Assembly (NCBI GenBank): GCA_046597055.1 | Contig: JBKJLC010000222.1 | Location: forward strand, 1 to 64,000 | Length of the DNA stretch: 64,000 nucleotides | Origin: Kofleriaceae bacterium | GTDB taxonomy: Bacteria > Myxococcota_A > Polyangia > Haliangiales > Haliangiaceae | Direction of reading: 5' to 3' | Shown: positions 1 to 64,000 of the stretch, piece by piece | Position numbering within the stretch: the stretch's first letter is position 1 | How the letters are laid out: each line of letters opens with the position of its first letter | Notes under the pieces: model-generated | Database searches by the model: none | Seen by the model: only the letters and a program-made list of their open reading frames with translations | Told to the model about the DNA's origin: nothing | Position numbers and translations under genes: made by a program

Positions 1-59
1 TGCTCTCGATCATCGTCGGGATCGCCTGGGGCCTGCCGCTGATCGCCGCGCTGGCCTGA
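1..59 (+). CDS. 3' end of a membrane protein CDS entering from the left (..LSIIVGIAWGLPLIAALA*)
   Basis: Open frame from base 3 with GC3-rich codons, hydrophobic C-terminus, TGA at 57-59. Confidence 0.55.
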   Translation, partial: LSIIVGIAWGLPLIAALA

Positions 60-170
60 GCCGAGCGAAGCGAGGCGGCTCTGCTCCGTACAGATCGGGC
101 GCGGGCTCCGGCCCGCGCCCGATCGAAAGGGAGGGTGGGAAGCGAATGCTTCACAGCCTCTGAGCTTCCG
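60..170. terminator. Hairpin-rich intergenic element between convergent genes (REP-like or bidirectional terminator)
   Basis: Perfect 14-bp stem GATCGGGCGCGGGC-tccg-GCCCGCGCCCGATC (93-124), flanked by GAGCGAAGCGAG and a GAAGC-gaat-GCTTC hairpin; no U-tract. Confidence 0.5.
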
Positions 171-179
171 GGCGGCGCG

Positions 180-767
180 TCAGCCGACCAGCAGCACGCC
201 GAGGAAGCGCTCGGGCGGCATCAGCTGGCGCAGCGCGAGCAGCGCGTCCTCGTGGGTGGCGTGGGCGCGCCCGACCAGGACCACCGCGTCCATGCACGCC
301 GCCGCGCTGGCGTGCTCGCCGATCAGCTCGAAGCCGGTCAGGTCGCACAGCGTGTGGGCGAACAGCTCGCCGCCCTCGATCAGCAGCCGGGCCAGCGACG
401 GCACGACCTCCCCGGCGCGCTCGACCTTGGCCGGCGTGAGCAGCGCGAGCGAGCCGGCCAGCCACCGGGTCGAGAACACCTTCGACGGCGCCGCCTCGGA
501 CGCCGCCTTCGCCAGCCCCGGGTAGCGCACGTTGGCGTCGACCACCGCGATGGTCGCCCCGGTCAGGTCACACAGCGCCGCGCCGATCTGGATGACGACC
601 GGCGGCACCGCGACCCGCGCGTCGGTGGGCACGAAGCCGATCACGCGGGACCGGCTGGCCTGGATGCGCTGCGCGACCCGGATGCACGCGGTGCGCACCT
701 CGGGCAGGTGCTGGTCGGTCGCCAGGTCGATGCCCAGCTCCGACAGCAGCGCGTCGTCGTCGGCCAC
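180..767 (-). CDS. Degenerate CpsD/CapB (BY-kinase-like) P-loop domain protein, polysaccharide export associated
   Basis: Layout 'RVIGFV...GAAL..LTGATIAVVDANVRYPGL...CMDAVVLVGRAHAT...FLGVLL' parallels BY-kinase Walker A' and C-terminal motifs; Walker A GKS/T absent; divergent from a GT4 gene. Confidence 0.6.
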   Translation of the reverse strand: MADDDALLSELGIDLATDQHLPEVRTACIRVAQRIQASRSRVIGFVPTDARVAVPPVVIQIGAALCDLTGATIAVVDANVRYPGLAKAASEAAPSKVFSTRWLAGSLALLTPAKVERAGEVVPSLARLLIEGGELFAHTLCDLTGFELIGEHASAAACMDAVVLVGRAHATHEDALLALRQLMPPERFLGVLLVG

Positions 768-921
768 GCATCACCATAGACGCGACCGCAGCGCGGCGCC
801 ACCGCCGGCCAGGCTCAGCAGGCGGCGTTCAACCAGGTGTCGCGGTTGGGCAGCGCGCCGGCGGGCACGCCCGAGCGGGCCGACCTTGCGCGTCGACGCA
901 CCGGCGCGGTACCCAGGCGAC

Positions 922-2055
922 GTGATCATCGTCCACGTGCTGTCCTCGTTCGGCGTCGGTGGCCAGGAGCGCGTGGCCCTCGACCTCGCCGCCGGGCAGG
1001 TCCAGCGGGGACACAAGGTCGTCGTGGTGTCGCTGGCGCCGCCGCCCGAGGGGCCGCTCGCCGAGGAGTTTCGCGCCGCCGGGGTCGAGGTCGTCACCGT
1101 CGCCAAGGGGCCGGGCACCGACCTCACGCTGTGGCCGCGGCTGACCTGGGCGTTCCGGAGCCGCCGCGCGGACCTCGTCCACACCCACAACCCGCTACCC
1201 CTCATTTATGGCGCGCCCGCCGCGCGCGCGGCCGGCGCGGCGGCGATCCACACCAAGCACGGCATCAACCCGGGCTCGCGCGGGCACCGGATCTTGCGCC
1301 GGCAGGCCGCCAAGCTGGTGAGCTCGTTCGTCGCGGTGTCGACCGTGACAGCCCAGCAGGCCCGCACGCTCCACGACACCCCGGCGTCGCGGCTGGTCGT
1401 GATCACCAACGGCATCCGGCTCGAGCGGTTCGCGCCCGACGCGGTCGCGCGCGCCGCGGTCCGCACCGAGCTCGGCATCAGCGCCGACGCGGTGGTGGTC
1501 GGGACGGTCGGCCGCATCGACGAGTTCAAGAACCAGACGCTGCTGGTCGCGGCGATGGCGCCGCTGCTCGGGCCCGAGGTCCACCTGGTCCTGGTCGGCG
1601 ACGGGCCGACCCGGGCCGGGCTCGAGACCGCGGTGGCCGCGTTGCCCGCCGCGAGCTCGGTCCACGTGCTGGGCCGGCGCATGGACGTCGCGCGGCTGCT
1701 GCCGGCGTTCGACATCTTCGGTCTGTCGTCGAAGAGCGAGGGCCTGCCGCTGGTGGTGCCCGAGGCGATGGCCGCGGGGCTGCCGGTGGTGTCGACCGCG
1801 GTCGGCGGCATCCCGGCGGTGGTCGACGACGGCCGTACCGGCTACCTCACCAGCGTCGACGAGCGCGAGCTGCGGGAGCGGCTGCGCCAGCTGATCGCCG
1901 ATCCGGCCCGGGCCCGGGCGATGGGCCTCCTCGCCCGCGAGGTCGCGCTGGCGCGCTACTCGGCCGACCGGATGCTCGACGATTACATGGCGCTGTACGA
2001 GCGCGCGGTCCACGAGCAGCGCCGCGGCGGGCAGGCCCGGGTCACCTCCGGCTGA
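922..2055 (+). CDS. Glycosyltransferase family 4 (GT-B)
   Basis: IVHVLSSFGVGGQERV N-terminus, ITNGI, GTVGRIDEFKNQ, SKSEGLPLVVPEAMAAGLPVVST (EX7E); GTG 922 chosen over the ORF-track start at 532. Confidence 0.92.
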   Translation: MIIVHVLSSFGVGGQERVALDLAAGQVQRGHKVVVVSLAPPPEGPLAEEFRAAGVEVVTVAKGPGTDLTLWPRLTWAFRSRRADLVHTHNPLPLIYGAPAARAAGAAAIHTKHGINPGSRGHRILRRQAAKLVSSFVAVSTVTAQQARTLHDTPASRLVVITNGIRLERFAPDAVARAAVRTELGISADAVVVGTVGRIDEFKNQTLLVAAMAPLLGPEVHLVLVGDGPTRAGLETAVAALPAASSVHVLGRRMDVARLLPAFDIFGLSSKSEGLPLVVPEAMAAGLPVVSTAVGGIPAVVDDGRTGYLTSVDERELRERLRQLIADPARARAMGLLAREVALARYSADRMLDDYMALYERAVHEQRRGGQARVTSG

Positions 2056-2098
2056 ATCCACCCGCGGAACCCGCGAGGGGGTGCGCTACAGTGCCGCG

Positions 2099-2500
2099 GT
2101 GCAGCTCACGCAGACGCTCTCCCCCGCACAGGTCGACGAGCTGCTCGCGCTGTACCACGACGTCTGGTGGGCACAGGGTCGGGCCAAGCCCGACGTCGAG
2201 GCCATGCTGCACGGCTGCCTGCCGTTCGCGCTGATCGACGACGACGGCCATCTCGGCGGGTTCGCGCGGGTGGTGACCGACGGCGTCTACAAGGCGACCG
2301 TGTACGACGTGATCGTCGCGCCCGCCCATCGGGGCACCGGCATGGGCCAGCGCCTGCTCGACGCCGTGATGGAGCATCCGCGGATCGAGGCGTGTCGTCA
2401 CGTCGAGCTGCAGTGCAAGCCGGACCTGGTCGACTTCTACGCGCGCTGGGAGTTCGCCGAGGTCACCGGCATCGTCTACATGCGGCGCTCGCGGCCGTAA
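2099..2500 (+). CDS. GNAT family N-acetyltransferase
   Basis: GFARVVTDG..ATVYDVIVAPAHRGTGMGQRLL acetyl-CoA motif, FYARWEF; TACAGT 6 nt upstream of GTG. Confidence 0.9.
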   Translation: MQLTQTLSPAQVDELLALYHDVWWAQGRAKPDVEAMLHGCLPFALIDDDGHLGGFARVVTDGVYKATVYDVIVAPAHRGTGMGQRLLDAVMEHPRIEACRHVELQCKPDLVDFYARWEFAEVTGIVYMRRSRP

Positions 2501-2529
2501 CCGGGCCGACCCCGTCGATCACGGGCCGG

Positions 2530-3306
2530 TCACGGGATGCCGGCGTCGGCCACGCCGCGCAGGCCGAGCGCGCCGAGCTCCGCGCGCACCGCCGCCATGA
2601 ACCGCGGGCCCGGATCGGCCTTGCGGTTGCGATAGGCCGGATCGCGCTCGACGAACCACGCCGTGCCGTCGAGCGCGCGGACCTCGTGGTGACCGACCAG
2701 CACGGCGATCGGGTGGCGCGCCGCCAGCTCGCGGATCAGCGCTACGTTGGCCGCGACCTGGGCGTCGGTGAGCGGCCAGCGCCGCTCGTCGCCGACGTTC
2801 TCGACGCCGAGCGCCAGGTGGTTGACGCCGATCGTGTGGCGACCCATGCGGGTCTCGGGCATGAGTCGGTAGATCGTCCCGTCGCGGTCGACCAGAAAGT
2901 GAGCCGAGACGTTGACCTTGCCGCCGGCGCGCAGCTGGGCGCGCGCGGCCTCGAGCTGCGGCCGGTCGAAGTAGGCCTTGGTCGCCTGGGCCGATCCGCC
3001 AGCGGTGTAGTGCAACACGATCATGCGCGGGGTGATCGTGGTGTCGACCGCATCGGGATCGACGTGGGCGCGGCGGTAGGCCAGCATCGCGGCGTCGCGC
3101 GCCGGCGGCCAGGCGATCGGCCAGTCGACGATCGCGGGGCCGGACCGGTCGGCGCCCGCCGCGTCGATCGGGGCCGTGGCGTCGAGCCCGGCCGCGACCG
3201 CCGCGTCGCGTGTCCGCGGTCCGGACACCTCGACCGCCGGCTCGGTCGCCGCGCCGCGGCCGCAGGCCGCCACGGTCAGCAGCCACACGAGCGGGCAGCG
3301 GCGCAC
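2530..3306 (-). CDS. N-acetylmuramoyl-L-alanine amidase (Amidase_2), lipoprotein
   Basis: IVLHYT, SAHFLVDRDGTIYRL, HTIGVN, GVENVG, GHHE, K.DPG motifs; lipobox VAAC after GTG 3306. Confidence 0.88.
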   Translation of the reverse strand: MRRCPLVWLLTVAACGRGAATEPAVEVSGPRTRDAAVAAGLDATAPIDAAGADRSGPAIVDWPIAWPPARDAAMLAYRRAHVDPDAVDTTITPRMIVLHYTAGGSAQATKAYFDRPQLEAARAQLRAGGKVNVSAHFLVDRDGTIYRLMPETRMGRHTIGVNHLALGVENVGDERRWPLTDAQVAANVALIRELAARHPIAVLVGHHEVRALDGTAWFVERDPAYRNRKADPGPRFMAAVRAELGALGLRGVADAGIP

Positions 3307-3331
3307 GCACCAAAGGTAGCGCGGCCCGGGC

Positions 3332-5824
3332 TCACTTCCAGAAGCCGCGCCGCTTCGGGGCCGGGGCGCCACCTCCGCCGGTGCCACCGGCGCCCGCCCG
3401 CAGCGCCCGCAGCTCGGTCGCGACGCCCGCGAGCGTGGCCGCGAGGCCGGCGCCGGCGAGCGCGGCGCGCAGGCGGTCGAGCAGCGGGTGCAGCTGCTGC
3501 GCGAGGTCGGTGAGGCCGACCGTGCGCAGGTCCTCGATCAGCTCGGCCAGGCGGGCGACCGGCAGCTGGGCGGCGCTGGCCGGCACCGTCGCGGCCGCGG
3601 CCCGTGCGAGGTCGTCGACGATCGTCGCCAGGCGCTTCTGGTACGGCGCCGGGTCGATGCTCGCGGCCGGCTCAGGTGCGGCGTCGCGTCCGTCGAACGC
3701 CGAGCGCCCCTTCATCATGAAGGGCGGCGGCGGCGGGCCCGCGGCAGCCGAAGGGGCCCGGACACCGGTGCTCTCGCGCTTGCGCTGGCCGCTGGCCGCC
3801 GGCGGGGCGACCTGCGGCGCGCTCATCATCGGTGGCGACATCGGCGCGGGCGCCGGCGACGCCGGCATCCCCAGCGAGAAGGCCATCGTCTTCTGCGCCA
3901 TGCGGGGGGCGCCCGGCGGCGTCCCGCCCGAGCGGCGGGCGTCCCAGCCTGCTGGCAGCTCGACCGGCTGCACGATCGAGCGGGGATCACCGCCCGGGTT
4001 GACCACCTGGCTCCGATCGACCGCGACGAACGCAGTGAAGCGCGACAGCACCCGGTGGCGCAGCGACGTGCGCACGATCGCCTGCTCGAGGGTCGGCGGG
4101 TCGCCAGCGGCGGCCGCGTACTGATCCTCGAGGTCGCGGATGTGAGCGCGGGCCCAGGCCGCGCCGAGCGCCGCGCCCGGCCGCGCCGAGTCGAGCGTGA
4201 TCCGCTCGACGTGGACGGTCCCGGCTGGCAGCCTGCCGCGGAGCTCGAGGGTCGTCCCCGGCTGCGGCCGACCGCGCCAGCGCACCCGCGCGACCAGCGG
4301 CGCGCCGGCGAACACCGCCGGCAACCGGCGCGGCGCGAGCGTGGTGGGGTCGAGGCCCTCGCCGCTGATCGACAGCTCGACCAGCACGGGCGTCGCCACC
4401 CGGCGGTGCACCTTGGCCATGACCTCGTCGAGGCGGTCCTCGGACTCGACCAGCTCGCACGAGCCGCCGCCGGCCGAGGCCAGCCGGCGCAGGAACGCCG
4501 CGTTGACCGCCTGGTCGATGCCGAGCGTGAAGACGCGGATGTCGCCGAGGCGCGGCGTCAGCCGGCGCAGGATCTCGTCCTCGTTGCCGACCTGACCGTC
4601 GGTGACCAGCACCAGCACGCGATCGCGATCGACGGCGCCGGCGAGCAACCTGGCCGCGGCCTCGAGCGGCGCGGCGAGCTCGGTGCCTCCACGCGCCTCG
4701 ACCCCGGCGAGGAACTCGACCGCGCGGAAGCGATTGCGGTCGGTCGCGTTGACCAGCGCGAGCCCGAGCTCGGCGGGAGCCTCGGTGACGGTGTCGAACG
4801 CGATCACCGTGAAGCGATCGCGCTCGCCGAGCGTGTCGACGATGCGCGCGGCGGCGCGGCGCGCGGCCACCATCTTCCAGCCGCTCATCGAGCCCGAGCG
4901 ATCGATCACGAGCACGACGTCGCGCGGGCGCCCGGCCGCGGCCAGGCCGGCCGGCGGCAGCACCGTGATCGCGACGGTGGCGCCTTCGCCGTCGTCGTCG
5001 AGCGCCCACACCGCGCTGGTGCGCATGACCGCGTCGCCGATGGTCCAGCGCAGGATGAAGTCGCGGTCGAGTCGCTCGCCGGGACGCAGCGCGACCCGCC
5101 ACCCGGTGCCGTCGGGGCGAGCGTCGATCTCGTGCAGGCTCGCGCGCAGGCCGGCGATCGGCAGGCCGGCGCCGTCGATGGAGACCGCGAGCGCGAGCCG
5201 GACCGGGCTCGGGAAGCCCGGCAGCAGCACCGGCGGCGTGATGCGCGACGCGTCGGGCACGCGCTCGGTGTCGGCGCCGACGCCGGCGCCGGCCTGATCG
5301 CCGGGCAGCGGCGCGCCCGGGATGTAGCGGGGCGCGACCACCAGCGGGAACGCGAACGTGACCTCGCCGTCCTCGACCGGCAGCGGCCCGATCGTCGCGA
5401 TCGTGATCAGCGCGCGCTCGCCCGGCATCAGGTTGCCGACCCGCAGGGTGAAGACGCCCGGGCGATCCTCCTCGGCGATCGCGGCGCGATGACCGGCGGC
5501 GATCGCCTGGTCGTAGGTGTCGCGCGCGCGGCCGCGCTCGTCGATGACGCCCTCGATCACGCGTCCGTTCACTTCCATGCGGAACCGATGGACCGCGGCC
5601 CGGTCCGGCAGGGGAAAGACGTAGGTCGCCTCGATCGCCTCGCCGGTGTGATTGAGGAAGGTCTGCCGGATCTCGGTGGTGACCTCGAGGCCGGTGATCC
5701 TGGCCTCGACGTCGAGCTCGGCCAGCGGCAAGCGGCCGCGGGCGGTCTCGAGTGCGCCGAAGCCGCGGTCGGGGCGGCGGTCGAGCGCGAGGTCAGGGTC
5801 GATCGTGCAGGGGAGCGGCAACAT
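3332..5824 (-). CDS. VIT (vault protein inter-alpha-trypsin) + vWA domain protein
   Basis: VIT: QTFLN...IEATYVFPLPDRAAV..F...AAIAEEDRPGVFTLRVGNL; vWA MIDAS DRSGSMSG, LVTDGQVGNE; LSRFTAFVAVD; GGAGG RBS. Confidence 0.92.
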   Translation of the reverse strand: MLPLPCTIDPDLALDRRPDRGFGALETARGRLPLAELDVEARITGLEVTTEIRQTFLNHTGEAIEATYVFPLPDRAAVHRFRMEVNGRVIEGVIDERGRARDTYDQAIAAGHRAAIAEEDRPGVFTLRVGNLMPGERALITIATIGPLPVEDGEVTFAFPLVVAPRYIPGAPLPGDQAGAGVGADTERVPDASRITPPVLLPGFPSPVRLALAVSIDGAGLPIAGLRASLHEIDARPDGTGWRVALRPGERLDRDFILRWTIGDAVMRTSAVWALDDDGEGATVAITVLPPAGLAAAGRPRDVVLVIDRSGSMSGWKMVAARRAAARIVDTLGERDRFTVIAFDTVTEAPAELGLALVNATDRNRFRAVEFLAGVEARGGTELAAPLEAAARLLAGAVDRDRVLVLVTDGQVGNEDEILRRLTPRLGDIRVFTLGIDQAVNAAFLRRLASAGGGSCELVESEDRLDEVMAKVHRRVATPVLVELSISGEGLDPTTLAPRRLPAVFAGAPLVARVRWRGRPQPGTTLELRGRLPAGTVHVERITLDSARPGAALGAAWARAHIRDLEDQYAAAAGDPPTLEQAIVRTSLRHRVLSRFTAFVAVDRSQVVNPGGDPRSIVQPVELPAGWDARRSGGTPPGAPRMAQKTMAFSLGMPASPAPAPMSPPMMSAPQVAPPAASGQRKRESTGVRAPSAAAGPPPPPFMMKGRSAFDGRDAAPEPAASIDPAPYQKRLATIVDDLARAAAATVPASAAQLPVARLAELIEDLRTVGLTDLAQQLHPLLDRLRAALAGAGLAATLAGVATELRALRAGAGGTGGGGAPAPKRRGFWK

Positions 5825-5897
5825 CGGTCCTCCAGGGTGTCGCGGGTGGCGGTGGTCGTGCGGGGTGGCGTGCGCGCGTCGTCGGCGGTGGCGGTGG

Positions 5898-6521
5898 TCA
5901 GATCAGGCGGCGTCGGGCGAGCTCGGCGAGGAGGCCGGCGGCGGCCGCGTGGATCGCGGCGGCGTCGTCCGGGGTGGCGGTGAGGCGGGAGGCGGCGGGG
6001 GTGATGGTGAGCGTGACGCCGGAGGCGAGGGTGAGGTGGAGCTGGGGAAGGAACCGGGGGGCGGCGGGAGCGGCATCGGCATCGGCATCGGCATCGGCAT
6101 CGGCATCGGCATCGGCATCGGCATCGGCATCGGCAGCCGCATCGGCCCCGGCAGTCGTCGGCCCGGTGCGCCAGAAGTCCGTACGCGCGACAGCGCGGCG
6201 CGGCCCCACCACGGCTATGCCGGAGACGTTGGCGAGGTCGGCATCATCGAGCGTCGGGAGGACACGCTGGATCTCGGCGAGCGAGCGGCCGACCGCCTGG
6301 AGCCGTTTGACTGCCACGATCTGCGCCAGGTGCCGAAGTCCGTAGAGCGCCGTCCGGCCCTGAAGCCGGGGGCGGTCGATCAGTCCCAGCGTCGTGTAGT
6401 AGCGGACGCTGCGTTCGTCCGGCACGGCCCTCACCTGCCCGTTTGCGGGTGCCTCATCGGCCGCCAGCGCTTCCCCGACCCTGCGGGTCAGCTCGGCCAG
6501 GTTCCACTGCGAGCCCCTCAT
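5898..6521 (-). CDS. MerR-family HTH transcriptional regulator with (Ala-Asp)10 linker
   Basis: ERSVRYYTTLGLIDRP....ALYGLRHLAQIVAVKRLQAVGRSLAEIQ; directly upstream of and co-oriented with the VIT-vWA gene. Confidence 0.85.
   Translation of the reverse strand: MRGSQWNLAELTRRVGEALAADEAPANGQVRAVPDERSVRYYTTLGLIDRPRLQGRTALYGLRHLAQIVAVKRLQAVGRSLAEIQRVLPTLDDADLANVSGIAVVGPRRAVARTDFWRTGPTTAGADAAADADADADADADADADADADAAPAAPRFLPQLHLTLASGVTLTITPAASRLTATPDDAAAIHAAAAGLLAELARRRLI
6071..6135. repeat. Hexanucleotide microsatellite (CGGCAT)x10 plus a partial copy
   Basis: Ten perfect copies at 6071-6130; encodes in-frame (AD)10 in the MerR protein. Confidence 0.97.
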
Positions 6522-6529
6522 GTTCCCCC

Positions 6530-6558
6530 ACGATGACACTGTCATGTGACACTGTCAA
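6530..6558 (-). promoter_or_regulatory. Sigma70-type promoter (TTGACA-N17-CATCGT) of the MerR/VIT-vWA genes, overlapped by two TGACAnTGTCA palindromes
   Basis: -35 TTGACA 6558-6553; -10 CATCGT 6535-6530, 8 nt before ATG 6521; palindromes at 6534-6544 and 6547-6557; AT-rich tract further upstream. Confidence 0.75.
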
Positions 6559-6595
6559 ATTGGCATCTCAAATACTTGTTATTGTTTGCATCAAA

Positions 6596-6739
6596 GGTGT
6601 CAGACACCCCGTTTGGCGGTCATCGACGCTACAAACCGCGGGTGTCACCCACCCGGACGCCGCGGGTGTCACCCACCCCAAACCGCGGGTGACACCCACC
6701 CGGACGCCGCGGGTGTCACCCACCCGGACGCCGCGGGTG
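6596..6739. repeat. GGTGTC-A-GACACC palindrome plus a tandem array of 23-24 bp units, each containing GGGTG(T/A)CACCC
   Basis: Palindrome 6596-6608; units CCGCGGGTGTCACCCACCCGGACG at 6636, 6660 (variant), 6683 (variant), 6707, and a partial unit at 6731. Confidence 0.9.
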
Positions 6740-6804
6740 GTCCCGATCGCGATCGCCCACGGCGCCGGCCTCGGCGTCGCGGGCCCGTTGGCCCGGCTCG
6801 GCCC

Positions 6805-7740
6805 CTACGCCGCGCGCGGCGTGCGCTTGCGCAGCGCGGCGAGGTGGCCGGCGGCGCGCTCGCGCAGCAGCTCGGCGAGCAGGCCGAGCTCGCGGCCGCG
6901 CGCCGACGACATGCGCCAGACCAGCCCGATGTCACGCCCGGGCGCCGGCGCGACGAACCGGGCCAGCGCGACCTCGCCGTGGCTGGCCAGCGCCGCCGCC
7001 GCCATCTCCGGTAGCAGCGTCACGCCCAGGCCGTTGGCGACCATCTGGACCAGCGTCGGCAGGCTGGTCGCGCGCAGCTCGGCGTGCTCGTGGGCGCCGA
7101 TCGCGTCGCACACCGCCAGCGCCTGCTCGCGCAGACAGTGCCCGTCGTCGAGCAGCAGCATGTGGGCCGCGTCGAGGTCGGACTCGCGCAGGCGCACCCG
7201 CCGCGCCAGCGGGTGGTCGGGCGGGGTCGCGACCACGAAGTCCTCGCGATACAGCGACACCGCCGCGAGATCGCCCTGCACCGGCAGCGCCAGCACGGCG
7301 GCGTCGAGCCGGCCGTCATCGAGCAGCGCGAGCACCTGCGCGGTCCGCTCCTCGCGCAGCGCCAGCCGTAGGCGCGGGTACGCGATGCGCACCGCCGGCA
7401 GCACGATCGGCAGCATGTAGGGCGCGATGGTCGGGATCACGCCAAGCCGCAGCGTGCCGGTCAGCGGCTGGGCCAGCGCGTTGGCCGAGTCGACCACCGC
7501 CTCGGCCGCTGCCAGCGCCGCGCGGGCGCGCGCGACGATCTCGGCGCCGATCGCGGTGATCAGCACCTGGCGCCGGTCGCGCTCGAAGATCTGGACGCCG
7601 AGCAGAGACTCGAGCTGCGACAGCTGGGCCGACAGCGCCGGCTGGGTCACCGCACAGGCGGTCGCCGCCTTGCGGAAGCTGCGGTGATCGGCGATCCCGA
7701 CGACATATTCGAGCTGGCGGAGGGTCAGTGGCAGGGACAT
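6805..7740 (-). CDS. oxyR: Hydrogen peroxide-inducible LysR regulator OxyR
   Basis: LysR HTH (TLRQLEY..SFRKAA..C.VTQPALS), LGVIPTIAPY, GHCLREQALAVC with both redox Cys, ATSLPTLVQMV; divergent from ahpC. Confidence 0.93.
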   Translation of the reverse strand: MSLPLTLRQLEYVVGIADHRSFRKAATACAVTQPALSAQLSQLESLLGVQIFERDRRQVLITAIGAEIVARARAALAAAEAVVDSANALAQPLTGTLRLGVIPTIAPYMLPIVLPAVRIAYPRLRLALREERTAQVLALLDDGRLDAAVLALPVQGDLAAVSLYREDFVVATPPDHPLARRVRLRESDLDAAHMLLLDDGHCLREQALAVCDAIGAHEHAELRATSLPTLVQMVANGLGVTLLPEMAAAALASHGEVALARFVAPAPGRDIGLVWRMSSARGRELGLLAELLRERAAGHLAALRKRTPRAA

Positions 7741-7742
7741 CG

Positions 7743-7780
7743 ATAGCCGCAGGTTATCACGCCCATTGTTTTCAGCACAT
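7743..7780. promoter_or_regulatory. Probable OxyR binding site
   Basis: ATAG-N7-TTAT-N7-ATTG-N8-ACAT resembles the OxyR consensus ATAG-N7-CTAT-N7-ATAG-N7-CTAT; lies between oxyR and ahpC. Confidence 0.7.
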
Positions 7781-7862
7781 TGAACGATCAGGCCGAGAAC
7801 CCCATAACGAACTCCATCAACCACCGCGTGCGGCCCGCCGCACGCCCCCGAGGAGTTTCTTG

Positions 7863-8402
7863 ATGCTCACCATCGGCGACCGCTTCCCTGCATTCTCGGC
7901 CAAGGCCGTGGTCTCGAACGATCCCAACAAGGCCTTCGTCGACCTCGACGACCGCGCTTACGAGGGCAAGTGGAAGGTCTACTTCTTCTGGCCCAAGGAC
8001 TTCACCTTCGTGTGTCCGACCGAGATCGCCGGCTTCGGCAAGCTCGACCGTGACTTCCGCGATCGCGACACCCAGCTGCTCGGGGTGTCGACCGACAACG
8101 AGTTCGTCCACCTGGCGTGGCGCTCTCAGCACCCCGACCTCAAGGAGCTGCCGTTCCCGATGGTCTCGGATCTGCGCCGCGACCTGTCGACCGCGCTCGG
8201 CGTGCTCGATCCCAACGAGGGCGTGGCCCGGCGCGCGACCTTCGTCGTCGATCCCAGCGGCATCATCCGCTTCGTCGAGGTCACCGACATGAACGTCGGC
8301 CGCAACCCGGCCGAGGTCCTGCGCGTCCTGGACGCCCTGCAGACCGACGAGCTGTGTCCGTGCAACTGGCAGAAGGGCCAGAGCACGCTCAACGCGGCGT
8401 GA
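7863..8402 (+). CDS. ahpC: Alkyl hydroperoxide reductase C (2-Cys peroxiredoxin)
   Basis: FFWPKDFTFVCPTEI and LCPCNW motifs; AGGAG RBS before ATG 7863. Confidence 0.97.
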   Translation: MLTIGDRFPAFSAKAVVSNDPNKAFVDLDDRAYEGKWKVYFFWPKDFTFVCPTEIAGFGKLDRDFRDRDTQLLGVSTDNEFVHLAWRSQHPDLKELPFPMVSDLRRDLSTALGVLDPNEGVARRATFVVDPSGIIRFVEVTDMNVGRNPAEVLRVLDALQTDELCPCNWQKGQSTLNAA

Positions 8403-8409
8403 GGAGCTC

Positions 8410-8949
8410 ATGACGACGACGCTCGACCAGCTCAAGGAGCGGCTCCCCGACCACGCTCGCGATCTGCGGATCAACCTCGGCGTGATCACCGGCGCGTCGA
8501 GCCTGACGCCGCGGCAGCACTGGGGCAGCGCGCTCGCGGCGGCCATCACCGCGCGCAACCCGGCGGTGATCCGCGCGATCGCGGCCGCGGCCGGAGCGCA
8601 CCTCGACGAGGCCGCCACCCGCGCGAGCGAGAACGCGGCCTCGCTGATGGCGATGAACAACGTGTACTACCGCTTCCTCCACTACCTGGAGGGCGCCGAG
8701 TACGGCCACCTGCCCGCCCGCCTGCGCATGCAGGCGATCGGCAACCCGGGCGTCGACCACGCGGACTTCGAGCTGTGGTGCCTCGCCGCGTCGGCGATCA
8801 ACGGCTGCGAGTCGTGCGTGCGCGCCCATGACAAGGTGGTTCGGGGCAAGGGCATCAGCGCCGCGAACGTGCAGGACGCGGTGCGCATCGCCTCGATCGT
8901 CCACGCGCTGGCGGTGACGCTCGACGGCGTCGCGGCGCTCGCGGCCTGA
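8410..8949 (+). CDS. ahpD: Alkylhydroperoxidase AhpD
   Basis: LPDHARDLRINL, MAMNNVYYRF, FELWCLAASAINGCESCVRAH; follows ahpC. Confidence 0.95.
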   Translation: MTTTLDQLKERLPDHARDLRINLGVITGASSLTPRQHWGSALAAAITARNPAVIRAIAAAAGAHLDEAATRASENAASLMAMNNVYYRFLHYLEGAEYGHLPARLRMQAIGNPGVDHADFELWCLAASAINGCESCVRAHDKVVRGKGISAANVQDAVRIASIVHALAVTLDGVAALAA

Positions 8950-8954
8950 CCCGG

Positions 8955-9164
8955 TCACCGCGTGGGGTCGGCAACACCCTCGGGCAGGACGCAGTGCACG
9001 ACCTCGTTGAGCCCACCCTGGCGGAACGAGGGCGTGACGACCTGGATCCAGCCGGGCCCGACGCTCAGCACGGTGTCGGCCGCCGGCACCGACCCGGTCC
9101 GCGGCGCCACCACGATCTGCTCGACGAGGTCGGTGTGGTTCCATCGTGGCAGCTCGGTCACCAT
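8955..9164 (-). CDS. Small hypothetical protein (69 aa)
   Basis: Fills the gap after ahpD; protein-like composition and GC3 bias; no recognisable motif. Confidence 0.4.
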   Translation of the reverse strand: MVTELPRWNHTDLVEQIVVAPRTGSVPAADTVLSVGPGWIQVVTPSFRQGGLNEVVHCVLPEGVADPTR

Positions 9165-9215
9165 CGCCCGCCCGCATGATGCCTCGAGCGCAGGCGCGTG
9201 CCGAGCAGCCGTCGG

Positions 9216-9401
9216 TCAGAAGTCGAAGTCGCTGTGGTCACCCTGGGTCGAGCTGGCCGCGATCATGAGCAGCATGGTCGCGACGACCACCAGCCGGGCT
9301 GGGCCCGCCAGCAACGCCGCCAGGGCGCCGAAGCCGAAAAACGACATTCCGACCGTGACCGTGAACGCGGTCGCGATCACGTCCAACATCGGCGGCTCCA
9401 T
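9216..9401 (-). CDS. Small two-helix membrane protein (61 aa)
   Basis: Two hydrophobic segments and an acidic tail; sigma54-like promoter 30 nt upstream. Confidence 0.55.
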   Translation of the reverse strand: MEPPMLDVIATAFTVTVGMSFFGFGALAALLAGPARLVVVATMLLMIAASSTQGDHSDFDF

Positions 9402-9430
9402 GTCTGTCCGTCGTCCATTGCTTGGCAAGG

Positions 9431-9446
9431 AGCACGTCGCATGCCA
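9431..9446 (-). promoter_or_regulatory. Putative sigma54 (-24/-12) promoter
   Basis: TGGCATGCGACGTGCT: GG-N10-GC upstream of the small membrane protein gene. Confidence 0.55.
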
Positions 9447-9582
9447 CGCACGTGCCGCGCAACGCCTCGGGCCTCCGTGGACATGACGGCCCGTCGTGCT
9501 CGTGCTGCGCGCGACTTCGCACGCGATGGCGCGCTCTGTGCGCCCGCGCGCAGGGCACCCACGAAAAGCGCTCGGGCCGCGG

Positions 9583-11100
9583 CTACCGGCCCAGGCGCGC
9601 GATGAAGCCGTCGGCCTTCGCGAACTTATCGCCGGCCTTCTGCACCGCGACCGGGCCCGCCGGCCCGAGATCGAGCTTGTAGCGGAACAGGCCCGCGAGC
9701 CGCGCCGCGCCGCCCTCCCCGATCGCCAGCGCCACCGCGCCGTCGTGGTCCCAGTCGCCGAACCGGTGACTCCAAAGCGGCTTGCCGTCGGCGCCGAGCT
9801 TGGCGACCCAGCCGTCGCGGTAGCCCTTGGACTTCAGCGGGGCCCCCCCGACCTCCATCGAGGACTCGAACCAGCCGGCGACGACGACGTTGCCCGCCTT
9901 GTCGACCGCGGCGGCCTGGCCGATGTCCTCGCGGTCGCCGCCGAACGACGTCGCCCACAGCAGCGCGCCGTCCGCGCTGACCCGCGCCACGAACACGTCG
10001 GCCTCGCCCCGGGCGGTGAGCTTGGTGCCGAGGAAGTCGAGCTCCTTGTCGAACGAGCCGGTCAGCGCGATCGCGCCGGCCTGGTCGACCGCGAGGCCCC
10101 CCGCGACCTCCTCGAATGGATTGCCGATGGCCTTGCTCCACGCGTGCGCGCCGGTGCGATCGAAGCGCGCCAGGAACAGGTCGGACGGGCCGATGCCGGC
10201 CAGCGCCCCGCCGCCGAGATCGATCCCGCGGGTGAAGCGCCCGAACAGGAACACGTTGCCGTTGCCGTCGACGTCGAGGTCGTCGATGTAGTCGGAGTAC
10301 TCGCCACCGACCTGGGTGACCCACTCGACCTCGCCGCCGGCGCTCAGCTTGATAAGCGCGGCATCGTCGCCGCCCCGGCTGGTGAGCATGGTGGTGCCGA
10401 CCTGCACCTCTTGCACGAACGACACCGCAACGATCCAGCCGCCCCCGGGGAACGCGGCCAGCGCGGTGGTGTCGTCGGAGCCCTTGCCGCCGGTGGTCCA
10501 CAGCCACTCGACCTCGCCCTTGGCGTCGAGCCCGGCCACGAACAGATCGTCGGAGCCCTTGGTGGTCGCCGACATCGAGCCGGTGGTCAAGGTGTCGGAG
10601 AACAACCCACCGATCGCGATCGCGCCGGTGGCCGCGACCGCGATCTCGCTGGCGCGCTCCTGGTTCTTGCTGCCGAAGGCCGTGACCCAACCGACCGCGC
10701 CCTTGGCGTCGACCCGGGCGACGAAGGCGTCGCTCTTGCCGGCGCTGGTGCGGACGCCGGCGGCGCCGAAGGTCGCCTCGCCCTCGAAGTCGCCGACGAC
10801 CAGGGTGGCGTCGTCGGCGGTGATCGCGAGCGCGCGCGCGACATCGGACTGGGCGCCGCCGATGGTGAGGATCCAGTCCACCGCGCCGGTCGCGCCGCCG
10901 GGATCGGCCTCGAGCGGCGGCAGCGGGCGGGCGGGCGGCGCCAGGGGAGGCGGCGTGGCCGCCGTGGTGCCGGGGCCGGCCGCGGTGGCGGCATCGCGGT
11001 GACTCGCCGGCGCGGCCGTGCCGCCGGTCGGCGATTCCTTCTTGGTGCCACACGCCACGGCGAGGCCGAGGCCAAGGACGAACGGAACGGGGATGCGCAT
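9583..11100 (-). CDS. Lipoprotein with SBBP-like beta-propeller repeats
   Basis: MRIPVPFVLGLGLAVAC lipobox, GGAGG RBS; about 7 repeats of 'D.FVA.LD..G...W....G...D....LAVD..GNV...G.F'. Confidence 0.88.
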   Translation of the reverse strand: MRIPVPFVLGLGLAVACGTKKESPTGGTAAPASHRDAATAAGPGTTAATPPPLAPPARPLPPLEADPGGATGAVDWILTIGGAQSDVARALAITADDATLVVGDFEGEATFGAAGVRTSAGKSDAFVARVDAKGAVGWVTAFGSKNQERASEIAVAATGAIAIGGLFSDTLTTGSMSATTKGSDDLFVAGLDAKGEVEWLWTTGGKGSDDTTALAAFPGGGWIVAVSFVQEVQVGTTMLTSRGGDDAALIKLSAGGEVEWVTQVGGEYSDYIDDLDVDGNGNVFLFGRFTRGIDLGGGALAGIGPSDLFLARFDRTGAHAWSKAIGNPFEEVAGGLAVDQAGAIALTGSFDKELDFLGTKLTARGEADVFVARVSADGALLWATSFGGDREDIGQAAAVDKAGNVVVAGWFESSMEVGGAPLKSKGYRDGWVAKLGADGKPLWSHRFGDWDHDGAVALAIGEGGAARLAGLFRYKLDLGPAGPVAVQKAGDKFAKADGFIARLGR

Positions 11101-11257
11101 GTTCACCTCCCGGACACGGCGACCCGCGGCCGGATGCAACGAGAACGTCGATAACGATGTCACGACGTGCGCGGCGGCGGCAATCGAGGGCCCGCTCACT
11201 TGGCGGGAACCGGCCCGCGGCCCGGTTGTCCAAGGCCGGCTGGCGTATGGTCCTCGC

Positions 11258-13459
11258 ATGCGATTCGCTGCGATGGTTGCTCTCGTGTCGTCGAGCCTTG
11301 CCGTGGCGGCGAGCCTCACCGGATGTCCGCGGACCGCAACGCAGCCGCCCGCGCCCGCCGGCCTGGCCCGCGAAGACCGCCTGCAGATCGCGCGGCTCGA
11401 GGCCCAGCGCGAGGCCGGCGTGCCCCGGCTGGTCGAGCTCGCCAGCGATCGATCGCCGGCGCGCCGCGCGCTCGCGCTGCGCGCGCTCGGCCGGATCGGC
11501 GGTCGCGACGCGGTGACCGCGCTGCGCGCACGCCTGGGCGGCGACGACGCCGCCGGCGCCGCCGCCGCGCTCGGGCTGATCGGCGCGACCGGGGGGCTCG
11601 AGCCGGCCGAGGCCACCGCGATCGCCCGCGACCTCGCCGCGGTCGGCGGCCGCGGCACCACCCGGGCCGCCGTGGTCGAGGCGCTCGGCCGGCTCGGAGC
11701 CGCCGAGGCCCTGCCGACCCTGGCCACCGCCATCGGCAGCGACGACGTCGCGGTCGCGACCGCGAGCGGCCTGGCGCTGGCCCGGCTGGCCCGCGCCAAG
11801 ATCGCGCTCGACGAGACCACCGAGCTCGCGGTGATGGCCCGCACCCGCGACGACGACGCCGGCGTGCGCCACGCCGCGACCCTCGCGCTCGGCCGCGCGT
11901 ACCTCGACCCGGCCACGCCGCCGCCGGCCGCGACCGATCCGGTGGTGCGGGCCCTGCGCGCGAGCCTGGGCGACAGCGATCCGCTGGTGCGCGCGGCCGC
12001 GGTGCAGGGGCTCGCCGCGCGCCGCGCGGTGCCGGTGACCACGCCGCCGCTGCTCGATCGGCTCGACGACTCGGACTGGCGGGTCGCGGTCGAGCTGGTG
12101 CGTGCGCTCGGCGGCGCCTCGGGCACCGCCGAGACCCGGATCGCGCTGATCCCGTACCTGGCCCGGCTCGCCGGCGAGTGGTCGGCCGGTCGGCTCGCGC
12201 CCGCGTTCGCGCACCCGCTGCTCGAGGGCCTGCGCCAGCTGCCCGAGCGCGCCGGCGAGCCCAAGGTGCGCGCGCTCCTGGTCTCGATCGCGCGCGCGTA
12301 CGCCGACGATCCGCCGGCGCGCCGGGCGCCGCCGCTGCGGCTCGCCAGCGCCTGGGTGAGCTGCCTGGCGCTGACCGCGCTGGCCCGCCCGATCGCGACG
12401 GTGCCGCCCGGCGACGCGTTCGGCGATCCATCGATCGCGCTGTCGCAGCTGGCGACCTGCGGCACCGGGCTGGTGCCCGACCACGAGGTCCAGCGGCTGT
12501 CGATCGAGGTGATCGCCGCCGGTGGCGCCAGCGATCCGGCCCGGCGGCTCGCGCAGGCCGCCCACCACGGCGATCCGCGGATCGCCGCGGCCGCGGTCCT
12601 GCTGCTGCCGCCGCGGTGGACCGCGGCCAGCGCCGCCGATCGCATCACGATGCGCGACGCGATCACGGCTGCGCTCGCGCGCACCGAGGCCGCGATCGCC
12701 GGGCCGGCCGCCGAGGCCGCCGGCGCGCTGCTCGCCGCCCAGGGCACCGGCGGGGATCTGGCGCCGCTCGCGGCCGCGGTGGTCGCCCGCCTGAGCACGG
12801 CCGGCGCCGACGTCGAGCTCACGACCACGGTCATGACCGCGGTCGCCAGCGCCAAGCTCGACGCGCTGCCGACCTGCCAGCGGATGCGCGCCGACGGCAA
12901 CCCGGCCCTGCGCCGGGCCGCGCGCGACTGCGTGATCGCGCTCACCGGCGACGATCCGGGCCCGGCCACCGCGGCGACCGCGCCGGTGCCGCCGCCGGTC
13001 GACGTCCTGGCCGGCCTCGGCGCCAAGGTGTGGCGGCTGTCGACCACCCAGGGCGAGGTGGTCATCGCGCTCGCCGGCGATCTCGCGCCGTGGCACGTCG
13101 CGTCGGTGGTCGCGTTGACCAAGGAGGGCTTCTACGACGGGCTGGCGTTCCATCGCGTGGTCCCCGACTTCGTCGTGCAGGGCGGCGATCCGACCGGCAC
13201 CGGCTGGGGCGGGCCCGGCTACGTGCTGCCGTCGGAGGTCGGCTCGAGCCTCGACGCGCCAGCCCCGATCTTCGACCCGGGCGCGCTCGGCATCGCCGAC
13301 GCCGGCAAGGACACCGGCGGCTCGCAGTGGTTCGCGATGCACGGGCGCACCCCGCACCTCGACGGCCGCTACACCTGGATCGGCCGCGTGACCGAGGGCC
13401 AGGAGATCATCGATCGGCTGCAGATCGGCGATCGCATCGTGCGCGCCAAGATCGAGTAG
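11258..13459 (+). CDS. HEAT-repeat / cyclophilin-type peptidyl-prolyl isomerase lipoprotein
   Basis: LTGC lipobox; HEAT repeats (D.D..VR.AA..ALG); C-terminal GFYDGLAFHRVVPDFVVQGGDPTGTGWGGPGY..DTGGSQWF..PHLDGRYT. Confidence 0.9.
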   Translation: MRFAAMVALVSSSLAVAASLTGCPRTATQPPAPAGLAREDRLQIARLEAQREAGVPRLVELASDRSPARRALALRALGRIGGRDAVTALRARLGGDDAAGAAAALGLIGATGGLEPAEATAIARDLAAVGGRGTTRAAVVEALGRLGAAEALPTLATAIGSDDVAVATASGLALARLARAKIALDETTELAVMARTRDDDAGVRHAATLALGRAYLDPATPPPAATDPVVRALRASLGDSDPLVRAAAVQGLAARRAVPVTTPPLLDRLDDSDWRVAVELVRALGGASGTAETRIALIPYLARLAGEWSAGRLAPAFAHPLLEGLRQLPERAGEPKVRALLVSIARAYADDPPARRAPPLRLASAWVSCLALTALARPIATVPPGDAFGDPSIALSQLATCGTGLVPDHEVQRLSIEVIAAGGASDPARRLAQAAHHGDPRIAAAAVLLLPPRWTAASAADRITMRDAITAALARTEAAIAGPAAEAAGALLAAQGTGGDLAPLAAAVVARLSTAGADVELTTTVMTAVASAKLDALPTCQRMRADGNPALRRAARDCVIALTGDDPGPATAATAPVPPPVDVLAGLGAKVWRLSTTQGEVVIALAGDLAPWHVASVVALTKEGFYDGLAFHRVVPDFVVQGGDPTGTGWGGPGYVLPSEVGSSLDAPAPIFDPGALGIADAGKDTGGSQWFAMHGRTPHLDGRYTWIGRVTEGQEIIDRLQIGDRIVRAKIE

Positions 13460-13492
13460 CGCGCGCAACGGCGCCGGCCTGATCAGCCGCCG

Positions 13493-14077
13493 TCAGGTGA
13501 CCTCGGGCACGACCCGGTCGAACAGCGCCGCCCAGCGCTCGACCAGCGCCGGGTCGACGTCGTGCAGGCGCTCGTGCAGGTGGCGGTGGCGGGCGTCGAG
13601 CCCGACCCCGTCGACCCAGAAGAAGTGCACCGCGAACTGGCCGCGCGCCTGCCGGGCCGCCGCGCGGGTCGCGTAGAACGCGGCGATCGCCTGGTGCATC
13701 GCGGCGCGATCGCGCGCCGGGTCGACGCCGCGGCCGGCGCGCAGCGTGGCCGCCAGCTGCGACAGCGTGTCCTCGAGGCGCTGCTCGAGATCGGGCCGCG
13801 GCGCGTGCGCCCACGCCAGCGCGTCGGAAGCGCGGGCGGCCGCCAGGGTCGCGCCCGCGTTCGACGGCACCAGCGGCGCCGGCACCCCGGTCGCAGCGCC
13901 GACCGCGCGGATCCGCTCGATGTCGACGTCCTCGTCGTCGAGGTCCTCGAAGGCGGGGTCGCGGTCGAAGTTGACCCGGTACGAGCCATCCTCGTGGATC
14001 GCCACGATCCGGCCGCGATACCAGTCGCCATCGCGCTCGATCTCGACCGCCTGGCCGGCGCTGTACCTGATCGGCAT
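13493..14077 (-). CDS. Protein with N-terminal Tudor/Agenet-like domain
   Basis: YSAGQAVEIERDGDWYRGRIVAIHEDGSYRVNFD...EDVDIERIR fits the Tudor/Agenet beta-barrel pattern; helical C-terminal region unknown. Confidence 0.65.
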   Translation of the reverse strand: MPIRYSAGQAVEIERDGDWYRGRIVAIHEDGSYRVNFDRDPAFEDLDDEDVDIERIRAVGAATGVPAPLVPSNAGATLAAARASDALAWAHAPRPDLEQRLEDTLSQLAATLRAGRGVDPARDRAAMHQAIAAFYATRAAARQARGQFAVHFFWVDGVGLDARHRHLHERLHDVDPALVERWAALFDRVVPEVT

Positions 14078-14134
14078 CCCGAGAGGGTAGCGCGAGCGCG
14101 GATCACCGGCGGGGCGTCACCGGCGCGAAAGACG

Positions 14135-14899
<765 letters not shown>

Positions 14900-14957
14900 G
14901 GCTCAACTGTACGGGATCGAACCCCGCCGGTCGAACCACACCTCGGGGGTCACCCGG

Positions 14958-15518
14958 TCAGAAGCAGGTATCGCTGACGACGCCGGTGTGCTGGCAGTGG
15001 ACCTCGGGATCGGTCGACGCCGCGGTCATGTGATAAATGCGACACGACCGGCTGTCACCGGTGGTCACGTTGGCCGTGAACGGCGGGTCGGCGACGAAGC
15101 CGGCGCAGGCGCTGGCGCACTCGCCCGGCGAGGCGTACGGCGGCCGGCGCTCGTCACCGCAGATCGCCAGCGTGGCGGCGCAGAAGCTCTCGCAGTTGTC
15201 GCCGCACACGCCGTTGCCGCCGGGCCCGGCGTTGCGGCAGGCGGTGCCGGTGTCGTCGCGCTCGGCGATCGCGGCCCAGAAGGTGCGGCATTCGATCGTG
15301 TTGCCGGCCGGGACCTCGGGATCGCCGACCCCCATCGTCGCGCAGGTCGCCGCGCAGTTGTCGATCGCGGAGTACTGCGAGTCGTCGCCCGAGCAGTTGC
15401 GCATCACCAGGCGGCAGTAGTCCTGGCACGGCCCCTCGGTCTCGTCGACCGATGCGCCACCGCAGGCGGCGAGCGCACACCCGAACAGCAGCACGGCCAC
15501 CCCGCGGAGGAACAACAT
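14958..15518 (-). CDS. Cys-rich myxobacterial lipoprotein with two internal repeats
   Basis: LAAC lipobox; duplicated 'C..(Y/F)C......C.....Y.....C...C......G....CR' unit. Confidence 0.8.
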   Translation of the reverse strand: MLFLRGVAVLLFGCALAACGGASVDETEGPCQDYCRLVMRNCSGDDSQYSAIDNCAATCATMGVGDPEVPAGNTIECRTFWAAIAERDDTGTACRNAGPGGNGVCGDNCESFCAATLAICGDERRPPYASPGECASACAGFVADPPFTANVTTGDSRSCRIYHMTAASTDPEVHCQHTGVVSDTCF

Positions 15519-15669
15519 CGGCGGCCATCGTACCACCGCGGCACCGATCGACCGGCTTCTCGGTCGACCTCTCGCTCGCCAGCCGCGAGGTGATCGAGGG
15601 GCTCAGCGCCCAGCGCGGGCCGCCGCGCGAGCGTTGGTAGCGCGGACGGCCCCGGGCGCAGCGACGGCT

Positions 15670-17610
15670 TCAGGCCACCGCGCCCCCCTCCTCGTCGAGC
15701 ACCCCGCGCAGCGTGGCGAGCAGCGTCGCGATGGCCAGCGGCTTGGCGAGCGAGGCACGGGTCCCCGCCATTGGCTCGGGGTGCCCGGTGATGCCGATGA
15801 TCTTGATCCGCGGATCGTGGGCGAGCAGCTCGGGCAACGCCGCGGTGCCTGACATCCTCGGCATCGCCTGGTCGAGGATGACCGCGTCGAAGCGGGCGCC
15901 GGGCGCCCGGAACTGCTCGACCGCGTCGCGGCCGTCGGTCGCGGTGGTCACGCGATAGCCGGCCTCGCGCAGGACCCGCCCGATGATGCTCCGCAGCGCG
16001 TCCTCGTCGTCCACGACCAGGACGTGCTCGCTGCCGCGGACCAGGTCCGGCAGCGAGGTCGCCGCCGGCGCCGGCGGTTCGGCGGCGCTCGCCGGCAACA
16101 GGATCGTGAACGTGGTGCCCTGGCCCAGGCGCGACGCGCATGCGACGAAGCCGCCGGCGTCGCGCACGGCGCCGAACGCGCTGGAGAGCCCGATGCCGGT
16201 GCCCTTGCCGATCGGCTTGGTGGTGAAGAACGGCTCGAACACGCGCTGGCGCGTCGCCTCGTCCATGCCGCAGCCGTTGTCGCTGACCTGGATGCGAACG
16301 TGCTCGAGGTGCTGGGGCGATCCCTGGGCCTGCAACAGGGGCGCGCCCGCCGCGACCCGGTCGATCACGACGTCGATGTGCGGCTCGCGGCCGGTGGTCT
16401 CCAGCGCATCGCGGGCGTTGAGGAGCATGTTCAGCACCGCCTGCTCGAGCTGGACCGCGTCGATCTCGACCGGCGGCAGCGACGGCGCGGCCGCGACGGT
16501 CACGTCGATGCGGTGGTCGAGGGCGCTGCGAGCAATGGCGATGGTCCGCCCGACCACGTCGGCCACCTGCGTGGCGCCCGAAGCCGCGCGTGGCCGGTTG
16601 CCCGCGAACTGCATGAGCTGCCGGACGAGCTCGGCGGCGCGGACGGAGGCCGCGCGCGCCGCGTCGATCAGTGGGTGCGCGTCGGTCGGGGCGCTGCACA
16701 TCGCCAGCTCGAGCGACGGCAGGATGACGGCCAGCATGTTGTTGAAGTTGTGCGCGACCCCGGCCGTGAGCCGGCCGACGGCCTCGAGGTTCTGGGCCTG
16801 CCGGGCCTGCTCGTCGGTCGCGCGCCGCTGGGTCACGTCGAGGAAGCCGCCGATGACCGTGGCGATGCGGCCGCCGTCGTCGCGCAGGGCTGCGCCCTGC
16901 GACGCTACCCAACGCACCGTCCCGTCGCGCCGGACGATCCGGAACTCGAAGGGCAGCGGCAAGCCGCCGGCCTCGAGCTCGGCCAGGACGGCGCGCACGC
17001 GCGCCTGGTCGTCGGGGTGGATGAGGGTCAGGAGCGCCGCGGAGCTGCGCGTGCCCTCGTCCGCGCGAAGGCCTGCGATCCGGCCGCAGGTCTCGTCCCA
17101 GGTCAGACGATCGGTCGCGACCTCCCACGACCACAGCCCCATGCCGCTGGCGCTGACGGACAGCCGCAGCTTGGCCTCGCTCTCCCGCAGCTCGTGCTCG
17201 GCGCGCTTCATCGCGCTGACGTCGGTGAGCACGAGCGTGAGCGCGGCGACCCGGTCCCCGTCGCGGATCGGGCCGACCCGCACGAAGAAGTACGCGCCGA
17301 TGCCCTGCGCCTCGTACGCATCGGGAACCCCGGTGGCGATCACGCGCGCATAGCAGTCGCGCGCGACCTGGTGAAACGGCGCCGCGATGAACTCGAAGAC
17401 ACTGTGACCGACCAAGTCCTCGGGGCGATAGCCCTCGCCGGTCCGGTTGACGTACAGCACCGTGCCGTCCGACGCGATCCGCACGATGAAGTCCGGCGCG
17501 CTATCGAGGATCGAGCGCAGGAAGCCGGCGTCCGCCCCGAGCCTCGCCACCTCGCGCTCGAGCTCGGTGATCCGTCGCGTTGGGTCTGCGTGCGTCATCG
17601 CGCTGGACAT
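15670..17610 (-). CDS. Hybrid PAS-PAS histidine kinase with receiver domain
   Basis: Two PAS domains, H-box GVAHNFNNML, N-box LNMLLNARDA, DNGCGM, FEPFFTTK..GKGTGIGL, REC VLVVDDE/ILDQAMP; alternative start at 17598. Confidence 0.95.
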   Translation of the reverse strand: MSSAMTHADPTRRITELEREVARLGADAGFLRSILDSAPDFIVRIASDGTVLYVNRTGEGYRPEDLVGHSVFEFIAAPFHQVARDCYARVIATGVPDAYEAQGIGAYFFVRVGPIRDGDRVAALTLVLTDVSAMKRAEHELRESEAKLRLSVSASGMGLWSWEVATDRLTWDETCGRIAGLRADEGTRSSAALLTLIHPDDQARVRAVLAELEAGGLPLPFEFRIVRRDGTVRWVASQGAALRDDGGRIATVIGGFLDVTQRRATDEQARQAQNLEAVGRLTAGVAHNFNNMLAVILPSLELAMCSAPTDAHPLIDAARAASVRAAELVRQLMQFAGNRPRAASGATQVADVVGRTIAIARSALDHRIDVTVAAAPSLPPVEIDAVQLEQAVLNMLLNARDALETTGREPHIDVVIDRVAAGAPLLQAQGSPQHLEHVRIQVSDNGCGMDEATRQRVFEPFFTTKPIGKGTGIGLSSAFGAVRDAGGFVACASRLGQGTTFTILLPASAAEPPAPAATSLPDLVRGSEHVLVVDDEDALRSIIGRVLREAGYRVTTATDGRDAVEQFRAPGARFDAVILDQAMPRMSGTAALPELLAHDPRIKIIGITGHPEPMAGTRASLAKPLAIATLLATLRGVLDEEGGAVA

Positions 17611-17881
17611 TCTGCCCGGTCCCGGCCGGTCACGGTGGCGCGACCGGGCGTTCTCGACGCTGGGAGATGCCCCGATCAGGTCGCGGCTGGCCCGGGCCGC
17701 AATCGGCGGCCACGGCTCGCAGCGCCTGGCGGTCGCTGCGCTCGGCTCGACAGCCCGGCCCTATCGTCGCCTGATAGTCGGCGCGGCGCGCCCTGCTTGT
17801 CGACCGTCCAGGCTACGATCGTCCGCTGAGCCTCCCGGTCCGGGAGGCGCGAACCTTCGACGGGGGAGGCACTACGTGCGC

Positions 17882-18163
17882 ATGAAGACGTCCTGGAGCC
17901 TGGTGTTCGCCGCGGCCGTTGCGATCGGCTGTTCGAAGCCTGCGGCCCCGCCCGGGTCGCCGACCGGTGGCGGCGAGGTCACGCCCGCGGATGGCGCCAC
18001 CGAGGGGGCCAAGGTCGTCTGCCACCTCTCCTGTTCCGGAACCGAGGCCAAGGGCTACGGCGCGACCGAGGAGGAAGCCCGCACCGACGTCGGCCAGCAC
18101 ATCAAGACGAACTGCAAGCCCGAGGACGGGCAGTACTTCATCTTCTGCGATCCGCCGAAGTAG
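17882..18163 (+). CDS. Small lipoprotein (93 aa)
   Basis: MKTSWSLVFAAAVAIGC lipobox, four further Cys, GGAGG upstream. Confidence 0.75.
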   Translation: MKTSWSLVFAAAVAIGCSKPAAPPGSPTGGGEVTPADGATEGAKVVCHLSCSGTEAKGYGATEEEARTDVGQHIKTNCKPEDGQYFIFCDPPK

Positions 18164-19153
18164 CCGCACACGGCCCGATCGGCGCCGGCGCTGGGGTAGA
18201 TGCGGTGGTGCCAGACGGACACCGCCTGCCGTGCGACGGCGGTGGTCAGTCCAGACGGGGCTGGCCGGCGCCCGGTGGGCACCGACTACGTCTGTCAGGC
18301 CTGCGGGTACGCAGTGACGATCAGCCAGCCGGGCAACGCTGCGATCGACGGCGAGGCACGGCGGATCGTTGATGCAATTTCGACGCGGTGCATTAGGGTG
18401 ACGACGTGCTCACCGCCGCCGCTGCTGACGTCGATGTCGACGCCGCGCTCGTCCACCTGGCTGCGCACGGCTGGGCGCGGATCGGCGTGGTCGCCGCCCC
18501 CGACGCCTTGTCCGCCCTGCGGACGAGCGCCGACGCGCTGATGGACGTACCCCGGGCCGGGCTGTTCTACCAGCACGACTCGGCGACCGGCGCCTACGAG
18601 GACCTCAGGTTCCGCGATGGCCACATCGGGGCGTCGCGCGCGTACCGCAAGATCGAGGGCCTCGAGCGCGATCCGGCGATGCTGGCGTGGATCGAGAACC
18701 CGCTGTTCGCGCGGATCGCGGCCGCGGCGATCGCCGGACCGGTGGCGGTCTGTCGCGCGGTGCTGTGGAACAAGATCGCGCAGGGCGGCACCGAGCTGCC
18801 GTGGCACCAGGACGGCGGCAAGTTCTGGGGACTGACCGCGCAGCCGACGCTGCAGGTCTGGACCGCGCTCGACGACGCGCCGGTCGCCAGTGGTTGCGTC
18901 GAGGTGGTGCCCGGGACCCACGCCGGCGGCCTGGCCACCCGCGAGGGCGGCACGATCCCGGCGGCGCTGTCGGAGCCGCGGCTGGCCGACGCGATCATGC
19001 TGCCGGCGGTCGCTGGCGAGGTGCTGCTGCTGCACAACCTGGTGTGGCACCGGTCGCGGCGCAACACGACCGATCACGCGCGGCGCGCGCTGTCGGTGTG
19101 CCTGATGAGCAACGACGTGCGCTGCACCCGGACCCGGCGCGCGCCCCGCCAGT

Positions 19154-20673
<1,520 letters not shown>

Positions 20674-20677
<4 letters not shown>

Positions 20678-21393
20678 GCGCGGTGGAGCCCGTCAGCGGC
20701 CCGGACCAGCGCGGCCGCGGGGTCGCGGTCGACGGTGGCGCCGTGACCGGGGATGACCCGGGCCAGCCCGGCGGTGCTCGCGAGCCGACGCAGGTGCGCG
20801 GCGTAGGTCGCCTTGTCCTTGACGATAAACACGCGCGCGGTCCGGGTGACCTTGGGGCCGCCGGTGGAGCCGATGAGCTTCACGAGCGCGCCCTTCACGC
20901 CCGGCAGCTGGTCGGGCAGGTTCATCAGCGCGTCGTTGAAGATCAACGTGATCTGGCCGCCCGGGTCGCGATGAGCGAACACCGCCTCGGCCGGTACGCC
21001 GTCGAGCGGCTGCCACGACAGGGCGCCGCCGGTCGGCATGAGGTCGTAGCCGCCGTCGACCGGGACCGCCTTGGCGACCCGGCCCGCCGCGGCCGGCATC
21101 GCGACCACCCGCGCCGCCGGGTAACGCGTCTTCCACGCCGGCGCGTCGAGCCGGTGCACCCCGTTGGGCACGATGATCCAGCCGATCGGCCCCAGCGCGT
21201 CGATCGCCTGCATGGTCGACGCGTCGCACGCGATCACGCTGTGCGCGGCCAGGCTGCCGTCGGGCAGGCGCGCGATCGTCATGCGCCGGCCGATCGGCAA
21301 CAGGTCGAGGGTCGCCTCGACGGTCCACAGCCCCTCGGCGAGGTGCGTGAGCGGGCCGTGCGCGGCGGGAGTCCAGGGTCGGGTCGAGGCCAT
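20674..21393 (-). CDS. DUF4336-like metallo-beta-lactamase-fold protein
   Basis: RMTIARLPDGSL..HS, IIVPNGVH, LIFND, VIPGHG; ATGA-coupled to the photolyase gene. Confidence 0.75.
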
Positions 21394-24096
21394 GCCGGTG
21401 CGATGTTCGCCGGCCGCGGATCGTGGCGCCAGCGGTGGCACCGCCGACTTCGTGCGAGACTCGGCTCATGATCGGGTCGCACCGCCGCGTCGCCCGCGCC
21501 GGGCTCGCGCTTGCGACGCTGGTGGCCGGGCCGGCCCGCGCCGACGAGCCCCGTACGCCGCCCGCCCCCCGCGCGCGGTTCGGCCTCGGTGAGGCGACCC
21601 GGCCGCCGCCGCCCAACCGCCATCTGTTCGAGCTCGGCGCCGCGCCGGCGCGACCGGCGACCTGCGAGGAAGCCCGGTCGTTACCCTGCCCGTCCGGGCC
21701 CGAAGCGGCCGAGGCCGCGCCGGCGGCGGTGACCACCCGGCGGTCGGCCGCGCGCCTGGCCCGGCTACCGCTTGGCGACGCCGACCTCGACGACGCCGCC
21801 GGGCTGGTGGTCGGCGCCGGCCGCGACGATCTTGGGCCCTTCTTCGCCGGCGCGACCGGCGCCGAGCACCGCTGGCTGCTCGACGGCGCCCCGATCGAGT
21901 CGGCGCGCTCGGGCGCGCTCGCGACCCGGGTGCCGCTGGCGTTCCTCGACGCGGTCACCGTGACCACCGGCGGCTTCTCGGCGCGCGATGCGGCGACCAC
22001 CGGCGCGGTGATCGATGCGACCTTGCGCGAAGGCGGCGAGCGCACCCGCGCGGTCGGCGCGGTCTGGCTGGGCGCCGGGCTGACCCCGCGACCGCTGCCC
22101 CGCGCGCGTGGCGAGTACCGGCCGTTCGAGGGCCGCCTCGAGGATCTGCGCACGCTGTCGGCGGTCGCGGTCGGCGATGGCACGCTCGCGCAGGTCGGCG
22201 GCGCCCGCCTGTGGTGGGCGGCCGGCGTGGCCCCGCGGCTCGACGATCAGTCCCTGATCCGCGACGCATTTCGCCGGGTCGATCGCGACGGCGACGGCGG
22301 GCCCGACACCGACCGCACCGGCCGGCTGGTCCACGAGCGCATCGGCACGCTCGACCGCGACGGCCTGGGCTATTCGGTCCCGGTGCTGGCCCGGCTCGGC
22401 CTGCGCGGCGCGCACCAGCAGCTCGCGCTGACCGCGCTGGTGACCGCCGGCCGCGAGCTACGCTGGACCCCGATGGCCGAGGACAGCGCGGCCGGGGTCG
22501 AGCGCGAGCTCCGCGGCGCCGATGTCAGCGCGACCTGGCGCGGCCGCTGGGGCGCGACCGCGGCCCGCGCGCAGGCGTCGTGGCACCGCGACGGACGCGA
22601 GGAAGCGGCGCACGCCGGCGGCGACCCGCCGTCGATCGGCTACGCCTACGTGCCGGCGCCGAGCCCCGGGCTGACCGCCGGCGACGCCGCGGTGCGCGCG
22701 GCCTGCGAAGCCGGCGGCGCCTTCGCGAGCTGCCCGATCGAGACCGGCTACTACGCGACCGGGGGCGTCGGGCGCACGATCGATACCGTGCAGGATCGGC
22801 CCCGGGTCACCGCCGAGCTCACCCACACGCTCGCCGAGCACACGCTCAGCCTCGGCGTCAGCGGTGAGGACGCCCGCCTGCGCCTGCGCAACCGGTTCTC
22901 GGGCGGGTTCCTGCGCCAGCAACTCGGCGAGGGCGCGTTCCTCGACTACCGGCTGGTCGCGATCGACATCGCCGGGACCGACACCTGTGGCGTCGGCATC
23001 GCCTGCCGCTGGCTCGACGTGCACGAGCGCACGATCCGGACCCGGCACGCGGCGCTGTGGCTCGCCGACACCTGGCGACCGGGGCCGGCGATCGCGGTCG
23101 AGTACGGCGTGCGCGGCGAGACCAGCCGGATCGGCGAGTCGGTCCGGGTCCACGACGTGCTGCCGCGGCTGGGCGCGGCCTGGGACTTTCTCGGCAAGGG
23201 CCGCGCGCGTGGCTACGCCGGCTGGGGCCGCTACGCGGCGCTGCTCCCGGCCGGCGCGGGCGAGCGGATCTTCGGGGGCCCGTCGGTCTACCAGGAGATC
23301 ACGTTCGGCGATCAGCGCGCGACCGGCCTGGCGGTCCCCGACGACCTGCCGGTGTACGGCCAGCCGCGCGGCGTGCGGATCGACGAGGCGCTGGCCGGCG
23401 TCGAGGTCGGGCTCGCCGACGTCGCGCGGGTCGGCGGCTGGGCCCGCCACCGCCACCTCGGCCGCACGCTCGAGGACGACCAGGGCCAGCTCACCACCGG
23501 CGGCCACCTGACCGGCGTGCGCGCGACCCGCGACCTCACCGAGCTCGCGATCACCGCCGAGAACGCCCCGACCGCGCAGGTCCACGTCCGCGCCGGGTAC
23601 GCGTGGTCGCGGCTGCGCGGCAACTGGCCGGGCCCGTGGGATCCGTTCGAGGGCCTCACGCTCTACACGTCGAGCTTGTTCGCGGCCGCGCCCACCAACG
23701 CGACCGGGCCGCTGCCCGGCGATCAGCCGCACCGGTTCTTCGCCGAGCTCGCCGGCGGCGGGCACGCGTGGGGCTTCGCGCTCGAGGCGTCGGTGCGCGC
23801 GACCGCGGCGTCGGGCCGCGCGATCAGCACGCGCGGGCGCGGCGAGACCCTGGCCTTCCTGCTACCGCGCGGCAGCGGGGGCCGGCTGCCGACCGTCGCC
23901 CAGACCAACCTGCACCTCGGGGCCCGCCGCGGCCGGGTCGCCGTGATGCTCGACGTCTTCAACCTGTTCGATCGACGCGGCGTGACCGCGGTCGACGAGC
24001 TGTACACGCCCGACGCCCAGCAGCCGATCGCGGGCGGTGACGCCAGCGACCTGGTGTTCCTGAAGGACGCCGGGTCCGACGGGCAAGCGCCGCGGA

Positions 24097-25380
<1,284 letters not shown>

Positions 25381-25485
25381 TGGCGGCGGACCCTGCCACA
25401 GAGCCCCCGCCGCGTCTAGCTATCTCCCCGGTCGGGTCACCCGAGACGAGGCAGCCTCAGGCTGCCGCCGGGGCCGGGGGCGCGC

Positions 25486-26091
25486 TCACAGATCCTCGTC
25501 CTCGCCAGCGCCGAGCTGGCCGATCCGCTTGTCCTTCTTCTCGGCGTCGTCGTCGCCGAACAGCCGGACCCGGCGCTGGTTGCGGTTGTGGCCGATCGCG
25601 TAGACCACGCCGGCGATGCCCGACAGCGGCAGCACGACCATGAGCACCGGCATCAACAGGAACATGGGGATGATCGAGGTGACGATCGCCGTCAGCAGCA
25701 CGTAGATCACCGAGGCCGGCACCGCCTCGCGCCACGCGCCGGCGTACAGCCAGCCGAGCGGCCCGAACAGGAACGAGGCGCCGCCCGAGATCAGCCACGA
25801 CTTCTCGCCAGCCTCGCGCGGCCGGCTGAGCTCGTGCTTGGCGTCGGCGGCGCGGCGCGCCAGCGCGAGCGCGTCGTCGAGATCCGCGCCCGTGCGACCG
25901 CGCGGCCTGGCCTTGACGATCGCGGCCTGGCGCGACCGCAGCTCGTCGGCGTCAGTCTGCGACCGCGCCCGCTGGGCGCGAACCTTCGCTTCGGCGTCGG
26001 TCTTGCGGCGGCGGGCCCCATCGGCCTCGGCCTTGACCTCCGCCTCGAGCCGGCCGAGCCGGGCCAGCGCGTCGTCTTCGTCGGTCGCCAC
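25486..26091 (-). CDS. Coiled-coil membrane protein
   Basis: Charged coiled-coil N-terminus, then 'KSWLISGGASFLFGPLGWLYAG' and about 3 TM segments; GTG start with CATAGT 6 nt upstream. Confidence 0.75.
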   Translation of the reverse strand: MATDEDDALARLGRLEAEVKAEADGARRRKTDAEAKVRAQRARSQTDADELRSRQAAIVKARPRGRTGADLDDALALARRAADAKHELSRPREAGEKSWLISGGASFLFGPLGWLYAGAWREAVPASVIYVLLTAIVTSIIPMFLLMPVLMVVLPLSGIAGVVYAIGHNRNQRRVRLFGDDDAEKKDKRIGQLGAGEDEDL

Positions 26092-26162
26092 CCGCGAACT
26101 ATGGCATGATCGCGCGTTCCGGCCGCAACGGAGCTCCAACCACGATGATGCAAGCTGCTGTC

Positions 26163-26531
26163 ATGAGGTTGCTGATGGTCTCCCTCGTGTCGCTCGCGAC
26201 CGCGGCGTGCGGCGGTGATCCGCTGCCGGCCGCGGGCCCGGCGCGCAGCCGCACCGCCACGGCGGGCGCGGCCAGCAAGCCGGCCGCGCCGGGCAAGGGC
26301 GAGGCCGCGCGCCGCGCCCGCGCGGAGCACCGCACCGCCGAGCCCGACGACGTGCCGTCGAAGGGCAAGAAGTGGGGCGGCTGGAAGTACCAGGGCCCCG
26401 CCGACGACTGCTTCTACCTCGTCAAGCGCAAGTGCTTCACCGCGCTCGACGACGCCTGCGACGCGGCCCGCTGCGGCAAGAAGACCTGCGTGCCCGAGGG
26501 CGCCGGTCCCGCCAGCGTCCGCTGCGAGTGA
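26163..26531 (+). CDS. Small Cys-rich lipoprotein
   Basis: MRLLMVSLVSLATAAC lipobox; six C-terminal Cys. Confidence 0.78.
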   Translation: MRLLMVSLVSLATAACGGDPLPAAGPARSRTATAGAASKPAAPGKGEAARRARAEHRTAEPDDVPSKGKKWGGWKYQGPADDCFYLVKRKCFTALDDACDAARCGKKTCVPEGAGPASVRCE

Positions 26532-26547
26532 CCGCTGCGAGTGACCG

Positions 26548-27609
26548 TCAGGCGGCGGCGCGGTAGCCGCGCGCGGTGACGACCTTGGGGATCCGGACCC
26601 GCGGGCCGACCTTCACCGAGATCCGACGCACGTTGCGGTAGTACTCGCCGTCGATCACCGGCTCGAGCAGCTCGTCCGACGTGGCCTCGATGACCATCTC
26701 GCGGCAGGGCCGGTCGACGATGGCGCGCCCGCGCATCTCACCGCCGCGCGCCATGCGCGGCAGGTTCATGGCGACGCCCCACGGGCTCGGGGTGCCGACG
26801 ATCGCGTTCATCAGGCCCGCGTGATCGGCCTTGCCGAAGAACTTGAGCACGTTGCCCAGGTTGATCGACATCGACGCGACGTGGATGCCGGTGAACTCGT
26901 CGCCGGGCAGGATCATCCCGTCGACGGTCACGCGGGCCTTGGTCGGACGGAAGATGTCGTCGGCGTAGCCGGCGAGCTGACGCACGCCCGGCACGTGGCG
27001 CAGCGCGGTCATCGCGACCGGCATCGAGAGGATCGTTCGACCAACGACCTTCATGATTGTGCGCGGGTTGGGATCGGCATCCTCGTAGTACTTGGCGAAG
27101 AAGCGCTGGCCGACGCCGCCCGCCGCGACCGCGAAGCCATAGGTGCGGAACGGACGATCGCCGTCCGGGGTCGCCTCGATGCCGTCGATCACCATCGAGT
27201 CGACCTCGGTCTCCTCGACCCGCAGGCCACCCTCGATCTTCGCGCGCAGGCTGGCGAGCAGGCCCTCGGCGTCGCCCTTGATGCCGACGTTGTTGGCGAT
27301 GAAGTCGATGGTCCCGCCGTTGGTCGGCATGGTCAGCGGCATTGTCACCTGCTCGCCGGCGAACTCCTCCTCCTGGAGAACCTCCATGCCCATGCGCAGC
27401 ATCCAGTGCAGCGCGCCGTCACCGCCATCGGCGACCCAGTAGCGCGCGCGCTTGCGCAGGAAGTCGCGCAGCACCGGCTTGATCGACTCGAGCGTCTGGG
27501 TCTCGTGGACCTCCCCGAGGTCGCCGACGATCGACTGCAGACGGCGCGCGCGATCTGGCTTGCCCTTGTTCTTGCGACTGTTGGGGTTGGTGATGACGCC
27601 GATTTGCAT
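26548..27609 (-). CDS. Diacylglycerol kinase catalytic-domain family protein
   Basis: VITNPNS, DGGDGAL, PTNGGTIDFIA, VIDGEY motifs. Confidence 0.82.
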   Translation of the reverse strand: MQIGVITNPNSRKNKGKPDRARRLQSIVGDLGEVHETQTLESIKPVLRDFLRKRARYWVADGGDGALHWMLRMGMEVLQEEEFAGEQVTMPLTMPTNGGTIDFIANNVGIKGDAEGLLASLRAKIEGGLRVEETEVDSMVIDGIEATPDGDRPFRTYGFAVAAGGVGQRFFAKYYEDADPNPRTIMKVVGRTILSMPVAMTALRHVPGVRQLAGYADDIFRPTKARVTVDGMILPGDEFTGIHVASMSINLGNVLKFFGKADHAGLMNAIVGTPSPWGVAMNLPRMARGGEMRGRAIVDRPCREMVIEATSDELLEPVIDGEYYRNVRRISVKVGPRVRIPKVVTARGYRAAA

Positions 27610-27816
27610 GTGGGTTACTCCGCTGGCCGACACGCGCCGGGCAGTCCCGCTATTTGCAAGAACCAGGCGCATCGACGCGGTGCGTAAACCGTCGGAAAGA
27701 CGCGCATAGGCTAACGTCGTTCAGCCTCCAGGCGCGAAATCGGTTACGCGATCGCGTCGAGAGTGTGTAGCGGCTGTGGCGGGCACGGCGCCCGGCGCCT
27801 CACCGCGGCGGAGGGA

Positions 27817-28599
27817 TCAACGCCCAGTGAACGTGGGTGTGCGCTTCTCGAGCAGCGCCGCGATGCCCTCGCTGGCATCGTTCGACTGCAGTGACTCGGC
27901 CTGTGCGAACGACTCCGCGTAGGCGGCGTCGCGCACGTTCCAGCCCAGGCCGCGATAGAGCGAGCGCTTGGTCTCGCGCACCGCCGCCGGCGCCGAGGTC
28001 GCGATGGCCGCGGCGAGCTCGAGCGCGCGCGGCAGGACCTCGTCCGCGGGCACGGCCGATGACAGGAGGCCGATCCGCTCGGCCTCGTCACCCTCGACCA
28101 GCCGGCCGGTGAACAACATCTCGGCCGCGCGCGAGACGCCGACCAGGCGCGGCAGGACATAGGAGATGCCCATGCCGGAGGTCAGGCCGAGCCGCGTGAA
28201 GTTGGCGCCGTAGCGTGCGGCGCGCGCCCCGATGCGGATGTCGCAGCACAGCGCCAGGCCGAAGCCACCGCCGACGGTGTGACCGTTGAGCGCGCCGATC
28301 ACCGGCACCGCCAGGTCGGTCACCGACAGGAACGGCTGGTACATCGCGAAGCTGCGCTCGTGCGCGGTGCGGGCCGGACCGTCGTCGCGCTGCACCCCCG
28401 ACTTGAAGTCGGCGCCGGCCGAGAAGCACGGCCCGGTCCCGGTGATCACGAGGCAGCGCAGCTCGGCGGTGCGGGCCTGGTCGACGGCGCGCGCGAACGC
28501 GTCGAGCAACTCGGGCGTCATGCTGTTGCGGTTGTCGGGCCTCGACAGGGTGATGATCCCGATCGCACCCTGCATCTCGAACACGACGGCGTCGCTCAT
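27817..28599 (-). CDS. Enoyl-CoA hydratase/isomerase family protein
   Basis: ITLSRPDNRNSM, FSAGAD, PVIGALNGHTVGGGFGLALCCDIR, EKRTPTFTGR. Confidence 0.93.
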   Translation of the reverse strand: MSDAVVFEMQGAIGIITLSRPDNRNSMTPELLDAFARAVDQARTAELRCLVITGTGPCFSAGADFKSGVQRDDGPARTAHERSFAMYQPFLSVTDLAVPVIGALNGHTVGGGFGLALCCDIRIGARAARYGANFTRLGLTSGMGISYVLPRLVGVSRAAEMLFTGRLVEGDEAERIGLLSSAVPADEVLPRALELAAAIATSAPAAVRETKRSLYRGLGWNVRDAAYAESFAQAESLQSNDASEGIAALLEKRTPTFTGR

Positions 28600-28766
28600 T
28601 GCCACCATCTACCACCGCGCCAGGCCGGCCGTCGATCATCGAGCGGGGCGCGCGCCGGTGACGGTGGCTCGGACCGGCTGCTGAGGCATGCACCCCGCAG
28701 GCCGAGAGAGGGATTGTTTGGCTCGCGTCCGGTCGCGCCCGGGCGGCCGGCCATAGAGTCCGACCC

Positions 28767-29231
28767 ATGTTCCTCCGAGCCCCCGTGTGGGCGGCCGCGG
28801 CCCTGGTCGCGATCGCAGCATGTCAATCAGGTCCGCCGCAGCGCGCCGAGCCCGCCGCGAGCGCGCATCCCAAGCCGAGCGCGCCGGTCGCGGTGAAGGT
28901 CGACGCCCAGCCGCTCGGAGGCAACGCCTACCAGGTCACGATGACCGCGACGCCCGCGGTGGCGGTGCCGTCGCTCGAGCTCGAGCTCGACGGGCGCCGC
29001 CAGGTGGTGGGCCCGACCGCCGCGGGTCAGCCGCGCGCGATGACCGCGCGGGTCCAGCTCGGCGTCGGCCGTGGCCGCGAGGTCGCGGCCAGCGCCTCGG
29101 TCATGGTGGGCGGACATCGCCGCCGCGCCGCCGCGGTCGTGCAGGTGGGGACGGTGCCGGTGGTGGCGCGCGAGCGGATCAACATCGTCCGACTTCCGGA
29201 CGGCTCCGAGGCGGCCGAGGTGCGCCAGTGA
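28767..29231 (+). CDS. Lipoprotein, small beta-rich domain
   Basis: IAAC lipobox; GTGA overlap with the next gene. Confidence 0.75.
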   Translation: MFLRAPVWAAAALVAIAACQSGPPQRAEPAASAHPKPSAPVAVKVDAQPLGGNAYQVTMTATPAVAVPSLELELDGRRQVVGPTAAGQPRAMTARVQLGVGRGREVAASASVMVGGHRRRAAAVVQVGTVPVVARERINIVRLPDGSEAAEVRQ

Positions 29232-30883
29232 AGCGCGCGCTGTGCGCGCTCGCCTTGCTCGCGGGCGCCTGCGGCGGCGATGACGACGACGCCGGTCAGA
29301 CCGGACCCGACGCCGGCGAGCTCAGCCCCGATGCGGCGACCTGCGGGATCGCGCCGGGCGGCGCGTGCGCTGATCAGACCCTGCAGACCTGCGTCGGCGG
29401 CGAGCTCCAGACCCAGGACTGTCGCGCCACGATGGCGACCTGCCGCTTCGACAGCGCCGCCGGTGCCGCGGCCTGTATCGACGAGTGCGCCGCCGCCAGC
29501 GTCGACGCGGCCGGCACCTGCGTCGACCGCTCGGTGCGCCGCTGCGAGGTGGTCGACGGGCGCAACACCGTGGTGAGCGACACCTGCGGCGCGGGCGAGA
29601 CGTGCGCGCCCGCGGGCCAGCCCGCGGCCTGCATCGGCGATCCGTGTCGCGACCTCGGCCCCCAGGGCAAGTGCGACGGCAACACGCTGCTCCGCTGCGT
29701 GGGTGGCGCGCCCTCGCCCACCGACTGCGCCGGCACCAGCCAGGTGTGCGCGTACGTGGACAACACCGCCGGCTACGCCTGCGTCGCGCCCGCGGCGACC
29801 GGCGCGATGGTGGTCACCGGGACCGTCCGCTACGAGGACCGGGCGCCGCTCAACGACGGCGCGCTCGGCGCGATCACCGCGATGGACGTCCGGGGCGCGC
29901 TGATCACCGTGGTCACCGACGCCGACAGCATGGTGGTCGCCACCGCGCTGACGTCGGATGACGGCAGCTACACGCTGCGCTACGACGCCGCGGTCGGCAC
30001 GATGGTGCACGTCATGGTGACCGCGCACAGCCCGCTGCCGGCGCGGCCGGTGCGGGTGCTGCGCAACCAGACCCAGCTGCACGGGTTCGGCGGGGCCAGC
30101 TTCGCCGCCGCCGCGAGCACGACCCAGGACCTGCTGGTCACCGATGCGTCAGCCGCGTCCGAGGCGTTCAACATCCTCGACCAGAGCGTGCTGGCGATGG
30201 ACACGATCCGGACCGCGATGGGCAACCCGACCCCGACGCCGCTCACCGCGCGCTGGTCGCGCGGCTCGAACCAAGGCACCTACTACTCCAACCGGACGAT
30301 CTTCCTGCTCGGCTCCACCTCGGACGACGACGGCTACGACGACACCGTCATCCTTCACGAGATCGGCCACTTCGTGGAGGACACCGAGGGTCGCTCTGAC
30401 TCGCCCGGTGGCGGCCACGACGGCTCGCCGACCGATCCGACCCTGGCGTGGAGCGAGGGCTTCGCGACCTACTTCGCGATGGCCACCCGCGGCGCGCCCT
30501 ACTACATGGACTCGAACTCGGGCGGCGGCTGGGGCTACGACGCCGACACCTCGCTGACCCGGGCCCAGGCCGCGGGCGCGCTCGACCAGAACGTGAGCGA
30601 GGACATGGTGAGCCAGATCCTGTGGGACCTCGGCGACGGCGGCAGCAACGACGACGATCCGCTGAGCTCGTCGATGCACGCGACGCTGCTGCGGATCCAG
30701 CCGAGCTACCTGGCCCGGGTCATGCTGCGCTCGGTCGGCGCTGACGGGGTCGACCTGGTCGACTTTCTCGACGGCTGGTTCCTGCGCGGGGGACTGTCGA
30801 CCTGCGCGGGCGTCCGGTCGGTCGTCTCGACCACGCGGACGTTTCCGTACGACTACGCCGGTCCCGGCGGCCGCTGCCCGTAG
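29228..30883 (+). CDS. Lipoprotein with Cys-rich repeats and a zinc metallopeptidase (HEXXH) domain
   Basis: LAGAC lipobox; about 3 Cys-rich ~40-aa repeats; VILHEIGH and downstream AWSEGFATY (gluzincin-like third ligand). Confidence 0.85.
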   Translation: MKRALCALALLAGACGGDDDDAGQTGPDAGELSPDAATCGIAPGGACADQTLQTCVGGELQTQDCRATMATCRFDSAAGAAACIDECAAASVDAAGTCVDRSVRRCEVVDGRNTVVSDTCGAGETCAPAGQPAACIGDPCRDLGPQGKCDGNTLLRCVGGAPSPTDCAGTSQVCAYVDNTAGYACVAPAATGAMVVTGTVRYEDRAPLNDGALGAITAMDVRGALITVVTDADSMVVATALTSDDGSYTLRYDAAVGTMVHVMVTAHSPLPARPVRVLRNQTQLHGFGGASFAAAASTTQDLLVTDASAASEAFNILDQSVLAMDTIRTAMGNPTPTPLTARWSRGSNQGTYYSNRTIFLLGSTSDDDGYDDTVILHEIGHFVEDTEGRSDSPGGGHDGSPTDPTLAWSEGFATYFAMATRGAPYYMDSNSGGGWGYDADTSLTRAQAAGALDQNVSEDMVSQILWDLGDGGSNDDDPLSSSMHATLLRIQPSYLARVMLRSVGADGVDLVDFLDGWFLRGGLSTCAGVRSVVSTTRTFPYDYAGPGGRCP

Positions 30884-30892
30884 ACTCGGGGC

Positions 30893-32458
30893 GTGCGCGG
30901 CCCCGGACTGGACGAGCTGATCGCGGCCGCGTACGCGGTCGAGGTCGCCACCGGCCCGGTGCTGGCGGGGGTGACGCGGGCCGAGGGCCTGCTGGCCGCG
31001 GCGGCGCAGCTTGCCGGGCTGATCGGGGCGCGGCGGGCGGTGGCGCGTGCGCCGGCGGAGCCGACCTGGTCGGCGCTGCCGGCACGGTCGGGGCCAGCGG
31101 TGGACGCGGCCGCGCGCGGGGCCGCGCTCGAGCGGATGCTGGCGTGGGCGGCCGCGGGTGGCGCCGATGCCGACGCGCTCGAGTTTCGCGTGGACGCCGA
31201 CGGCGGCTGCACCGCGCACGCGCGCCGTCCGATCGCGGCCGGCACGCGGGTGGTCACCGTGCCGCGGCGGCTGATGATCGTCGAGGACGACCTGGCCGCG
31301 TCCTCTACCGGCGCGGTCGATCCGTTCGGGCCCATGCTCCGCAGCGCCCGCGACACCCTGGCCGCGTGGCTGCCGCTCGAGGCGGCGCGCGCGGACTCGC
31401 CATGGCGGCCGTTCCTGGACGTGCTCCCGACCGCCCTGCCCGACCTGCCGGTCTTCCACGGCGACGCCGATCTCGACGAGCTGGCCGGCACCGTGGCGCG
31501 CGGCCTCGCGGCCGCCGCCCACGAGGACATCGGCAGCACCTATGGGCTGTTGCAGGACGGCCTCCAGGAGCGGGTCTCGCTGGTCGACTTCGCCTGGGGC
31601 CGGGCGATCGTGCGCTCGCGTGGGTACAACGTCGAGATCGGCGGCGAGGCGCGGGTCGCGTTGATCCCGATCGTCGATCTGTTGAACCATCGACCGGGCG
31701 ACACCACGTGGAGCTACCACCCGGACGAGGCGGCCTACGGGATCACCACGCTGCGCGCCTTCGAGACGGGCGACGAGGTGCACGCCACCTACGGGCCCTA
31801 TGGCAACGCGAAGCTGCTGGTCGGGTACGGGTTCGCGCTGGACGACCACGGCGTGGACGAGGCCGCGCTGGTGTTCGCGCCGGCCGGCGATCCCTGCACC
31901 GACCTCGCGGGGCACCTGGTGTGGCGACAGCCCTTCGCCGCGCCCGCGGCGATCGCGGTCGGGACCCGCTTCGACTGGCGGTTCCGGCGGGCACTGTCGG
32001 TCGCGCGCCTGCGCGCCGCGCCGTGGGCCCGCGTGCGCGCCGCGGCCGACCGCGGGCTGCCGGGCCGCGAGCTGCCCTGGCTCGGCGCCGCGATCGAGCG
32101 CGTTGCGCTGGCGGAGCTCGCCACCGCAGCCCGGGCCGGGATCGAGCGGCTCGACGAGAATGGGCCAGACGTGGAGCCGGTCGGCGGTACCGGCGCGGTG
32201 AACCCGGCGGCGACGTCGTGGCGGCGCGCGTGTGGCCTCGTGCGCCGCGGCGAGCGCGCGCTGCTCCAGCAGATCCTGGCGTTCGCGGCCGAGGCGGCGA
32301 CCCACGTGGACGCTGCCGACGCGGCGACCCGCGTCGGCGTCGCCGAGCCCGAAGCCGTGCGCCGGGTCGCCGACGCGGTCGCGGCGGCGCAGGCCGGGCC
32401 GCCGCCGCCGCTGGTGAGTGAGTACCTGTGCACGCTCGCCGACGAGCTGATGGACTGA
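30893..32458 (+). CDS. SET-domain protein methyltransferase, SETD3/SETD6/Rubisco-LSMT type
   Basis: ARRPIAAGTRVVTVPRRLMI, SPWRPFLDVLP, FAWGRAIVRSR, LIPIVDLLNH, GDEVHATYGPYGNAKLLVGYGF, helical substrate-binding-like C-terminus. Confidence 0.87.
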   Translation: MRGPGLDELIAAAYAVEVATGPVLAGVTRAEGLLAAAAQLAGLIGARRAVARAPAEPTWSALPARSGPAVDAAARGAALERMLAWAAAGGADADALEFRVDADGGCTAHARRPIAAGTRVVTVPRRLMIVEDDLAASSTGAVDPFGPMLRSARDTLAAWLPLEAARADSPWRPFLDVLPTALPDLPVFHGDADLDELAGTVARGLAAAAHEDIGSTYGLLQDGLQERVSLVDFAWGRAIVRSRGYNVEIGGEARVALIPIVDLLNHRPGDTTWSYHPDEAAYGITTLRAFETGDEVHATYGPYGNAKLLVGYGFALDDHGVDEAALVFAPAGDPCTDLAGHLVWRQPFAAPAAIAVGTRFDWRFRRALSVARLRAAPWARVRAAADRGLPGRELPWLGAAIERVALAELATAARAGIERLDENGPDVEPVGGTGAVNPAATSWRRACGLVRRGERALLQQILAFAAEAATHVDAADAATRVGVAEPEAVRRVADAVAAAQAGPPPPLVSEYLCTLADELMD

Positions 32459-32578
32459 AGCCAGACCGCAGGTAGCAGCTGCCTGCGCAGCGAGCGCGAG
32501 CTGGCACGCGCCAACCCGGTCCCATGGGACAGCGGCCGCCGCCGACCGGCAGGCCTCGCGGTTACCGCGGCTTCGGTC

Positions 32579-33280
32579 GTGGTCACTGCGCTCGGCGGCT
32601 GTGAGCTCCTCGACCTCGCCACCGCCGACAGGCTGGACCCGACCCAGACCACCGCGCTCGGGGATCTCATCGGGCAGACCGGCTCGCTGGCCGCGGTGAT
32701 CGCGGACCCCGACGAGGCCAGCGGCGCCGAGCTCGCCGACGCGCTCGCCCTCGATCACTTCGTCCACCTGGTCCGGCCCGACGTGCCCGCGACCGGGGCC
32801 GCGTCCCGCCTGGCGCGGCTGGCAGCCGCCCCGCCCCCGGAATGTATCGTCGACGCGGGCGGCATCCTGACCGCGACCGAGTGCGAGATCCCCATCGGCG
32901 AACGCACCTGTCGGGTCAACGGCACGATGCGCTCCACCCCCGGTGGAACCAGCACCCGTTACGCTGGCGAGCTGGCGGTGACCGGCGAGGGCTGTCCCGG
33001 CCGAGCCATCATGTTTGACTTCGACCTCGCCGGCCCGACCTCGAAGCCGACCGGGCTCGACGGTCAGGTCGACTTCAGCGAGGACCGCCCGCCGGGCAAC
33101 GTCTACCGCGGTCGCCTGGTCTTCCGGGGCATCGGCCTGGCCGGCTCGTGCGACCGGCCGTCGAAGGGCACGCTCGACGTGCGCGTCGATGGAGTCTACG
33201 GCGGTGAGGCGATCGCCGACGATATCACGGTGTCCTTCAACGAGAGCCCGGAGTGCGGCGTCATCCTGATCGAGGACTGA
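32579..33280 (+). CDS. Putative lipoprotein (start uncertain)
   Basis: LGGC lipobox; signal-peptide-like in-frame sequence extends upstream to about 32525 without an in-frame ATG/GTG; beta-rich Cys-containing mature part. Confidence 0.65.
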   Translation: MVTALGGCELLDLATADRLDPTQTTALGDLIGQTGSLAAVIADPDEASGAELADALALDHFVHLVRPDVPATGAASRLARLAAAPPPECIVDAGGILTATECEIPIGERTCRVNGTMRSTPGGTSTRYAGELAVTGEGCPGRAIMFDFDLAGPTSKPTGLDGQVDFSEDRPPGNVYRGRLVFRGIGLAGSCDRPSKGTLDVRVDGVYGGEAIADDITVSFNESPECGVILIED

Positions 33281-33331
33281 CCCGATCGCCGCCGCCGGTG
33301 GCCGCGGCGGGTGGAGTAGCATCGCGCGCCA

Positions 33332-34681
33332 ATGACGGGCGGGCCCGCCGACACCACGGTCGCACCTTCGACGCCGGCGCCGAGACGTCGCCGTCCCGGT
33401 GCCCGTTGCCACGTCGTCTACCCGCCGGCCATGATCAGGGTCATTCCGCTGGTCGGCGCCGAGACGATCCTGGGCCGCGACCCCGGCGAGAACGGGGTCG
33501 CGATCCCGCACCCCACGGCCTCGCGCCGGCACCTGGCCATCCGCTGGGAAGCCCGAGTGGAGCAGCACACCGTGGTCGATCTCGGCTCCAAGAACGGCGC
33601 CTCGGTCGATGGCACGCGGCTCGGTGACACGCCCCGGCTCCTCGACGACGGCGCGGTGGTTCGGGCCGGCGATCTGCTCCTCGTCTACGAGACGTTCGAC
33701 GACGAGGTCGCCGACGACGAGGTCGGGGCCGCGATCCCCGGCATCGCGGCGACGACGCGCCAGCTGCGCGCCCTGATGCGGCGCGCCGCCGAGGATCCGG
33801 CCCACGTGCTCCTCCTGGGTGAGACCGGCACCGGCAAGGAGCACATCGCGCGCGAGCTGCACCGGCGGTCGGGACGGACGGGACCGTTCCTCGCGGTCAG
33901 CTGCGCCGAGCTCAACGCGGAGCTCATGACCAGCCAGCTCTTTGGCCATGTGCGGGGCGCCTTCACCGGCGCCCAGCAGGCGCAGCCGGGCCTGTTTCGC
34001 GCCGCGGCCGGCGGCACGCTCCTGCTCGACGAGCTCGGCGAGCTCGCCGCGGTGGTGCAGCCCAAGCTCCTGCGCGTCTTGCAGGAAGGCGAGGTGCTGC
34101 CGGTCGGCGAGGGCCGGGCGGTCCCCATCGACGTCCGGGTGATCGCCGCGACCAACGCCGATCTGCCGGCGCTGGTCGAGGCCGGCGGGTTCCGCCGCGA
34201 CCTGTACGCGCGGCTCGCCTTCTGGGAGATCGTGGTGCCGGCGCTGCGGGCGCGGCGCGCCGATATCCTCGGCTGGCTCGAGCTGCTGCACGACCGCTTC
34301 GTCGAGCGCCGCGCCGGCGTGCGCACCCCGCTGCTGCTCGACGCCGACGCCGCCGAGACCCTCCTGCTGGCGCCCTGGCTCGACAACCTGCGCGGCCTGG
34401 ATCGGGTGATCCACCGGCTGGCCGCCAGTCGATCGCCGGGTACCGTCGTGACCCGCGCCGAGCTGGTGGCGCTGCTGCCGACGACGGCGACCGCGAACGC
34501 GACCCCGGCGGGACCGACGTCTTCGCCGACCCCGGCGCCCCCGCCCCCGCCCCCGCCCGCGACCCGCGCCGAGCTCGAGGCCGCGCTCGCCGAGCACGGC
34601 AGCGTCCGCGCGGTCGCCAAGCACTACCGGCGCGATCGGCGGCAGGTCTACCGCTGGCTCAAGGATCTCGGCCTGCGCTGA
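33332..34681 (+). CDS. FHA-domain sigma54-dependent enhancer-binding protein
   Basis: FHA (LGR, ASRRH, DLGSKNG), Walker [15 protein letters not shown], Walker [16 protein letters not shown]-terminal HTH. Confidence 0.95.
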
Positions 34682-34715
34682 CCGCGGGTCCCGGCGGTGG
34701 GCGCCGGCCCCGCGG

Positions 34716-37700
34716 TCACCGCGCCGTGCGGCGGGCGAGCACGACGTAGCCCTCGGCCTCGGCCTGCCGGCGCGCGGCCTCGAAGCGCTTGCGACCCTTG
34801 CCCAGCTGCGCCTCGAGCTGACCGAGCGTCACGCGCAGCGCCAGCGCGCGCCCGCCGAACCCGTGGCGCTCGGCGTCGGCCAGCGCCGCGGTCACCACCG
34901 GCACCGCCGCGCGTCGTTCGGCTGCGCTGCCGGCCGTCGCCACCTGGCCGGCGGCATCGGCCACGACCATCCGGACATCGAACACCTCGCTGGTCTCTAC
35001 CAGCGCGAGCGCCCGCGCGGCCAGCGGCGCGGCGGCCTCCGGGGCCAGCGCGCGCGCCTCGACCGCGAGGGCGACGGCGACGCCCTCGGCCAGCTCGAAG
35101 CGCGCGTAGCTGGCGCCGGCGTCGCGGGCCAGCCGGGCGGCCTCGGCTGGCTGGCCGGCCTGGAGCGCGATCTCGGCCAGCTGCAGCACGCCCAGCGGCT
35201 CGGTCATGCGCTGCCCGGACTCGCGCCGGATCCGTTGCACGCGGTCCACCAGCGCCCGGGCTTCGTCGAGCCGGCCGTGCGCGATGGCGATGTCGGCCAG
35301 CCACTGCAACGGAAACGCCGCATACGGCTGCGCGGTGACCTCGAGCTGCGCCAGCAGGCTGTTCAGCTCGGCGACCGGCTCGTCGAGGCGGCCGCGGGCG
35401 CGCTGCACCAGCGCCAGCCCCATGCGCGGGAACGCCGTGTACGGCAGGTTCCCGTGGCGCTCGAACGTCTGCCGCGATCGCTCGGAATAGGCCGCCGCAG
35501 CGTCCAGCTCGCCGGCGAACACGTACGCCAGGCCCAGGTAGTACTCCGCCCACCCGGTCCGGTGCGACGACCCGATGGCGGTGCCGATCGCCAGGGCCTC
35601 GTCGGCATGGCCGCGCGCCACGGTCAGTCGCCCGGCCGACATCTCGAGCCACGACAGCTCGGACAGCATCTCGCTGATCGCCGCCTGGTTACCGACCTCG
35701 CGGCGGATCGCCAGCGACGCCTCGTACAGGGCGCGGGCGACCCGCGGCTCGCCACCCTGCAGGCGCACCAGGCCGAGCGCCATCAGCGCTTCGCTCTCGA
35801 GGCTGCGCGCGTTCAGCTCCGACGCGATCATGCGCTGCTCTTCGAACGCCGCCGCCGCCGCGGCGATATCGCCGAGGAAATAGCGGGCCCAGCCCTCCTC
35901 GGACCGGCCGGCGGCGATGGTCAGCCGCGCACCGCGCACCCGCCCCTTGCGCACCGCCTCCGCCGCCGCCCGCAGGCGGAGCTCGGCGTCGCCGAGGCCG
36001 GCGGCGCCGGCCGCCTCGAGCAGATCGATGAGCGGGCTATCCCCGAGCGGCGGCGGCAGCGCCCGCAGCGCGGCCACCGTCTCCAGCGCGGCCGGGCCCT
36101 GGCCGGCGACGAACTGCGTGCGCGCCAGCATGAGCCCGTGGTCGAGGTTGTCGGGAAAGAACCGCCACAGCGTCTGGTAGATCTCCAGGGCCTGCTCGGT
36201 GGCCCCGAGGGTGGAGCGGTAGCGCGCCTCGATGACCAGGCGATCCTCGCGGGTCAGCCCCTCCGACCGCTCGTAGGCGCGCCGGGCCGCCTCGGCGGCA
36301 CGGCCGTCATACCCGAGCTGCCACCACGCTTCGGCGAGCGCGGCGTGGGCGACCGCGAGCCGGTCATCGGCGGCGATCGCGGCGATGAACGCATCGCGGG
36401 CCGCCAGCGGGTCGAACCGACGCAGCGCCGCCGCACCCTCGGCGTAGCGCTGCATCGCCTCGGGATTGCGCGGGAACGCCGCCGGCTGGCGCTCGACGCT
36501 GGTGCCAGCCGGCTGGGCGACCCCCAGCCGCGCGCGCACGCGGGTCCCGAGGCGAGCCACCATATCGAGCAACTCGCGGCCCGTGCCGCTCTCGGCGAGC
36601 CCGGCGACGATCGCCGTCGACTCCTGGATCCGCACGTCGACGCGCAGCTGGCCACCGACGTCGACATACTGGCCGTAGATCAGCACGTCGGCGCCCAGGA
36701 TCGTCCGCAGCCGGGCGCGGGTCGCCACGCCATCGGGTGCCTGCTGCTCGGCGCGGGTCAGCTCGAGCGCGGCGCGCGCCACCTGATCGCGCGGGATCAC
36801 GCGCAGCGCCTCGCCGGCCCCCAGCTCGGTCGCCAGCATCTCGGTCAGGCCGGCGCCGATCCACGCCGCGTCCGGCTGACCGGACAGGTTGCGGAAGTCG
36901 AGCACCGCCACCGAGCGCCGGGCCACGACCGCCGACGACGACGACGACGGCGCCAGCGCCGGCGCGCGCCCGCGGCTGGCCACCAGCGCCAGCCCGGCCG
37001 CCATCACCAGCGCCGTGACCGCCAGGTAGACGCCGCGGCGGCGCGGCGGGCTCAGCCGCCTCGCCAGCGCGGCCGGCGGCGGCCGGCGCGCCGGATCGCG
37101 CGCCAGGCAGGCGCGGATGACGTCATCCCAGCGCCGCTCGAGCGCGGGGACCAGGCTGCGCGGCGACGGCTCGGCACCTACCTGCGAGCTCGGGGCCGGA
37201 CGACGGCCGGTCACCAGCTCGAACAGGACGACGCCGAAGGCGTAGACATCGGTCGCCGGCGTGGCCTCGCCACCCGCGGCCTGTTCGGGTGCCATGTACG
37301 CCGGCGTCCCGGCGACGCCGCCGTGGGCGTCCGGACCCGGCTCGTCGAGCGTGTCGTGGGCCAGGCCGAAATCGGTGACGACCGCGCCGCGGGTCGTCAG
37401 CACCACGTTGGCGCTCTTGAAGTCGCGGTGCACCACGCCGGCGCCGTGGGCGGCGTCGAGCGCCGCCGCCATGTCGCGCACCAGGGGCAAGGCGTCGCGC
37501 GGGTGGAGCGGACCCGTGCGGACCAGCCGCTGGGCGAGCGTCTCGCCGTCGAGCAGCTCCATGGTCAAGAAGGTCGTGTCGCCGTGGCGACCCAGGTCGA
37601 ACGCGCGGCACACGTGGGGATGGGTGATCTTGCGCGTGAGCAAGATCTCGCGCTTGAACCGCTCGAGGATGCCGGGGCGGTCGAGGACGGCGGCCCGCAC

Positions 37701-37880
37701 CGTCTTCAGCGCCACCCGATCGTGCAGCTCGAGATCGTCGACCTCGTAGACCTCACCCATGCCGCCCTGCGCGAGAAAGCGCACCACCCGGTAGCGGCCG
37801 GCCAGCAGATCGCCGGCGGCGAAGACGGGCGCGGCCTCGCTCCGGCTCGGGGTGCCCACGGCACTTTGGGTCTCGTCCAT
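34716..37880 (-). CDS. Membrane Ser/Thr protein kinase with TolB-like domain and TPR repeats
   Basis: GGMGEVY, VALK, HRDFKSANV, DFGLA, GTPAYMAPE; TM helix; SVAVLDFRNLSG domain; multiple TPRs; start ATG 37880 (alternative 37925). Confidence 0.93.
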   Translation of the reverse strand: MDETQSAVGTPSRSEAAPVFAAGDLLAGRYRVVRFLAQGGMGEVYEVDDLELHDRVALKTVRAAVLDRPGILERFKREILLTRKITHPHVCRAFDLGRHGDTTFLTMELLDGETLAQRLVRTGPLHPRDALPLVRDMAAALDAAHGAGVVHRDFKSANVVLTTRGAVVTDFGLAHDTLDEPGPDAHGGVAGTPAYMAPEQAAGGEATPATDVYAFGVVLFELVTGRRPAPSSQVGAEPSPRSLVPALERRWDDVIRACLARDPARRPPPAALARRLSPPRRRGVYLAVTALVMAAGLALVASRGRAPALAPSSSSSAVVARRSVAVLDFRNLSGQPDAAWIGAGLTEMLATELGAGEALRVIPRDQVARAALELTRAEQQAPDGVATRARLRTILGADVLIYGQYVDVGGQLRVDVRIQESTAIVAGLAESGTGRELLDMVARLGTRVRARLGVAQPAGTSVERQPAAFPRNPEAMQRYAEGAAALRRFDPLAARDAFIAAIAADDRLAVAHAALAEAWWQLGYDGRAAEAARRAYERSEGLTREDRLVIEARYRSTLGATEQALEIYQTLWRFFPDNLDHGLMLARTQFVAGQGPAALETVAALRALPPPLGDSPLIDLLEAAGAAGLGDAELRLRAAAEAVRKGRVRGARLTIAAGRSEEGWARYFLGDIAAAAAAFEEQRMIASELNARSLESEALMALGLVRLQGGEPRVARALYEASLAIRREVGNQAAISEMLSELSWLEMSAGRLTVARGHADEALAIGTAIGSSHRTGWAEYYLGLAYVFAGELDAAAAYSERSRQTFERHGNLPYTAFPRMGLALVQRARGRLDEPVAELNSLLAQLEVTAQPYAAFPLQWLADIAIAHGRLDEARALVDRVQRIRRESGQRMTEPLGVLQLAEIALQAGQPAEAARLARDAGASYARFELAEGVAVALAVEARALAPEAAAPLAARALALVETSEVFDVRMVVADAAGQVATAGSAAERRAAVPVVTAALADAERHGFGGRALALRVTLGQLEAQLGKGRKRFEAARRQAEAEGYVVLARRTAR

Positions 37881-38037
37881 ATGCAGCCGGGCGCGCGCGG
37901 CACGGCGCAGCGCCCGACCATACATACCATCGGGGTCGCGGGTCGGCCGGCCCCCAGCTATGTCGGCGACGAACCTCCCGAGCTGGCGAGGGTCGACCGC
38001 AGCGCCGCAGCGGCGCCGGCGCGTGGCTGCCCAGCGG

Positions 38038-39216
38038 TCAGAAGCGGATCTGCCAGCGCTGATCGTAGGCGGCGGGCGTCGCGCAGGTCCGCTGCTCGAC
38101 GGGACGCACCTGGTTGCGGTTCCAGCCGTCGACCGACAGGCACAGCGAGGGCGCCGAGAGCGGCGACAGCCGCTGGTAGGCCGGGCCCGGCCAAGTCGAG
38201 CCCGGCCAGCTGGAGATCGCCCAGCGCTGGTTGGTCGTGCCGTTGCAGTGAGCCTGCTGGAGGTCGCGGCCGCTGACCGTCGAGGTGTCAGGCACGTCGA
38301 CGCACATGCCGCTGGTGTCGGCGACGATCTGCGGGGTGGTGGCGCCAGTCGAGCGGTCGAGCCAGAACCGCTGGGCCTGGCCGCCGTGGCACGGGACGTA
38401 CTGGATCGACGCGCCCGCGAACGGGCTGCCGTCGGCGACGTCGAGGCAGCTGTTGACCTCGGGTGGCAGCGGGGCGCGGCCGCCGAGGAGGAACTGGGTG
38501 GAGATCCGCACCGGGCGCGCGCCGGGCACCCGGCGCAGCGCGGACAGCGCCGAGATGCGCGCGATGAAGTCGGCGTCCGCGGCGTAGGGCCGGACCCGGA
38601 TCCCGCCGCCGGGCGCGACCACGACGTAGCCAACCGACCTGGGTGCCGCCGGCGACGGGTCGATACACGGGATGCCGGCGTCGATGGCCGTGATCCGCGA
38701 GCGGGCATCGGCCATCGTGACGGTGAGCTCGCCGTCGACCACGCCGGCAGTGACCACCGCCGAATTGATCTGCACCGGCGTGCTGCCGCCCGCCGACAGG
38801 CCGACACAGCGCAGGTTGCGGCCGAGCCGCAGCGGCGTCGCCACGTCGATCGCCGGCCCCGGCGTGAGGAACTGGCTCGCGACCTGGATGATCGCGCCGG
38901 GTCCGATCATGTTGATGTGGCGCGCGGCGAGCACGAGCGGCGGGTTGCTGTCCCACTGCTCGACGGTGACGCCGGCCGGCGCGACGCCGTCGACCCAGAG
39001 GTCGTGCACGAACACCAGATCGGGCGCGATCACCAGCGCGGCGTGGCGATCGCCGCCGGCGACCCGAACGCCGACGTACCAGGACTCGTTCGGCGATCCG
39101 TTGCCGCTGTTGAACACGGCGCCCGTGTCGGGCTCGTCGAGCGCGGGCTGGTCGAGGCAGGCCGAGGTGCCAGCGAGGAGGGCGAGGAGCGGGATCGGAA
39201 GGTGGCGATGGTTCAT
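38038..39216 (-). CDS. Lipoprotein: degenerate trypsin-like domain + ricin-B lectin domain
   Basis: TSAC lipobox; three ricin subdomains (CLDVADG..QRFW, CVDVPD..QRW, CLSVDG..QRW); N-terminal domain resembles a protease S1 scaffold without catalytic motifs. Confidence 0.8.
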   Translation of the reverse strand: MNHRHLPIPLLALLAGTSACLDQPALDEPDTGAVFNSGNGSPNESWYVGVRVAGGDRHAALVIAPDLVFVHDLWVDGVAPAGVTVEQWDSNPPLVLAARHINMIGPGAIIQVASQFLTPGPAIDVATPLRLGRNLRCVGLSAGGSTPVQINSAVVTAGVVDGELTVTMADARSRITAIDAGIPCIDPSPAAPRSVGYVVVAPGGGIRVRPYAADADFIARISALSALRRVPGARPVRISTQFLLGGRAPLPPEVNSCLDVADGSPFAGASIQYVPCHGGQAQRFWLDRSTGATTPQIVADTSGMCVDVPDTSTVSGRDLQQAHCNGTTNQRWAISSWPGSTWPGPAYQRLSPLSAPSLCLSVDGWNRNQVRPVEQRTCATPAAYDQRWQIRF

Positions 39217-39231
39217 CGTGGACGGCGGTAG

Positions 39232-39247
39232 TGCAACCCGAGCGCCA
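39232..39247 (-). promoter_or_regulatory. Sigma54 promoter of the ricin lipoprotein gene
   Basis: TGGCGCTCGGGTTGCA matches TGGCAC-N5-TTGC; 15 nt before ATG 39216. Confidence 0.75.
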
Positions 39248-39475
39248 GCCGCCTGACGGCGGAACTCCTCGAGTTTCCGCCGCCGGTCACAGGAGGGCCG
39301 TGGCGCGCGCCGCGACGTCCCATGGGACATGCGCCAGGACTTCGGGCGCCGGGTGCAGCGCGTGAGGCTCGGCAACGCGAGGGCTTCGAGCCGAGCGTCG
39401 TCGGGGTCGCGCCAGGACGCGCCAAGGCGCGGCGCCGGACCTGACGGCGCCCGTACTCGATGCCATGCTGCGCAC

Positions 39476-40455
<980 letters not shown>

Positions 40456-40459
<4 letters not shown>

Positions 40460-41181
40460 CCGCGGCGGTCGTCAGGTTCGACCGGCCCGATCGGCTCGCC
40501 CGCGCCGCCGCCGACCAGCTCGCGGCGATCGCGACCGCGGCGGTCGCCGCGCGCGGCGGCTGCAGCATCGCGCTGGCTGGCGGCTCGACCCCGCGGCGGC
40601 TGTACCAGGTGCTGGCCGCGCGCGGGCGCGCGGCGCTGCCGTGGGACGCGGTCGATCTTTGGTGGGGCGACGAGCGCACCGTGGCGCCCGATCACGCCGA
40701 CTCGAACTACGGGACGGCGCGGGCGGCGCTGATCGAGCCGCTCGGCCTGGCGCCCGATCGGGTGCACCGCATCGCCGGCGAGCACGCCGACCCCGAGGTG
40801 GCGGCGGCCGCGTACGAGCGGGCCCTGGTCGCCGCGCTCGGGGCACCGCCGGTGTTCGACCTGGTGCTGCTCGGCATGGGCGCCGACGGTCACACCGCGT
40901 CGCTGTTCCCGGGCAGCGCGGCGCTCGCCGAGACCGCGCGCCTGGTCGTCGCCAGCCGGGTGACCTCGCCGCTGGTCGGCGGCGCGACGACCCGGATCAC
41001 GCTGACCGCGGCGGCGCTGTCAGCGGCGCGGCACACGCGCTTCCTGATCACCGGCGCCGACAAGGCCGCGGTGGTGGCCGCCGTGTTGACTGGCCCACCC
41101 GGTCGGTTTCCGGCCCAGCGGATCGCCGGTCCCGATCTGGTCTGGCTGATCGACGAGGCGGCCGCTGCCGGCCTGCCGTGA
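40456..41181 (+). CDS. pgl: 6-phosphogluconolactonase
   Basis: [45 protein letters not shown]-coupled to gnd. Confidence 0.95.
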
Positions 41182-41219
41182 CCACCGTGCCCAGGCGCGC
41201 CACCAAAGGAGCAACCTTC

Positions 41220-42779
41220 ATGACGGCACCCGAACCTCCGCGCCCCCTGGCCCCGATCCCGTCGGTGATCGGCGAGATCCTGGGCGAGGCGCCCGGCAAG
41301 CGGCGGCGTCCCGATCCGATGGCGATCGTGATCTTCGGCGCGACCGGTGACCTCACCAGCCGCAAGCTGGTGCCGGCGCTCTACAACCTGATGGTCGACC
41401 GCTTGCTGAGCGAGCCGACCGTGATCATCGGCCTCGGCCGCAACGACCTCGGCGCGGCGGCCTTCGCGGCCCAGCTGCGGCCGGCGGTCATCGAGCACTC
41501 GCGTCAGCCGGTCGAGCCCGCCGCGTGGGACAAGTTCGCCGGCATGCTCGACTTCATCGGCGGCGAGTTCGCCGACGACGCGATCTACCTCGCGCTCAAG
41601 ACCCGGCTCGAGGCCGCCGCCGCCCAGGGCACCCAGGGCAACCGGATCTTCTACCTGGCCGTGCCGCCGGCCGTGTTCACGCTCGTGATCGAGAAGCTGC
41701 ACCAGCACCAGCTGGTCGAGCGCGCCCCGAAGGGCGCCGGTGGCCCGGCGTGCCGGGTGATCGTCGAGAAGCCGTTCGGTCGCGATCTCGCCTCCGCGCG
41801 CGCGCTCAACGAGCTGATCGGCCGCTACCTCGACGAGCGCCAGATCTACCGGATCGATCACTACCTCGGGAAGGAGACGGTCCAGAACATCCTGGTGCTG
41901 CGCTTCGGGAACTCCATCTTCGAGCCAATCTGGAACCGCAACCACGTCGACTTCGTCGAGATCACCGCGGCCGAGACGATCGGCATCGAGGGCCGCGGCG
42001 GGTTCTACGAGTCGACCGGCGTGCTGCGCGACGTCATCCAGAACCACCTGCTCCAGGTCATGTCGCTGGTGACGATGGAGGTGCCGGCATCGTTCTCCGC
42101 CGACGACATCCGCGACGAGAAGGCGCAGGTCCTGCGCTCGGTGCGGCCGCTGACCCTCAACGAGGTCGCCAACGACTGCGTGCGCGGCCAGTATCGCGGC
42201 TACCGCGAGGAGCACGGCGTCGCGCCCGACTCGCAGATACCGACCTACGCGGCGATGCGGTTCATGATCGACAGCTGGCGCTGGCAGGGCGTGCCGTTCT
42301 ACCTGCGTGCCGGCAAGGGCCTCGCCGAGCGGGTCACCGAGGTCCTGATCCACTTCAAGTCGGTGCCGCTGATGCTGTTCAAGGAAGAGGCCGCCGGCAG
42401 CGTGCTGCAGCCGGCGGTGCTGACCTTGCGGATCCAGCCCCAGGAGGGCGTCTCGCTGCGGTTCATGGCCAAGGTGCCGGGCGAGAACATCCAGGTCGGC
42501 AGCGTGGTGATGACCATGAACTACGCCGACGCGTTCCACCGCCCGATCGCCGAGGCCTACGAGCGCCTGCTGCTCGACTGCATGCGCGGTGACGCGACCC
42601 TGTTCAACCGGCGCGACACCGTCGATCGCGCCTGGCAGCTGATCGAGCCGGTGCTCCAGGTCTGGGAGGCCACCCCGGGCGTCCTCAGCTACGAGCCGGG
42701 TAGCTCGGGCCCGCCGGCCGCCGACGAGATGATGGGCCGCGACGGCCGCAGCTGGCGCGAGCTGGTCAAGACGCCCTGA
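41220..42779 (+). CDS. zwf: Glucose-6-phosphate 1-dehydrogenase
   Basis: IFGATGDL..RKL, EKPFG, RIDHYLGKETVQN, RWQGVPFYLRAGK, AYERLL; alternative GTG start at 41178. Confidence 0.97.
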   Translation: MTAPEPPRPLAPIPSVIGEILGEAPGKRRRPDPMAIVIFGATGDLTSRKLVPALYNLMVDRLLSEPTVIIGLGRNDLGAAAFAAQLRPAVIEHSRQPVEPAAWDKFAGMLDFIGGEFADDAIYLALKTRLEAAAAQGTQGNRIFYLAVPPAVFTLVIEKLHQHQLVERAPKGAGGPACRVIVEKPFGRDLASARALNELIGRYLDERQIYRIDHYLGKETVQNILVLRFGNSIFEPIWNRNHVDFVEITAAETIGIEGRGGFYESTGVLRDVIQNHLLQVMSLVTMEVPASFSADDIRDEKAQVLRSVRPLTLNEVANDCVRGQYRGYREEHGVAPDSQIPTYAAMRFMIDSWRWQGVPFYLRAGKGLAERVTEVLIHFKSVPLMLFKEEAAGSVLQPAVLTLRIQPQEGVSLRFMAKVPGENIQVGSVVMTMNYADAFHRPIAEAYERLLLDCMRGDATLFNRRDTVDRAWQLIEPVLQVWEATPGVLSYEPGSSGPPAADEMMGRDGRSWRELVKTP

Positions 42780-43027
42780 CCGGGGACGACCGATCCGGCT
42801 CGGTCTGCGAGCCCGACCCCGGAACTCGAGGTCGACGCCCGGGAGCGAGCGCCCCAGCCTCAACCCGCGAGGGTCGCGTATCCGCAAGCACATGATCCAG
42901 CATGCCGGTAGCGGGGCCCTGAGAAGATCTGCTGTGTCGAAATGCTGTCATCTGGAGGAACGAGCGGGCGGTGATTGCCATTCGGCCGCGCCGGGACCAT
43001 CGTGCCGTCAACCTTGGGGAGGTCCTT

Positions 43028-43807
43028 ATGATCCGAGCTCTGTTGGCATTCCCGTGCTGTGTCTTCACCCTGCTTGCCACGACCGGCTGCATGACAGATG
43101 AGCTGGGCAGTACCCAGCAGGAGTCCCATTCGTGGGGCGGCTATCACTGGGCACGAACCAGTAATCCGTTCCGCCTCCAGATCGGAGACAACGTCTCGAG
43201 TCAGTGGGACGCCTACCTGAACACGACCGTCAGCGACTGGAGCAAATCGACGGTGCTCGACACGGTCAAGGTCGTCGGCGCCGCCTCCGGCCGACGCTGT
43301 CGGGGCACCACCGGCCGGGTCGAGGTGTGCAACGCCGCCTACGGCAGCAACGGTTGGCTGGGCGTCGCGTCGATCTCGGCCAGCGGCGGCCACATCACGC
43401 AGGGGACGGTGAAGCTGAACGACACCTACTTCAGCACGGCGAAGTACGACACCCCGGCGTGGCGCAACCTGGTCAGTTGCCAGGAGGTCGGCCACACGCT
43501 GGGGCTCGATCACCAGGACGAGAACTTCGAGAACACGCCGCTCGGCACGTGCATGGACTACTCGAACGATCCGGTACCCAACCAGCACCCCAACACCCAC
43601 GACTACGACCAGCTCCAGACGATCTACCAGCACCTCGACTCGACGACCACGGTCGGTGCGGCGACCACGAACACCAACGGCGCGGGCGACGCGCCGGCCG
43701 ACTGGGGCCGTCTGGTGTCGTCCACGCGGAATGGCCAGCACGAGACCTACGTCCATCAGCACGGCGATCAGACCGTCGTCACGTTCGTGACCTGGGCCGA
43801 AGAGTGA
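43028..43807 (+). CDS. Lipoprotein with metzincin (matrixin-like) fold and variant zinc motif
   Basis: TTGC lipobox, GGAGG RBS; CQEVGHTLGLDH followed by a TCMDY Met-turn. Confidence 0.8.
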   Translation: MIRALLAFPCCVFTLLATTGCMTDELGSTQQESHSWGGYHWARTSNPFRLQIGDNVSSQWDAYLNTTVSDWSKSTVLDTVKVVGAASGRRCRGTTGRVEVCNAAYGSNGWLGVASISASGGHITQGTVKLNDTYFSTAKYDTPAWRNLVSCQEVGHTLGLDHQDENFENTPLGTCMDYSNDPVPNQHPNTHDYDQLQTIYQHLDSTTTVGAATTNTNGAGDAPADWGRLVSSTRNGQHETYVHQHGDQTVVTFVTWAEE

Positions 43808-43929
43808 CCTGCCGTCGACGCTCGCCACCGACCTGACACCGACCTCCGAGCCCGCCGCCACGTCCCGATGAACAGGGGCGATCGCGACCGGCGTCGCGGC
43901 CACCCGGGCTCGGGCGGATCCAGCCGGCC

Positions 43930-44394
43930 TCAACGGATCACGAATGAGAGCCGCGTCCGCGTCACGCCGTCGAGCCCGGGCTCGAGCTGCTCATCCGCGC
44001 CGGCGACGGTCGCGCGCCAGAAGTCGAGCGCGCTGGCGTTTTCGGGACGGACGGTGAACGTCCACGGGCCCGGGCGGGTCGAAAACATCGCCCGCGCGGC
44101 CGCGTCGCCGACGCCCGCCCGGCGGGCACCGGCCACGACGAAGAACTCCTCGACGTGCCAGCGCCCGCCGTCGTCGCGTCTCACCAGCGCGAAGCCGAGC
44201 GGCCTGCGCTGGTCTCCGAGGAACAGGAACGCCGCGCGCGACGCTCGATCCCGGTAGTCGGGCAGCTCGTCATAGACGAACAGGGCGTCCTCGCCGATCG
44301 ACGCGGGAAGGAGCGCGCTCCACTCGTGCATGTAGAGCTGGAGCAGGCGCCCGAGCCGGGCGTCGTCGGCGTCGACCTGGACCAGCTCGACCAT
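43930..44394 (-). CDS. GNAT family N-acetyltransferase
   Basis: LGFALV, VEEFFVVAGARRAGVG, GPW..TVRPENASALDFWR. Confidence 0.88.
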   Translation of the reverse strand: MVELVQVDADDARLGRLLQLYMHEWSALLPASIGEDALFVYDELPDYRDRASRAAFLFLGDQRRPLGFALVRRDDGGRWHVEEFFVVAGARRAGVGDAAARAMFSTRPGPWTFTVRPENASALDFWRATVAGADEQLEPGLDGVTRTRLSFVIR

Positions 44395-44526
44395 CGCGAA
44401 CCCAGGATGCCACACGGGGCCGGGCTGACACCGGACGGCGCGCGCCCCGTCCGACGTCTGCCAGGTAGTCGCGCCGTCAGCTCCCGCGCAGGGGTGACGG
44501 CGCGCTCGGCCACAGCGCCGCGCCGG

Positions 44527-52323
<7,797 letters not shown>

Positions 52324-52536
52324 GATCCCTCTGCGGCGCGGGCGAAGGTCCAGAGCGGGAGCCGCGTCTCGCGCGCCTCCCTCCGAGGCACGTCCACGCA
52401 GTCCCGCAGCTGCCGAATCCGGCTCGGAGCGTAACACCGCGCGCGACGTCGTCACGACGCGGCGGCCGCGAAAACGCGAGTGACTGCCGCCGGCTTCGCC
52501 GGGTGAGAGCCGCACGCACCGTGGTAAGCAAACGCC

Positions 52537-53310
52537 GTGGTGCCGGTCGAACCGCTCGCTGACGTCCTGTACGAAGACGCCGAGCTGATCGCGGTGGCCA
52601 AGCCCGCGGGAGTCGCGGTCGTGCCCGAGCGCGACGAGGCGGCGACCGCGTGTCTGCGCCACCAGCTGGAGGCCGCGCGTGGTGAGCCACTGTGGGTGGT
52701 CCACCGCATCGACAAGGACACGTCGGGGCTCGTCCTGTTCGCGCGGTCGGCCGCCGCGCACCGGTGGATGAACGACGCGTTCGCCGAGCGGCGAGTCGCC
52801 AAGCGCTACGTGGCATTCGCAGCCGGCGACCTGCCGGGCGAGCGAAGCGTGGACCTCGTGCTGGTGCCGGCGCGGCGGGGCAAGGCCCGGCCGGCGGCGG
52901 CGGGCGAGGCCGGGGGCAAATCCGCGGTCACGCATCTGCGGGGCGTGCGGCGGTGGCGGCGGGGCGATGATGTGGTGACGCTGTGCGAGGCGCGGCCCGT
53001 CACCGGACGGCATCATCAGATCCGCGTGCACCTGCGCAGCCTGGAGGCGCCGATCCTGTTCGATCCGCTGTACGGGAAGCGGACGCTGCGCGGGGCTTAC
53101 GAAGGCGCGCCGGCCGGGCGGCTGGCGTTGCACGCGGAGGCGATCGAGCTGCGGCGGCCTGACGGGCGGGTGCTGTCGGTGGTCGCGCCGTGGGCGGCGG
53201 ATCTGATCGCGCTGCGTGGGTGGCTGGATGGGACGTGGACGGAGGTGGGGACGGAGAGGGACGGGGAGATCGGGACGGAGATGGCGAACGAGAAAGAGAC
53301 GAGTTCATGA
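52537..53310 (+). CDS. RluA-family pseudouridine synthase
   Basis: VLYED..LIAVAKPAG, VHRIDKDTSG catalytic motif, TGRHHQIRVHL, PILFDPLYG, LALHA. Confidence 0.95.
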   Translation: MVPVEPLADVLYEDAELIAVAKPAGVAVVPERDEAATACLRHQLEAARGEPLWVVHRIDKDTSGLVLFARSAAAHRWMNDAFAERRVAKRYVAFAAGDLPGERSVDLVLVPARRGKARPAAAGEAGGKSAVTHLRGVRRWRRGDDVVTLCEARPVTGRHHQIRVHLRSLEAPILFDPLYGKRTLRGAYEGAPAGRLALHAEAIELRRPDGRVLSVVAPWAADLIALRGWLDGTWTEVGTERDGEIGTEMANEKETSS

Positions 53311-54287
53311 AGGCATGGGTGCTCGATGTGATCGCGTGCGCGGCGTGCGGTGGCCGGCTGGCCGGCGCGGGGCTGCTGCTGGCGTGTCGCGGCTGCGGCG
53401 CGCGGTATCCGCTGCTGGCCGACGTACCGGTGGTGGTGCCATCGCCCGCCGACTACCTGGCGGGTTATCGCGACGCGACCCTGGCGACCCTGGCCAGCCA
53501 CGGCCAGGCCACCCGCGCCGCGGTCGAGGTGGTCGACGCCTTTGCCGAGGCGGTCGGGCGCACCGAGCCGCTGGCGTTCGGCGACGACTGGGTCGGTCGC
53601 GAGGGCGGCGCGATGCCGGCGCCGGCCGGTGACGACGGGGCGGCGCGCGCGTTCGCCGGGTTCCTCGCCCAGGCCCGCGGCATCGACGACGCGATCGTCC
53701 GGCTGTGCGGCGACCGCGCCGGCACCGTGGTCGAGATCGGCTGCGGCGCCGGCACCCTCGCCCGCCAGCTGGCCACGCGCGCCGAACGCCTGCTGGTCAC
53801 CGACCTGTCCCTGCGCGCGGTCCTGCGTACGACCGAGACCGCGGGCATGACGGGCGCCCGTCGACCTCGCGGCGGGGCGAACCGGGGTGGGCCGCGAGGA
53901 CGCGCCGCGCCGGCGGCCCGGCCGAGCGCCGACCTTGCCGGGGCTGTCGTCGACGCCGACGCGCTGGCGCTGCGGCCGCGCTCGGTCGATCTGATCGTCG
54001 CGGCCGAGCTGATCGATCTGCTCGCCGCGCCCGACGACTTCCTCGAGTCGGCCGCGGTCGCGCTGCGCGCCGGGGGCCGGCTGGTCCTGGCGACGCCGGA
54101 TCCCTCGCTCGGCACCGGCGACGACGACGCGCTCGGCACGCGGCTGCGCCACGGCGGATGGACGATCACCACCGAGGACCGCGGCGTCGCGTGGGTGCGG
54201 CCGCACGGACCGCGCCACTATCAGGTCTACTTCGCGGACGTCATCGTCGCGACCCGGGGGCCGCGTCGCCGCACACCGCGCCGCTGA
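53307..54287 (+). CDS. Class I SAM-dependent methyltransferase with N-terminal Trm112-like zinc ribbon
   Basis: LDVIACAACGG.L.....LACRGCGARYPL.ADVP; VVEIGCGAG motif I; ATGA-coupled to the RluA gene. Confidence 0.85.
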   Translation: MKAWVLDVIACAACGGRLAGAGLLLACRGCGARYPLLADVPVVVPSPADYLAGYRDATLATLASHGQATRAAVEVVDAFAEAVGRTEPLAFGDDWVGREGGAMPAPAGDDGAARAFAGFLAQARGIDDAIVRLCGDRAGTVVEIGCGAGTLARQLATRAERLLVTDLSLRAVLRTTETAGMTGARRPRGGANRGGPRGRAAPAARPSADLAGAVVDADALALRPRSVDLIVAAELIDLLAAPDDFLESAAVALRAGGRLVLATPDPSLGTGDDDALGTRLRHGGWTITTEDRGVAWVRPHGPRHYQVYFADVIVATRGPRRRTPRR

Positions 54288-54299
54288 CCGCGCCGGGCG

Positions 54300-54746
54300 T
54301 CAGTGCTCGCGATCGGGGCCGTGATCGTGATCCGGCCCGTGGTCGTGATCGTGGTCGTGGTTGCAGCCGGGACCGTGCTCGTGCTCGGCCTCGTGCGCGG
54401 CCATCTCCTTCTTGACCACCTCCATGTCCAGGCCCTTGGCCTTCTCGACCAGCTGATCGAGCGCGGCCGCCGGCAGGGCACCCGACTCGCGGTAGAGGAG
54501 GACCCCATCGCGGAACAGCATCAGGGTCGGGATCGACTGGATCCCGGCGGCGGCAGCGAGCTCTTCCTGAGCCTCGGTGTCGATCTTGCCGAAGGTGATG
54601 TCACCGTGCTTGTCCGAGGCGGTCTCGAAGACCGGCGCGAACATCTTGCACGGGCCACACCAGTCGGCCCAGAAGTCGAGCAGGACGATGCCGTCCTTCT
54701 CCACGGTGGCCTGAAAGTTCTCGAGGTTGATCTCGACAGTCGCCAT
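54300..54746 (-). CDS. trxA: Thioredoxin with His/Asp-rich C-terminal tail
   Basis: DFWADWCGPCKMF, IQSIPTL; tail HEAEHEHGPGCNHDHDHDHGPDHDHGPDREH. Confidence 0.9.
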   Translation of the reverse strand: MATVEINLENFQATVEKDGIVLLDFWADWCGPCKMFAPVFETASDKHGDITFGKIDTEAQEELAAAAGIQSIPTLMLFRDGVLLYRESGALPAAALDQLVEKAKGLDMEVVKKEMAAHEAEHEHGPGCNHDHDHDHGPDHDHGPDREH

Positions 54747-54847
54747 GACGGACCTTTCGCTGCGTCGGCGGACGACGAAGAATTCGGCGGCCGGTTCGCC
54801 ACCATACTGCGCACGTGCTGGGTTGTCCGCCCGATTTCGGCCCGGTT

Positions 54848-55525
54848 TCAGCCCAGCCAGCGGCGCGCCAGGGACCGCACCCGGTAGCGCGCCCGCACGT
54901 CGGCGATCGGCTCGGACCACCGGTCCTCCCACCGCACGGCGAGCAACGGCGCGGCGTCGCGCCCGACCTCGTACGCCTCGCGCAAGGAGTGCCGCAGCGC
55001 CCCCCAGCGCTGCTCGAGCACGATGTGCTTGACCGACCCGAACAGCACCACCATCGCGGACACCGGGAGGCGCAACTGCCCCCACGAGAAGGCGTGGATG
55101 ATGACCTCCTCGTGGCCGGTGATCCCGAGGCCGAGCAGCACGTGCCAGACGTCATGGGTCTGACGAAACCGGCGCATGAGGTACGCCATCTCCTCGTCCT
55201 CGACGTGGCGGGTGCGGGCCGCCTGGTAGTCGGCGGTGATGCCGTTGTCGTCGAGATGCCGGGCGTAGGCACCGCCGAGCGTGGTCGCCGGCGAGCGGCG
55301 CAGCGCGTCGAAGTCGACCACCTCGCTCGACAGCTCGGGACGCTCGGCGAGGATGCGCCGCCCCTCGGGATCGCCCCGCATCCACGCGACCAGCTTCCGG
55401 TAGGCCGGCCGCCCGGTGATCTCCTCGACCCGATGGATCTCGTGGGTCTTCGTCGAGTCGGCGAGGACCCGGACGACGGCGCGTCCGACCAGGTAGCCAT
55501 CACGCACCGTGTCGGCGACTGCCAT
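54848..55525 (-). CDS. Coq4-family protein
   Basis: PEGRRILAERP, TLGGAY, YLMRRFRQTHDVWHVLLG....HEE (HDxxH-x11-E), VRWEDRW. Confidence 0.85.
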   Translation of the reverse strand: MAVADTVRDGYLVGRAVVRVLADSTKTHEIHRVEEITGRPAYRKLVAWMRGDPEGRRILAERPELSSEVVDFDALRRSPATTLGGAYARHLDDNGITADYQAARTRHVEDEEMAYLMRRFRQTHDVWHVLLGLGITGHEEVIIHAFSWGQLRLPVSAMVVLFGSVKHIVLEQRWGALRHSLREAYEVGRDAAPLLAVRWEDRWSEPIADVRARYRVRSLARRWLG

Positions 55526-55568
55526 GAGGATGAGCGTGGCTCGCCCGGCCGGCAGGGTCAACCGCGAG

Positions 55569-56894
55569 TCACTCGCAGGGCAGCGCGCAGCGAACGTCGA
55601 GGCTGGTATCGAAGGGCAGCAACCGGTCGCCCAGCTCGGCCCGGACCGCGACCAGGGGGCCAGGACAGGCGAGGTCGTCCACACCAGCGCGCAGGCACGG
55701 CGTGCCGTCCGCATGACCGGCGGCGCCGCACCAGGGCAGCGCGGCGATCGACACCCGCTCGCCCGAGGGCAGCTCCCGCACCAGCTCCGCCGTACACTCG
55801 GCCTGCACACCGGGCACCAGCGGCACGCGATCGAGCTCGTCGTCGAAGCAGACCGCATCGCCGACGAGCGGACGGGCGTTGCCGAACAACAGGAACGCCT
55901 GGACCCAGTCGGTTTCGGCGCACACGTCGACCGGGGTGCTCGTGTCGAGCGCCGCGAGCCCGGCCAGGCGCGGTGCCGGCCCCACACCGGCCCCACTCGC
56001 GCAGACCGTGGCGAGCTTCGGCCCGGGCGCGACCAGGACCTCGGCGCGCCCCGACACCACCGCGAAATGCACCAGGCGCGCATCGCCGTAGGCGGTCCGT
56101 TGGATCAGGTGCGCGATCGTGGCCTGGACGTCGACGAGGCCGCCATCGCTGCGCGCGACACAGTTGGTGCGGGGCCCGGGCGCGGCCGGGTCGGCCGGGT
56201 CGCAGCGGACGCCACGGGCAAAGCACTGGAAGTCGACCGCGGCCTCGACATCGGCGGCGCCGGCCACACCGGCCAGCACGCCGGGTTCGACCAGCGAGCA
56301 GTCGTCGCTGTCGGTGATGATCGCCACCAGAAGCCGTGCGTGCTCCCGGCGGAAGCCATCGTTGGCGGGCTGGCTGCCGTCGAGCGCGAGCGTCGCAGCA
56401 GCCAGTGGCTGACTGACGGGACAGGTCGACCGCGGCACGTCGAGCAGGCACGCGAACGCGTCGGTGAGCTCGCCCGGGTAGTTGCGCACGTGGCTGTCGT
56501 CGTTCAGCCGTCGGTCGGTCAGGAACGCGCCGGTGAGGCCGCAGCGGGCTCCGCCCTGCATCGCCCCCGGCGCGCGCGGGGCCTCGCAGCCGGGCACGGC
56601 GGCGGCACCGAGATCGCTGGCGACCACGCCCACGTGCATGTCGATGCCACCTTCGCGAGCGAGCAAGGCGACCTCGCGCAGGTTGGCCGCCAGCGTGGGC
56701 GTCTGGTCGGCCATCGACGGGGAGACGTCGACCACGAACAGAACGTCGAGCGCCGCCGGTGGATGGATCGGCCAGACGAGCCGCTCCTCGATGGCGCAGA
56801 CCTGCGGCAGCTCGTCCGCGGTGTCGGCGTCGAGACAGGCGCCGAGCAGCAGGACTGCCAGCCAGGCAAGGAGCGCAGTGAAGCAGCGCGACAT
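55569..56894 (-). CDS. Cys-rich vWA-domain lipoprotein (myxobacterial type)
   Basis: LGAC lipobox; LDVLFVVDVSPSM MIDAS, HVGVVASDLG, GFRREHARLLVAIITDSDDCS. Confidence 0.82.
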   Translation of the reverse strand: MSRCFTALLAWLAVLLLGACLDADTADELPQVCAIEERLVWPIHPPAALDVLFVVDVSPSMADQTPTLAANLREVALLAREGGIDMHVGVVASDLGAAAVPGCEAPRAPGAMQGGARCGLTGAFLTDRRLNDDSHVRNYPGELTDAFACLLDVPRSTCPVSQPLAAATLALDGSQPANDGFRREHARLLVAIITDSDDCSLVEPGVLAGVAGAADVEAAVDFQCFARGVRCDPADPAAPGPRTNCVARSDGGLVDVQATIAHLIQRTAYGDARLVHFAVVSGRAEVLVAPGPKLATVCASGAGVGPAPRLAGLAALDTSTPVDVCAETDWVQAFLLFGNARPLVGDAVCFDDELDRVPLVPGVQAECTAELVRELPSGERVSIAALPWCGAAGHADGTPCLRAGVDDLACPGPLVAVRAELGDRLLPFDTSLDVRCALPCE

Positions 56895-56907
56895 GACAGC
56901 CCCGTAC

Positions 56908-56923
56908 TGCAACCGACGTACCT
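56908..56923 (-). promoter_or_regulatory. Putative sigma54 promoter
   Basis: AGGTACGTCGGTTGCA (GG-N10-GC, TTGCA), 13 nt before ATG 56894. Confidence 0.62.
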
Positions 56924-57024
56924 GTCGGCGCCGAGAGGTTGCAGCCAGTTGCCGAGCTCCGCGCTGCCAACATGCGTGCGACCGCCAACCGCGTTGGCGG
57001 GCGGCTCGTCTACGATGCCGGCTC

Positions 57025-57774
57025 GTGCCGCTCTCCACCGACGAGCTGATCGTCCTCGCGCTCGTGCTCGGCGCCGGCAGCTTCGTCGAGGCGGTCGCGG
57101 GCTTCGGCGGCACCGTCCTCGCGCTCTCGCTCGGCGCGCGCTGGTTCACGATCGAGCAGCTGCTCGGCTGGTTCCTCCCGATCAACCTGATCTTGTCGAC
57201 CACGCTCGCGGTGCGCGGGCGCCGGTCGATCGAGGGCCACCTGCTCGCGACCCGCATCCTGCCCATAATCCTGATCGGGCTGGCCGGTGGCACCGCGCTG
57301 GCGTGGGTGGTCGACGCCCAGCGGGCGCGCGCCCTGTTCGCCGGCCTGGTCATCGTGGTCGCGCTCGCCGAGCTCGGTGGTCACCTCCGCGCCGGCGAGC
57401 GTCGGCCCCCACCACCCACGATCCAGCGCGGGCTGCTGCTCGGGGCCGGCGTGATCCACGGCCTGTTCGCCACCGGCGGACCCCTCGCGGTGGCCGTGAT
57501 CGCGCGGCTGATCACGACCAAGGCGGCGCTGCGCGCCACGCTTGCCGTGATGTGGCTGACGCTCAACGTGATCGTGCTGGCCCGCCTGGCCAGCCGCGGC
57601 CACCTCACCGCCACCACGCTCACGGTGTCGGCGCTGCTGCTCCCTGCGATGCTGACCGGCCTCGGCGTCGGCGAGCTCGTACATCACCGGGTCAGCGAGC
57701 ACGGCTTTCGCCGCGCGGTCGCCGTGCTCCTGCTCGTCACCGGCGTGCTGCTGCTGCTCGCGTCGCTGCGGTGA
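57025..57774 (+). CDS. TauE/SafE family sulfite exporter
   Basis: FVEAVAGFGG, HGLFATGGP, about 8 TM helices. Confidence 0.87.
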   Translation: MPLSTDELIVLALVLGAGSFVEAVAGFGGTVLALSLGARWFTIEQLLGWFLPINLILSTTLAVRGRRSIEGHLLATRILPIILIGLAGGTALAWVVDAQRARALFAGLVIVVALAELGGHLRAGERRPPPPTIQRGLLLGAGVIHGLFATGGPLAVAVIARLITTKAALRATLAVMWLTLNVIVLARLASRGHLTATTLTVSALLLPAMLTGLGVGELVHHRVSEHGFRRAVAVLLLVTGVLLLLASLR

Positions 57775-57868
57775 CCGGGCCGCCACCCCGACGGCGCCGC
57801 CAGCGATCTGCCGGGTCTTGCGCGAAACTGCGCGACCGCGACGAGCCCGAGGACGCTACCAACAAGGC

Positions 57869-58432
57869 ATGCAACCACGGTTCATGCTGGCCGGCCTGTG
57901 CCTCGCGACCGTCCTTGCGCCCGGCTCGGCTGGCGCCGACGCGCGTCGGCACGCCGCCCACGGCATCCTCGGCGTCGCGACCCCGGTCGGTACGCTCGGC
58001 GGCGAGCTCGAATGGATGGTGGCCGACGAGCTGAGCCTGTCCGGAGGCATCGGTGTGTCCGGGTCCGGGCCGCAGATCGCCGTGATGCCGCGGTACCAGC
58101 TCCCGGTCGGGACGCGCGCCTGGCTCGGGCTTGGCCTCGGGCTGTCCGGCGGGCCGTACACGTGGAAGGAATTTTGCCTGGGCGGGTCCGGCTGCACCGA
58201 GCGGACGGCGACCTTCGCCCTCTGGGGCAACGCCGAGCTGTCGGGCGCCTGGCAGTGGCGCAACGGCATGAGCCTGCGGATCTTCTTGGGCGTCGGGCAG
58301 GTCCTCAACCCGGGCGCGCTGACCTGCGACTTTTACGATCGCTCCAACTACTGCAAGGCCGAGGACGAGGCGTCCGGCGAGCGGTTGCCCTCGTTCGGGC
58401 TCGCGTACGGCGGCGCGTTCGGCCCGCGCTGA
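57869..58432 (+). CDS. Secreted / small outer-membrane beta-barrel protein
   Basis: Signal peptide (AGA), alternating amphipathic strands, Cys-paired loops, FGLAYGGAF near the C-terminus. Confidence 0.7.
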   Translation: MQPRFMLAGLCLATVLAPGSAGADARRHAAHGILGVATPVGTLGGELEWMVADELSLSGGIGVSGSGPQIAVMPRYQLPVGTRAWLGLGLGLSGGPYTWKEFCLGGSGCTERTATFALWGNAELSGAWQWRNGMSLRIFLGVGQVLNPGALTCDFYDRSNYCKAEDEASGERLPSFGLAYGGAFGPR

Positions 58433-58660
58433 GGAGACGAGCGCCCGGCTGTGACGCCACGCGCGCCGGCGGTCATTCCGACGGGGCCGCGGCCAGCGTC
58501 TGCTCCGCCGCGGCCAGCTCGTCGGCAGACATCCGCCGGTAGTACTGGCCAGCCAGCGCCTCGTCATCGATCTCCGGCGCTGCAGGGGCAGCAGTCTCGG
58601 CGATCGCACGCGGGGACCCACGGGCGGCCGCGCGCCCACCGTCCCGAAGGGGAGATATAG

Positions 58661-58689
58661 GTGACAACGTAAACTTTACGTCGTACATC
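58661..58689 (+). promoter_or_regulatory. Promoter GTGACA-N17-TACATC with a palindromic operator (likely TetR autoregulation)
   Basis: Perfect ACGTAAA-C-TTTACGT at 58667-58681 in the spacer; GTG start 7 nt after the -10 element. Confidence 0.7.
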
Positions 58690-58696
58690 TTCACTC

Positions 58697-59329
58697 GTGG
58701 GTCGTGCCGCGCTGACCGCCGAGGACCATGCCGCCTTCCGTCGGGCGATGCGGGACGTCGCGACCCGCCGGTTCGCCGACCACGGCGAGCGCGGCGTGAC
58801 GATGCGAGGGCTCGCCGAGGACCTGGGCTGCAGCCCGATGACGCCGTACCGGTACTTTCGCGACAAGGACGAGATCCTCGGGGTGGTGCGCGTGGCCGCC
58901 TTCGAGGCATTCGCCATCGCGCAGGAGCTCGCGTTCGCCACCGAGCGGCACCCGGTGCGCCGGCTGCACGTGCTGGCCCGCGCCTACGCGACGCACGCGC
59001 TCGCCCACGCGGATGAGTACCGCGTGATGTTCCAGCTCGTGCAACCGGAACGCGACAGCTCCGACCTCGGCCGCGTCGTGCGCCGCGGCTGGCTGCCGTT
59101 GCGTACGACCGTGGACGAGGCCATCACCGCCGGCGCGATCGCGGGCGACCCCGACGAGCTGGCCCACGTGTGCTGGGCCGCCCTGCACGGGCTGGTCACG
59201 CTGCACCTCGCCGGCAAGCTGCGGCTCGGTCGCGAGCTCGAGCACCTGATCGTTCCGATGATCGACCGCCTGTGCGGCGTCCGATCATCAGCGCGCAAGC
59301 CGACCCCACCCCGAAAGAGATCGCGATGA
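58697..59329 (+). CDS. TetR/AcrR regulator with WHG-type C-terminal domain
   Basis: VTMRGLAEDLGCSPMTPYRYFRDKDEI; CWAALHGLVTL. Confidence 0.92.
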   Translation: MGRAALTAEDHAAFRRAMRDVATRRFADHGERGVTMRGLAEDLGCSPMTPYRYFRDKDEILGVVRVAAFEAFAIAQELAFATERHPVRRLHVLARAYATHALAHADEYRVMFQLVQPERDSSDLGRVVRRGWLPLRTTVDEAITAGAIAGDPDELAHVCWAALHGLVTLHLAGKLRLGRELEHLIVPMIDRLCGVRSSARKPTPPRKRSR

Positions 59330-59766
59330 GCAACCTTTCCCGTTTCCTGGCGTACGCCGCAGCCTTCGAACAGACCTACCTCGACGACGACTGGAGCCGG
59401 CTCGCGCCGTTCTTCACCGAAGACGCCGTGTACGAGGTGACCGGCCTGGGCAAGCCGTACCTGCTGAGGGGTCGGGACGAGATCTTCCGCGGCATGCGGC
59501 GCTCGCTCGACGGCTTCGACCGCCGGCTGGACGGCCGCGAGATCGTGCCGTCGGCGCCGCCGTCGGAAGTGGATGGACGGGTGAACCTGACCGGCGTGGT
59601 CCGCTACCGCCGGGCCGGCGCGCCCGACGGCGAGCTCGCAGCCACGATCGTCGCGGTGTTCGACGGAGATCGTATCTGCCACATGCACGACACGTTCACC
59701 CTCGATCACCCTGCGATAATCTGGCTCGCCACCCACGCCGCCGACCTCGACGGCTCGTACGCCTGA
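59326..59766 (+). CDS. SnoaL/NTF2-like protein
   Basis: DDWSRLAPFFTEDAVYEV......GRDEI; F.GDRI...HD; ATGA-coupled to the TetR gene. Confidence 0.85.
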   Translation: MSNLSRFLAYAAAFEQTYLDDDWSRLAPFFTEDAVYEVTGLGKPYLLRGRDEIFRGMRRSLDGFDRRLDGREIVPSAPPSEVDGRVNLTGVVRYRRAGAPDGELAATIVAVFDGDRICHMHDTFTLDHPAIIWLATHAADLDGSYA

Positions 59767-59991
59767 GCGCCGTGCCAGGCACCAGTGCACCGCAGACGCT
59801 GCCGCGCACTCGCGCGATCCATTGAGGCTGCCGATCATCGAACCTGCCCGATCGTGGTGCTCCTCGGACCGCACGAGCGCGGTCCCTGCCGGACGGCCCG
59901 AGGTCGGCCAGGCGGCATTCGCTGGCAACCAGTCGCTACCGCCGAGAACACCGGCACTCGCCGCCCCGCCGCGCAGTACCGTGGCGTCCCC

Positions 59992-60372
59992 ATGCGCTCC
60001 GCCGCCGTCGCCCTCGCCCTCGTCGCACTCGCCGCTTGTGGCGACAGCTCGTCGTCGCGAACCGTCGACGCGGCGACCGGCGGACCCGCCATCGCGGCCT
60101 GCGCCGACGTCGACGCGACCACGCTGACCAGCGCCACGATCGACGACCTGGTCGCGCGGTACCAGGGGCGCGCCTGTACGAGCCCGCTGGCTGGGGGCGA
60201 CCGGGGCCTCCAGCAGGAGTGTCAGTACGGAGCCCAGCTCTCGGTCTGCGGCCAGAGCGCGGGGCTCGCCCAGCTCGGCTGCCGGTGCGAGGAAGGGGGC
60301 CTGTTCTGCTCCAACGGCGAGGCCATCAAGGCCGGGCAAGAGCGCCTGTGCGGCGATGCCGGCGTAGAGTGA
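59992..60372 (+). CDS. Small Cys-rich lipoprotein
   Basis: MRSAAVALALVALAAC lipobox; eight further Cys. Confidence 0.78.
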   Translation: MRSAAVALALVALAACGDSSSSRTVDAATGGPAIAACADVDATTLTSATIDDLVARYQGRACTSPLAGGDRGLQQECQYGAQLSVCGQSAGLAQLGCRCEEGGLFCSNGEAIKAGQERLCGDAGVE

Positions 60373-60513
60373 CACCGCGCCGACGCCCCGGGGCGCGCTG
60401 GGCATCTGCATCAGGAGCCCGCATGAGCCGAGGATCGCACCCCGGCAGCCCATCACTGAACGGCCCGTCCGCGCGCCGGCGCACCGTGCCGGGTGCGCCG
60501 GCGCAGGCTCACG

Positions 60514-61977
60514 TCAGGGACCGTAGAGGGTGCCCTGCGGGGCGCCGGTTTGCATGAGGCGCAGCAGCTCGCGGCCCAGCGCGACCTCGACGTCGAGCGC
60601 GGGCTCGGCCAGCGCCGCGGCGTCGGCCTCGAAGCGATCGGCCGCGGCCTGCATGATCGCCAGTGCCGCGTCCCGGTCATTGCCGTACTGGTCGGCGGCG
60701 TCGTGCATGCCCGACACCAGCAGCGCCAGCGCGGTCGTGCGCGCGGTCGACGCCTGCGCGAACCACTGGCCGCGGTCGTCGAGGTTGCCGTCACGCGCGA
60801 CGTGGAGCGCGCTGGTCCGCGTCACGCCGGCCGGGTTCCGCCACGACAGGTCGAGGTCGGCGGCGAGCCCGTCGAGCGCGGCCAGCTCGGTCTCGCGCAG
60901 CGACACCAGCAGGGCGCCGCGTCGCTTCGACAGGAACACGGTCGCGACCTCGAGGCTGGGATCCTCGGCGAAGCCGGCCGGGAAGCCGTAGCCATCGGCG
61001 ATCGCCAGTCCGGGCGCCGGACGCACCGCGACCGCGAGGTCGTAGGCGATCGGCGCGGTGAACCACGGGAACTCGTCCGCGATCAGCGCGCTGACGTGCT
61101 CGGGCCTCTGGAGGCTGAACGCGTTGGCGCCGCGCACCTGCGCCATGCTCTGCAGCACCTCGGGGCCGACGCCGAGCCCGAGCGCGAGCACGGTCAGGTG
61201 CACGCCGTCGTCAGCACCGGCCGCCGCCATCTGCTCGAACTCGCTGGGCGCGGTCGCGCCGACGTTGGGCTGCACGTCGGTGAACAGCACCAGCCGCACG
61301 TTCTGCTGCCCGGCGGCGCGCGCCTGCCGGCCGAGCTCGTAGGCGCGGCGCAGGCCGCCCTCCATGTCGGTCGACCCGGCCTCGCGCAGCTGATCGATCG
61401 CCGCGCTGATGCGGGCCTGGTCCGAGCCGCGGGTCAGGCCCAGCGGGGTCGCGATCTCGCTGCCGTACGTGACGATGGCGACCTGATCGCCGGCGTCGAC
61501 CTGATCGGCGAGCGCGTGCAGGGTCGCGCGCGACAGCCAGCCCGGGGTCGGGTACGCCTCGCTGCCGTTGCTCCAGCCCATCGATCCCGACACGTCGACC
61601 GTGAAGATGAAGGTGGTCGGCGGCCGCACGAACCGGTCGGGATCGACGTTCGACGACATCCCGACCTGCAGCCAGCCGCGCGCGGCACCGGCCCGGTCGG
61701 GCGCGACCCCGGCCGCGGCCCGCAGGCACAGCGTGTCGTTGCAGGGCGCGCCGGTGAGCCCGAGGTCGTGCTCGGCGAACATGCCCTCGACCAGCAGCGC
61801 GCCGGGAGGCGGGACCCGGCCGCTCGCGATCAGCTCGCGCGCCAGGCTCATGTCTTTCACGCCGCCCGGGGTCGCGCCGAAGTCGCCGCCGGTGGGGCTG
61901 CCACTGTAGGCATCCACCGAACCGCACGCGGCCACCAGGGTCAGGAATAGATACCGGAGCGAGCGGAGCGGCTTCAT
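60514..61977 (-). CDS. vWA-domain lipoprotein (YfbK-like)
   Basis: VAAC lipobox; FTVDVSGSM MIDAS, GSTDMEGGL, VLFTDVQPNVG, PIAYDL. Confidence 0.87.
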   Translation of the reverse strand: MKPLRSLRYLFLTLVAACGSVDAYSGSPTGGDFGATPGGVKDMSLARELIASGRVPPPGALLVEGMFAEHDLGLTGAPCNDTLCLRAAAGVAPDRAGAARGWLQVGMSSNVDPDRFVRPPTTFIFTVDVSGSMGWSNGSEAYPTPGWLSRATLHALADQVDAGDQVAIVTYGSEIATPLGLTRGSDQARISAAIDQLREAGSTDMEGGLRRAYELGRQARAAGQQNVRLVLFTDVQPNVGATAPSEFEQMAAAGADDGVHLTVLALGLGVGPEVLQSMAQVRGANAFSLQRPEHVSALIADEFPWFTAPIAYDLAVAVRPAPGLAIADGYGFPAGFAEDPSLEVATVFLSKRRGALLVSLRETELAALDGLAADLDLSWRNPAGVTRTSALHVARDGNLDDRGQWFAQASTARTTALALLVSGMHDAADQYGNDRDAALAIMQAAADRFEADAAALAEPALDVEVALGRELLRLMQTGAPQGTLYGP

Positions 61978-61991
61978 GAGCCGTGGCCCAT

Positions 61992-62007
61992 CGCATCCGG
62001 CGTACCA
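61992..62007 (-). promoter_or_regulatory. Putative sigma54 promoter
   Basis: TGGTACGCCGGATGCG (GG-N10-GC), 14 nt before ATG 61977. Confidence 0.6.
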
Positions 62008-62102
62008 GGTGACCGCCACGGGTTCCGCATCGTTGGCGCCGGCGCGCTGCGATCGCCCGGCAGGTTCCGGACATCCATGTCACGGGCCTATACTCGCGCG
62101 CG

Positions 62103-64000
62103 ATGGAACCTGACGCGCCCGCTCCTCGCCGTGGTTCGGCCACCGCTCGCCGGCGCCGCAAGGTCGCGTGGACCAAGCGGCTGCGCCGGGTCGGGATGGC
62201 CTGGCAGAACGCGCTCGAGATCATGCGCGCCGGCCGGCTCACCGCCCCCTACGGCGCGCCGTTCGAGGTCGTCCACGCGACCCCCATCTACCGGCTGCGT
62301 CATTACCGCAACAGCGACACCACGCCCGCCACCACGCCGCCGCTGCTGCTGGTGCCGCCGCTCATGGTCGCCAGCGAGGTCTACGACATCGCGCCCGATG
62401 TGAGCGCGATCGCGTACCTGACCCGCAGCGGCGTCGACGTGTGGGTCGTCGACTTCGGCGCCCCCGAGCGCGAGGAGGGCGGCCTCGAGCGCACGCTCGA
62501 CGATCACGTGCGCGGGGTGTCCGAGGCGATCGACCAGGTCCGCCAGCGCACTGGCCAGGACGTCCACCTCGCCGGCTACTCGCAGGGCGGCATGTTTGCC
62601 TACCAGGCGGCGGCCTACCGGCGCAGCGCTGGCATCGCGTCGATCATCACGATGGGCAGCCCGGTCGACATCCACCGCACGGTGCCGCTCGCCGAGCAGC
62701 TGGTCGAGCGCATGGTGTCGGGGCTGTCGCGCGCGATCGCGGGACCACTCGCGCACATCGACCGCCTGCCCGGCCGGGTCACCTCGACCGGCTTCAAGCT
62801 GCTGAGCGTGCGCAAGGAGGCCGGCCAGCTGGTCGAGTTCGTGCGCAAGCTGCACGACCGCTCGGCGCTCGAGAAGCGCGAGGCCCGGCGCTTGTTCCTG
62901 GGCGGTGCCGGCTTCGTGGCCTGGCCGGGCCCGGCGCTGCGCAAGTTCATCAGCGAGATCGTGGTCGCCAACCGGATGACCTCGGGCGGCATCGTGATCG
63001 ACGGCCACACCACGACCCTGGCCGACATCGACTCGCCGATCCTCTACTTCTTCGGCGAGCGCGACACCATGGGCCGGCCCGCGGCGGTGCGCGGCATCCG
63101 CAAGGCGGCGCCGGCGGCCGACATGATCTACGAGGTGGCGGTCAAGGCCGGCCACTTCGGGCTGGTGGTCGGCTCGACCGCGCTGACCGTGACCTGGCCG
63201 ACCGTGGTCGAGTGGATCCGCTGGCAAGCCGGCGACGGCCCCCGCCCGGCGCGGATGGTCGAGCCCGGCGCCACCACGTCGATCCCGACGATCGGCCCCG
63301 ACGACGAGGACGCGGACGACGACGTCGAGGACGATGACATCGACACCGCGTTCGGCGAGATGCAGTTCGATCTCGAGCTGGTGCAGGACGTGCTGGGCAA
63401 GACCGCGCGCGCGGTGATGGAGCGGGTCGGCGACGTCACCCAGGACGTGTCCGACTACCTCGACAACCTGCGCTGGCAGGTGCCGCGCCTGCACCGGCTG
63501 CGCAGCCTGCGCGACGACACCGCGATCTCGCTCGGCAAGGAGCTCGCCGAACAGGCCCGCGAGATCCCCGATCAGACCTTCTTCATGTGGCGCGACCGCG
63601 CGTTCACGTACGCCGACGCCAACCGCCGGGTCGACGCGGTGGTCCGCGGCCTCATCCAGTCCGGCGTCCGCCCCGGCCACAAGGTCGCGGTCGTGATGCA
63701 GAGCCGGCCCAGCTACCTGTCGGTGGTCGCCGCGCTGTCGCGGCTGGGCGCGGTCGCGGTGCTGATCGCGCCGGCGACGCTGGCGTCGGCGCTCACCCGC
63801 GCGCTCGACGTCGGCGAGGCCGAGCGGGTGATCACGGATCCCGAGACCGTGGCGGCGGTGCGGACCAGCTGGGCCGGGCCGCTGTTCGTCCTCGGGGCCG
63901 CCCACGACCAGCGCGCGCTGCCGCCCGGCGTGGTCGACCTCGAGCAGATCGATCCCGACGCGGTCGTGATGCCGACCTGGTTCCGTCCGGATCCCGGACG
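62103..64000 (+). CDS. PhaC-like alpha/beta hydrolase fused to long-chain acyl-CoA synthetase (Rv1683-like); runs off the window end
   Basis: Not in the ORF track (no stop in window). Manual translation from ATG 62103: YRLRHY, PLLLVPPLMVASEVYD, WVVDFG, HLAGYSQGGMF, GHFGLVVGS, acidic linker, then TYADANRRVDAVVRGL..SGVRPGHKVAV AMP-binding N-terminus. Confidence 0.87.
   Translation, partial: MEPDAPAPRRGSATARRRRKVAWTKRLRRVGMAWQNALEIMRAGRLTAPYGAPFEVVHATPIYRLRHYRNSDTTPATTPPLLLVPPLMVASEVYDIAPDVSAIAYLTRSGVDVWVVDFGAPEREEGGLERTLDDHVRGVSEAIDQVRQRTGQDVHLAGYSQGGMFAYQAAAYRRSAGIASIITMGSPVDIHRTVPLAEQLVERMVSGLSRAIAGPLAHIDRLPGRVTSTGFKLLSVRKEAGQLVEFVRKLHDRSALEKREARRLFLGGAGFVAWPGPALRKFISEIVVANRMTSGGIVIDGHTTTLADIDSPILYFFGERDTMGRPAAVRGIRKAAPAADMIYEVAVKAGHFGLVVGSTALTVTWPTVVEWIRWQAGDGPRPARMVEPGATTSIPTIGPDDEDADDDVEDDDIDTAFGEMQFDLELVQDVLGKTARAVMERVGDVTQDVSDYLDNLRWQVPRLHRLRSLRDDTAISLGKELAEQAREIPDQTFFMWRDRAFTYADANRRVDAVVRGLIQSGVRPGHKVAVVMQSRPSYLSVVAALSRLGAVAVLIAPATLASALTRALDVGEAERVITDPETVAAVRTSWAGPLFVLGAAHDQRALPPGVVDLEQIDPDAVVMPTWFRPDPG

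What the first reader, a model, noticed from the sequence alone, without database searches (positions are those of the whole stretch)
30893..32458. Eukaryote-type SETD3/SETD6/Rubisco-LSMT methyltransferase in a bacterium
Seen: not the short bacterial SET type but a ~520-aa protein with the large helical insertion (LAAWL..E....SPWRPFLDVLP...FAWGRAIVRSR), LIPIVDLLNH, EV.ATYG.YGNAKLL.GYGF and an LSMT-like C-terminal helical domain. Established: this subfamily methylates non-histone proteins in eukaryotes (actin His73, Rubisco, translation and ribosomal proteins). Inference: either a bacterial Lys/His protein-methylation system or an effector against eukaryotic prey. It lies 9 nt after the protease gene and just before a kinase/FHA module; no signal peptide is seen.
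Basis: partly seen in the sequence, partly recalled or inferred. Interest (0 to 1): 0.75.

Follow-up and report, generated by a model that had tools for sequence, protein, structure and literature searches.

The report
Myxobacterial SETD3/LSMT-type protein lysine methyltransferase
A soil myxobacterium encodes a real, intact two-domain protein methyltransferase of the type best known from eukaryotes (SETD3, SETD6, Rubisco LSMT); its active site looks built for lysine rather than histidine, its target is unknown, and similar uncharacterised genes turn out to be scattered through other bacteria.

Summary
Pfam barely sees it (SET E=0.032, no PF09273). PDB sequence searches hit SETD3 (E 7e-16; family profile 2e-33), LSMT and SETD6. 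An AF2 model (pLDDT 87) superposes on SETD3 over 413 residues spanning both the SET and the C-terminal helical domain (Z 27.5; SETD6 23.0, LSMT 22.9, SMYD only 11.5).

It is not a SETD3 orthologue. The positions that make SETD3 a histidine enzyme (Asn255, Trp273) are Tyr245 and Val261 here, the Phe/Ala-like pattern of the lysine enzymes. The genome shows no eukaryote-type actin, histone fold or Rubisco.

The gene belongs to a ~500-aa clade of Kofleriaceae/Haliangiales genomes. That clade has two paralogues in this genome, tandem copies elsewhere, no conserved neighbours and patchy presence (9 of 401 Myxococcota genomes).

More distant bacterial relatives, including a Corallococcus-type protein, carry Pfam-recognised SET plus Rubis-subs-bind domains, and JGI already labels several "SETD3". 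So the class is not eukaryote-only.

Best reading: a cytoplasmic SAM-dependent protein-lysine methyltransferase with an unknown, probably endogenous substrate. It is a new member of a known kind, of moderate interest.

The parts
30893..32458 (+). Whole gene: 521-aa SETD3/SETD6/LSMT-class SET methyltransferase (P0001), GTG start, TGA stop
   Evidence: ORF. GC3 0.94. PDB sequence hits. Profile hits. Structure.
30893..31057 (+). Clade-specific N-terminal helical extension (aa 1-55), followed by a conserved W59-x-x-L-P motif
   Evidence: Conserved in the ~500-aa clade (alignment A1) and absent from the 410-425-aa forms P0023 and P0031. It lies outside the region superposed on SETD3 (model range starts at 52-55). 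pLDDT is 91-96 for aa 11-40.
31133..31867 (+). Catalytic SET domain (aa 81-325) including the i-SET insertion
   Evidence: phmmer aligns aa 81-325 to SETD3 residues 83-340, E 7e-16. Profile A1 positions 82-328 match SETD3 at E 2e-33. Weak Pfam SET hit over aa 109-301, E 0.032.
31340..31621 (+). Large helical i-SET insertion (aa ~150-243) ending in the invariant RSR(243)
   Evidence: Model helices H152-164, H172-175, H191-195, H201-218, H222-227 and H230-243. Aligned to the SETD3 insertion.
31619..31627 (+). R243-G-Y245: invariant Arg, and an aromatic residue at the position of SETD3 Asn255
   Evidence: Residue-by-residue alignment. R in 118 of 118 and F/Y in 113 of 118 relatives. Paper passage.
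31673..31690 (+). V261 (position of SETD3 Trp273) through the N265-H266 'NH' motif
   Evidence: H266 is invariant in A1. N265 is N in 87 and D in 29 of 118.
31784..31792 (+). A298-T-Y300: catalytic Tyr equivalent to SETD3 Tyr312
   Evidence: Y in 118 of 118. Invariant in A1. Aligned.
31826..31834 (+). Y312-G313-F314 post-SET motif; Y312 sits at the position of SETD3 Ser324
   Evidence: G313 and F314 invariant. Y/F at position 312 in 116 of 118.
31880..32455 (+). C-terminal helical LSMT-like (substrate-recognition) domain, aa 330-521
   Evidence: VIA-align superposes model 52-481 (up to 521) on SETD3 41-497 (up to 502), Z 26.4-27.5, 407-418 residues aligned. Profile A1 aligns in one stretch across the PF09273-annotated part of P0076, P0080 and P0164. 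No direct PF09273 hit.
29228..30883 (+). Upstream neighbour: 551-aa predicted lipoprotein with Cys-rich repeats and a HEIGH zinc-metalloprotease-like motif (30356-30370); ends 9 nt before the SET gene
   Evidence: Frame switch in GC3 near 29230. Signal VKRALCALALLAGAC. Sub-threshold TIGR04338 hit. No Pfam hit at E<=1e-5, only a chance-level E 0.063 match at E<=10, and no PDB hit. Not found beside the SET homologue in the other fetched loci (loci L002-L042 were the tblastn database).
32579..33280 (+). Downstream neighbour: 233-aa ORF of unknown family, with a possible lipobox (ALGGC) and an ambiguous start
   Evidence: No Pfam or NCBIfam hit. Not conserved beside SET homologues.
33332..34681 (+). 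FHA + sigma-54 AAA+ activator + HTH (449 aa)
   Evidence: Pfam Sigma54_activat E 1.9e-56 and FHA E 1.9e-12. Not conserved beside SET homologues.
34716..37900 (-). Convergent Ser/Thr protein kinase with TPR region (start approximate)
   Evidence: Pkinase E 5e-36 and TPR_MalT E 2e-11. Coding frame by GC3 runs up to ~37800.

Best explanation
The gene encodes a cytoplasmic, S-adenosylmethionine-dependent protein methyltransferase of the SETD3/SETD6/Rubisco-LSMT class. The SET lobe (aa ~81-325, with a large helical i-SET insertion) would bind SAM and form the target-residue channel. The C-terminal helical lobe (aa ~330-521) would grip the substrate protein away from the target residue, as it does in LSMT.

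The channel is of the lysine type: an aromatic Tyr245 where SETD3 has Asn255, a small Val261 where SETD3 has Trp273, a conserved Tyr300, and an aromatic Tyr312. The enzyme therefore most likely methylates the epsilon-amino group of a lysine, not a histidine, on one or a few specific proteins. The substrate is unknown. It is probably a protein of the bacterium itself and not actin, histone or Rubisco, none of which was found in the genome.

Shown: gene reality, homology, two-domain fold, conservation of catalytic residues, pocket composition, patchy distribution, lack of conserved neighbours.

Inferred: activity, lysine specificity, cytoplasmic location, endogenous target.
For: Sequence homology:
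- SETD3 E 7.2e-16, LSMT 9e-10.
- With the family profile: SETD3 2.2e-33, LSMT 8.6e-21, SETD6 7.1e-16, PAP7/pTAC14 1.5e-7.

Fold:
- AF2 model with pLDDT 87.3 and pTM 0.87.
- Foldseek: SETD3 E 8.7e-18.
- VIA-align: SETD3 Z 27.5 over 413 residues covering both lobes, SETD6 Z 23.0, LSMT Z 22.9. The next family, SMYD, reaches only Z 11.5 and covers the SET lobe only.

Catalytic residues:
- R243, H266, Y300, G313 and F314 are invariant in 26 clade members that are 42-47% identical.
- R243 and Y300 are kept in 118 of 118 wider relatives.

Lysine-type pocket:
- Position-by-position alignment to SETD3.
- Dai et al. 2019 (PMC6684798, passages read) state that Asn255 is Phe and Trp273 is Ala in SETD6 and LSMT.
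- None of 118 relatives has Asn or Trp at those positions: F 99/Y 14/H 3/L 2 at the first, and A 88/V 14/others 16 at the second.
- The engineered SETD3 N255F/W273A chain (6v62) scores slightly better than wild-type chains.

Wider family and genome:
- Relatives fused to GNAT acetyltransferase domains (6 of the 29 relatives scanned, which were picked mainly for being long) fit a protein-lysine-modifying role.
- No signal peptide.
- No eukaryote-type actin: best hit 29.5 bits, the level also seen in E. coli and B. subtilis controls.
- No histone fold and no Rubisco large subunit.
Against: - No biochemical evidence of any kind.
- Pfam's own models almost miss the protein: SET E 0.032, below the 22.4-bit cut-off, and no PF09273 hit even at E<=10.
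- Val at the Trp273 position and Ala at the Ile310 position are minority states among relatives (14 and 12 of 118), so the pocket differs in detail from LSMT/SETD6.
- The NH asparagine is Asp in 29 of 118 relatives, including the genome's own paralogue; the consequence is unknown.
- No conserved neighbour points to a substrate.
- The gene is missing from the same-genus representative (best match there 35% identical), and the C-terminal lobe is not alignable with its positional orthologue beyond aa 372. That pattern would also fit a target outside the cell.
- The genome is a 94% complete, 7.6% contaminated draft, so absence of actin, histone or Rubisco is 'not found', not proven.
Confidence: 0.6

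Rival explanations
1. It is an effector delivered into other cells (prey bacteria, amoebae or other soil eukaryotes), where it methylates a foreign protein, as the known SET-domain effectors of intracellular pathogens do.
For: - Patchy presence: 9 of 401 Myxococcota genomes, and no close orthologue in the same-genus genome.
- Two paralogues in this genome, and tandem copies in L029, L030, L034, L041 and L042.
- Faster divergence than flanking genes: 54% and 63% identity for the two SET paralogues, against 77-85% for their neighbours in the same pair of genomes.
- The substrate-binding lobe is reshaped between positional orthologues.
- None of the classical substrates was found in the genome.
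- Homologues of the type III export gate (FHIPEP) exist at two loci of the genome.
- Both flanking genes look exported.
Against: - No signal peptide or recognisable secretion signal.
- No secretion-system genes anywhere in the 64-kb window.
- No T6SS sheath gene found in the genome.
- No hits on plasmids or phages.
- Composition is the same as the surrounding chromosome.
- One paralogue keeps a stable position next to a SerC-like aminotransferase gene in three loci.
- Faster divergence than housekeeping neighbours is ordinary for accessory cytoplasmic enzymes.
Confidence: 0.15
2. It acts together with its same-strand neighbours as one unit (lipoprotein HEXXH protein, SET, 233-aa ORF, FHA/sigma-54 activator), for example by methylating the activator or another signalling protein.
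For: - Four same-strand genes with short gaps (9 nt, 120 nt, 51 nt).
- No terminator-like site found in 28500-34900.
Against: - None of these neighbours accompanies a SET homologue in the other fetched loci that served as the tblastn database (L002-L042), nor among the 71 neighbours of 21 family loci scanned with Pfam.
- The positional orthologue locus L018 has different genes on both sides.
- The same-genus genome lacks the whole block.
- The two flanking proteins appear to be exported, whereas SET has no signal.
Confidence: 0.1
3. It is a protein-histidine methyltransferase like SETD3, as the automatic JGI names of relatives suggest.
For: - SETD3 is the best sequence and structure match in the PDB.
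- JGI labels relatives 'SETD3' or 'protein-histidine N-methyltransferase'.
- Earlier AI notes of this scan report myxobacterial SETD3-like genes beside actin and profilin genes (unchecked leads).
Against: - Asn255 and Trp273 of SETD3 are Tyr and Val here, and are never Asn or Trp in 118 relatives.
- The paper passage says these two residues are Phe and Ala in the lysine enzymes.
- No eukaryote-type actin in this genome, nor in five other Myxococcota genomes that hold homologues.
Confidence: 0.07
4. It is a non-catalytic SET-fold protein (a scaffold or methyl-lysine/substrate binder).
For: - Pfam SET score is below threshold.
- The NH asparagine varies (N/D/E) in the family.
- An earlier AI note describes decayed LSMT-like pairs in another bacterium (unchecked).
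Against: - All mapped catalytic and SAM-contact positions are intact here (N265, H266, Y300, R243, G313-F314).
- Apart from N265, these positions are invariant across the clade.
Confidence: 0.05

Closest known systems
Human SETD3 (actin His73 N-methyltransferase; e.g. PDB 3smt, 6mbj, 7w28)
   Same: Best sequence match (E 7e-16 single sequence; 2e-33 family profile) and best structural match (Z 27.5, 413 residues, both lobes). Same order of N-SET, helical i-SET, C-SET and C-terminal helical lobe. Same NH motif, catalytic Tyr and GF motif.
   Different: About 18% identity. The pocket residues that specify histidine (Asn255, Trp273) are Tyr and Val. No eukaryote-type actin was found in the genome. 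The protein has an extra, clade-specific N-terminal 55 residues.
Pea Rubisco large-subunit methyltransferase LSMT (PDB 1mlv, 1ozv, 1p0y, 2h21)
   Same: Two-lobe architecture (Z 22.9, 383 residues aligned). RSR-aromatic motif and a small residue before D-x-x-N-H, that is, a lysine-type pocket.
   Different: Pfam PF09273 does not recognise the C-terminal lobe here. No Rubisco large subunit was found in the genome. Sequence similarity is weaker than to SETD3.
Human SETD6 (RelA Lys310 methyltransferase; PDB 3qxy)
   Same: Z 23.0 over 369 residues with the lowest rmsd, 4.2 A. Lysine-type pocket (Phe/Ala).
   Different: Profile E only 7e-16. The substrate is eukaryote-specific.
Uncharacterised bacterial SET + Rubis-subs-bind proteins (e.g. 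the Corallococcus coralloides locus L039 / P0164, and P0076, P0080, P0085)
   Same: Homologous over SET and C-terminal lobe in one stretch (E 1e-39 to 1e-62 with the clade profile). Same pocket pattern R-F-A-N-H-x-Y-Y-F. Bacterial origin for L039.
   Different: These are 427-449 aa and lack the N-terminal extension. Their C-terminal lobe is recognised by PF09273 above its cut-off (60-83 bits). They fall in other clades of the tree.
Short bacterial SET-domain proteins and SET effectors reviewed in PMC3980110
   Same: SET fold and SAM-dependent lysine methylation.
   Different: That review does not contain the words Rubisco, LSMT, SETD, myxo or deltaproteobacteria (term search of its text). The protein here has the i-SET insertion and the LSMT-like lobe that, by my recollection, those short (~120-170 aa) proteins lack. 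None of them was fetched or compared here.

Membership tests
SETD3/SETD6/LSMT class of SET methyltransferases | SET catalytic fold with significant sequence similarity to class members | tested here: met
   phmmer: SETD3 E 7e-16, LSMT 9e-10. Family profile: SETD3 2e-33, LSMT 9e-21, SETD6 7e-16. The Pfam SET model alone is sub-threshold (15.1 bits against 22.4).
SETD3/SETD6/LSMT class of SET methyltransferases | Large helical i-SET insertion between the N-SET and C-SET halves | tested here: met
   aa ~150-243 are modelled as six helices and align to the SETD3 insertion.
SETD3/SETD6/LSMT class of SET methyltransferases | C-terminal elongated helical (LSMT substrate-binding-like) domain, judged by structure and by profile | tested here: met
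   VIA-align: model 52-481 on SETD3 41-497, Z 27.5. SETD6 and LSMT Z ~23 with ranges reaching model residues 466-485. SMYD matches stop near residue 322. Profile A1 aligns in one stretch across the PF09273 regions of P0076, P0080 and P0164. The structure is a prediction, not an experiment.
SETD3/SETD6/LSMT class of SET methyltransferases | Direct match to Pfam PF09273 (Rubis-subs-bind) | tested here: not met
   No hit even at E<=10. The lobe is too diverged for the Pfam model, although relatives score 33-121 bits.
SETD3/SETD6/LSMT class of SET methyltransferases | Catalytic/SAM-site residues: NH motif, catalytic Tyr, Arg of the RSR motif, GF motif | tested here: met
   N265-H266, Y300, R243, G313-F314.
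SETD3/SETD6/LSMT class of SET methyltransferases | Binds SAM and transfers methyl groups to a protein | not testable with these tools
   Needs biochemistry.
SETD3 orthologues (actin-histidine methyltransferase) | Histidine pocket residues Asn255 and Trp273 | tested here: not met
   Tyr245 and Val261 here. Zero of 118 relatives have Asn or Trp. The role of these residues comes from PMC6684798 (passages).
SETD3 orthologues (actin-histidine methyltransferase) | Eukaryote-type actin substrate encoded by the organism | tested here: not met
   PF00022 best hit is 29.5 bits, the same level as the E. coli and B. subtilis controls. The same holds in 5 other Myxococcota genomes with homologues. The genome is 94% complete.
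Rubisco LSMT orthologues | Rubisco large subunit present as substrate | tested here: not met
   PF00016: no match at E<=0.001 in the genome.
Rubisco LSMT orthologues | Lysine pocket with an aromatic residue at the SETD3-255 position and a small residue at the 273 position | tested here: met
   Tyr245 and Val261, against Phe/Ala in LSMT and SETD6.
Short stand-alone bacterial SET proteins | Small protein consisting of little more than the SET core (size recalled, ~120-170 aa) | tested here: not met
   521 aa with an i-SET insertion and a 190-aa C-terminal lobe.

The most novel reading that the evidence does not exclude
The Kofleriaceae/Haliangiales clade is a diversifying family of lysine methyltransferases whose rapidly changing C-terminal recognition lobe tracks proteins of other organisms (prey, competitors or soil protists). 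That would make it a new class of myxobacterial methyltransferase effectors, exported by a route that needs no classical signal peptide. Paralogy, tandem duplication, patchy presence even within a genus, and reshaped substrate lobes between positional orthologues are all compatible with this reading. None of them proves it.
Probability: 0.12. Interest if true: 0.75.

Novelty: new member of a known kind. Interest (0 to 1): 0.42.

Why it matters
Protein lysine methylation by SET enzymes is well studied in eukaryotes but hardly at all in free-living bacteria. The two-lobe SETD3/SETD6/LSMT class has no characterised bacterial member in any of the seven literature searches run here (search listings only, apart from the three papers whose text was searched or read in passages).

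This gene gives a concrete, intact and apparently active example in a developmentally complex soil bacterium that was found to encode none of the class's known substrates. Finding its target would show what this fold does outside eukaryotes. It would also bear on whether the class arose in bacteria.

It also shows that automatic labels such as 'SETD3' or 'protein-histidine N-methyltransferase' on bacterial relatives are probably wrong about the target residue.

Tried and rejected
- **Conserved gene neighbourhood.** tblastn of 11 window proteins against 42 fetched loci and Pfam of 71 neighbours around 21 family loci gave no recurrent partner. Only lineage-local synteny appeared: SerC-like aminotransferase upstream in L002, L014 and L029; Cu/Zn SOD in L015 and L016; Cys/Met PLP enzyme in L012 and L021; Methyltransf_11 in L020 and L022.
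- **Same-genus genome.** The DAGK and ECH neighbours are present in G150, but no HEXXH, SET, orf233 or FHA homologue was found in the 19 kb around them.
- **Classical substrates in the genome.** Actin, histone fold and Rubisco were not found.
- **Mobile-element origin.** No tblastn match on plasmids or phages at E<=1e-5, and no compositional anomaly.
- **Expression.** No RNA holder is listed among 13 runs.
- **Upstream 'protease'.** No Pfam hit at E<=1e-5, only a chance-level E 0.063 match at E<=10, and no PDB hit.
- **Naming relatives' organisms.** Of the 20 clusters looked up with the listing of cluster members, only one carried an organism name (Spongospora).
- **Rooted phylogeny with named SETD3/SETD4/SETD6/LSMT sequences.** This could not be done because no tool returned those sequences as usable records.
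- **Direct PF09273 match.** None.
- **Earlier notes.** Look-ups by place and by sequence returned nothing.
- **Complex prediction.** Not used, because there was no candidate partner worth testing.
Full report
**1. Observation**

The ORF at 30893-32458 (+) starts with GTG and encodes 521 residues. The window is 70-77% G+C. The ORF has the codon-position GC pattern of real genes here, 0.81/0.57/0.94.

The preceding ORF stops with TAG at 30881-30883, and nine bases later comes the GTG. The 26-sequence family alignment begins within a few residues of this start, so the start is well placed. The N-terminus is not hydrophobic, and the model folds it as helices packed on the body.

**2. What the protein is**

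- Pfam alone would have missed it. The only hit is SET at E 0.032 (15.1 bits, cut-off 22.4), with no Rubis-subs-bind hit even at E<=10. NCBIfam has nothing.
- Against PDB sequences, the 12 non-chance hits (E<=1e-9) of 13 at E<=10 are SETD3 (E 7e-16 to 6e-15, query 81-325) or Rubisco LSMT (9e-10). The 13th is a chance-level match to a sorbitol operon regulator at E 1.6.
- A profile of the clade raises this to SETD3 2e-33, LSMT 9e-21, SETD6 7e-16 and plastid PAP7/pTAC14 1.5e-7.
- An AlphaFold2 model built on that alignment is confident (mean pLDDT 87.3, pTM 0.87).
- Foldseek ranks SETD3 first (E 8.7e-18).
- VIA-align gives SETD3 Z 27.5 with 413 residues aligned, model 52-481 on chain 41-497. SETD6 scores Z 23.0, LSMT Z 22.9 and PAP7 about 21. 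There is a clear drop to SMYD proteins at Z 11.5, whose matches mostly end near residue 322, the end of the SET lobe.
- The ESM Atlas look-up lists only eukaryotic clusters with SET + Rubis-subs-bind as nearest by features (a lead, not a test).

So the C-terminal half is an LSMT-type helical lobe, even though PF09273 does not see it.

**3. Active site**

The hmmer alignment to SETD3 is unambiguous around the motifs. It gives these correspondences:

| This protein | SETD3 |
|---|---|
| R243 | R253 |
| Y245 | N255 |
| V261 | W273 |
| N265-H266 | N277-H278 |
| A298 | I310 |
| Y300 | Y312 |
| Y312 | S324 |

Dai et al. 2019 (PMC6684798; passages read) describe the SETD3 target pocket as lined by Asn255 ('Phe in SETD6 and LSMT'), Trp273 ('Ala in SETD6 and LSMT'), Ile310 and Tyr312. 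They show that Asn255 variants shift activity between histidine and lysine.

I aligned 118 sequences: the window protein, 21 hand-picked clade members, ORFs from 12 loci, and 84 of the best profile hits that were 380-700 aa long. In that alignment:
- R243 and Y300 are kept in 118 of 118.
- The Asn255 position is F 99, Y 14, H 3, L 2.
- The Trp273 position is A 88, V 14, I 5, L 4, S 3, G 2, H 1, M 1.

None has the SETD3 pair. Consistently, the engineered SETD3 N255F/W273A chain (6v62) is the top PDB sequence hit, ahead of wild type. I therefore predict a lysine methyltransferase. The JGI names 'SETD3' and 'protein-histidine N-methyltransferase' on relatives are probably over-specific.

**4. Family and distribution**

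- The word-indexed protein search found 38 relatives, mostly 480-530 aa and 41-56% identical, from metagenomes.
- The exhaustive profile search found 10,440 cluster representatives at E<=0.001, 3,724 at <=1e-10 and 330 at <=1e-30.
- A pattern scan of GTDB species genomes returned 31 loci. Most come from Kofleriaceae, Haliangiales or 'Myxococcales' MAGs. There are also more distant hits in a complete Corallococcus coralloides chromosome and a gammaproteobacterial MAG.
- In an even sample of the phylum, 9 of 401 genomes (including this one) have a match at E<=1e-10, with either the single protein or the profile. Only 1 of 6 other genomes of the same family has one.
- The same-genus representative has only 34-35% identical homologues.
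- This genome has exactly two copies: the window gene and a 45% identical paralogue on contig C95.
- Tandem copies occur in five loci.

A FastTree of the 118 rows places the window protein in a well-supported clade of 26 lysine-poor sequences (support 96). Its nearest rows are L012, P0004 and P0023 (identical to the L018 ORF). A probable eukaryotic clade of 26 rows, containing the one named eukaryote (Spongospora) and many sequences from 1.5-1.8 kb contigs, sits elsewhere (support 99). Named bacterial loci (Corallococcus L039, L006, L041) lie in between.

The tree has clear limits. It is unrooted, made with the fast method, warns of long-branch joins, and most rows carry no taxonomic label. 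It shows only that the clade is not visibly nested in the eukaryotic group among these hits.

Of 29 relatives scanned with Pfam (picked mainly for being long), most have SET and PF09273 above threshold. These include the bacterial-type P0076, P0080, P0085 and the Corallococcus-like P0164 (82.9 bits). Some are fused to other domains: GNAT acetyltransferases (6), TPR (5, in the eukaryote-like clade) or PhyH (1). Four are head-to-tail doubles. The class is therefore already recognisable in bacteria; this clade is a diverged branch of it.

**5. Context**

Gene order around the finding:

| Coordinates | Strand | Gene |
|---|---|---|
| 27817-28608 | - | enoyl-CoA hydratase |
| 29228-30883 | + | 551-aa predicted lipoprotein with HEIGH motif |
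| 30893-32458 | + | SET gene |
| 32579-33280 | + | 233-aa unknown ORF with a possible lipobox |
| 33332-34681 | + | FHA/sigma-54 activator |
| 34716-~37900 | - | convergent Ser/Thr kinase-TPR gene |
| from 38038 | - | ricin-lectin protein |

No terminator-like site lies between the four same-strand genes, so co-transcription is possible.

The arrangement is not conserved, however:
- None of the four neighbours accompanies a SET homologue in the other fetched loci.
- Pfam of 71 neighbours from 21 loci shows unrelated functions.
- One Kofleriaceae MAG keeps the upstream DAGK (85% identical) and ECH (81%) genes and has a SET gene at the same place (L018). That gene is only 54% identical, over residues 68-372, lacks the N-terminal extension and has a shortened C-terminal lobe. 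It is flanked by different genes.
- The same MAG also keeps the second paralogue (63% identical) next to a SerC-like gene (77%).
- In the same-genus genome the DAGK and ECH genes are present, but the block is absent from the 19 kb examined.

**6. Substrate**

The genome (94% complete, 7.6% contamination) was searched for the classical substrates:
- No eukaryote-type actin. The best PF00022 score is 29.5 bits, as in E. coli and B. subtilis controls.
- No histone fold.
- No Rubisco large subunit.
- Five other Myxococcota genomes with homologues also lack eukaryote-type actin.

Earlier AI notes of this scan mention a different myxobacterial SETD3-like gene beside actin and profilin, and LSMT-type genes in other bacteria and a cyanophage. 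They are unchecked leads. They agree that the class recurs in bacteria, and the actin link does not apply here.

The substrate therefore remains unknown. Members of this class in eukaryotes methylate abundant non-histone proteins such as ribosomal proteins and elongation factors (recalled, not checked here), so a comparable endogenous target is my default guess.

An exported-effector role is not excluded. The family is patchy, duplicated and fast-diverging, and FHIPEP export-gate homologues exist in the genome. But there is no signal peptide, no T6SS sheath gene, no secretion genes in the window, and no link to plasmids or phages.

**7. Novelty**

Seven full-text searches gave no listing about bacterial members of this class. 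The bacterial SET review PMC3980110 contains none of the terms Rubisco, LSMT or SETD. The SETD3 review PMC8537074 mentions bacteria only as expression hosts. Subscription journals are not covered, so this is not proof of absence from print.

Databases already tag relatives as SET/'SETD3', and Pfam recognises the architecture in some bacteria. I therefore rate this as a new member of a known kind. It is an uncharacterised, diverged bacterial branch with a predicted lysine specificity, of moderate interest.

Noticed in passing
window 28787-30883 (+), especially 28787-29227: The long ORF listed for the 'protease' is probably over-extended. Its first ~147 codons are Arg/Gly-rich and lie where GC3 peaks in another frame (ORF 28662-29231, GC3 0.86). 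The real gene likely starts at GTG 29228 with a lipoprotein signal (LAGAC, Cys15), followed by Cys-rich repeats and a HEIGH motif at 30356-30370. It has no Pfam hit at E<=1e-5 and no PDB relative.
   Followed up: partly
window 32459-33280 (+): The 233-aa ORF after the SET gene has an Arg-rich, hydrophobic, ALGGC lipobox-like N-terminus that begins upstream of the first ATG/GTG/TTG (32579). It may use a non-canonical start such as one of the in-frame CTG codons. No family match.
   Followed up: partly
G000:C95:407-1924 (-) = L002: A second SETD3/LSMT-type paralogue in the same genome (506 aa, 45% identical, with Asp instead of Asn in the NH motif). It lies directly downstream of a SerC-like class-V aminotransferase. 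The same order (HMGL-like, aminotransferase, SET) recurs in L014 and L029.
   Followed up: partly
L029, L030, L034, L041, L042: Tandemly duplicated SETD3/LSMT-type genes in several myxobacterial MAGs and one gammaproteobacterial MAG. Single polypeptides with two SET + Rubis-subs-bind units also exist (P0063, P0070, P0075, P0104).
   Followed up: no
P0128, P0151, P0152, P0163, P0167, P0180; P0062: Natural fusions of SET/LSMT-type methyltransferases with GNAT acetyltransferase domains (N- or C-terminal), and one fusion with a PhyH dioxygenase domain. These are possible dual protein-lysine modifiers.
   Followed up: no
L018:7990-12849 (-) and window 34716-37900 (-), 44530-53304 (-): Large TPR proteins lie near SET genes: a 1620-aa protein in L018, and a kinase-TPR and a 2925-aa TPR protein in the window. 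TPR is fused to SET/LSMT in the eukaryote-like clade. Only 1 of 21 family loci had a TPR gene among the two nearest neighbours, so this is probably chance here.
   Followed up: partly
G150:C42:12000-31000 = L044: In the same-genus genome the DAGK and enoyl-CoA hydratase genes are divergent instead of co-oriented, and the HEXXH-SET-orf233-FHA block is missing. This marks a local rearrangement and a variable region.
   Followed up: partly
window 40341-42779 (+): The 812-aa ORF contains G6PD domains only from residue 330 onward, so its true start is probably far downstream of the first start codon. It follows a 6-phosphogluconate dehydrogenase-like gene (39329-40459).
   Followed up: no
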